A stretch of DNA of 37,829 nt from a virus, in IMG/VR virus record IMGVR_UViG_3300045988_168478, positions 1 to 37,829 of that record, one strand, 5' to 3'. Below are positions 1 through 37,829 of this stretch, piece after piece. Below the pieces are notes generated by a model. That model ran no database searches. It worked only from the letters and a program-made list of their open reading frames with translations, and had not been told where the DNA came from. The position numbers and the translations under genes were made by a program. Positions within the stretch are counted from its first letter, which is position 1, and every line of letters starts with the position of its first letter.

Positions 1-55
1 TCTCCGCTGCCAACTTCTCCGCTGCCAACTTCTCCGCTGCCAACTTCTCCGCTGC
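1..55. repeat. 15-bp tandem repeat (caacttctccgctgc), 3.7 copies; in frame on the minus strand it encodes (AAEKL)n inside the methyltransferase CDS; the same repeat is at the right window end
   Basis: Direct reading of the sequence; perfect copies at 11-25, 26-40 and 41-55 plus a partial copy at 1-10. Confidence 0.9.
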
Positions 56-715
56 GAGTTTACGTTCTGTTGCCTTGTCGGACAGGAGGATGGAATTTCC
101 GAACTCTCTGAATTGACACGCTTTAGACACCACACACCCCTCGTCCTTGCCTATGCGGAAATCAACGCCTGCCTTGGACATAGTGTTAAGAGAGAACGTT
201 CTTAGCACATTGTCAGGAAATGAAAGTTTGCGTAAATTTTTAAGTGGCCGCATTTGTTTTTCTGCAGTGTCCAAAGCCCGGTACAATTCAGGAGCCGAGC
301 AGCACAAACAATCGCCGAGCATATTGGTGACAAATGAAGTGTTGACCAACGCACCGTTTTCGTAAGTAACGGAAACCCCACAGGCGACAAGGGTACAACC
401 CGCCCGCATAGATGTAAAACCAGGAGCAAATAAAAGATAATTGATACCGTGTTTATTATAGAAATCCACAATTTTCGCAAAAATGGAGAACGGTGGGTTG
501 TCAATCACTATGCAGCCTGTAGGGTAATCATAATGCTCGTAATCCCCTCCCGGATAGAAAGGGCGCACGACAGGACGTCCTGCTATATCAAGATGACGCC
601 GTGCCCAATCGAGAACTGCGTCATAGACAACGGGGGGGGTATAACAATCGTCAGTGGTTTTCTTCGGTTTGAATTTATCCACAAAATCTTCATAATCGAT
701 GCTTTTCTTTGCCAT
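1..715 (-). CDS. Phage Dam-like N6-adenine DNA methyltransferase, N-terminal 238 codons; the ORF runs off the left edge of the window and presumably continues at the right edge
   Basis: Hand translation from the ATG at 715: MAKKSIDYEDFVDKFKPKKTTDDCYTPPVVYDAVLDWARRH...GCIVIDNPPFS. The D-x-Y-TP and NPPF motifs are typical of T1-type phage Dam methyltransferases. There is no stop codon down to position 1. The 3' end encodes LAAEKLAAEKL from the tandem repeat. A -7 promoter element lies at 741-749. Confidence 0.6.
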   Translation of the reverse strand, partial: MAKKSIDYEDFVDKFKPKKTTDDCYTPPVVYDAVLDWARRHLDIAGRPVVRPFYPGGDYEHYDYPTGCIVIDNPPFSIFAKIVDFYNKHGINYLLFAPGFTSMRAGCTLVACGVSVTYENGALVNTSFVTNMLGDCLCCSAPELYRALDTAEKQMRPLKNLRKLSFPDNVLRTFSLNTMSKAGVDFRIGKDEGCVVSKACQFREFGNSILLSDKATERKLAAEKLAAEKLAAEKLAAE

Positions 716-740
716 AACTATCTTCCATTAAAATTACGCA

Positions 741-749
741 GCAAAGATA
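741..749 (-). promoter_or_regulatory. Bacteroidetes -7 promoter element (TAtcTTTGc on the minus strand) for the methyltransferase gene
   Basis: Plus-strand gcaaagata is TATCTTTGC on the minus strand, about 26 nt upstream of the ATG at 715. Confidence 0.45.
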
Positions 750-773
750 GCGCAATGGAAAAGAAAATAATAA

Positions 774-811
774 GACAAGAAAAGCCACCTACACGTCTAG
801 TGCAAGTGGCC
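774..811 (-). terminator. Rho-independent terminator (hairpin gccacctacacgtctagtgcaagtggc followed by a T-run on the minus strand) downstream of terL
   Basis: 6-bp GC-rich stem with an inner cacg/cgtg stem, followed by TTTTCTT on the minus strand. A near-identical element is present at 4556-4591. Confidence 0.6.
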
Positions 812-995
812 TTGAAATAGTTCTCATTATATTTATATTCATGTACACCATGAAAACAAATCAACTCAATGTGGCGTGACGGTGCAAAGATAATAAAAAA
901 TTAGCATCAAGCATTTTCGGCCAACCTTTTTCCCATATTTCTCCTCGCCATTTTGTCATTAAAATAAGTTAACGGCCCTGTGTCTTCGGGCTTTT

Positions 996-1026
996 CAGGA
1001 GAAAAAATCCTTTTTTTTTGCTCCTG
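996..1026. other. A/T-rich hairpin closed by a GC clamp (caggagaaaaaatcctttttttttgctcctg) in the intergenic region downstream of terL
   Basis: Inverted repeat caggag/ctcctg with A6 and T9 tracts between the arms. Confidence 0.35.
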
Positions 1027-1230
1027 GGCAGCGTCGAACCCCGCCGCGCCCTACGCTGTTAATCGCCGGAACAGTCGCTTTCAAGAGGAAATATGACGGG
1101 GAGGGGAGTTCGTGACCACTTAAAGCAACATAAAAAAGCCGCTGGCGACTGTTGCAAGGCGAATCGTATGAAGCGGAACCACAGGCAGACAGTCGCCATC
1201 GGCGACAGAAAAGGCGACAAGGCGACGGAA

Positions 1231-2964
1231 TCAGACGCGCCCGTCGACAAACGAGGTGGAGAGCACCTTCAGACGGGTGTAGTACTTAGTCCAGATGCGC
1301 TTGTCGACGCAGTCGCCGAAGTGGGTCGCTTCTTCGGGCAGGACGGACTGGCGGCGCTCCGAGCTCTTGTCTTTGGCAAACCTGCCGTGGGAGTCTTCGA
1401 TGACTCTCGTGTTCTGCATGGAGATGAGCGTGTGGCGACAGCGGGTGGCGTTGACCCTCACCTTGGGGAAGCGTGGGTCGGTCTCGGCAAGGATGTAGGT
1501 CCAGAGCAGGAACTTCTCGTGCTGTGGCGGTTCGATGCCCGGATGCACAAGCTGCGTCACCTCCCAGCCAAACTTCTGCAGACGCTCGACAAACAATTCA
1601 TTGTACGTCTTCTTGGAGTTGGCTCGTCTGGCATCGCCGTAGCGGTCGCGGTAGAGGGTGAGACGCTTGCAGGCATGGTGGGAATAGTAGGCTATGAACT
1701 TGTCGGCAAGCACGTTCACCTCGGTGTCGCTCTCGTCGTCGCGGCGCACGAAAAACTCATTGATGACATTGTCTACAGGAACATCCGTAGGCTGTTTCAC
1801 TACAAAATCATAACAGCGCTCCTGACCCACAGAGAGAAAAGAGGCTGCACTACCCCAGTCCACAGATATCTCCAGGGGCTGGGTAGGGTCGCAGTCGAGG
1901 TCTATGCGCGAATCATGCACCGAGCGCAGCGACTCCCAGTCGTAGTCCGCATTCTCGGCGAAGTCGCGCACGTAGGAGTCGTTGTAGGCATTGTAATAGA
2001 GGTGGCGGTCTTCGAGCTTGTAGTAGCAATGGTCTACCTTGTCGAGAACGTAATTGAGGATTTCCACCATGAACGACAGCTTGTCCATCACCTTATACTG
2101 GTTGACGATGTACGACATGCCGAGGTTCTCGATATTGTCGAACACGGAGCCGAGGATGAAGAGCGTGGAATCCCTGGACACGAAGGGCGTGAGCTCGCGG
2201 CGCATTCTCGAAGCCTCGTTCCAGAGGTCGCGGAAGAGGGCCTTGTCCTTATTGATATACGCGTCGATGAGTTGCATCTGTACCGACACCATGCGGTTCC
2301 ACCGCTGGAACAGGGGGATGCCGCGCTCACGCTCGTAATACTCCGCCGGCTCCAGGAGCCACTTCTGCTGTGCCGTGTAGGGCATGGAGGAGAGGAAGGC
2401 GTTGCCATGATGCTTCACTATGGGATGGGCGGAGCGACGGCCGAAGATGGTCTCGTTGCCTCGGTTGGTAGGTGCCACCTCCTGGTCAAACTTCTCCTTG
2501 TTGATGGTCAGCGCCTCGTCGGTGATGTTGAAGTCGGCGTTGGGTCCGCGGCTGTTGCCCTCCTGGGTGAGGATATACAGGATGTGGCCGTTGGAGAAAG
2601 AGATGACGTGGTCAAACTGCATGATATGCTCATAGGGGCGGTACCATCCGTCGGGCGGACGGCGGCACACCACGTAGTCGCCCGTATGCGTCTGGTAGTC
2701 GTAGGGCTTGTAGCCGAGCATATCGAGCATCTTGAACGTGGAGGGCAGCGTCTTGGTGAGTGCCTGACCGATGGTAGCCTGCGCTATGGTGGTGACGCCG
2801 CGCGGCATGATGCGCACGTTCTCGTCCACTTCGGCACCTACGATGAACGACTTTCCCGTGCCTCGCGAGAACACGGCATACTTGTTTTTCGCCGGAAGCA
2901 GCATGTAGGCATACTGCGCCCGGTTCACTCTGATGTTTTCCTGCCAATAGTCCTTTTCCATCAT
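1231..2964 (-). CDS. terL: Terminase large subunit
   Basis: 577-aa ORF with a Walker A-like motif AVFSRGTGKSF near the N-terminus. Its size and position are typical, and the upstream gene's stop overlaps its start (ATGA). The 637-aa plus-strand ORF at 1093..3006 is its antisense partner and is rejected. Confidence 0.8.
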   Translation of the reverse strand: MMEKDYWQENIRVNRAQYAYMLLPAKNKYAVFSRGTGKSFIVGAEVDENVRIMPRGVTTIAQATIGQALTKTLPSTFKMLDMLGYKPYDYQTHTGDYVVCRRPPDGWYRPYEHIMQFDHVISFSNGHILYILTQEGNSRGPNADFNITDEALTINKEKFDQEVAPTNRGNETIFGRRSAHPIVKHHGNAFLSSMPYTAQQKWLLEPAEYYERERGIPLFQRWNRMVSVQMQLIDAYINKDKALFRDLWNEASRMRRELTPFVSRDSTLFILGSVFDNIENLGMSYIVNQYKVMDKLSFMVEILNYVLDKVDHCYYKLEDRHLYYNAYNDSYVRDFAENADYDWESLRSVHDSRIDLDCDPTQPLEISVDWGSAASFLSVGQERCYDFVVKQPTDVPVDNVINEFFVRRDDESDTEVNVLADKFIAYYSHHACKRLTLYRDRYGDARRANSKKTYNELFVERLQKFGWEVTQLVHPGIEPPQHEKFLLWTYILAETDPRFPKVRVNATRCRHTLISMQNTRVIEDSHGRFAKDKSSERRQSVLPEEATHFGDCVDKRIWTKYYTRLKVLSTSFVDGRV

Positions 2965-3542
2965 GTGTCCATTATCTCCTCTGCTTCTGCCTCGCCGATG
3001 GGCTGATAGAGGCTGTCGATTATTTCCTTCTTGTCGCGGTCTGAATAGTTGCGCGCGTCGCCGAGCGATACGTTCTGCGACTGGCCGTTCTGGTTTATCT
3101 GGATGAAGAACTGGTTTGCCTGCATGCGCTGAGGGTCTTCAACGCCGGCAGGACGGTCGCCGATGATGTCGCGCAGCACCTTCTTCGCCCTGTTCCACTC
3201 CTGCAGGTCGCCGCTCAGCCTGCACTCGCGGATGAGTTCCAGCTGGTCTTTTATCATCCAAGCCTGCCAGAAGTCCCAGTCGAAGGTATGGCGCGACTTG
3301 TAGAGCTGGCGTGCGAGGGCTATGTCGCGGCGCACGGTGGAGGAAGAGACGTCGAACTTGGCCTGCATCATCCGGATGACATGCGTATCATCGGGATAGT
3401 CATCGAGCAGGCGTGCCGCCGAGAGCACGCGTTTGAACTGTGTGCGGCAGCGCTCCGGCAACGGATATTTGTCGGGATCCAGGATGTGCGCCTCGATCTC
3501 GTCGTGGGAGAGTTTTTCGATAGACTTGTAGTTTCTTGCCAT
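2961..3542 (-). CDS. Putative terminase small subunit or DNA-binding protein (193 aa; start taken at MARNYKS)
   Basis: Lies immediately upstream of terL with a 4-nt overlap. A helix-turn-helix-like segment (SSSTVRRDIALARQLYK) is present. The longer 234-aa version begins with an implausible hydrophobic N-terminus that overlaps the upstream gene. Confidence 0.4.
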   Translation of the reverse strand: MARNYKSIEKLSHDEIEAHILDPDKYPLPERCRTQFKRVLSAARLLDDYPDDTHVIRMMQAKFDVSSSTVRRDIALARQLYKSRHTFDWDFWQAWMIKDQLELIRECRLSGDLQEWNRAKKVLRDIIGDRPAGVEDPQRMQANQFFIQINQNGQSQNVSLGDARNYSDRDKKEIIDSLYQPIGEAEAEEIMDT

Positions 3543-3575
3543 ATTCAATTTTTTCAAGGCCATAAAAAGTAAAAG

Positions 3576-3608
3576 GAGCGGCGGCCCACATCTTTCGGAC
3601 CACCGCTC
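3576..3608 (-). terminator. Hairpin (gagcggcgg...ccaccgctc) followed by a T-rich run on the minus strand, between the gene at 3637..4494 and the terS-like gene
   Basis: 9-bp stem with one mismatch and a 15-nt loop, then cttttacttttta on the minus strand. Confidence 0.3.
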
Positions 3609-3636
3609 ACATGGGCAAATTATTATGAAAAGTACA

Positions 3637-4494
3637 TCAACTTCTTTCCGCAAGTTCATATTCAACCTTTGACTTCTCCGCCTTCAGGTTCTCAATCTGC
3701 TTCTCCAGCTTTACCCTTTTGGGACTGTCCGGCAAAGGATTCTCCTCCTCTTGCTTGGATTCCGACTGATAGAGCAGCATGTTCTCCTTACGGGTAATCT
3801 GGTTCGTCAGCGACTTCCGCCGCGTCTTCAGCTTGTCGGTAGACATCGACTTGTAGTCCACCGACTCTTCCGGCTTCCCATCTTCCTCTTTCACTTCAGC
3901 TGCAGAAGGTGCGTTGTTCAGCGTGTCCATATCCGGCAAGACTCCGTCCTTCTCGTATTTTTCACGCATGGCAATTAGGATATCCATATAATTGGTAAGC
4001 CTGTCGATGGACTCGCCGAGAGTCTTGCGCTTTTCAACAGACTGTTCGTCGTTGGACTCGCCAAGTTCATAACGCTGGCGCGCAAGCCTTGCCCTCTGTT
4101 TATAGGCATCAGAATAGTTCCTGATAAGAGTCTGCATCACTTCGGGCATATTCTGGAAATCTGCGGATCCGGAAAGTCTGGCAATGCCATCCTGCTCATC
4201 AACGGTAGGCTTCTCTCCCGTCTTGTCGTTCAAGATGTCGGCATCCGGCACATCATCAAAGCGGGGGTCATCAGGATTGTAGTACACCTGCACCACATCA
4301 CGAAGACATGACGTGAGCTTCTCCATGGTCCAGGGCAGCTCGCCCTTCCTCACCAGCAATTTCTGCACGTTGGGCTTGTAGCCACTCTTGACGAGAATTT
4401 TCAAGCCGGCTGCGAAATTCCGTTTATCCTGCTTCAGTCCGAGCCATTTCATAGCCTCCGACCGCGCTTCAAAATATTCTTCCGTAAGTATCAT
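3637..4494 (-). CDS. Hypothetical protein, 285 aa, with an acidic coiled-coil C-terminal half
   Basis: Complete ORF with a -7 promoter element at 4516-4523 and a terminator upstream. Confidence 0.55.
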   Translation of the reverse strand: MILTEEYFEARSEAMKWLGLKQDKRNFAAGLKILVKSGYKPNVQKLLVRKGELPWTMEKLTSCLRDVVQVYYNPDDPRFDDVPDADILNDKTGEKPTVDEQDGIARLSGSADFQNMPEVMQTLIRNYSDAYKQRARLARQRYELGESNDEQSVEKRKTLGESIDRLTNYMDILIAMREKYEKDGVLPDMDTLNNAPSAAEVKEEDGKPEESVDYKSMSTDKLKTRRKSLTNQITRKENMLLYQSESKQEEENPLPDSPKRVKLEKQIENLKAEKSKVEYELAERS

Positions 4495-4515
4495 AACAAT
4501 ATAAATTTAACAAGG

Positions 4516-4523
4516 CAAAGATA
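4516..4523 (-). promoter_or_regulatory. -7 promoter element (TAtcTTTG) for the transcription unit that starts at 4494
   Basis: Plus-strand caaagata is 22 nt upstream of the ATG. Confidence 0.45.
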
Positions 4524-4555
4524 CATACAAAAAGATACGGGGGATGGGACAATGC

Positions 4556-4591
4556 CGAAAAAGCCACCTACACGTCTCGTGCAAGTGGCTC
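4556..4591 (-). terminator. Rho-independent terminator at the end of the capsid module; second copy of the 774-811 element
   Basis: Hairpin agccacctacacgtctcgtgcaagtggct followed by TTTTT on the minus strand. About 60 bp are shared with the region 781-840. Confidence 0.6.
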
Positions 4592-4720
4592 GGATAGTTC
4601 TTTTAATTTATATTTTCAAAGATGAAAACATCATATAATAAAAAAGCATCACGCTTCGCAGCGCAATGCCTCTTATTCTAAAACTATAATAAAATGAAAA
4701 CCAACTTTTCGTTTCAGCTG

Positions 4721-5314
4721 TCAGACTTTTCCTCCGGCAGCTGCAGTAAGTATGTTCTCCGTGTCGCCCTCGTAGACAAGAGCACGCGTACAGTTGTACT
4801 GGAACTTCAGTGTTGTCTGGCTACGCTCCGTATAGGCCGTGCCTGTGGTGGCGCCATCGCTGTCGGCAGCAAGCATCGCACCGTGGCCCTTGTCGCCCAT
4901 GAGGTAGTTCAAGCCGTTGTTGTCTTCTACGATGATAAACAGCTTTCTTCCCTTCGTGGCGTTCATGAAGCCAAGAATCTTCTTGCGCACCTTTGCCGAA
5001 ATGATGGTCAGTTCATACTGGAACGACTCGCCGCCCGTCTCACCCTGGGGCTTGATGGTGAACACGCCTGTATTGTCGGTAAACGAGAGCGAGTATGCCT
5101 TACAGCCATTGCTCATCACAAGGTCGCCCACGAGAGCCCCCGCAGCATCAAGCTGCAAGGCCCCACTGCCCGAAGTCGGTCTGTCCGGCCATGTCGCAAC
5201 TTCCTCGCTGTAACCGAAGATAATTCTCGGAACTATACCGCCCATATTGTCCTGCGCATCACATTCGAGAGCAGGATCAATATCGGCAAGTTCATAACAT
5301 TTGTTCTTTTCCAT
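4721..5314 (-). CDS. Hypothetical head-associated structural protein (197 aa; possible decoration protein)
   Basis: Sits immediately downstream of the putative major capsid gene. Gly/Thr-rich composition typical of beta-rich structural proteins. Confidence 0.5.
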   Translation of the reverse strand: MEKNKCYELADIDPALECDAQDNMGGIVPRIIFGYSEEVATWPDRPTSGSGALQLDAAGALVGDLVMSNGCKAYSLSFTDNTGVFTIKPQGETGGESFQYELTIISAKVRKKILGFMNATKGRKLFIIVEDNNGLNYLMGDKGHGAMLAADSDGATTGTAYTERSQTTLKFQYNCTRALVYEGDTENILTAAAGGKV

Positions 5315-5334
5315 AACCTAATTGTTTTAATGGG

Positions 5335-6360
5335 TTAGACATCCAGAGGGTTCACGTTCTGGTCGTTGGTGCAGAAGAGCTCAGAGCGCAATGTCGCGAT
5401 CTGGGTTCCGAACACATACTTTCCGAGAGCCTTGAACTTGTAGTCGGCAGGAACCGCCTTGAGGGTACGCATATCGCTCGGTTTGTCCATGCCGTAAGCC
5501 ACGTTCTGCTGCAGGGTAAGCATTGCAAAGCTTGAGTCTTCAGGCATTCCGGAGCAACGTACAAGTTCCACCTTGCCGTTGGTGCCGTAGAGGTACTGCT
5601 GTCCTGTCTCATCCGGCGACTGCTTAGGCGAGTGTACATTCGGATGCTCGTCGGCAAACCAGTCGTCATAGAGGTCGCCCATGGCGAACGGTATGTACAT
5701 CTTCGACTTCATCATACGGAAGCGTTCCGGCATGTGGCGCCACATGCTGAGCAGCTGTGTACCGATGTCGGCACGGGTAAACTTGCCGGTAGACACTACG
5801 TTACCCTTGCCTTCAGCTATTTCGCCGTCAGTCTTGGCTGTCTTGATGATGGTGCCGAGACCGTCGAAAGAGTCAGCAAGAGCTGTCTTCTCGTCTGAAG
5901 CATCATACTTAGCATTCCAGATAGCCGGCAGAAGGTCTTCGGAAGCCTGCTGCAGGATATGGTTCACGAGCCACACCTCAAACGGATGCTTGGCAATCTC
6001 CATTGCACCGCGAACCTCTGTAATGTAGGTGCGGCGGTAACGCTCCGGCTCATCGAGCACCTCGATGACACACGGATGAACGGTAAGCGTGCGCTTGCCG
6101 AAGGAACCGATGTTGCCCTGCTTCTTGAATTCGCCGGTATACTTGGATGATACCGACTTGAAGTAAGCCTCCGTGAAGGTGTACGAGTCGGTAATGCCTG
6201 TAAGAGGAGTCATGTGGCGCAGCATAGCGTCAGCTCCCTGATGTTCCACAGAAATAATGTCCTTGCTGTGGGCTTTCACCGCGGTATTGACGGCGGTGAT
6301 GTCAATAGGATCATTCAGATTCATATATATATCAAGATTAAAATGAAAAAACTTATTCAT
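5335..6360 (-). CDS. Putative major capsid protein (341 aa)
   Basis: Follows the protease-scaffold gene. Its size fits HK97-like capsid proteins. The ATG at 6360 is preferred over the TTG at 6363. Confidence 0.5.
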   Translation of the reverse strand: MNKFFHFNLDIYMNLNDPIDITAVNTAVKAHSKDIISVEHQGADAMLRHMTPLTGITDSYTFTEAYFKSVSSKYTGEFKKQGNIGSFGKRTLTVHPCVIEVLDEPERYRRTYITEVRGAMEIAKHPFEVWLVNHILQQASEDLLPAIWNAKYDASDEKTALADSFDGLGTIIKTAKTDGEIAEGKGNVVSTGKFTRADIGTQLLSMWRHMPERFRMMKSKMYIPFAMGDLYDDWFADEHPNVHSPKQSPDETGQQYLYGTNGKVELVRCSGMPEDSSFAMLTLQQNVAYGMDKPSDMRTLKAVPADYKFKALGKYVFGTQIATLRSELFCTNDQNVNPLDV

Positions 6361-7438
6361 CAAAATAATTGTTTACAGGGTCCTTGCGGCAGTCGCTGTA
6401 AGGATCTGCATCCTTTCCAGATGGATTCTGAGAAGAAACACCGGCAGGAATCTTGTCGAAGACTTCCTTTATCTTCTTTATCTTGTTGTCGATGCCCTCC
6501 TCCTTCTTTACGTCATCGGAGATGGCATCAAGAGCCTTGGAAGCTGCAGCCAGACTGTCCTCGGCTTTCTTCTTCGCATCCTTGACCGTGGACAGCTCCG
6601 ATTCCAGACTGCCATGATTCTCAATCTTGTTGTTCTTCTCCACAAGAGCGTCCTCGATAACCTGCATCTGCTCAGCAGTCAGAACCACCTTCCCGTCTTT
6701 CTCGGCAAAGCCCTCCACATTGACAAGGCTATTGACCGTTACAAATTTCTTGTTCATAAATTCTGTACTATTATTATTTATATTTGAGTTGGCCTTAAAC
6801 AGATCGGCAAGCTTCTGCAGCAGCGAACGATCATCCTGGAACACTACACCTTCCGGAAGAGGTATCGCACAGTTCTTGAACTCGGTCTGCATACTGTTGG
6901 AAGGTCTGGAAGGCATCTTCTCGGATATTATCTCATCGATGAAACCATACTCAAGACACTGTTCTGCAGTAAGCCACGGATGGCTCTTCATCAGGCTGAG
7001 CATATCGTCAACCGAATATTTCCCGTTGGAACGGTCGGCATATTTCCGCGCAATAATCCGGTCTACGGTTTCCAGCTGCTTGATGTCTTCTTCATGCTTC
7101 ACCCCCAAAGCCTTCAGCTCTTCGGCATTCATACTCTGCCAATAGTAATAATCCTTTGATGAGCAATGGATATAAAGCATGCAGTCTGAATACATTTTTA
7201 TATTCTTTGCCCCAAAGAGCCATGTTGCAGCAGACGCATTGTAAGAGTCATGAATGAGCGTTACGTTACCATGGTTCGCAAAAGCATGGGAAATCTTTAC
7301 GGCTGATGCAATATCGCCTCCAAAAGAAGATAAGGTCACGGTAACGGCCTTATCCTTGTTTTCCAGAAGAAACTGCCCCACACGCCATGCGGTATAAGAA
7401 GAAATTTCTCCGTCAATTCTTAAATTATTCTTTGCCAT
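6353..7438 (-). CDS. Prohead protease (ClpP/S49-like) fused to a C-terminal scaffolding coiled-coil domain
   Basis: SSFGGDIASAVK...YNASAATWLF...MLYIHCSS resembles the Ser/His catalytic motifs of ClpP-like phage proteases. The C-terminal 130 aa are a charged coiled coil, as expected for a scaffold. Confidence 0.55.
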   Translation of the reverse strand: MAKNNLRIDGEISSYTAWRVGQFLLENKDKAVTVTLSSFGGDIASAVKISHAFANHGNVTLIHDSYNASAATWLFGAKNIKMYSDCMLYIHCSSKDYYYWQSMNAEELKALGVKHEEDIKQLETVDRIIARKYADRSNGKYSVDDMLSLMKSHPWLTAEQCLEYGFIDEIISEKMPSRPSNSMQTEFKNCAIPLPEGVVFQDDRSLLQKLADLFKANSNINNNSTEFMNKKFVTVNSLVNVEGFAEKDGKVVLTAEQMQVIEDALVEKNNKIENHGSLESELSTVKDAKKKAEDSLAAASKALDAISDDVKKEEGIDNKIKKIKEVFDKIPAGVSSQNPSGKDADPYSDCRKDPVNNYFDE

Positions 7439-7455
7439 AGGAAAAAAGTTTTAGG

Positions 7456-7463
7456 CAAAGATA
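7456..7463 (-). promoter_or_regulatory. -7 promoter element (TAtcTTTG) for the capsid-module operon
   Basis: Plus-strand caaagata, 18 nt upstream of the ATG at 7438. Confidence 0.4.
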
Positions 7464-7526
7464 ATGCAAAACAAAGCCCTGTACCTCAGACGAAGAACAG
7501 GGCAAATCAGACTGTACAGGCGATTC

Positions 7527-8015
7527 TTATATATTATCCAATGAATCAAGATCCAGGATTACCGATGGCGATGGCTGTTTGGCCGTGAACGAGAATTCAA
7601 TGCCATTGAGTGACGCATAGGCATCACCTGACGTCTTGCTGCCGGAGAAAACAAGGGGAACATCAACAGAACCGGAGAGGAATACTGTCCCGTTGTTGTC
7701 CTTGAACACGACAAGCCATTCCCCCCTATCAAGATCTTCTATCAGTTTCTGATTCTTGCCATTTACGGAAGGTATAACACCCTCTATGCTTACATCCCAA
7801 TAGTCACCACCATCAGCCTGGCCTTTCTCTTCAGAGAAGACAAAAGACCTGTCGCCGAAGACGGGAATGACAATTATGTTATCCCGCGTTCTCAGCTCCA
7901 CATTATAAGTATCCCCCACGTAATCATGGCGCAGACGTAACAAATCAGCCGGAGGAATGGCATATATCTCTGCCAGTCCTCCGACGTTCTCAAAGTTAAA
8001 TTCAATCTTTTTCAT
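7527..8015 (-). CDS. Hypothetical protein (163 aa; start taken at MKKIEFNF)
   Basis: ORF from the six-frame track, trimmed to the ATG at 8015 to limit overlap with the upstream gene. Confidence 0.45.
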   Translation of the reverse strand: MKKIEFNFENVGGLAEIYAIPPADLLRLRHDYVGDTYNVELRTRDNIIVIPVFGDRSFVFSEEKGQADGGDYWDVSIEGVIPSVNGKNQKLIEDLDRGEWLVVFKDNNGTVFLSGSVDVPLVFSGSKTSGDAYASLNGIEFSFTAKQPSPSVILDLDSLDNI

Positions 8016-8592
8016 ATACTTCCAAACCCTGTTGTGTGATATGTCCGCTTTTGGACAATACCGCCCACACATTTTTCTCAATATTTTTTACCAACAGTTC
8101 AAAATCCTCTTCGCCCGAGATATTGGAATTGCGTTGAAGCTCCTTACGGATGGAGTCTGTATCCCAGTCAAATTCCGTGATGCCTGTCGCCTTGCGGAAT
8201 CTCTTGATGCGGTCGGCTATCGTCAACCCCGTTACGGAGAGCATGGCATTATATGTATGAAGCACGGTCTTCACCTCACGCTCAAGCAGGGCATTGAACG
8301 ATAGTGTCTCCGTGGGAGTAAGATCCCATCCGTAGCGATGGAACTCATCTTCCGTGACCTCTATGGCAACTCTGGCAGTGTATCTGCCTTTAGAGACAGA
8401 GTCGCGGCGCGTACTCTTACGGCTCAGATGAGAGAGGAATGCCTTGTGCAACACTTTGTTTGCCGACAAATTTATCAATTCCTGCCAATCCTCATCAGGA
8501 CTGTTGAAATTAACGGAAAGCCATTTCTTGACATATCCCTTGCACGATATCCATACTGCGAACCTCTCAGGCTTTTTATTTTTTTTGCTCAT
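8002..8592 (-). CDS. Hypothetical protein (196 aa); its 5' end contains an A8 homopolymer (MSKKNKK)
   Basis: Complete ORF. The homopolymer lies in codons 3-5, which are plus-strand positions 8579-8586 (T8). Confidence 0.5.
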   Translation of the reverse strand: MSKKNKKPERFAVWISCKGYVKKWLSVNFNSPDEDWQELINLSANKVLHKAFLSHLSRKSTRRDSVSKGRYTARVAIEVTEDEFHRYGWDLTPTETLSFNALLEREVKTVLHTYNAMLSVTGLTIADRIKRFRKATGITEFDWDTDSIRKELQRNSNISGEEDFELLVKNIEKNVWAVLSKSGHITQQGLEVYEKD

Positions 8593-8627
8593 ATCTAAAT
8601 TTTAATTTTGTTTTTCTATGTATGCCA

Positions 8628-8955
8628 TTTTTGCGTCCAACCGACCAACCGTCCAACCAACGGCAAAATACTGCTGATTATCAAGCAGTTACATGTCGGT
8701 TGGTAGTGAAATCCCTATTTCCAACCGTCCAACCAACCGCAATTTAGCAAAAATAAATCCACGTTGAGCAGACTCGGAAACCAACCGTTGGAATCCTATT
8801 TCCAACCGAGACCAACGGAATAAGGATAGCAACCAACCATTTCCAACCATACCAACACACCATATTATTACTACTAAACCACTCATTACTAACTACTTAT
8901 ATCAATATGTCGGTTTTGAAATGTTTTGCGTGGTTGGACGGTTGGACGGTTGGTC
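8628..8955. repeat. Putative origin of replication: at least 12 degenerate CCAACC(G) iterons in both orientations, bracketed by two roughly 30-bp inverted blocks
   Basis: Left block gcgtccaaccgaccaaccgtccaaccaacgg (8632-8664) is an inverted copy of right block gcgtggttggacggttggacggttggtcgc (8927-8956). Further copies lie between them: ccctatttccaaccgtccaaccaaccgc, ccaaccgttgg, tccaaccgagaccaacgg and caaccaaccatttccaaccataccaac. The array lies directly downstream of the primase-helicase gene. Confidence 0.55.
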
Positions 8956-9118
8956 GCATTTTTCCGTGTCCGTGAATTTCAAAACGCACTTTTATGATTC
9001 TTCTTTTTTTCATTGGGGTGTTCGGGGAAAACGGAAGGGCAGACATCTCACGACGCCCACCCTCCAAATAAACACTTGTCCAATCTGATATATGATTCAT
9101 TTTGATATGTCTTGCTGC

Positions 9119-12100
9119 TCAAAACGGCCTCTCATCGTCCGGATCATCTTCCGGCTCGACATGACGTTCAAAGTCTATGCCCATGAACTGCTGCAGCACC
9201 CCATAGTCGAGAACTATTGCAGAGGTCTGCTTTGAGCGCTTTTCAATTTTGATTACCATGGTAGCGTCAGGATCGAGCTGCGCTCCGGTGTATTTATTAG
9301 TCTCTCCTGGTTCCACCCGTTGCTTGCGCACCTCCTCCTGCCAGATGAACTTCTTGTTGCTCACATCTCCGATATATGCCGGATGCGACTTGAGGTTAAC
9401 AACAAGCGTAGTGAGCGTCAGCGGACGTTCTCCGCCCTGCATGGCCGTAAGATAATGCTTGTGGACATTTGACAGGTTCATATACATCACTTTCTGGCCA
9501 GAAGCCATGGCCTTCACTACACCACCCTTCAGCGTCACCTTGTCCGGTTCGTCGATAGTGAAGTCACGGCCAAGCTTCAGCGTGCCGCGGTCTATGAGGA
9601 AGTCCATCGTATTGAAGAATATCGCCAGCTTGTCACTCTTGGCAATCATCTCGCACTGGTGGCGTACCTTCTTGACGGCAAGGGCAAAGAACTCATTGTA
9701 AGAAAACGGCAAAGGCAGATGCGGGGCATCATTGATAAGCAAGCGGCAGGTGGCAAGGAACATCGAAACGGTGCCGATAATACGCGACTGGTCTCCGCTA
9801 CGTCCGGACATTCCGGCAAGGGCTTCCTGCAGCTCCTTGCGGCAGAGGTCCATATATCCGGTGAATTTGTTCCGGAACAACGGACGGAGCTTCAGAACTT
9901 CGGCAAGCAGATACGACAGTCCCTCCTTCTCGTAACTCTTCAACTCGCGGAATATGCGCTGTGCCTCAATGTCGCCCGTGAAATTATGGGCTGGCACTTC
10001 ACACAGCACGACACGGTTGGAAAGCGCATTGTCATCCCGTTGCGGCGCCTCCTGGCCGAGCAGTATTATCGAGGCGTTCACCTTCGATGTCTCTATGTCA
10101 TTGCCCGTGGCTGCACGTCGCTTCTGCTTTCCATCACCGTCGTAGGTCACGGCCTTCAGCCCCTGAAACTTCTGGTCGGATATCTCCTCGTCATTGTATT
10201 CCTCGAATATGCAGGGAACATCACGGAAACGCTCCAGGACCGAAAAGAAGGCAGCGTCTGATATCTGGTTAAGGTTACTCGATGGAGCCGACGGCACCTC
10301 ATAGAGTGCCCTTATGCTCTGTGCTATCTGTGACTTACCGGAAGATGTCTGTCCGATGAAGAATATCGCCGTGAAGTTTCCTATTATAGGATACAGGTCA
10401 GAGCGGAAACCGCACAGAATGGAGTATATTATCGCCCACTTGCCGTTGTCCTCGATACGGTACACGCGGTTCATCAGGTCGGCCCACTGGGCGAAACTTA
10501 TTTGGCGAGATGTCGGAACATCTATATAGCGCAGCCATTTGTCCTGCTCGAAGAGGTCGCTGTCGCTGCGGTCATAGGCATATATCTCACTATAGGCAGG
10601 AGAATAGAACAGGTCGCCGCCATGTTCCACAAGTCCGAGGTTGTCCACCTTCTTTATCTCATAGCCGTTGTCGGTCTTATGAAATATGGCATTTGACCAG
10701 GCGAAGAAGTCCTCCTTCTGCTGGCCGAACGTGCGGAGCTGGAAGCAGGTCTTGAACTGGTGCGACATCCAAGTCCATATCTTGTCATAGTGCTTCACGC
10801 TGCCGTTCTCGAAATTGTATGCGCCCTCATTGACAAGAGCGGCACGGAACGTAGCCATATTGGCGAAGACCGATGATTTCCATTCCACATATTTTGCTTT
10901 CCTTATCTCCTGCGACATGGAGGAAATCTTCACTATGCGCTTGTTCAGCTCCGGATCCTTGTCGTATACATGCAACAGAGGCGTCATGAAGAAGTCACAC
11001 ACACGGCCGTAGCCGCCACTGTCATTCTTGAACATATAGCATACCGGCTCTCCCTTGCTCTTGGAGAGAAGAGGATAAAAGCCATAGCGCGAAAGCATTT
11101 TCTTATAGGTCTCATTCTGCTCCACATAATCGGGGAGCGTGCTGCCGTCCACATCTTCAACATCGTCGAGTTCCTCACGCTCCACTTCCACCTTGTTGCG
11201 TGAGCGCTTCCTTGTGAGGTATGGTTTCACAATATCCCGCAGTGCTTTCTCTGAAGGCATGCCGAGCTTCTTTGCCCATGCCTTCATGGAACGGGTACGC
11301 GTCACCTCTGACGCTTCAGCCATCATCTCGGCAAGTCTGCCCAGATAGATATCCATGACGGCAGTGGTCAGACTGTCGGACTCTATGACTGAAGAATATA
11401 TGTCCACATACCACTGGATGAAGCCTAAATCAAGATCATCACATTTGATATCAACATTGAAGCCCTGACGAAACAACTCCTTCAGCAGAAGAACCTCGTC
11501 ATTCTCGGTCTTCTCCGTGAAAAAGCTATTGGGAGAATACACTATTACAGAGTTGTCAAGCTGACGCAACTTCTGTATCTCGCTTTCTTCCGGACATCCG
11601 CGGAAGAACACTACAGGGTCGGTCCCGACACAATGCTCAAATTCATCCCAGGAATTGGTAAGTCGGATTCTGTCATTATCCTGGTCGTAAATCTCTTTTG
11701 CCTCGTCGATGCCGCAGAACCCGTCTTTCACCTCTTCCTTTGGCTTTTGTCCTGCCATGGCATGGCGTAGTTTAGGCATCAGTTCGTCCTGGCCAACACC
11801 AATCAGTCGGCTCAGTGTGCGCATATAGTCATTGCGCATCGTGTCCTCTTGGACATGAGATATTGCTGCAGTAATGGTATTCAGTCCGGATTCACGTGCA
11901 GGCTCATCAGCTGCAGTCTTGTAAAGTTTCAGATAGAGATAATCCACAAATCCCATTTCTATCCTCTTTATCTGCTCCCGCAATTCCCCTGTATACATCT
12001 TGGCAAAATCGTCCGGGTCTGCATTCTCCGGCAGCATAACACACCTAACGTTGAATCCATAGTCAAGAAGTTCCGGAATTTGTGATACTGCAGCATGCAC

Positions 12101-13021
12101 ACCAGCCTTGTCATCATCATATACAAGAGTGACGTTCTGCGACAAGTTGTGAAGTTTCTTCACCTGCGTCTTGTCGAGGGCGGAACCACTCTTGCAGAGC
12201 ACATTCTTCACCCCGTTCTGCCAAAAGGATATAACATCAAACTGGCCTTCCACAAGATATACCTTGTTGTATCTCGCTATCTCCTGACGGGCCTGATACA
12301 TGCCAAAGAACACGGTCCCCTTCTTGAACAGAATGGTATCGGGAGAATTCATGTACTTTGCATTGGCCGTACCGGAGATGTCGCGGCCGATGAAACCTAT
12401 GACACGTCCGTAGTTGTCAAGATACGGGAACATCACCCTATGACGGAAATAGTCACATGAAGCCTTGCCGTCCTTTATACAGACAAGACCTGCCTTTTTC
12501 AATATCTCCTCAGAGAAGGAGACTGACAGTTCATCGAGCATCTGTCTGTAAGTGCCGGCAGCTCCCACTCTGAATGCCTTTCTGCTCTCACCATTCATCT
12601 TCCTCGATGATATGTATGCCTCCGCCTTTTCGTCAATATGCCCCTCAAACCATCTCTGCGCTGCATCGAGAACGAGCAGAACGAACTCCCTCTCCTTGTC
12701 TCGGGCGACTTCCTCGGAAGTCTTTTCCTCTTCCTTTATCTCCACATGACATTCACGGGCAAGCATCCGTGCGGCCTCAGGATAAGATATTCCCTCATGT
12801 TTGCTGACAAACCATATCGCATTGCCGTGTTCGCCACAACCAAAACATTTGAATATACCTTTGGCAGCATTTACACACATCGATGCTGTCTTCTCGTTAT
12901 GGAACGGACAGCAGCCGAAATAATTCTGTCCTCGCTTATGCAACGAGACATATCTGGAGACAACGTCAACTATCGACGTGTTGTCTAATATCTTTTGTAT
13001 ATCGTTTTCAGGAATCCTCAT
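9119..13021 (-). CDS. DNA primase / D5-like helicase replication protein (1300 aa)
   Basis: N-terminal DnaG-type CHC2 zinc finger (CCPFHNEKTASMCV...FKCFGCGEHGN), a Toprim-like middle region, and a Walker A motif (GQTSSGKS) in the C-terminal part. Confidence 0.8.
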   Translation of the reverse strand: MRIPENDIQKILDNTSIVDVVSRYVSLHKRGQNYFGCCPFHNEKTASMCVNAAKGIFKCFGCGEHGNAIWFVSKHEGISYPEAARMLARECHVEIKEEEKTSEEVARDKEREFVLLVLDAAQRWFEGHIDEKAEAYISSRKMNGESRKAFRVGAAGTYRQMLDELSVSFSEEILKKAGLVCIKDGKASCDYFRHRVMFPYLDNYGRVIGFIGRDISGTANAKYMNSPDTILFKKGTVFFGMYQARQEIARYNKVYLVEGQFDVISFWQNGVKNVLCKSGSALDKTQVKKLHNLSQNVTLVYDDDKAGVHAAVSQIPELLDYGFNVRCVMLPENADPDDFAKMYTGELREQIKRIEMGFVDYLYLKLYKTAADEPARESGLNTITAAISHVQEDTMRNDYMRTLSRLIGVGQDELMPKLRHAMAGQKPKEEVKDGFCGIDEAKEIYDQDNDRIRLTNSWDEFEHCVGTDPVVFFRGCPEESEIQKLRQLDNSVIVYSPNSFFTEKTENDEVLLLKELFRQGFNVDIKCDDLDLGFIQWYVDIYSSVIESDSLTTAVMDIYLGRLAEMMAEASEVTRTRSMKAWAKKLGMPSEKALRDIVKPYLTRKRSRNKVEVEREELDDVEDVDGSTLPDYVEQNETYKKMLSRYGFYPLLSKSKGEPVCYMFKNDSGGYGRVCDFFMTPLLHVYDKDPELNKRIVKISSMSQEIRKAKYVEWKSSVFANMATFRAALVNEGAYNFENGSVKHYDKIWTWMSHQFKTCFQLRTFGQQKEDFFAWSNAIFHKTDNGYEIKKVDNLGLVEHGGDLFYSPAYSEIYAYDRSDSDLFEQDKWLRYIDVPTSRQISFAQWADLMNRVYRIEDNGKWAIIYSILCGFRSDLYPIIGNFTAIFFIGQTSSGKSQIAQSIRALYEVPSAPSSNLNQISDAAFFSVLERFRDVPCIFEEYNDEEISDQKFQGLKAVTYDGDGKQKRRAATGNDIETSKVNASIILLGQEAPQRDDNALSNRVVLCEVPAHNFTGDIEAQRIFRELKSYEKEGLSYLLAEVLKLRPLFRNKFTGYMDLCRKELQEALAGMSGRSGDQSRIIGTVSMFLATCRLLINDAPHLPLPFSYNEFFALAVKKVRHQCEMIAKSDKLAIFFNTMDFLIDRGTLKLGRDFTIDEPDKVTLKGGVVKAMASGQKVMYMNLSNVHKHYLTAMQGGERPLTLTTLVVNLKSHPAYIGDVSNKKFIWQEEVRKQRVEPGETNKYTGAQLDPDATMVIKIEKRSKQTSAIVLDYGVLQQFMGIDFERHVEPEDDPDDERPF

Positions 13022-13042
13022 ATCAGATTGTTTTTATGTGTT

Positions 13043-13438
13043 TTAGTCAAAAAGTTCCAGTTGCAGAGAAGAAAAGAACTTTAGCAGTTCGTCACGTGAG
13101 CAGTTAAGATGTTTCGCTACGGCAGACATCTCGTCATTCGTCGCCTGACGATAGCCTTGCCATATCTCCTGGAACCGGACCTGATTGATTCCTGTGGAAT
13201 TGTAGAATTCTCTTGTCGGACGGAAGTATGCCACATTGATTTTCGTACCGATTAGTTCACGCATCAGGTTGCGCTTCACCTGCTGCCGACGAGCTATATC
13301 ATGACGGAGCATGTAGAGCACGACCGAGGTCTTCGACCGCCCAAGGGCATCGGCTATATCTTTGGGGACCATGTCCAAGGCATGCTTGGTAACGAACTCC
13401 ACTTCCTTACATGTCCATCTCTTCTTCGTGTCTGCCAT
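13043..13438 (-). CDS. Hypothetical small protein with a putative HTH (131 aa; start at MADTKK)
   Basis: ADALGRSKTSVVLYMLRH looks like a helix-turn-helix. Trimmed to the ATG at 13438 to avoid overlap with the upstream gene. Confidence 0.45.
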   Translation of the reverse strand: MADTKKRWTCKEVEFVTKHALDMVPKDIADALGRSKTSVVLYMLRHDIARRQQVKRNLMRELIGTKINVAYFRPTREFYNSTGINQVRFQEIWQGYRQATNDEMSAVAKHLNCSRDELLKFFSSLQLELFD

Positions 13439-13445
13439 AGTCACA

Positions 13446-13832
13446 TCATCTGAAATATTGCACGATTCCTGAATTGACGAGAAGGGCCTTGAACTCTTGC
13501 ACATATTTCATCTGCACCTCACCAATACACATGTTCTGGCCGACAAGGGAATCAAGCGACTTGCTGACTATAGAATAGGCTGTGTGAGCCGAGAGACCAC
13601 ATTCGCTGATTTTCACATAATTCAAGAACTCGTCAATTCTGTGATATTGCACATCATAATGGAACTGGGCCGATGCAACCATCTTGTCCAGAATATCCAC
13701 AAATCCCACTTTACAACTCGGGAACGGACAAAGAACGATGACGCCATCCTTTGTATCATTCACTATGACATATATCCCATCCTTTTCCAAAAGGAACGGG
13801 TAACCTATATTTTGAACTATCTGATTTTTCAT
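13446..13832 (-). CDS. Hypothetical protein (128 aa)
   Basis: Complete ORF in the early leftward operon. Confidence 0.5.
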   Translation of the reverse strand: MKNQIVQNIGYPFLLEKDGIYVIVNDTKDGVIVLCPFPSCKVGFVDILDKMVASAQFHYDVQYHRIDEFLNYVKISECGLSAHTAYSIVSKSLDSLVGQNMCIGEVQMKYVQEFKALLVNSGIVQYFR

Positions 13833-13872
13833 AATATTTCAAGTGTTTATTCTTAATATCTCAAGTTTTAAA

Positions 13873-14109
13873 CTACTCCCATATTTCCCATATTTCAGAT
13901 TCCAAAACTCCATATTTCAGAAAAATTTGCTCAATTTCCTGCTTGATATAAGCTGGAATATTGGGGTAATCTCTGCGTATTTGATAAAATCTCGCAACAG
14001 AAACGTCACCCAAAGCCTCTATTATTTCAGACTTTACGGCCTTTCCATCGCCTAAAGTCAATTTATCGAACGCTTTTCTGAAGGAATAGTGTATGATTCT
14101 CTTTGCCAT
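13873..14109 (-). CDS. Small Cro-like regulator (78 aa) at the head of the leftward early operon
   Basis: Divergent from the HTH repressor gene. A -7 promoter element at 14157-14165 overlaps an operator-like repeat. Confidence 0.45.
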   Translation of the reverse strand: MAKRIIHYSFRKAFDKLTLGDGKAVKSEIIEALGDVSVARFYQIRRDYPNIPAYIKQEIEQIFLKYGVLESEIWEIWE

Positions 14110-14156
14110 GATTATATTTTTTTGTACATTTATTCAAATTTTCTGTTATATCGTGT

Positions 14157-14165
14157 GCAAATATA
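14157..14165 (-). promoter_or_regulatory. -7 promoter element (TAtaTTTGc) of the leftward early promoter
   Basis: Plus-strand gcaaatata; on the minus strand this abuts operator repeat 1. Confidence 0.4.
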
Positions 14166-14211
14166 CTTGATATTTCAGAAATAATATTATAATAAACTTG
14201 ATATATCAGAA
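14165..14211. promoter_or_regulatory. Two direct operator-like repeats, acttgatatttcagaa (14165-14180) and acttgatatatcagaa (14196-14211), spaced 31 bp apart. The second contains the perfect palindrome tgatatatca.
   Basis: Found in the divergent intergenic switch region between the Cro-like gene and the repressor-like gene. Confidence 0.5.
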
Positions 14212-14232
14212 TTATAAACAATAATTAACGGT

Positions 14233-14646
14233 ATGGCAAAGAAGAACGACGCGGAAAAGTCAAGATCCGTCTACATCAACAGACTTGACGACATAAGAGA
14301 AGCCCTTGGCATCAAGACGGCAGCCACTTTCTGCCAGGAGGCAGGTCTTGACAAGAATCTCCTGTCAAGCAAGCAGAAAGAACTGACCACCAAACACCTT
14401 GTGCCGATTTTGTTGAAGTTTCCCCAAGTAAACCCCTACTATATCATGTTGGGTGTCGGCAAACCCCTGCTTGAGGGATTCGGCAAAGACGACGGCATAG
14501 CTGCAAGGTATATCATCAACGAGCTTCAGAACGTGCAGATGGAGGTGAGGACTCTACTCACGGAGAACACGACATTGAAGTGCAAACTTGCAGAATTGGA
14601 AAAGAAGTCAAATAAGGCCGATAATGCTGACGGCCAACAAGATTAA
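14233..14646 (+). CDS. HTH (XRE-like) transcriptional repressor with a C-terminal coiled coil (137 aa); cI-like
   Basis: HTH segment IREALGIKTAATFCQEAGLDKNLLS and a coiled-coil C-terminus. Divergent from the early operon and co-oriented with the integrase. Confidence 0.55.
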   Translation: MAKKNDAEKSRSVYINRLDDIREALGIKTAATFCQEAGLDKNLLSSKQKELTTKHLVPILLKFPQVNPYYIMLGVGKPLLEGFGKDDGIAARYIINELQNVQMEVRTLLTENTTLKCKLAELEKKSNKADNADGQQD

Positions 14647-14767
14647 ATATGCAAAAATCAGTATTAAATCGGAATCATATTGACAAAAAACCAAGTTGGG
14701 AACTACGTAAACAGGGAATTTCAAGCCCTAAAAGCATAAAAAAGGCTTTCCAGTCATCCCGACAAAA

Positions 14768-14806
14768 CAAGGGTTAAAGTGTTGTCATGCAATATTTTAA
14801 CCCTTG
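14768..14806. other. Imperfect 17-bp inverted repeat (caagggttaaagtgttg ... caatattttaacccttg) upstream of the integrase gene; candidate attP core or integrase-binding site
   Basis: Arms match at 15 of 17 positions around a 5-nt centre (tcatg). Confidence 0.3.
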
Positions 14807-14913
14807 TCGCTTTAAAATCACTCGGAACAAAGTCGGATGGTTTGAAAGTTAAGTTTTGTAATTTTATTGTTTTACGTGGTCCTCAACATCGAAAAAATGT
14901 GGAGGACAAAAAA

Positions 14914-16077
14914 ATGTATCCAAAAGAATCTGAATTCAACGAGTTGAAGGGCTGGACACCACCGGTCTTTCATCAGGCCAAGGAGTGCTATGTTTCGTTC
15001 ACTGCGTTCTGCCCTGAAACAGGAAAGATGAGGAAAAAGAAATTCATGCTTGACAGAATCAAGAGCAAACGCCTGCAGAAACTGAAGGGAAAGCAAATGT
15101 GTCAGCGACTTACAGAAAAGTTGCTCGATGGTTGGAACCCATGGATTGAAGCGGAGAATCCGTCGGAATATACATCATGGGAAGAGGTATGCTACCGATA
15201 CGAGAACTTCATCGACAAGATGGCAAAGGAGAAAGGGTTGCGTCCCGAAACGATAGCGAGCTACACAAGCTATATGAAAGTTCTGAAGGAATGGATTGCC
15301 GACAAGAACGTGCATTATAGCTACCAGTTCAATCGGCGCATTGTCGGCAAGTTTCTTGATTATGTGTTTGTAGACAGGAATGTTTCTCTCCAGACCAGGA
15401 ACAACTATCTGTCCTGGCTGAAGACCTTTTCCAAGTTTCTGCTTGCCCGGTCTTTCGTAAGCAAAGACCCTACAGAGGGCGTTGTATCATTGGTACACAA
15501 GCATCTGAACAAGAACCGCGACTCGCTCTCCGAGACAGACCTTCTGCGGATGAAGGATTTTCTACTGGAGCATAACAAATATTTCCTGCTCGCCACGTAC
15601 ATATTATATTATACGTTCCTGCGCCCTCACGAGATGTCCTGCATAAAGATTGAGGATATAAACATAAGGAAGCAGACTATAAGGGTGTGGGGCGAGAATG
15701 CGAAGAACCACAATGACGCCGTGGTGACAGTACCGAAGAAAATACTGAAGCTGATGATAGAGCTGCACGTGTTCGACCATCCCGGCAGCCATTATCTGTT
15801 CAGCCGCGATTTCAGACCAGGCGAGGAGTACAGAAGCGAGAAATGCTTCAGGGACTATTGGGCAAGAGTGGTGCGGAAGCAACTGGGGTTCTCTGCGCGC
15901 TATAAGTTCTATTCGCTGAAGGATACCGGAATAACGAATATGCTGCGGAAGAATGTGGATACGGTTTCGGTAAGAGACCAGGCACGACATTCGAGCATCG
16001 AGATTACAAACATCTACGTGTCGAAGAGCGACATGAAGGCCAACAAGTCGCTCCTCGACTATGACGATGATTTCTAA
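14914..16077 (+). CDS. int: Tyrosine integrase / site-specific recombinase
   Basis: The C-terminal catalytic region contains LRPHE (Arg), HxxR and ARHSSIEITNIY (catalytic Tyr), the pattern of Bacteroides-type phage integrases. The first in-frame ATG is at 14914. Confidence 0.75.
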   Translation: MYPKESEFNELKGWTPPVFHQAKECYVSFTAFCPETGKMRKKKFMLDRIKSKRLQKLKGKQMCQRLTEKLLDGWNPWIEAENPSEYTSWEEVCYRYENFIDKMAKEKGLRPETIASYTSYMKVLKEWIADKNVHYSYQFNRRIVGKFLDYVFVDRNVSLQTRNNYLSWLKTFSKFLLARSFVSKDPTEGVVSLVHKHLNKNRDSLSETDLLRMKDFLLEHNKYFLLATYILYYTFLRPHEMSCIKIEDINIRKQTIRVWGENAKNHNDAVVTVPKKILKLMIELHVFDHPGSHYLFSRDFRPGEEYRSEKCFRDYWARVVRKQLGFSARYKFYSLKDTGITNMLRKNVDTVSVRDQARHSSIEITNIYVSKSDMKANKSLLDYDDDF

Positions 16078-17984
16078 ACCACAGGATAAAAGGAACCTTC
16101 GATAATATCAGAGAGCTGCCCGTTGACAACTTCATATTTCAGCTGCTGGCAATAGAACTTGCGGTTGCATATATTGAAGATGCGACGGGCATCTCTCAGT
16201 TGGACGCTCCGGAATTTTACGACGTACACTTCTGAGAAATCTACATCAAGTTGGTTTTTCCAATATGTATTATACATACCGTCCGCCCCGTTGAGAGAGA
16301 GGTCGAAATTTCCGTCGATGTCTATGTAATACAGTTTCTGATTTTCCCAGAAACGAGAGCCCGTATACAGATGTGAAGCGGAATATTGCAACAGACGACT
16401 GTTGACACACAATGGAGTTACAGCCGTTTTTCCACCAAGATCCGGTCGGATTCCAAGATAGAAGGCGATGAACATAGTATCAGATACAGACTCCGCTTTT
16501 TCCCCGTCATATATTTTATCCATAACTCCCTGTATATTGTCTTCAGTTGAAGACGCATTGTCTGAATCTGTATTTTCGGCCAAAGGCAGAGGATACATCA
16601 GAATGTCTGCTCCGCCAGTGCTATTCTTAGAACGGAAACACCACACCTGCTCTGCCGGTACCAGATTCAGCTCCATATTATCATTGCTGTTTTCATCTAT
16701 ACGCGGTCCGAACTGATTGATCATCTTCAGCAAGGCATAATTGTCAACGCAACGGGCAAGTACAAATGGGTATTCATATTTGTTTCCGTCAATCAGCCCA
16801 GGGATGAATCTGTATATTGTGTTCTTATTGAAAACATCCTTCACAGCCTGTGGAGTCGTTGAACTATTTTCGAAGCTGGAATCACCGACTATCTTCAAAT
16901 ATATATCATAGAGAGATTCCGTCTGCCAGTCATAAGAAGCATGACCATACATACACCAGACAGTCTGCAATTTGTCCATCAGTTCCGGGTCTATACTTGC
17001 AAATTTATAGAGATTTGTTGAGGGGAATTTATACGAAACATTGCGATAGGCCACATTGTCCGGAGGATCCTGGTCATATTGCTTGTTTATACCTCCTATC
17101 ACATTGTCATATCTTATTGTTTCGGTCTCTGCCGTTTTATAGTAATCGGCAGAGTTCATAATACTCACCTCTTTTGTGAAATTGTCCACGACAAAACAAA
17201 CTGCACAGAGGTTTTCCACCTGCGCAAGGAATTCCTCCACGGTCCAGTTCTCTACCATCCTGTTATAATACAAAGTATCATGAGCATGCACTATGACCAG
17301 ACGCGATAATTCCTTATGGGATGCCAGATAATCATAGGTCAAAGTATATCCCAAAGCAGCCAGCACTTTTCTGACCACTGCCGCAATATAAGGCTGAGGA
17401 CAGAGTCGTGTATTTTTCTTATATCTCATGGAAGCTACATCTTCGGCATATTCAATTTCGTTGCAGATGGTAGAATTGTTATATGTCCCGAATCCGCTGT
17501 GCATCACATTCTCCGGTCTTATTCTGAACGTCACCTTTGCACATACCGGAGTGCAGACATAATCCCATTGCGGATACGAGCCTTGCATGGAGGCGAGTGC
17601 CGTTGCTTCGTCTATCGAGGGGATGCTGCCAAGGTCAAGTTCGTGAAGGCGCTTGTCACTGCCGGCAATGAAATTGAACTCCGAGTTGCCGGCCACAATC
17701 TGGATCTTAACCATCTTTGAGTCTATCTCCAGGATCACTTCCGTACCGCTGATGATAACCCCTTTTTCATAATACAATATAGCAGAGCGGTTTTCCGGTC
17801 TGCTCCCCACATCGATACGGTGCATGCTCTTGTATATCCTGGCATTCTGCGGATCGGCAAGCGATATGTCTATATCGAGCGTATGCTGTCCCTCAGAAGT
17901 GAAGAACGGGTTGCGGTTGTAGAACTCCAGCGACAGGTCTGCTGCAAGGTTCACCCTCTCGCCATCAATCATCAGTTTTATCAT
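16074..17984 (-). CDS. Tail protein downstream of the tape-measure gene (636 aa; distal tail or tail-associated protein)
   Basis: Start overlaps the tape-measure stop (ATGA). Large beta-rich protein. Confidence 0.6.
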   Translation of the reverse strand: MIKLMIDGERVNLAADLSLEFYNRNPFFTSEGQHTLDIDISLADPQNARIYKSMHRIDVGSRPENRSAILYYEKGVIISGTEVILEIDSKMVKIQIVAGNSEFNFIAGSDKRLHELDLGSIPSIDEATALASMQGSYPQWDYVCTPVCAKVTFRIRPENVMHSGFGTYNNSTICNEIEYAEDVASMRYKKNTRLCPQPYIAAVVRKVLAALGYTLTYDYLASHKELSRLVIVHAHDTLYYNRMVENWTVEEFLAQVENLCAVCFVVDNFTKEVSIMNSADYYKTAETETIRYDNVIGGINKQYDQDPPDNVAYRNVSYKFPSTNLYKFASIDPELMDKLQTVWCMYGHASYDWQTESLYDIYLKIVGDSSFENSSTTPQAVKDVFNKNTIYRFIPGLIDGNKYEYPFVLARCVDNYALLKMINQFGPRIDENSNDNMELNLVPAEQVWCFRSKNSTGGADILMYPLPLAENTDSDNASSTEDNIQGVMDKIYDGEKAESVSDTMFIAFYLGIRPDLGGKTAVTPLCVNSRLLQYSASHLYTGSRFWENQKLYYIDIDGNFDLSLNGADGMYNTYWKNQLDVDFSEVYVVKFRSVQLRDARRIFNICNRKFYCQQLKYEVVNGQLSDIIEGSFYPVV

Positions 17985-20900
17985 TTCCTTCTGCGTTTTA
18001 CGTTAGACTTCATTTTATTCACGAGCTTTTCCGCCTCGATGGTACCGTGTCTGCCTGTGGCATAAGTCTCTGCAACAATAGGCTGTGAGAATCTGCGGTC
18101 GATACCGTTCAGGCTTCTTACCACTCTCGCCAGAACTGACAGCAAAGCGGAATTGTCCGGCGAAGCTACAGAAGCGGCATCTACAGACCTACGGATGCCA
18201 GAGGCAGACGTGCCACCCTGCACCGGAACCACAGCAGCGATGTCTTCTGCAGAAAGTCGGGAAACACTTCCGGAACGCTGCGCTGCATCAATGAGGTCAA
18301 GCACAGGCAGGACGTTCGGGTTGGCAGTAGCGAAACGATTAGCCACGAACTCATTACTGTGAACTATGCCCTGCGGCTTGTCCCATGGACCAGAGGAGGT
18401 AAAGCCACCTACAGCAAAGTTGCCTACAGCAGTCTTGGCTGTTTCAAAAGCAGCTGTTATCAAGGCTATCTCGGCTGCAGCCTTGGCAACTCCGGCAAAA
18501 CCAAGAGTGGAAATATTCTTTGCCAAAGATGCGGCTTTGGCTGTGAGAATAGCTTTCTCTACCGCATCGATCATAAGTGTAAGCATCTGCTTCAGGAAAT
18601 CCTTAAATGCCGCGCTTTGTCCGGAAAGCAAATTGCCCATTGCCTCCCCTATCAACTGGCCGGACTGTACAATCGTATCATAGATGATATCCTTGTATTT
18701 GTTCTCCAGCTCTTGCCGCTCCTCAAGGCCTTTCCTTGTGATGTCCGTTTCTGCCTTGTCCAATTCCTCCTGTATCTCTTTTCTCTGTTCGGCGTTTAGT
18801 TCAATATCATCGATGAGCGTCTCGAGATAGTCCTTCCACTTTCTTGCCCTCTCCTCCTGACTCAGTTCGTCAAGTTTGCCTGCCTTGATGTTCGCCCGCT
18901 CCTGCGCATCGAGCAGGGCATCGAACTTATCCTTTGCATTCTTGATTATACGTTCGGCAGAATCCTTGTCGGCTTTCTTCGTGTCAGCATCATATTTCTC
19001 CTTCAGCTTTTTCAGCTTTTGCTGATATGTCTCTTCGGAAATCAGTTTCTTGTCATAGGCATTTTCGAGCAGTGCCAGGTCGTTGTCGTACTGTTCCTTC
19101 AGTGTGGCAAGTTCGTTGCTATGGCGTTCCTCTTCGGTGGTGTCATATTTTTTGTCGAGTTCCTTCATCTTTTCAAAGAGTCGCATCTTGAACTCAAGTA
19201 TTTTCTGTTGAATCTCCGCTTTCTTCTTCGGTTCAAGATTGGCCACATCGAGTTTCCTGTTCAGTTCCTCAAGCTCCAGGTCCTCGATTTTGCGGTTATA
19301 TTCCTGCTCCGTTTCAATTTCCCCTTCGAGGTATTTTATCTTTGTTGAGGAACGTTTGTTCTCGTATTCGGCAGAGATCTTGTCGAGTTCTGCATTCATC
19401 TTCTTTCTTGCGTCCACCTCTGCTTTTCGGGCAGCCGCAGTACGCTTCCGGGCAGCCTTTTCGGCCTTCTTCGAATCTGTATATTTACCAGGTTTCACCT
19501 GTTCCTCCTCACCCTCTGCATTATATTTGGCTTTCAGCTTCAGAAGTTCTGCCTGTGTCTGCTGGAGACTTTTTACATACTGTTGCTCTTCACTGTTGAG
19601 TGAGTTTATATTGTTTTTGTATCTTATCACTGCCGCTTCTGCCGTATTGAAGGCATATCCCTGTTGCTCCAGGGCTGTAGTCTCAAACCATCCGCCTGTA
19701 CTACCGTGCGTCACCAATGTCTGCAGGGCGTTCTTTCCCTTTTCTATATAGTTCAGCATACTGTTCGTACCCGTCTGGAAGAAGTCATACCATCGCGACT
19801 GGTCTTTCTTCTGCTCGTCGAGTTTCCTCTTCTCTATGTCTTCTATCTTTGCCTGCAGAGCCTTTGCCCTTGCATTGAGATAGATGGATTCCGTATATGC
19901 GTTAATGGCACTTGTCGCCTTCTGCGTGTTGATATTCTCAAGACGCAGCCATCCGAGGTATTCCGGACTTATCTTGTTAAGTTCCTCAATCGCTGTTTTC
20001 CGTTCTGCATCCGATGCTGTCTTGCTTCTCGCTATGGCCACCAGTGCCATCAGGTTTGCCTTCTCGCTTTCCGCCTGCGCATTGGCATCCTTGTGTACTT
20101 CTGCAAGAGCCTTTTCCGCCTCCGACGCTTCATTGACATTGTCAATCCAGTCCTTAATTACAGCAATGGCAATGAGTATTGCCGTTGCTGCAGCGGTCCA
20201 TGGGTTTTCCATCATCACGGCTTTCAGCTTGTTGAAGCCTGCGATTACCTTCTCGTTCCACAACACCTGCAGCTTTTTTATCGCCACGTCTGCTTTCTCC
20301 AGAACGATATAAGCTGCAAGCAATGCTGCAGCTGTGAGGATTGTCGTGTTAAACTTCAAGAACACCGAAATTATGGCAGAAAGCACCGTAACGGCAGCGG
20401 AACCTACACTGATGCCGCCATTGACGAGAGGCATCAGTCTCTCTCCGAGCTCAACACTTACATCACGCAGACGTTTCTTCGCTTTCTCCATTCCTGCCAA
20501 TACGGTATTGTTCTGCACGTTGAACTCGTCCAGCACGCTCGTCCCTTCATTGTAGGCATCACTTGCTATCTCCTGCGCTTCGCGCACCTGGTCGAGATGC
20601 GAAGCCACCGAGGAGAGCACACCTACGGCACGCGTTCCGTCAAGTTTCATCTCTTCAAACATCGGTGCCATCTTGTCAAAGCCCCCCTGTGCCTTCATTG
20701 CCGAGAGGAACTGCAGCAATGCCGCATTGGCATCGTTCTTCAGTAGATTGGTGAAGTCCTTCACGTCCTTTCCTGCAAGAGCGGCAAAGCGTGCCGGTTC
20801 CTGATACATCTTCGTAATGAGCTGCGAGAACACGGTGGATGCCGTCGCCTCCTCCTGCATATTCTGGTCGAGGGCTGATGCAAGACCCATTATCTGCGAC

Positions 20901-21673
20901 TGCGAGAAGCCTGCCTGTATCGCCACGCCCGAGAGACTTGCCGTGAAGTCCACTATATATCCGGCATTGGCGGATGAAGACTGCGCAAGCTCATTGACGG
21001 CAGAACCCGTAGCGAGCATAGCTCCGCGCAGGCCTTTCTTATCATCCTCTCCGAACATGTGTGCGAGCTTGCCTATCTTGTCAACAGCCCCCTCTCCGAG
21101 GTCATCGCCAAGTGCCACGTTTATCTTGTCGGCACCGTCCACGAATTCCTCAATCATCTCCTTGTTGGTTATACCGAGGCGTCCTGCCGCTCCGGCAAGC
21201 TCGTTGAGCTGCTCCCTCGCCGTGCGTGTGTCCATCCGTTTGAAGTCCTCGTTCATCTGGTGTACTTCTTCATTGGACTGGCCGGTGTATTTTCTCACGT
21301 TCGCCATCGACTCTTCCATCTGGGCGTAGTCATCGATGTACTTGTGTATGGAGTCGTAAGCCCGCGACACGGAGCCTAACGCCGTCAATCCTGCATAATA
21401 CCATTTGTTGAAAAGGTCAGCGCCCTTATCCAACACGGAACCCAAAGACTTAGCTTCTTCCGATGTAGCACGAATTGCCTTGCGGTGGTCTGCAAGATAA
21501 GAATTGAGTTCTGATATCTGTTTAGCCTTCTTGTTGTATTCTTCAGAGCCAATCGACATCTTTTTAATATCACGCGTAAGTTCACGAACCTTCTTTTGTA
21601 TACCAGGAACGGTATTGTCTATTTCCGACCCATCAATATATATTTTGACCTGCCTGCTATATATCTTTGCCAT
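17981..21673 (-). CDS. Tail tape measure protein (1230 aa)
   Basis: Very long protein with extended coiled-coil regions, central hydrophobic segments and an Ala/Gly-rich C-terminus. The ATG at 21673 is preceded by a -7 promoter element. Confidence 0.75.
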   Translation of the reverse strand: MAKIYSRQVKIYIDGSEIDNTVPGIQKKVRELTRDIKKMSIGSEEYNKKAKQISELNSYLADHRKAIRATSEEAKSLGSVLDKGADLFNKWYYAGLTALGSVSRAYDSIHKYIDDYAQMEESMANVRKYTGQSNEEVHQMNEDFKRMDTRTAREQLNELAGAAGRLGITNKEMIEEFVDGADKINVALGDDLGEGAVDKIGKLAHMFGEDDKKGLRGAMLATGSAVNELAQSSSANAGYIVDFTASLSGVAIQAGFSQSQIMGLASALDQNMQEEATASTVFSQLITKMYQEPARFAALAGKDVKDFTNLLKNDANAALLQFLSAMKAQGGFDKMAPMFEEMKLDGTRAVGVLSSVASHLDQVREAQEIASDAYNEGTSVLDEFNVQNNTVLAGMEKAKKRLRDVSVELGERLMPLVNGGISVGSAAVTVLSAIISVFLKFNTTILTAAALLAAYIVLEKADVAIKKLQVLWNEKVIAGFNKLKAVMMENPWTAAATAILIAIAVIKDWIDNVNEASEAEKALAEVHKDANAQAESEKANLMALVAIARSKTASDAERKTAIEELNKISPEYLGWLRLENINTQKATSAINAYTESIYLNARAKALQAKIEDIEKRKLDEQKKDQSRWYDFFQTGTNSMLNYIEKGKNALQTLVTHGSTGGWFETTALEQQGYAFNTAEAAVIRYKNNINSLNSEEQQYVKSLQQTQAELLKLKAKYNAEGEEEQVKPGKYTDSKKAEKAARKRTAAARKAEVDARKKMNAELDKISAEYENKRSSTKIKYLEGEIETEQEYNRKIEDLELEELNRKLDVANLEPKKKAEIQQKILEFKMRLFEKMKELDKKYDTTEEERHSNELATLKEQYDNDLALLENAYDKKLISEETYQQKLKKLKEKYDADTKKADKDSAERIIKNAKDKFDALLDAQERANIKAGKLDELSQEERARKWKDYLETLIDDIELNAEQRKEIQEELDKAETDITRKGLEERQELENKYKDIIYDTIVQSGQLIGEAMGNLLSGQSAAFKDFLKQMLTLMIDAVEKAILTAKAASLAKNISTLGFAGVAKAAAEIALITAAFETAKTAVGNFAVGGFTSSGPWDKPQGIVHSNEFVANRFATANPNVLPVLDLIDAAQRSGSVSRLSAEDIAAVVPVQGGTSASGIRRSVDAASVASPDNSALLSVLARVVRSLNGIDRRFSQPIVAETYATGRHGTIEAEKLVNKMKSNVKRRRK

Positions 21674-21696
21674 AAACAATATGATTTAAACACATG

Positions 21697-21704
21697 CAAA
21701 ATTA
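21697..21704 (-). promoter_or_regulatory. -7 promoter element (TAatTTTG) for the tape-measure transcription unit
   Basis: Plus-strand caaaatta, 24 nt upstream of the ATG at 21673. Confidence 0.4.
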
Positions 21705-21773
21705 AACAGAAAGAAAGAACACGGATAGGACTATAAAAACAACAAAAAACTTGCAGATACCAAAATAATAGCA

Positions 21774-21781
21774 TATCTTTA
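21774..21781 (+). promoter_or_regulatory. Plus-strand -7-like promoter element (TAtcTTTa), with cTTGc about 20 nt upstream, for the moron gene
   Basis: 27 nt upstream of the ATG at 21809. Confidence 0.35.
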
Positions 21782-21808
21782 CAACGGAAACCAAAAACAC
21801 TGACGATT

Positions 21809-22156
21809 ATGTATTTACTGACACCTGGCCAAGCATTTGTAGTGGGAACCATATTCCTGATTATATTCCTTTTCAAAGCAATAGGAATGGGGTTAGACAA
21901 TGCTGCAGGCAAATATCATGTATGTCCACGGGCTTTCGAATACGGTTACCCTGAGCCATATTGCCAAGCCATGATAGACAGGCAGATGAGGTTCTATTTA
22001 GGAGAATGGATTCCATTGTATGATGTCAACGACAAAGAAAGCGAGGAACTGAAGGCAAAACTCCTGGAAAAAGACATCAAGCTTAACGAGCAAGGCAAAT
22101 GGATGCTGACAGGAAAGACATTGGAAGAAGTGGAACGCAAGATCTACAAACTATAG
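21809..22156 (+). CDS. Small membrane protein (115 aa) encoded on the opposite strand; moron-like, possibly superinfection exclusion or lysogenic conversion
   Basis: N-terminal TM helix (AFVVGTIFLIIFLFKAIGMGL) and a Cys pair. It is the only plus-strand gene inside the late region. It has its own promoter-like element and is followed by a perfect bidirectional terminator. Confidence 0.55.
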   Translation: MYLLTPGQAFVVGTIFLIIFLFKAIGMGLDNAAGKYHVCPRAFEYGYPEPYCQAMIDRQMRFYLGEWIPLYDVNDKESEELKAKLLEKDIKLNEQGKWMLTGKTLEEVERKIYKL

Positions 22157-22206
22157 ACAAAATGAAACGAGACAGGTCAGACACCCTGTCTCGTTTCATT
22201 TTGTCT
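22157..22206. terminator. Bidirectional rho-independent terminator: perfect 21-bp stem (gacaaaatgaaacgagacagg / cctgtctcgtttcattttgtc) with an 8-nt loop
   Basis: Perfect inverted repeat flanked by A/T runs, lying between convergent genes. Confidence 0.8.
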
Positions 22207-22663
22207 TCACAATCGTAATTCTGTCCAGCTCATTGAGCACATGCTGCGCAGCAGCGTCACCGTAGTAGTCGCCCGCAATGTCGGCAAGATCATTCAGGTT
22301 CTTCTCGATATTGTTGTCGAGCCAGTCCACGGGGCGGCGGCGTACAGGTCCCGCCTTGACATTCCTGCCAGGACTGCGCGAGCCACGCACCACCGCACCG
22401 CCCTGACGGATATATCCGTTGCCCACACCGTATGCCACGAACACGCCATAGCGCAAGAACTTGAAAGCCACGCTTTGCGCCACACCGTCATCCCTGCCTT
22501 TCCTAACCGCCGAGGCAAGTCGCTTGCGCAGACTGCCGCTATAGACTGAGGTCTCGGCAACAAGAGTTCCGAGCGAACGTCGTTTCACCTTCTCGCCCCA
22601 CTCGGAAACCCTGCCGTTAAAATCCTCTGCCGAGATATTCTTTTCATTATCCATAAGCGACAA
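22196..22663 (-). CDS. Hypothetical protein (155 aa), last gene of the late operon
   Basis: Complete ORF. Arg/Gly-rich central region. Confidence 0.5.
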   Translation of the reverse strand: MSLMDNEKNISAEDFNGRVSEWGEKVKRRSLGTLVAETSVYSGSLRKRLASAVRKGRDDGVAQSVAFKFLRYGVFVAYGVGNGYIRQGGAVVRGSRSPGRNVKAGPVRRRPVDWLDNNIEKNLNDLADIAGDYYGDAAAQHVLNELDRITIVKTK

Positions 22664-22666
22664 GTA

Positions 22667-23113
22667 TCAGATTCCCTTATACTCTTCCACTGCATTGAAG
22701 CAGGGGCAGCTCTTCTTCCATCTGTCGGGCGTATTCTCTCCCCATATACTGCGGTGGCCCATTATCCTGGCATGGGGATAAGTCTTCCTCAGAGTCTTCA
22801 GCAACGTGACGAGCGATGCCTTCTGCGCTTCCGTCCTGTTGTCTATAGGCTTCCACACGGTCTTGCCGAACTTGTCATCCCTATATACGCCACCGACATA
22901 AGCAATATTTATTGCCGTACTGTTAAATCCCTGTACTCCGTTTGACACCTCTTCCACGGAAAGCATCTGATGAATGCCGCCGTCTGATGTAATGACATAA
23001 TGGTAGCCAGGCTCCTGCCAGTTCTTTGCCTTGAACTCCGCCCACAGGTCTTTCACTCCCCAGGTCTGCGGACTTGCCGTACAATGCACGAATATTCTTT
23101 CAATCTTTCTCAT
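22667..23113 (-). CDS. Endolysin, N-acetylmuramoyl-L-alanine amidase (PGRP / amidase_2 type)
   Basis: IFVHCTAS, HYVITSDGGIHQ and MGHRSI...KSCPCF match the zinc-binding and catalytic motifs of amidase_2 peptidoglycan hydrolases. Confidence 0.75.
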   Translation of the reverse strand: MRKIERIFVHCTASPQTWGVKDLWAEFKAKNWQEPGYHYVITSDGGIHQMLSVEEVSNGVQGFNSTAINIAYVGGVYRDDKFGKTVWKPIDNRTEAQKASLVTLLKTLRKTYPHARIMGHRSIWGENTPDRWKKSCPCFNAVEEYKGI

Positions 23114-23149
23114 ATCTTATGATTTTTCAATGATTCCGCAAGTTGTCCT

Positions 23150-23716
23150 CTACCAATCCACGACCACTGTTCTGCTTCCAAGATTCGACGGCAGCCAAAG
23201 TTCCCATGGTGCAGCATAGCGGTTGGGGTCATAATTATATGTACCATAATAAAGTGGCTTTGATGATGTACCGGCAGAATAGGTCTGTGTTTCTGTGTCC
23301 TTATAAGGTATCAATATCCACTTTGTATTGTCACCTACTGTTTCACCTTTATATATATCTATCACCACTCCATTGAGGATATTGAAAGGAGTAGCACTTG
23401 CCCAAAGTGAAGATGAAACTTTCCAATAACCTCTTACAGCAGACAATTCATTTGTATTAACAGCAGTCAGTACATCATCAACAGTTAGTGCGACAAATTT
23501 ACTATTCCAATAGCCATACCGCTTGGTGTCCTTCCTATAAAGTAAATTTCCTATTTTCCTTGCAGCAGTAGGAACAGAACCACCACTATACTCCGTTATC
23601 ACCTTACCTTGCAATGCAGCAGCAATGATATATCTGTCTTTTTCCTTAATATCTGTCTTGATTTTTGAGAATATCTTTGATAGTATATCCTTTGTTATCT
23701 TTAGCATCTCATTCAT
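23150..23716 (-). CDS. Hypothetical tail or lysis-associated protein (188 aa)
   Basis: Complete ORF between the fibre genes and the endolysin gene. Confidence 0.5.
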   Translation of the reverse strand: MNEMLKITKDILSKIFSKIKTDIKEKDRYIIAAALQGKVITEYSGGSVPTAARKIGNLLYRKDTKRYGYWNSKFVALTVDDVLTAVNTNELSAVRGYWKVSSSLWASATPFNILNGVVIDIYKGETVGDNTKWILIPYKDTETQTYSAGTSSKPLYYGTYNYDPNRYAAPWELWLPSNLGSRTVVVDW

Positions 23717-23790
23717 ATTACATCAATGTTTGGTTGAAAAAAGGCGGGCATGAAGGCGACCTGAATCACCCCACGCTCCGCAGTTGTTCG

Positions 23791-24699
23791 TTAAGCCTGA
23801 CTCCACAATGTGTCAATCTCTGTCTCCGATAGTTCAGTGAGGTCAGCTGCAGCCACGTAGGTAGTAGCCAAATTATCCAGCTTCAACTTATCTGAACTTG
23901 ATAGAAGTCCTTTATTACCTAACTTTATAGAACCTCCTGAACTTACATCAGGAGTTGCAATAGGTAAATCAATACGAGCAGAAGGAGTCTTTCCTTTTTT
24001 CAACACAAGTTCATACGCTGGTATATTACCATTACCAGTTTCAAGACTTAATGAATAATTATCTAATTCCGCAAGCTTGTTCTTCTCCTCCGTTGTATAG
24101 TCATTGGTGGAGAGCTGCTTACCCGTCACCTTGTCAACCTTGTTGCCGATGTTGGTCTCGGCTGTCGAGAGCCTCGTCTTGAGACTATTCACAGCCGTGT
24201 TTACAGCCTTGTTCTGAATCGGGTTGGTTGAGTCGCTGAGAGTACTGTCCACGGTAATCTCTGCCTTCCACTCACCGAGCTTCTCCCATGAGTCCTTGCC
24301 TTCCTTGTTCATCTTCACATACTCGGCGTATGTGTTGTTTGCCTCCGAACTGTTCTCCACAGGCACAAGATACATCTTGTTCGATTTCGCCGTAGCAAGG
24401 TCCGGCAGGGAGGTGACAATCTCCACGATGTTACCGTCAATGCCGATATCATTCAGCGTGAGGTTACCTGAGCCGACGATGCTCTTGCCGTTGATGGTCT
24501 TCACGTTCGGGTTGTTCTTGGCATCCGTGGCTGCACCCTGTGCCGTTGCTGCAGCCTGCTTAGCTGTGTTTGCCGTAGACTGTGCCGTGCCGATCTTGAT
24601 TTCAAGACCTGACTTGGTGTCTGTTACAAGCTTCTTTACATTCGTACCGAATCTCTTCAGGTTATCGGCGGAGATAAACTTCATTTTTTCTTTTTCCAT
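23791..24699 (-). CDS. Tail fibre protein (302 aa)
   Basis: Ser/Thr/Asn/Gly-rich with repetitive beta structure. Its C-terminus ...TELSETEIDTLWSQA is shared with two neighbouring genes. Confidence 0.6.
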   Translation of the reverse strand: MEKEKMKFISADNLKRFGTNVKKLVTDTKSGLEIKIGTAQSTANTAKQAAATAQGAATDAKNNPNVKTINGKSIVGSGNLTLNDIGIDGNIVEIVTSLPDLATAKSNKMYLVPVENSSEANNTYAEYVKMNKEGKDSWEKLGEWKAEITVDSTLSDSTNPIQNKAVNTAVNSLKTRLSTAETNIGNKVDKVTGKQLSTNDYTTEEKNKLAELDNYSLSLETGNGNIPAYELVLKKGKTPSARIDLPIATPDVSSGGSIKLGNKGLLSSSDKLKLDNLATTYVAAADLTELSETEIDTLWSQA

Positions 24700-24755
24700 G
24701 ATTTAAAAATTTTAAAAGTGAATAATTAATTGTTTGTTTGAATTTAGTTTCCTTT

Positions 24756-25229
24756 TCATGCTTCATCCCACAGGGTGTCAACGGCATTGCTGTCAAGTTC
24801 TCCGAGTTCCTCGCTCTTCACGCAGGCACCGACACCCTCAGACAACTCTGTCTTGGTGGCATACTTGGCATCTGCATCCGCAGTCTTCTGGTATTCACTG
24901 AGGTCTGCATCTCCCGAAACGCCTGAACCTCCGCCCGTGAAGACCTTCCAGCCTCCGGCGCTGTTCCTTTTCTCCCAGTCCTTCAGCTGATACAGCTCGC
25001 CGTTGCCGTTGCCGTCAGCATCCACTACATACCACAGTTGGCCGATAGCGTCATTCCCTGTGTTGTTTCCACTTGCCGACAGTTGCCAATCGTGCAGCGC
25101 ATACAAGCCGGCAAGCGTACCCACCGTGCGGTGTCCGCTTATTTCGTCGGCGTATACTATGCCATATCCCGAAGGGCTGATATTGTTGGAGCGAAGCGTG
25201 TTCGCCTGTGCCAATCCATCTTTTACCAT
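24756..25229 (-). CDS. Tail fibre-like protein (157 aa; start at MVKDGLAQ)
   Basis: Gly/Asn-rich. C-terminus ...ELDSNAVDTLWDEA. Trimmed to the ATG at 25229 to remove overlap with the upstream gene. Confidence 0.5.
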   Translation of the reverse strand: MVKDGLAQANTLRSNNISPSGYGIVYADEISGHRTVGTLAGLYALHDWQLSASGNNTGNDAIGQLWYVVDADGNGNGELYQLKDWEKRNSAGGWKVFTGGGSGVSGDADLSEYQKTADADAKYATKTELSEGVGACVKSEELGELDSNAVDTLWDEA

Positions 25230-25260
25230 TATCTTTATCCTTTCTTCTATTTTCGTTCTG

Positions 25261-26544
25261 TCAGGCAATGTCCAGCTTGGCATTCGTGAATGCTCCCTTC
25301 TGCACACTCGTATAAACGTTATACTCCAGCTCCTTCATGGTCTCCGGGTCCACGACCGTCATCTTCTGCAATGTGAAACCACCCTGCAGGAGCGGTGTCG
25401 CATCATTCATAGTTATCTTGGTCAGTCCACCGAGCTTCGAGGGATAGGCATATACAAAATGGTCGCTTTCCGATGTGGTGACACCAGTAAGCACTCCGTT
25501 CCTGCCGTCCTGCAGCTTCCACTTGCTGCTGTTGGTCTTTGACAGCATTTCTTCCAGCGTGCGCAATGTGGGAATATCCGAAGCGGAACATGCCACGGTC
25601 TTATATCTGAAATGCACTCTGACGGAGATTGACTTCGAATCAAAATCCGAATCTCCCGCCGCCTTAATAATGCCGTCTTTCAATATCAGACCCTGCTTCT
25701 TTGCCTTGTAGCTTGCGGTGAAAGCCCTGTCTTCCGTAATGCCGTCCACGCTGATAAGTTCCGACGGCACCCCCGATGCAGGGAGCGGCTTCGATGCCCA
25801 GTCTCCGCCGTTCACAGCTGTAGGGTCCTTGTATCCTTCCGTCTTCTTCCATATATAATTGCCGGAGAAATCCACCGAATAGCCATAAGTGGTGGTAAGA
25901 TTGCCGGTCGCCGTAGTTGTCGGGCCATCCGTACCATCCGCCTTTTTTATCGTCCATGGAGAAATTGCCGCTCCCGCAGGATTGAACCTTGAAACGAGCA
26001 GCCCCACAAGCGGACGGTCGCCTTCCTTCATTGCAGCAATATCCATGGCGTTCCGTACCCCCTTGTCTCCTGCGTATGCCGTGGATGATGTTTCACCGAG
26101 CATCACGCCACCGCTGCTCATCTCCACCATCTGGCTTCCGCTCCATCGGTAACTTTTGTTCGTATTCACATCCACATATATCTTGCCCCTCTCCGGTGCA
26201 GGCTCCGTAGGTGTATTCAGGTCGGCGATATCGTTGTTCACAGCAGCTACGATGGTTTCTCCATACAACAATTTCAACCTATAGGTATACTTTCCCACAA
26301 ACACCTTCCTCGCTTTGTCGAACACCACCCCCACAAGGCGCATATCGCCATAATAGACATCCGTGAGCGTCACGTTATCCACCAGGCCATGGAACTCCAG
26401 CACATCATCCACATAGCTCGGAAGTAATGATGATGGAATCTTTCCGCTCTCGTCAAGATCCGCTTTGCTGCCAAGGTGTGACTTGATGAGTCTCACAAGA
26501 TAATTCAGTCCGGTTTTATCCAAGAATTTGTTTTCCTCTGCCAT
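25261..26544 (-). CDS. Tail fibre / receptor-binding protein (427 aa)
   Basis: The N-terminal LDKTGLNYLV...KADLDESGKIPSSLLPSYVDDV is a conserved N-terminal anchor motif of phage tail fibres. The remainder is long and beta-rich. Confidence 0.65.
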   Translation of the reverse strand: MAEENKFLDKTGLNYLVRLIKSHLGSKADLDESGKIPSSLLPSYVDDVLEFHGLVDNVTLTDVYYGDMRLVGVVFDKARKVFVGKYTYRLKLLYGETIVAAVNNDIADLNTPTEPAPERGKIYVDVNTNKSYRWSGSQMVEMSSGGVMLGETSSTAYAGDKGVRNAMDIAAMKEGDRPLVGLLVSRFNPAGAAISPWTIKKADGTDGPTTTATGNLTTTYGYSVDFSGNYIWKKTEGYKDPTAVNGGDWASKPLPASGVPSELISVDGITEDRAFTASYKAKKQGLILKDGIIKAAGDSDFDSKSISVRVHFRYKTVACSASDIPTLRTLEEMLSKTNSSKWKLQDGRNGVLTGVTTSESDHFVYAYPSKLGGLTKITMNDATPLLQGGFTLQKMTVVDPETMKELEYNVYTSVQKGAFTNAKLDIA

Positions 26545-26556
26545 AACTCCATGTAT

Positions 26557-26967
26557 TTAGTTGTTGTTCCATGCGTCATCTATATCCGTAGAGTTCAATG
26601 CTGCAACGGCCGCACCGGTCCCGCTGTTGAGTCTCTTCTTGTCGGCAGCTGTCATTACTCCTGCCGATGTCTCTGTCGCCGGCGGCAATTCCAATGTCTC
26701 CGTCCCTTTGGTATAGGTGCTGCCTTCAGCGGTCTTGCTGTAGCTGTCGTAGTTTATGACGACTCGCTCGCTGTTTGTCTTCACACTGCCTTTACCTAAT
26801 ATCAGGGCGGGCAGCATTGCTGATTTCTGAAAGGCTTCACGTATCTTCTCCACGATGTCCTTCAGCATCTGTCCGACAAGTCCTGCAGTATTCGATTCGG
26901 GCAAGACGTTTGTCCTTATCGTCTCTGCCGTATTGTTCAGTTCTTCAAATGTCTTTGCCATTGTCAT
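26557..26967 (-). CDS. Small tail fibre-associated protein (136 aa)
   Basis: C-terminus ...ALNSTDIDDAWNNN is related to the DTLW tails of the other two fibre genes. Confidence 0.5.
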   Translation of the reverse strand: MTMAKTFEELNNTAETIRTNVLPESNTAGLVGQMLKDIVEKIREAFQKSAMLPALILGKGSVKTNSERVVINYDSYSKTAEGSTYTKGTETLELPPATETSAGVMTAADKKRLNSGTGAAVAALNSTDIDDAWNNN

Positions 26968-27467
26968 TCAATTTTCAGAAAAGCGTTATTGTCCGTAATA
27001 CAGAACGGAACCTGCAGCATAACTTCCGCCATCCAGCCATAGAGGGCGTTCTTCTCGTTCTGCAATGGGACCACATCGATGCCATTGAGCGAAACGCCTT
27101 GCAGCCACTTCGGTTCTCTCTTGTATTTATCGAGGTTTATCTTTGCAAATATATCATTTATTATCTGCTCCGTTTCGGACAAGGCAGACTCCACCTCCCC
27201 GTAGTCGGCAGTATCACTGACATGAGTAAACGCCTCGATGTGACAGGTGTATGTCTTCTTCATCTCGTCAATCGAGGACCCCGAGATTTTATATCCAGTA
27301 GTCTCGAAGAACACTGCTGGATAGCGCAATTCATCGGCAAGCGAGGTATCCTTGGAATCCTCGTTCAGGTTCACGAAATGACGGTCTTCGTCTGTATGGC
27401 GCAGTTTCTTGTGCCTGCGGCATAACTGCTCGATATATGCAGAAAATTTCTTGATCATCGTGTTCAC
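26964..27467 (-). CDS. Hypothetical tail/baseplate protein (167 aa)
   Basis: Complete ORF with ATGA-type overlaps to both neighbours. Confidence 0.55.
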   Translation of the reverse strand: MNTMIKKFSAYIEQLCRRHKKLRHTDEDRHFVNLNEDSKDTSLADELRYPAVFFETTGYKISGSSIDEMKKTYTCHIEAFTHVSDTADYGEVESALSETEQIINDIFAKINLDKYKREPKWLQGVSLNGIDVVPLQNEKNALYGWMAEVMLQVPFCITDNNAFLKIE

Positions 27468-28207
27468 TGTTTAATTTTACTGTTCTTGATTCTGCGGTTC
27501 ATCAGCCGGAAAGCATCGAGGGCGAGCATCTTCTTGTAGCGATCGATGAAAGCCACATCATCACCAAGGAAGGCATCAAACACAGCAAGCCAGTCCGTCG
27601 GCTTAGGATTTCTCCTGCCCTCTTCAGCTTCGTCGCTCTCTTCTTCAGACGGGAAGAGGAACGGGTAAGCCATGGACAGCCATTTCCTTATCAGAATAAA
27701 GTTGAAGAATATTGCAATGCGGATTGTCTTGTCGAGTCTGCCACAGAACTCCACTTTCTCCGCCATTCCGTCCTCCTTTTCCAAGGGAGCATGATAAAGA
27801 GCCGCAATGAATACAGACAGCAGCTCTTCATCCTCCGGCTTTATGGCGTAGCGCTGGAAATAGTTGTCGGCAAGCATGAACTGCTCCAGCGTCACACCCT
27901 GCAGGCGCATTCCTGGCGACGTGTAATGCGAGCCTGGCAGGGTCTCCACAAAGAACCTGCTGCATGGCTTGTCGAGCCTGCGCATCCACTCCGTCTGCTC
28001 CAGCAGGGTAAACTTCAGAAAATCGTCCATAAGCAGAACAATATTCTTCGGCAGTGAGAACATGCGGCAGAGGAACCTGTCTTTGTCCACACCTCCGTTC
28101 CATATCTCCACAGCTGTCATGAACTGCCCCATGGTCATCTCGTTCCATGTCTCCGGCAGCTGGGCTTCAATGGTCTTGCTTTTATATGTCACCTTCAGAT
28201 TTTTCAT
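27464..28207 (-). CDS. Hypothetical tail/baseplate protein (247 aa)
   Basis: Complete ORF in the late operon. Confidence 0.55.
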   Translation of the reverse strand: MKNLKVTYKSKTIEAQLPETWNEMTMGQFMTAVEIWNGGVDKDRFLCRMFSLPKNIVLLMDDFLKFTLLEQTEWMRRLDKPCSRFFVETLPGSHYTSPGMRLQGVTLEQFMLADNYFQRYAIKPEDEELLSVFIAALYHAPLEKEDGMAEKVEFCGRLDKTIRIAIFFNFILIRKWLSMAYPFLFPSEEESDEAEEGRRNPKPTDWLAVFDAFLGDDVAFIDRYKKMLALDAFRLMNRRIKNSKIKQ

Positions 28208-29196
28208 AAAGCGAAGAAAGCGTTGTGTCCGGTATTGTCGCGGACATTGTAGCTTGTTGTCTCATCCCCGACATATTTCCCCATAAAATTCTTTATAAAT
28301 GTCTGCAATGATGCCGCAGAACGGGTGGCGTCTATCTCATACATGCCGACGCGGTCGCCTATCTGGCGGTCGGAGGCAGGAGACACGTTCTTGTTGTCGT
28401 AGCTGCCGGCACTCATCTGCATGAAGTAAAGACCGCGGTCGGTAAGCGAGCCTGTCTGCTTCATCAGCCTTACCACTGCCATCCTCACCACATAATCGGC
28501 GCATACAAGGCGGAAGGTATCGAGGGTACACCCTGCATCCTCTGGAAAATCCTCGCTTCCCGAAAGCCATTTCCTCATATCGCGATAAAGATCATCACCG
28601 AGGAGCGGCTTCAGATGGTATTCTTCCACAGTGCGGAACTCTGCCTGCAGACGCATGAAGACGATGTGCGAGCCGTATATACAGACGCTGCGGTCCACTT
28701 CCTTCGGGCTTCTCACGATTGCCTGACTGCGGTCTGTCCAGCATTTCGTATCCTTATATTCCGGATATTCGCTGATGTTGCCTTCCACGAAATCGAGAAG
28801 AGCATCGAGGGCATTGAAGCCGCGGCTCTTGAAATTCTCCCGCATGCGGTCCTCCTGATATTTGTATGCTCCCTGCCAGTCTCCGCTGCCCTGCCGTTGG
28901 AATCCCTGGTCGGAGATGCGCAGATTGAGAGCATCGAAGTCATGCCAGAAGGCGAGGTTCGCCACTGCGCGCTGGGCAAGCGAAAGCAGATATCGGGAAT
29001 GCTCGTCGGCTGTTTCCTGGTTGGCATAAATGCCTTCTATCCTCTTCATCAGCGTGCTCTCCACAAGGGGTTGCAGATACATCTGCTGTGCGCCCGAGAG
29101 CGAGGATTCCATCTTCTGGAACGAGAGCGATGCTGATGACGGAACGAAAGCGGAGATTTCTTTTCCGTTGTTCCATTTCTCTTTACTGAATATCAT
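28204..29196 (-). CDS. Hypothetical tail/baseplate protein (330 aa)
   Basis: Complete ORF in the late operon. Confidence 0.6.
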   Translation of the reverse strand: MIFSKEKWNNGKEISAFVPSSASLSFQKMESSLSGAQQMYLQPLVESTLMKRIEGIYANQETADEHSRYLLSLAQRAVANLAFWHDFDALNLRISDQGFQRQGSGDWQGAYKYQEDRMRENFKSRGFNALDALLDFVEGNISEYPEYKDTKCWTDRSQAIVRSPKEVDRSVCIYGSHIVFMRLQAEFRTVEEYHLKPLLGDDLYRDMRKWLSGSEDFPEDAGCTLDTFRLVCADYVVRMAVVRLMKQTGSLTDRGLYFMQMSAGSYDNKNVSPASDRQIGDRVGMYEIDATRSAASLQTFIKNFMGKYVGDETTSYNVRDNTGHNAFFAL

Positions 29197-29199
29197 AGG

Positions 29200-30552
29200 C
29201 TACGAAAGTTTATGAGTTGTACCGGCTCCCGTATCGAGAGTGGTAAGAATAGTGTTGCGGAAGCGCAGCTCACAGTCGGGCAAGCCGTTTAGCTTGATGA
29301 AGAGCGAGAGCGGGTCGAGGATATTCTGGCGGTCTATCCAGGCATTGGCAATATTCACGAGGAACGCCTCGCGTATGTTGCTGCCGCCCTGGTTTCCGGC
29401 ATACGTTCCTCCCGGCATTCCGGCTCCGAGCACGTTGGGGTTCACCATGAGGGCGAAGAGTATCTCCGAGTTTGCCGCAGCCGAGGTGACGAGGTTCTCC
29501 TGTCCGGCGTTGTACTTGTTGGAGAGCGGCATGATTTTCCATTCCTCCTCCACCCTGCCGTTCATCTCGTTCACGGCATAGTTGGTGAATATCGGTTTTT
29601 CGGCGTTGTCGGGACCGAGCAGGTTCTTCTCTATCTCGTCCATATATTTGTTGATTGCCGCGCTTCGTTCCTCTCTCGACTTGTATGCCGACAGGGGGAA
29701 TTTCTTGTCCCAGTAGCTGTATGGTATCTGCACATGCCATTTCCATGTGGTCTGGTTCTTGTATGCCTTCTTCAGGAAGCTTGGCACCATGTGGGCTATA
29801 TCCACCCATCCGGCAACGTATGCCGGCCACCATATCGGCTCGCCGTAGATGTCCTCGTTGCTCCAGGAGTCGCGCACGGCATATACAAACCCTTTATTCA
29901 GCTTGCCGAGGAAGCGCAGAACCTCTGCCTGTGAGTTCGGGTCATAGTCATTGAGCAGCGGCAGTATGTCGTAGCTGGTGGGCGATATATCCCATGTTCC
30001 GCTCACCACGCACTTCTGGTTGCCGTTGCCGTCAGGCTCCGTAAATCGGTACTGCAGACAATTCAGGGCATTGAACCCCACAACGGCATTGCCGGCAAGG
30101 TTAGGTACGAACTGCACGGCTCCGCATCCCACCTTCAGATAGTCTCTCAACACCTTCTCCATGTAGCGGCGCACCTGTCTTGAGGATACGAAGCCCTGCA
30201 CCTTCGGGTCGTCTATCGGCTCCAGGATCTCGTCGCCCTTGTCGTCATATCCCTTCACCCTGCAGGCGAAGATGCCCTGGCCCAAAGTGAGGTTGCGCAG
30301 GAAATGCAGTCCGGTGTTCAATACGGTAGTGTCTCTTACGGTTTTCACCGCCTCGCACGGGAACCTGTTGTCACAGCCCCACGCCACCACGCGCTCGTCG
30401 CCCACATAGATGTAACCTCTTTGCGTATCGTCGTATGGGAACAACACACGACGGCGGTCATCCAGGGTCTTCTTGTCTGTTATGGTGTCGGCGATGAAGA
30501 GCGTGGAGTTCATCATCAGCGGCGCACCTTCTTTGTTATACAGGATATCCAT
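29200..30552 (-). CDS. Large virion structural protein (450 aa; portal or baseplate candidate, unresolved)
   Basis: Complete ORF with no diagnostic motif recognised. Confidence 0.6.
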   Translation of the reverse strand: MDILYNKEGAPLMMNSTLFIADTITDKKTLDDRRRVLFPYDDTQRGYIYVGDERVVAWGCDNRFPCEAVKTVRDTTVLNTGLHFLRNLTLGQGIFACRVKGYDDKGDEILEPIDDPKVQGFVSSRQVRRYMEKVLRDYLKVGCGAVQFVPNLAGNAVVGFNALNCLQYRFTEPDGNGNQKCVVSGTWDISPTSYDILPLLNDYDPNSQAEVLRFLGKLNKGFVYAVRDSWSNEDIYGEPIWWPAYVAGWVDIAHMVPSFLKKAYKNQTTWKWHVQIPYSYWDKKFPLSAYKSREERSAAINKYMDEIEKNLLGPDNAEKPIFTNYAVNEMNGRVEEEWKIMPLSNKYNAGQENLVTSAAANSEILFALMVNPNVLGAGMPGGTYAGNQGGSNIREAFLVNIANAWIDRQNILDPLSLFIKLNGLPDCELRFRNTILTTLDTGAGTTHKLS

Positions 30553-30847
30553 TGCTCCAGTCTATATAATGTCCGTTATATTCTATGATATTTGTAATTT
30601 TAACCGGGATGACGTGCATTTCGGGATTTCCCTTGCAGTCGCAGGGCTGTATGCCGCGGAAACGCAGCTTCTTCATGTTCATCCCCTTGCATCCCGTGGC
30701 GTAAGCCTGGGGAACAAAGCGCAGCTTCCCGTCAAGGGTCATTATCTTGACGGAGAAGATGCGACGGTGGCCGAACCTGTCGGTACGGATATCGAGATCT
30801 GCAAGCATGGTGCTTGCATACATTGATTTCTTTTCTTCCTTTTCCAT
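30536..30847 (-). CDS. Hypothetical small protein (103 aa)
   Basis: Complete ORF with a 17-nt overlap to the downstream gene. Confidence 0.45.
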   Translation of the reverse strand: MEKEEKKSMYASTMLADLDIRTDRFGHRRIFSVKIMTLDGKLRFVPQAYATGCKGMNMKKLRFRGIQPCDCKGNPEMHVIPVKITNIIEYNGHYIDWSNGYPV

Positions 30848-30852
30848 AATCT

Positions 30853-31953
30853 CTAATTGAAGGTTCTGTCAAATGGCGGGCGTGAGAACACATGTCCGCT
30901 GTCTGTATCCGGCTTGGAAACCGGTCTGCGCATGTAGCGCGTATCGGCATAGCGCCATGTGAGGGCGATGGCATCAGGCTCGTTGGTGGGGCGCTCTATC
31001 GAGGAGTCCACGTCGGTAATGGCCACGCGGTGCAGCTCTCCGCCGTCGACGACGTACACAAGGGGCGATTCCATGAGGTCATACACCGTGGCGCGTTCCT
31101 CAAGGGTAATCCATCCGCTGTTTGCCTCATGCTCCTCCACGAGCGAGGGGTCGAGCCTCACGTATTCCCTGCCGGCAAAACCGAAGTCGGAGTCAAGCGA
31201 CTGCTTTTCTTCATCACGCCCTACAAAGGTGAAGGTCTCCGGCACTCCGTAGAAACTGAGGAATACGAACTGGGTGGCTTGTCTGGGCATGGCATCCTTC
31301 ACGGTGCAGGTTATCTTGTCAAACTGCTGTCCTCCGGCCGAGTATAGCGTAAGCGTGTAAGAAGCGATACTTCGCTCATCGGAAAGCATTGCTTTGAGCA
31401 AAGAGAACATACCGTTCGTTCCTGCCTCCATCGTGTAATAGTCGCTGGAGGAATCCACTGCCAGCTCCTTCTCCGCATATTTCATGGCTGCCCCATCCCT
31501 GTAGGCCACTCCGGCAACCACCTTCAGCTGTTGCCCTGCAGTGACTACCGACAAGGGGAACTGTTGCCCTCGGTATACATTGCGCTTGCGGATCTGGGTG
31601 GCGAAATGCGGCACTATGCCGTCCATGGGACGCGACATATAGAGCAGCCGGCATGATGCCGAGGAGCTGCCTGCCGTAATATTCATGCGCAGACCTGTCC
31701 CTCTGGGTCCTGGAGTGGTCATCCTGCTTGCATCCACAAGGGCCAACACGGAGGAATTCAGAAGTTCGTCGATGTCCTGCACCTCCACTGCGCCGTTCAC
31801 GGGCGAATACTTCGCCGTATTGTCGAACACGACGGAGCCGTCATCAGCGGTGAGCACTATGTGCACGTTGATGTCGGCATCCGTCGCTATCATGACTGAT
31901 TCAACAGAAGAAGCGAACGACAGGGAGGGAATATCGTTGATGTTTGTCGTCAT
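30853..31953 (-). CDS. Hypothetical virion structural protein (366 aa)
   Basis: Complete ORF in the late operon. Confidence 0.6.
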   Translation of the reverse strand: MTTNINDIPSLSFASSVESVMIATDADINVHIVLTADDGSVVFDNTAKYSPVNGAVEVQDIDELLNSSVLALVDASRMTTPGPRGTGLRMNITAGSSSASCRLLYMSRPMDGIVPHFATQIRKRNVYRGQQFPLSVVTAGQQLKVVAGVAYRDGAAMKYAEKELAVDSSSDYYTMEAGTNGMFSLLKAMLSDERSIASYTLTLYSAGGQQFDKITCTVKDAMPRQATQFVFLSFYGVPETFTFVGRDEEKQSLDSDFGFAGREYVRLDPSLVEEHEANSGWITLEERATVYDLMESPLVYVVDGGELHRVAITDVDSSIERPTNEPDAIALTWRYADTRYMRRPVSKPDTDSGHVFSRPPFDRTFN

Positions 31954-32525
31954 TACCAGTTGAATAATTGAAAACCCACACCGGCAACCGGTGCGTGGTC
32001 TATCATGTTATATCCTGCGTACATCTTCATCATGCGGTAGCGGTATTCCGCCATGATGGTCAGGTTGCGGTAGCCGAACGTGGAAAGCAGGCCCACGGAA
32101 TTCTCTCTCACAAGTCTTTTCGGATAGAATGTGAAGTTCACCCGCCTGCCCGCTATCCCGTTCTGCCATACCGTATCTGTTATTACCGCCCGGGCGCTGT
32201 CCTTGCCTGCACCCGTCGCCACTGCCACAAGAACGGTGTCACGGTATATTTTCTTCAGATAATAGTCGTCTATGATCCGTGCCGTATCCACATCCTGGGG
32301 GATGGGTACATACACGGTGTCCTTCGGTTGGGGAACATATACGGTGTCGGTCTTTACCGGCTTCACACTGACGGCTGCGCCTTTCTTCAAAACCCCGCCG
32401 CCGCGATTCTTACCGGAACACCTTCCAAGAAAGAACGCAGCAGCGAGGAGCAACACTAATGTGAAACCAAGCACTATGTTCCTGAAACAACCTTTAAAGC
32501 TAAAAACGTAACTATGATTATCCAT
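31953..32525 (-). CDS. Membrane-anchored outer-membrane-beta-barrel-like protein with a DTVYVP(Q/I)P repeat (190 aa); candidate spanin-like lysis accessory protein
   Basis: N-terminal TM/signal anchor, tandem KTDTVYVPQPKDTVYVPIPQD, and a C-terminus of alternating hydrophobic residues ending ...GFQLFNW as in outer-membrane beta-barrels. Lies immediately downstream of the holin-like gene. Confidence 0.45.
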   Translation of the reverse strand: MDNHSYVFSFKGCFRNIVLGFTLVLLLAAAFFLGRCSGKNRGGGVLKKGAAVSVKPVKTDTVYVPQPKDTVYVPIPQDVDTARIIDDYYLKKIYRDTVLVAVATGAGKDSARAVITDTVWQNGIAGRRVNFTFYPKRLVRENSVGLLSTFGYRNLTIMAEYRYRMMKMYAGYNMIDHAPVAGVGFQLFNW

Positions 32526-33062
32526 CTATTTACCTATCAGTTTGTCGAATGCTGCAGATGCGGCGTGTTTCACCGCCTCGATGTAGTAACTCTTGTCGTG
32601 GTTGTCGATGCAGGCAAGATTCTCAAGTATCGACGTGGCGTTCTCCACCACGAAGGCTATCATCAGTATGACCGTGAGCACATCGAAGAACCATGCCCCG
32701 ACAAGCCATGCCAGCGAATGTGCGTCATAATGGGATGCGAAGAACGAGAACACCTGGCAGCTCATGAAGAGCACAAACCAGATACAGAGCTTCAGCAGGA
32801 AACGTGAGAACTTGGCACTCTCGAAGTGCTCATGTCTCTTCCGGGCGGCGCAGATGCCGGACACCAGCTCCAGGAGCATGATGAGGATCATCGCCACGGC
32901 AAGCACCGGCCACACACCGAGAACGGAACATACGCAGCCGAGAACGGACGACAACGCCGCACTCTGGCCGACGCTTACGTATTTCGTAGTAGGAAACACG
33001 CTTTCGACCAGAGCACCCACGCTGTCATAGCCGTAGGAATACAAAAACTTATCAAACAACAT
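32526..33062 (-). CDS. Putative holin (178 aa with 3-4 TM helices; start at MLFDKF)
   Basis: Multiple hydrophobic helices and a charged C-terminus. First gene of the late operon. A -7 promoter element lies 20 nt upstream of this ATG, which supports choosing this start over the one at 33092. Confidence 0.45.
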   Translation of the reverse strand: MLFDKFLYSYGYDSVGALVESVFPTTKYVSVGQSAALSSVLGCVCSVLGVWPVLAVAMILIMLLELVSGICAARKRHEHFESAKFSRFLLKLCIWFVLFMSCQVFSFFASHYDAHSLAWLVGAWFFDVLTVILMIAFVVENATSILENLACIDNHDKSYYIEAVKHAASAAFDKLIGK

Positions 33063-33079
33063 ATTAACAAAATGGCATT

Positions 33080-33092
33080 TATTACTCTGCAA
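33080..33092 (-). promoter_or_regulatory. -7 promoter element (cctaTTTTTGcag) for the late operon
   Basis: Plus-strand ctgcaaaaatagg, about 20 nt upstream of the ATG at 33062. Confidence 0.4.
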
Positions 33093-33125
33093 AAATAGGC
33101 AACAAACAATAAATACCGTGGGACA

Positions 33126-33160
33126 TAAAAAAGACGTGCTACTTTCACAAGCGGCACGCC
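33126..33160 (-). terminator. Terminator-like hairpin (cgtgc...gcacg) followed by T6 on the minus strand, ending the 34592-33204 operon
   Basis: 6-bp stem with one mismatch and a 14-nt loop; A6 on the plus strand at 33126-33131. Confidence 0.35.
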
Positions 33161-33203
33161 TCGAGGATAAAAAATGTATATTGGTACAAAAGAAATACTG
33201 AAA

Positions 33204-33500
33204 TCAATATGATAGGCTGTCTTTATCCTTGCTGAACAGACGCCAGCAAAGACTATTTCCGACAAGCATGGTATGGTAACCAAGAACTGTTAACACCTTA
33301 TTTATTTCATTGACGTCAACAGGAACGATGCGCCATAAAAAACGACGGATATCATCCGTGGTGAGCAGAAGAAGCTGCTCTTTATCTCCTTCTGGCGAAA
33401 AGCGCTGTTCTATCAATTGCTGAAGCATTGACGGTTCTTTCTTTTTCTCCGTCTTCTTCTCATTATTATCGCCATAGTTTACGAATCCTATTTTAGCCAT
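33204..33500 (-). CDS. Hypothetical protein (98 aa; start at MAKIGF)
   Basis: ORF trimmed to the ATG at 33500. Confidence 0.45.
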   Translation of the reverse strand: MAKIGFVNYGDNNEKKTEKKKEPSMLQQLIEQRFSPEGDKEQLLLLTTDDIRRFLWRIVPVDVNEINKVLTVLGYHTMLVGNSLCWRLFSKDKDSLSY

Positions 33501-33835
33501 GACTCCGCCCCCTTTCCGAATTTTTCCACGAGGAGCTTGCGCGCCTCGCAGTATTGTGACTTCGGTCCGTACTGGTTTATCCAGTCGAGGAAGGTGCACA
33601 CCTCCTGCAGGACATCGAGGAAGGTGTAGAAATCCTTATATTCCTCCAGCTCGCGGTCGAAGAGCGAGCCGTCTTCAGTACGATGCAGCAGCGTGCGGCG
33701 CATGTCGTCGCAACGTTCTATAAGGTTGACCACGTCGCCGTGGGCTATCTCCTTTTCAAGACGCTCCACGATATCCTTACGTGCATACTGGTATTCCGCT
33801 GTTGTCGCGGTGCGGTTGTTCGGTTCGTTGTTCAT
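33488..33835 (-). CDS. Hypothetical protein (115 aa)
   Basis: Complete ORF; ATGA overlap with the upstream gene. Confidence 0.5.
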   Translation of the reverse strand: MNNEPNNRTATTAEYQYARKDIVERLEKEIAHGDVVNLIERCDDMRRTLLHRTEDGSLFDRELEEYKDFYTFLDVLQEVCTFLDWINQYGPKSQYCEARKLLVEKFGKGAESWLK

Positions 33836-34254
33836 AGTCTGCCTCCTTTCTTTGCTTCAAGTTTCTCTGCTATGTCTGCCGACATTCCGGCGGAGAGCAT
33901 TCCGGCGATGTAGCTGCGCTCGGAGGAACCGGTGTTGTTCTCCGTAGCCTCGCGGATGAGTTCCGCCTTGCGGTCGGCATAAGCGCGCTGGCGCTCAAGG
34001 TCGAGGGTTGCTCTGACGTGATGGTGGCGCAGGCGCTCGGCATTGAGGGACTGAGTAAGCTTCTCCGTGTTCGACTGCTTTTGCTTGCGCCAGTCCTTGC
34101 GGTAACGCTCGAATGCGTCGTTCAATGCTTCTTCCACTCGGCGGTATTCTTCCTTCGCCTTCTGTTCTATCGCGATGTGCATCAGGTCTTCCTGGTGCTG
34201 ACGGTCGTTGATCGGTACGATTACGGATGCCACGAATTGCTTGTATTCCATCAT
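33832..34254 (-). CDS. Hypothetical coiled-coil protein (140 aa)
   Basis: Complete ORF with charged heptad-like repeats. Confidence 0.5.
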   Translation of the reverse strand: MMEYKQFVASVIVPINDRQHQEDLMHIAIEQKAKEEYRRVEEALNDAFERYRKDWRKQKQSNTEKLTQSLNAERLRHHHVRATLDLERQRAYADRKAELIREATENNTGSSERSYIAGMLSAGMSADIAEKLEAKKGGRL

Positions 34255-34592
34255 ACTTCACCTCCTTTCTCTGCTGTTTCGTTCTTCATTTCGGTTTTGT
34301 TGAGCCTGCGCACCATCCATGCGGCGCATGCTGCTGAGAGGAGCGACGCCACGGGAGCGGCTTCCACTGCCGCCACGCCCACGAAGAAGCATACGGTGAT
34401 GAGGTTGACGCGCAGCACGGTGCGGCGTGTCACCGTGAAGTCGGCTATGCGCGAATAGAACTCCGACTTGCGGTCGAGCCAGCGGCTGATGGCCGCCAGA
34501 TGGTTGATTACTGTGCTCTTTACGTCGGCGAAAGCCAGTTCCGCCCCCGTGCGCTGAGCTTCCTGCGCCTGGATTGCTGATGTCTGTTGCAT
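34251..34592 (-). CDS. Hypothetical membrane protein (113 aa; one TM helix); first gene of a four-gene operon
   Basis: Complete ORF preceded by a long structured leader. Confidence 0.5.
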   Translation of the reverse strand: MQQTSAIQAQEAQRTGAELAFADVKSTVINHLAAISRWLDRKSEFYSRIADFTVTRRTVLRVNLITVCFFVGVAAVEAAPVASLLSAACAAWMVRRLNKTEMKNETAEKGGEV

Positions 34593-34596
34593 ATTG

Positions 34597-34822
34597 CATC
34601 GTTCTTTTTAGCATTCCCGGATCCGCCGGGCCGGAGATACAGAAAGGCGGCTGCACATCCCGCTGCTAAAAAGAACGATGACTCTACCCGAAGGGCAAAT
34701 TCAAATTCTACGGAATGGCAACCGCCATGTATGTAAGATTATGGGCATAAAAAAAGCCCACGCAATCAGTGCTGAGCAATAACCGCTGCTCTCCGGGATA
34801 GTCTACTATCGTTCTTTTTAGC
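34597..34822 (-). promoter_or_regulatory. Structured 5' leader / operator region containing three copies of the 15-mer GCTAAAAAGAACGAT (34808-34822 and 34597-34613 in one orientation, 34665-34680 inverted)
   Basis: Direct reading of the sequence. The middle copy can pair with either outer copy. The start-proximal copy lies immediately before the ATG at 34592. Confidence 0.45.
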
Positions 34823-34825
34823 GCT

Positions 34826-34834
34826 GCAAAGATA
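34826..34834 (-). promoter_or_regulatory. -7 promoter element (TAtcTTTGc) driving the 34592 operon through a leader of about 230 nt
   Basis: Plus-strand gcaaagata. Confidence 0.4.
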
Positions 34835-34905
34835 CGCATAAGAATCGGACGGGGCAAGGGAAATGGGGAAAAAGTTGCGGTTTTGGTGTAAAATTTTGAC
34901 GGGAA

Positions 34906-34937
34906 GGGCGGATGGAGGGGCGGAGACATTATATATA
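34906..34937. repeat. Conserved GC box gggcggatggaggggcggagacatt followed by TATATATA (copy 1 of 3), directly downstream (minus strand) of a terminator
   Basis: Identical 25-mers at 34906, 35790 and 36906. Confidence 0.8.
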
Positions 34938-34954
34938 ATATATATTGACAAAGA

Positions 34955-34982
34955 AAAGCCCCGGAGGATTTCCGGGGCTGGT
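34955..34982 (-). terminator. Rho-independent terminator (gccccggaggatttccggggc followed by a T-run on the minus strand) after the gene at 34987..35481
   Basis: 8-bp GC stem followed by TTTTCTTT on the minus strand. Confidence 0.7.
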
Positions 34983-34986
34983 GTGG

Positions 34987-35481
34987 CTATTTGTTTGTTT
35001 CAACCGCTTCTTTGTCTACCGTTATGCGCAATCCGCCGATGCTATATCTGTTAACGACCGACACGGACAGCCATAGTATGAAAGCAAGCACAAACGCTCC
35101 CAATACGCTTTGGGCTATTCCATGGAGATATTGTTTCCATGTTGGTGTCAGTACCGACTCGAGCACATGCTTCATGTGTGCATCCTGATTTCTGATGTAG
35201 TCGTTTTCAATCTGATTTGCCGCAGCCCTCAGGACCTCGTTGGAGAACATTCCCAGTATAGACTGTGCGTGGTGTTTGTATTCTTCAATCCTCGCCGGTG
35301 TGCAGCAGCTGTTGTGGAAAGTGTTCATCTCTTCCTCGTTAGGCTCACGGCCGTTTTCTTTCTTGAACGTGTCCAGATACGACACCTTGTCGAATTTGTA
35401 TATAGAATAGGCTATATGTCCGCAGATGTCGTTCTTGTCCTTTACGAGCTGTCTGAATATATAATTGTATTTCCTTGCCAT
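34987..35481 (-). CDS. Hypothetical protein with a C-terminal transmembrane helix (164 aa; start at MARKYNY); its C-terminus ...AVETNK is shared with the gene at 36569
   Basis: Its ATG overlaps the upstream gene's stop (TAATG). A TM segment lies near the C-terminus. Its last codons and terminator lie within a repeat shared with 36535-36585. Confidence 0.5.
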   Translation of the reverse strand: MARKYNYIFRQLVKDKNDICGHIAYSIYKFDKVSYLDTFKKENGREPNEEEMNTFHNSCCTPARIEEYKHHAQSILGMFSNEVLRAAANQIENDYIRNQDAHMKHVLESVLTPTWKQYLHGIAQSVLGAFVLAFILWLSVSVVNRYSIGGLRITVDKEAVETNK

Positions 35482-35687
35482 TATCTGCTGAGGGTTTTTT
35501 CCCATGCATGTCCGTATGCCTTGCGCATCTCGTCCATAGTGATGCGGCCATGGTATTCGCCACCCTTGAACTTCACGGAAAGGTCAATGTCGCTGCTCTT
35601 TCTCGAATGGCAGGCAGTGTTTTTCTTCCCGTTGGCGATTGTCCGCTCACAGGCTTTCCTTATTGTTTCTTGAGTAATTGTACACAT
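35481..35687 (-). CDS. Small hypothetical protein (68 aa) translationally coupled to the gene at 34987..35481
   Basis: ATG at 35687 lies about 30 nt downstream of a -7 promoter element. The longer 110-aa version begins inside a repeat and is not conserved in the other copy of that repeat. Confidence 0.35.
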   Translation of the reverse strand: MCTITQETIRKACERTIANGKKNTACHSRKSSDIDLSVKFKGGEYHGRITMDEMRKAYGHAWEKTLSR

Positions 35688-35710
35688 GATGATTGTTTTT
35701 TGGTTTCGTA

Positions 35711-35814
35711 TTCCGCTGCAAATATAGGAACATTTTTCCGTTCCCGCAATTTTCCCATCAAATTTAGTGTTAAAATTTGATACATGAAAGGGCGGATGGA
35801 GGGGCGGAGACATT
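35711..35814. repeat. About 104-bp direct repeat (copy 1) containing a -7 promoter element (35716-35724), the perfect inverted-repeat operator TCAAATTTagtgttaAAATTTGA (35758-35780) and the GC box (35790-35814); copy 2 lies at 36827-36930
   Basis: About 95% identity between the two copies over about 104 bp. Confidence 0.8.
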
Positions 35815-35854
35815 GTTATATATAGGGAGAGGCAGACCGATTTATTGACAGGAA

Positions 35855-35892
35855 AAGCCCCGGAGCAAGCGCAAGACTCATCCCCGGGGCTT
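35855..35892 (-). terminator. Rho-independent terminator (agccccgg...ccggggct followed by TTTTCC) after the HTH gene at 35948..36205
   Basis: 8-bp GC stem with a 20-nt loop and a U-run. Confidence 0.55.
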
Positions 35893-35947
35893 CACGCCAG
35901 TAGGCTCTGGCGGTTTCTGTCTTAATAATGCCAACAAACGAGCATGC

Positions 35948-36205
35948 CTAAATCTCTTCTGCAGCGCGGCGTATGCGCTCGCTCAAGTCTATCAGTGCGC
36001 CACGCATCAGCTCTGCCTCCTCGGCGTTGAAGCCGCCAGTGCCGCCGTTGCCATCGATACCGTCCATCTTGTGGTAGAACCACGACGACGACTTGTGGAA
36101 GTAGGTATTGGCAAAATCTCTCCACGATATTGCCATCATAACGTCCTTCACCCTGCTCTTCATGTCGGTTATCACGCCCGACTTCTCCAATACTACCGTC
36201 TCCAT
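35948..36205 (-). CDS. Small HTH_17 / excisionase-like DNA-binding protein (85 aa); paralogue of the gene at 36991..37380
   Basis: YFHKSSSWFYHKMDG...FNAEEAELMRGALIDLSERI aligns with YFGKSRSWLAHKLNG...FSDEELSTLKSALSDMSQKL. The G-K-S-R-S-W-x-x-x-K-x-x-G pattern resembles the AlpA/Xis HTH. Confidence 0.5.
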   Translation of the reverse strand: METVVLEKSGVITDMKSRVKDVMMAISWRDFANTYFHKSSSWFYHKMDGIDGNGGTGGFNAEEAELMRGALIDLSERIRRAAEEI

Positions 36206-36321
36206 AATCTTTTCTGTATTTAGTTAAACCTCGCCCCGTTTAAGGGGAGAGGCGCTTTGCCGTTTCTGTTACTCGTAAGGTTGTCGAAGCATATTGTCAA
36301 ACAGCTCTTGCGCAAACCATA

Positions 36322-36426
36322 TCAGTTGAGGATATCCATCGGGATAAGACCTGTTGTAGTTTCTGATTGCTTCCAGGAGCTCAACTCTTCTTCTGTCACC
36401 TTGATTGTCAGTTCTTTCTTTTTCAT
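36322..36426 (-). CDS. Tiny ORF (34 aa, MKKKELTIKVTEEELSSWKQSETTTGLIPMDILN) between a -7 promoter element and the HTH gene; possible first gene of a two-gene unit
   Basis: ATG lies 20 nt downstream of TAtcTTTGc (36447-36455). It is below the 60-aa cutoff of the ORF track. Confidence 0.2.
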   Translation of the reverse strand: MKKKELTIKVTEEELSSWKQSETTTGLIPMDILN

Positions 36427-36446
36427 ATTGTTTGTTGTTTTATTAA

Positions 36447-36455
36447 GACATTGCA
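36447..36455 (-). promoter_or_regulatory. -7 promoter element (TAtcTTTGc) for the unit of the tiny ORF and the HTH gene at 35948..36205
   Basis: Plus-strand gcaaagata. Confidence 0.4.
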
Positions 36456-36534
36456 AAGATACTATAAAAATTCGTAGTACACAAATAAATAATACGATTT
36501 TTTGTAGTATATATGAAATAAAAATACCTTAATA

Positions 36535-36563
36535 AAAAAGCCCCGGAGAATTTCCGGGGCTGG
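36535..36563 (-). terminator. Rho-independent terminator (gccccggagaatttccggggc followed by T6) after the gene at 36569..36817; near-identical to the 34955-34982 terminator
   Basis: 8-bp GC stem followed by TTTTTT. Confidence 0.7.
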
Positions 36564-36568
36564 TGTGG

Positions 36569-36817
36569 CTATTTGTTTGTTTCCAAAGCGATTTTATTGA
36601 AACTTACCCTGACATCGTTTTCAACTTTCCTCCGGTCTTGCATAAGGTTCTGCATATCTATAGATCTTCCTGAAGTCCTTCCGTCAAGCTCATTTCTGTA
36701 TTCACGCACGATGTCCGATTCTTCGTTGTATTTCCCCGAAGAAGCAGAACGCAATACAGAAACACCGTTTCTGACAAAAGTACGGATATTGCTAATAATA
36801 CCCATTTCTACCTCCAT
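36569..36817 (-). CDS. Small hypothetical protein (82 aa; start at MEVEMG) ending ...ALETNK
   Basis: -7 promoter element at 36836-36844. Shares its last 4 codons and terminator with the gene at 34987..35481. Confidence 0.4.
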   Translation of the reverse strand: MEVEMGIISNIRTFVRNGVSVLRSASSGKYNEESDIVREYRNELDGRTSGRSIDMQNLMQDRRKVENDVRVSFNKIALETNK

Positions 36818-36826
36818 AATGTTTGG

Positions 36827-36930
36827 TTTCCGCTGCAAATATAGGTACATTTTTCCGTTCCCGCAATTTTCCCATCAAATTTAGTGTTAAAATTTGACAT
36901 GAAAAGGGCGGATGGAGGGGCGGAGACATT
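36827..36930. repeat. About 104-bp direct repeat (copy 2): -7 promoter element 36836-36844, inverted-repeat operator 36875-36897, GC box 36906-36930
   Basis: See copy 1 at 35711-35814. Confidence 0.8.
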
Positions 36931-36947
36931 ATATATAGATAAAGAAA

Positions 36948-36970
36948 AGCCCCGGAACATCTCCGGGGCA
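36948..36970 (-). terminator. Rho-independent terminator (gccccggaacatctccggggc followed by a T-run) after the HTH gene at 36991..37380
   Basis: 8-bp GC stem followed by TTTTCTTT. Confidence 0.65.
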
Positions 36971-36990
36971 GGTGTGATAAAAAGGATGCA

Positions 36991-37380
36991 TTATAGAGAA
37001 ACGCTCATTGAGCCTAATTTCTGTGACATGTCGCTGAGGGCGGATTTCAGCGTGCTGAGCTCCTCGTCGGAGAACTGTGCCGCCTTGCCGTTCACTGTGT
37101 TGCCGTTCAGCTTGTGGGCGAGCCAGCTGCGCGACTTGCCGAAATACTTCTTTGCAATATACGCCATGGAGACCATCTTTGTTATTTCGCCCATCCTCTC
37201 TGCCATGGTCAGGTTCTCCACTTCCTTTGCCGTGGTCTTTACCAATGACTCCAGGGCTTCGGTGAATTCCTTGGGATTCTCGTTCTTCAGAGCTTCCATT
37301 TCGAGGGCGATGCCCTGCTTTTCCTCTTCAGTCTTCGCTGCCCTGTTCCTTGCTGCGAGTGCCTGTATTCTTTCTTTCAT
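36991..37380 (-). CDS. HTH_17 / excisionase-like DNA-binding protein with an N-terminal coiled coil (129 aa); paralogue of the gene at 35948..36205
   Basis: Shared C-terminal domain as described for the gene at 35948..36205. Confidence 0.5.
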   Translation of the reverse strand: MKERIQALAARNRAAKTEEEKQGIALEMEALKNENPKEFTEALESLVKTTAKEVENLTMAERMGEITKMVSMAYIAKKYFGKSRSWLAHKLNGNTVNGKAAQFSDEELSTLKSALSDMSQKLGSMSVSL

Positions 37381-37407
37381 ATCGTATTATGTTTTGCTTT
37401 CAAAAGC

Positions 37408-37426
37408 TCCCCTCACTTGGAGGGGA
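37408..37426 (-). terminator. Short hairpin (tcccctc acttg gagggga) between the tiny ORF and the HTH gene; weak terminator or attenuator
   Basis: 7-bp stem with a 5-nt loop, followed by gcttttg on the minus strand. Confidence 0.25.
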
Positions 37427-37431
37427 ACCTT

Positions 37432-37583
37432 TCAGCTGTTCTTAATCTGTCGTTCAATCTCGTCGATTTCCTTCTGTGCTATCTTCTGGAATGTATTGGG
37501 GAACTTTTTCCAATATTCAAGATAGAAAAGCAGGTCATCTTCTTTTTCCTTAAGTTCCTTGGATTTCCGTTTCTTCTTCATGC
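37432..37583 (-). CDS. Tiny basic ORF (50 aa, MKKKRKSKELKEKEDDLLFYLEYWKKFPNTFQKIAQKEIDEIERQIKNS) upstream of the HTH gene at 36991..37380
   Basis: ATG about 20 nt downstream of TAttaTCTTTGc (37605-37613). It is below the cutoff of the ORF track. Confidence 0.25.
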
Positions 37584-37604
37584 AATCCTTTCTTTTTATC
37601 ACAC

Positions 37605-37613
37605 TGCAAAGAT
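37605..37613 (-). promoter_or_regulatory. -7 promoter element (TAtcTTTGc) for the tiny ORF / HTH unit. A 6-bp inverted repeat TCAACAaatgTTGA lies about 40 nt upstream at 37651-37664.
   Basis: Plus-strand gcaaagata. Confidence 0.35.
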
Positions 37614-37717
37614 AATAAACTTTTGTTGATTAAACAAGAAAAACAAGGATTATTTTCAACAAATGTTGAATTATGTATAAAGAAAAAGTCCGGAATTTCT
37701 ATGAAAGAAAGAAAAGG

Positions 37718-37829
37718 TTCATTTCTTATTGAGCTTCGCTATAAGCTCAAGACTACGGGCGTTAAGTTCCAACTTCTCCGCTGCCAACTTCTCCGCTGCC
37801 AACTTCTCCGCTGCCAACTTCTCCGCTGC
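37718..37829 (-). CDS. C-terminal 36 codons plus stop of the methyltransferase CDS, if the element is circular: ...(AAEKL)4 ELNARSLELIAKLNKK then stop
   Basis: Same frame and same repeat unit as at the left end. The TGA stop is at 37718-37720. Confidence 0.45.
37770..37829. repeat. 15-bp tandem repeat (caacttctccgctgc), 4 copies; identical to the repeat at 1-55
   Basis: Direct reading of the sequence. Confidence 0.9.

Follow-up and report, generated by a model that had tools for sequence, protein, structure and literature searches.

A widespread candidate riboregulatory leader built around a same-strand antisense segment in Prevotella/Bacteroidales phages

The leader described here precedes a small gene cassette in a viral stretch of 37.8 kb (the window, i.e. 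the whole of the DNA that was analyzed) and occupies about 235 nt of its minus strand. It is interpreted, with moderate confidence, as a multistable riboregulator organized around an antisense segment, B, carried by the same strand as its targets; its action in trans is less certain. Comparison of the window with its relatives shows that the potential of B to pair with three other boxes, A, C and D, has been kept by a selection that, to judge from the sequences, operates on the RNA. The same comparison shows two complementary boxes retained in the relatives, together with a conserved scaffold by which B is predicted to be displayed. As far as these data allow, the leader is a previously undescribed and widespread structured RNA of Prevotella/Bacteroidales phages, no published description of such a leader having been found in limited literature searches.

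Leader, promoter and gene cassette

The window corresponds to a temperate siphovirus encoding an integrase, a tape measure protein, an amidase and a holin. A close homolog of the first gene following the leader (gene 1) is annotated in an uncultured Prevotella sp. The matches obtained in genome collections consist of the edge of a Prevotella MAG and of a contig binned as Oscillibacter, the rest being chance hits; a first probe had returned nothing.

An earlier reading of this DNA, made from its letters alone and referred to below as the sequence-only reading, had reported three copies of a 15-mer, one of them inverted. This is confirmed: the exact 15-mer GCTAAAAAGAACGAT occurs three times in the whole window, and these occurrences define boxes A, B and C on the minus strand. 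Box A (34808-34822) is predicted to open the transcript; its 5' half is free and its 3' end lies inside a hairpin, H1. Box B (34664-34680, with the 15-mer at 34665-34679 on the plus strand) is the antisense segment CAUCGUUCUUUUUAGCA and is inverted on the transcript. Box C (UGCUAAAAAGAACGAUG, 34597-34613, with the 15-mer at 34598-34612) covers the A-rich region between -21 and -5 relative to the start codon. The arms of B and C constitute a perfect 17-nt inverted repeat with a spacing of 50 nt, which upholds the local 17-bp stem enclosing a hairpin (H5, 34616-34630) that had been proposed; the arms of A and B constitute a perfect 15-nt inverted repeat with a spacing of 128 nt. The other matches to GCTAAAAAGAACGAT in the window carry three mismatches each and are at chance level (1.22 expected), including the site at 14236-14250, at the start of an ORF beside the integrase.

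Transcription of the leader is attributed to a Bacteroidota-type promoter (34827-34858, minus strand) composed of a -33-like CTTG at 34855-34858 and of the -7 box TATCTTTG at 34827-34834. Box A starts 5 nt after the -7 box and box C ends 4-5 nt from the ATG at 34592, in agreement with the earlier placement of A at the predicted transcript start and of C just before the start codon. Among relatives with differing flanks, TTGC and TAnnTTTG do not vary, and the window contains six TAnnTTTGCNG sites versus 1.3 expected, each of them on the minus strand. The upstream transcription unit ends at a strong intrinsic terminator (34957-34979, minus strand; AGCCCCGGAAATCCTCCGGGGCT followed by a T-run), which insulates the leader promoter.

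Gene 1 (34251-34592, minus strand) encodes a protein of 113 aa with a C-terminal membrane segment and the motif WLDxKSEFYSR. It follows the leader in every member of the family, with lengths of 75-114 aa and the family motif 'W[LFY][DN]xxSxFYSR'. Genes 2-4 (33204-34254, minus strand; 140, 115 and about 98 aa) have starts that overlap the stops of the genes preceding them and are therefore probably translationally coupled to gene 1. The cassette ends at a terminator-like hairpin (33127-33160, minus strand; GGCGUGC...GCACGUC and U6), which was read from the sequence, its loop being too long for the terminator scan. A new promoter, TATTTTTGCAG (33087-33097, minus strand), is located ahead of the holin. 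The operon that the sequence-only reading had noted after the leader can thus be delimited: the unit under control appears to comprise these four genes, closed by a terminator of their own, and to leave out the rest of the late operon. Other phages carry this cassette directly upstream of the tape-measure gene, and its occurrence at differing genome positions marks it as an autonomous, movable module. No function could be assigned to genes 1-4 using Pfam, PHROGs, PADLOC or NCBIfam, and no nucleic-acid-binding domain is detectable in them.

Predicted folds of the leader

Folding of the leader and a search for covariation among its relatives had been suggested as a check by the sequence-only reading. 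The leader folds at -89.6 kcal/mol (z = -4.4 versus shuffled sequences) and its boxes are complementary across 61 distinct leaders. The minimum-energy fold of the leader of the window uses neither A:B nor B:C. The elements of the leader, all on the minus strand, can be followed from the 5' end. Hairpin H1 (GAUAG-UAGA-CUAUC, 34797-34810) overlaps the last 3 nt of A, and this overlap with the 3' end of the box is constant across leaders. The sequence of H1 varies widely, yet in nearly all leaders a 4-nt loop closes a 5-bp stem, and the covariation of H1 includes AU 9/GC 7 as well as GC/GU/AU. Hairpin H2 (GAGCA-GCGGUUAU-UGCUC, 34774-34791) has a conserved loop and stem variants GAGCA/UGCUC, GGGCA/UGCUC and, in the relative L095, GGACA/UGUCC. 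Hairpin H3 (GUGGGC-UUUUUUUAU-GCCCAU, or GTGGGC-TTTTTTTAT-GCCCAT as DNA; 34741-34761) has a U-rich loop, a closing pair that is GU or AU, and arms that read GGGC/GCCC, GAGC/GCUC in L105 and GCGGGC/GUCCGC in L082. H2 and H3 are the invariant hairpins of the leader. Further downstream, hairpin H5 (CCCGG-CGGAU-CCGGG; CCCGGCGGATCCGGG) is enclosed by B:C at the coordinates given above; its sequence differs in other subfamilies, where the hairpin is nevertheless retained.

The run of seven T that the sequence-only reading had placed after a short hairpin turned out to be the loop of H3 itself, and no terminator-like site was scored between 34597 and 34826. Transcription attenuation, which that reading had also considered, was rejected on these grounds, the U7 being a hairpin loop whose arms covary. 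The 13-codon mini-ORF reported at the same time does exist in the window, but it is not conserved in the relatives: its stop moves (13 versus 21 codons), residues are replaced non-conservatively (L by E or K), and the ATG is missing in the L087 and L082 subfamilies. Leader-peptide attenuation was rejected as well. A search for a tRNA-like gene found none.

The central part of the leader is a B-RNA domain of about 82 nt (34646-34727), composed of the stem P-long, the helix P2, the hairpin H4 (34683-34699) and a displayed bulge. P-long is a 17-bp stem, GGCGGUUGCCAUUCCGU / GCGGGAUGUGCAGCCGCC, with its 5' strand at 34710-34726 and its 3' strand at 34646-34663. A fourth, partial copy of the box, D (AGAAU, 34705-34709), forms P2 with the GUUCU of B (34672-34676), and the variable 3' half of B is left as the 8-nt bulge UUUUAGCA (34664-34671). 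The domain alone folds at -43.2 kcal/mol (z = -6.8), with 66% of the ensemble, and is the predicted lowest-energy fold in the window, free of A:B and B:C. The B domain, the partial copy D, the position of H1 over the 3' half of A and the limits of the cassette had escaped the sequence-only reading.

Of 39 distinct domain sequences folded in isolation, 37 adopted this shape; the bulge measures 6-8 nt and the P2 helix comes in at least 17 versions. A covariance model retrieved 83 copies in 79 loci, of which exactly one in the window (97 bits). In the alignment produced with this model, which is fitted to it and thus leans toward structure, 90% of the cells are paired and 13 pairs are changed on both sides (77 cells); these values were reached in 0 of 500 shuffles and slid controls yielded 3-5 pairs. 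P-long is near-invariant and all its changes are wobble-compatible. RNAalifold, when applied to the close relatives, chose B:C; since an invariant long stem is beyond its judgement, the matter was resolved by means of the wider family and the covariance model. Similarly, P2 was placed out of register by MAFFT and was therefore judged by per-sequence folding and by the model alignment.

Several folds compete for the same strands. Constrained folding of seven leaders separated the domain, A:B and B:C folds from one another by only about 0-5 kcal/mol in every case. Once P-long is opened, AUGGC-GGUU-GCCAU can be formed by its 5' strand, and the 3' strand has a potential partner in the conserved downstream CUGUAUCUCCG (34632-34642, minus strand). 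The latter pairing, H-alt, is predicted in most variants, where changes are wobble-compatible or, in L071, compensated. The near-isoenergetic folds and the alternative partners of P-long suggest an RNA built to switch, and the complementarity between the free 5' half of A and the free 3' half of B suggests a toehold arrangement. Full B:C pairing with P-long intact would be a pseudoknot. Nested two-strand folding gave a median net gain in trans of -3.0 kcal/mol for C and -6.9 kcal/mol for A, small energies that are to be taken as lower bounds because two-strand cofolding cannot represent pairing within a closed loop.

Relatives of the leader and covariation of the boxes

Close relatives with the same leader were found in 5 IMG/VR contigs and 12 metagenome contigs. 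A pattern derived from the invariant stem matched 61 loci in IMG/VR, 3 of them spurious, and homologs with protein identities down to 44% added more. Matches discarded as chance amounted to 7 of 19 metagenome hits in addition to these 3 of 61 pattern hits. In the relative whose gene 1 is only 44% identical, the whole architecture is kept with different sequences. The layout is common to almost every member: the TAnnTTTG box is followed 5-6 nt later by A, the core lies about 90 nt downstream, C is found 34-35 nt past the core and the ATG about 5 nt past C. Junctions of the GATGCAATATG type between C and the start codon are found across the leader family.

Conservation across the locus peaks in the leader and the first 90 nt or so of gene 1, the latter being 96-100% identical among close relatives. 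In this island the mean pairwise identity is 0.93-1.0, versus about 0.4 upstream and 0.55-0.85 in the downstream genes, and the dips of identity inside the leader coincide exactly with A, D, B and C. The exact 17-mer has only 34 single chance matches in IMG/VR; no relative contains it, since the boxes have changed in concert. The sequence-only reading had stated that 15-mers left unconserved between conserved flanks would count against it. Taken literally, this is the pattern observed; yet the boxes co-vary, which is a signature of pairing.

Among 18 close leaders, the reverse complement of B equals C exactly in 17, with 12 box types of 13-15 nt. A equals C in 9 of them, and 6 display a C-to-U change by which a G.U pair to B is kept. 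The wider family of 61 distinct leaders comprises 32 B alleles (GCTAAAAAG and GGTTAAG being examples of box alleles). The best partner of B is its own C in 58 of the 61 leaders and its own A in 55, with mean energies for the self duplexes of -22.9 kcal/mol (C) and -21.9 kcal/mol (A), versus -11.0 and -10.2 kcal/mol for the non-self ones. The B:C duplex, with a median of 16 bp, totals 944 Watson-Crick pairs, 11 G.U pairs and 1 mismatch; the A:B duplex, with a median of 15 bp, totals 877, 41 and 9, respectively. The non-canonical cells of both duplexes amount to 52 G.U versus 2 A.C, an imbalance which indicates that complementarity is selected on the sense RNA and not on the DNA. The mutually exclusive A:B and B:C pairings put forward by the sequence-only reading, with B:C occluding the initiation region, are thus very strongly supported by the concerted change in 61 leaders, by the G.U bias and by the near-isoenergetic folds.

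The boxes do not evolve clearly faster than the neutral background, so that ordinary compensatory drift in a cis helix could yield the diversity of alleles. In L056 and L057, the scaffolds are identical and the boxes different, with flanking genes only about 80% identical; this value implies that the identical scaffold reflects constraint rather than recency, and it tempers any claim of hypervariability. Mismatched boxes were observed in some contigs (L049, L066, L117 and copy 2 of L128), which may be assembly chimeras across the invariant scaffold.

Proposed mechanism, alternatives and related systems

The proposed mechanism can be summarized as follows. The exposed halves of A and B would act as toeholds. 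Pairing of B with C (16-17 bp, about -23 kcal/mol) would bury the ribosome landing site of an mRNA devoid of Shine-Dalgarno (SD) sequence, leaving gene 1 untranslated and the coupled genes 2-4 likewise, with a possible contribution of polarity or duplex cleavage to the silencing. With B paired to A, or locked in its own domain, C would be free and the cassette on. In Bacteroidota, mRNA structure and upstream nucleotides tune initiation, in which SD pairing takes no part (PMC6847099), for which reason B:C should block gene 1 and the genes coupled to it. The leader thereby suggests how genes may be switched in a phylum that ignores the SD sequence, namely by burying an A-rich landing site.

A less certain extension of the riboregulator is that the B domain would be cut from the leader, or would accumulate, and act on sibling or incoming transcripts. 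This would result in delayed self-shut-off and in allele-specific silencing, the box sequence serving as an address code. An organization similar to that of P4 CI and P1 c4 points to a possible additional action of the B domain between molecules, and a number of observations hint in this direction. Tandem arrays recur in L096, L124 and L128 (three leader copies in the latter): a truncated gene 1 is headed there by an additional, complete leader that bears a different allele. One contig of 41.6 kb carries two modules 14.5 kb apart with different alleles, and four related contigs sharing the IMG/VR dataset prefix 3300045988 carry four different alleles. Complementarity is near-perfect in 32 versions of the box, and the B domain is stable and autonomous, with AU-rich single-stranded flanks. 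A search for extra targets of B in 754 kb of related loci returned only the next tandem copy, so action in trans would concern only other copies of the leader. Were B to act between molecules, RNA-based phage immunity of the kind known in P4, P1/P7 and their kin would extend to the human gut virome and provide a concrete handle on phage-phage competition in the gut. Independently, 32 poorly cross-pairing addresses on a fixed scaffold are candidate orthogonal riboregulators for Bacteroides/Prevotella engineering.

A purely conformational switch in cis is a possible explanation, though a less probable one. The leader would settle during transcription in an ON state (A:B or the B domain, with C free) or in an OFF state (B:C), the candidate inputs being transcription speed, temperature, a ligand, a host or phage protein bound to the invariant H2/H3 loops, or a 5' processing that removes A; B would never act between molecules and allele diversity would be ordinary compensatory drift. 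The three isoenergetic folds, the alternative partners available to both strands of P-long and the invariant H2/H3 loops, which resemble recognition surfaces, are all consistent with such a switch. The same holds for box variation close to the background rate of the flanking genes, for the similar covariation of H1, P2 and H4, for the lack of further B targets in the loci and for the weak trans binding in nested folding. However, a cis helix of 16-17 bp would rarely be free of mismatches and wobbles across 32 versions, and a complete extra leader before a truncated gene has no obvious use in cis. A bulge that exposes only the variable half of B, together with an A box at a free 5' end, is moreover typical of intermolecular antisense RNAs, and no match was found in Rfam, riboswitch classes included.

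The riboregulator could also be part of an RNA-coded immunity or incompatibility system of temperate phages of gut Bacteroidales, in which excised B would silence in trans the incoming cassettes bearing the same address; we regard this as a tentative and rather doubtful reading. If true, the B domain should accumulate in lysogens or late in infection, the alleles (at least 32) would represent heteroimmunity groups with an address of 14-17 nt, and the leaders preceding truncated genes would have been acquired as 'weapons' directed at competitors that bear different alleles. It would also be the first immunity of the P4/P1 RNA type outside Proteobacteria, on an unrelated scaffold.

Control by a protein is unlikely. 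A phage regulator would bind the boxes as double-stranded RNA stems, and possibly as DNA, and block translation. In the case of Aca2/Aca1 of anti-CRISPR (acr-aca) operons, conserved 5'-UTR stems over the initiation region repress the translation of a small early cassette, these HTH regulators binding both the promoter DNA and the 5'-UTR stem (PMC13551039). Just upstream of the leader lie two DUF5053 proteins along with further small genes, and the invariant scaffold of the leader could serve as a protein platform. The Aca system, however, depends on an HTH protein encoded alongside it and on repeats that also occur in the promoter DNA, whereas here the boxes vary and the cassette holds no such protein, genes 1-4 being without a detectable nucleic-acid-binding domain. 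With 32 box sequences of differing lengths on a fixed scaffold, the binder would have to recognize shape and not sequence, and the upstream neighbors are wholly different among relatives in which the leader and gene 1 remain constant.

A device resembling type I toxin-antitoxin systems is still more improbable. Gene 1 would be membrane-damaging, with its mRNA silenced by the leader antisense and released, for instance, in abortive infection or for the timing of lysis. Gene 1 is indeed small, bears a hydrophobic C-terminal segment and is the sole constant partner of the leader, and the cassette behaves as an autonomous unit, changing its place from genome to genome. A precedent for long-range box pairings that lock a toxin mRNA is provided by hok, in which end boxes (tac/fbi) lock or release the translation of a small membrane protein through several metastable folds. 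The leader shares with hok the long-range complementary boxes and the multiple metastable folds. Sok, in contrast, is an opposite-strand transcript with a promoter of its own, and hok is activated by 3' trimming, whereas the B segment of the leader lies on the same strand and no separate promoter for this would-be antitoxin was seen. At 75-114 aa, gene 1 is longer than the usual type I toxin and stands first in a coupled operon of 3-4 genes, and neither PADLOC nor Pfam provides support.

The proposal that the repeats act as DNA, either as the three repressor operators envisaged by the sequence-only reading or as inverted repeats for inversion or recombination, is extremely improbable: the window does contain exact repeats, with one copy in inverted orientation, but the excess of G.U over A.C is meaningful only for sense RNA, the boxes are of unequal length among relatives (13-15 nt in the close ones), the neighboring helices covary as RNA and no recombinase is adjacent. 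Invertible promoters between short inverted repeats are common in Bacteroidales. Such an inverton was rejected here, as the promoter lies outside the A-B interval, the orientation is the same in all relatives examined and the sole integrase is about 19 kb from the leader.

The favored riboregulator was finally compared to known RNA families. Searching positions 33800-35600 against Rfam 15 with cmscan (E<=10) returned two chance hits to unrelated families only, and six diverse related loci gave nothing at the gathering score. The window region and the leader of the second subfamily had no blastn match in 50,697 GenBank phage records. The leader appears to be organized like P4 CI and P1 c4 while falling outside their family. 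In P4, processing of the leader transcript releases the CI RNA, whose pairing partners are seqA on the upstream side and seqC on the downstream side (PMC4825925, section 21, citing Ghisotti 1992, Sabbattini 1995 and Briani 2000). In both cases the antisense is carried by the same strand and the same untranslated leader as its targets, with boxes upstream and downstream, and the controlled genes directly follow the leader. Unlike P4 CI, to which it has no sequence or covariance-model similarity, the leader belongs to a Bacteroidota host rather than to Enterobacteria. The outcome in P4 is premature termination of the replication operon, whereas box C covers an initiation region without SD. The fourth partial copy, the hairpin over A and two further invariant hairpins are features beyond those of P4. 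The P4 RNA is a processed RNA, whereas processing and action in trans are hypothetical for the Prevotella-phage leader. The same paper (PMC4825925) describes IsrK of Gifsy-1, with short and long isoforms from one promoter, as a structural homolog of the P4 SeqA RNA. Like IsrK as presented there, a leader-derived RNA would alter the accessibility of the first initiation region on a longer transcript from the same promoter; IsrK, however, activates translation, needs an isoform that reads through a terminator and is enterobacterial, whereas the leader has no evident terminator.

The immI region of P1/P7 (c4-icd-ant) resembles the leader in that the antisense lies upstream of its target within one operon. 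The c4 RNA is processed by RNase P, and its complementary boxes are found upstream and downstream, the downstream ones covering the icd ribosome-binding site; compensated changes between P1 and P7 define heteroimmunity. The genes downstream are fully repressed only when c4, which lies ahead of its target within one operon, is present (PMC8198154, citing Citron and Schuster 1990). Unlike the leader, c4 belongs to the Rfam C4 family (no match here), operates with two short boxes, a' and b', instead of one box of 14-17 nt, and controls an antirepressor. Several C4-like traits are nevertheless present: a same-strand antisense between complementary boxes, in the window and in 55-58 of the 61 distinct leaders; a downstream box at the initiation region of the first gene; and compensated sequence variants, in the form of 32 B alleles with matching A and C.

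Promoter consensus and repeated intergenic cassettes

The sequence TAnnTTTGCNG is found six times in the window against 1.3 occurrences expected by chance, and all six sites lie on the minus strand, which is the coding strand (739-749, 33087-33097, 34824-34834, 35716-35726, 36833-36843 and 37604-37614). This motif is an extended promoter consensus, particular to the phage, that takes in the first transcribed bases (CAGCG).

Upstream of the leader, an intergenic cassette is repeated at 34904-34979, 35788-35867, 36525-36561, 36904-36969 and 37672-37700. Each copy displays, in the same order, a terminator hairpin, a G+C-rich box (GGAAGGGCGGATGGAGGGGCGGAGACAT on the plus strand) and a TAnnTTTGCAG promoter, the terminator hairpins being near-identical (AGCCCCGGA..TCCGGGGCT followed by a T-run). 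This shared layout indicates that several small genes are separate transcription units of similar build, and the G+C-rich box could be the site of a common regulator. A promoter region of 70 nt is also duplicated with 99% identity (35711-35780 and 36828-36897), its copies preceding two different small genes. The region upstream of the leader further encodes two paralogous DUF5053 proteins, each in a small unit of its own (35948-36205 and 36991-37380; E values of 1e-28 and 3e-29, respectively).

Start of gene 1 and multiple leader modules

Over its first ~90 nt (34500-34592), gene 1, the gene located directly behind the leader, is 96-100% identical among relatives at every codon position, while the codons beyond diverge in the same relatives. 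Such uniform identity followed by divergence suggests that the RNA element, or a recombination hot spot, reaches into the coding region.

Complete leaders also occur in tandem, two or three to an array and spaced by ~404 nt, in the related loci L096 (7819-8301), L124 (3081-3559) and L128 (140-1025). Each of these leaders has its own promoter and a different allele of the boxes, and behind the upstream copies gene 1 is cut short after ~40 codons. In L128 neighbouring copies have exchanged boxes, with A and B from one allele and C from another, which may reflect recombination or assembler mis-phasing. Two leader-gene 1 modules are also carried ~14.5 kb apart by the 41.6-kb viral contig IMGVR_UViG_3300014109_000004 (L107, 4881-4960; L129, 2090-2169); these differ in both allele and gene 1 subfamily.

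Gene neighbourhood and additional sequence features

In several relatives (L075, L078 and L138), genes 1-3 lie directly upstream of the tape-measure protein (900-1500 aa), the usual place of the tail assembly chaperones, whereas in the window the holin unit comes next after the gene cassette.

Codons 2-6 of the ORF adjoining the integrase contain GCAAAGAAGAACGAC (14236-14250, plus strand), which differs from the box by 3 mismatches and can form an 11-bp run with B, one G.U pair included. This likeness is not above chance, its frequency being as expected for the window, and no matching site is found in the loci of the relatives. A 15-nt unit, CCAACTTCTCCGCTG, is repeated head to tail at least four times up to the window end (37769-37828), inside a minus-strand ORF that encodes AAEKL repeats. 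Finally, two long ORFs of 637 and 577 aa are predicted on opposite strands of a G+C-rich stretch (0.57), with nearly complete overlap (1093-3006, plus; 1231-2964, minus).
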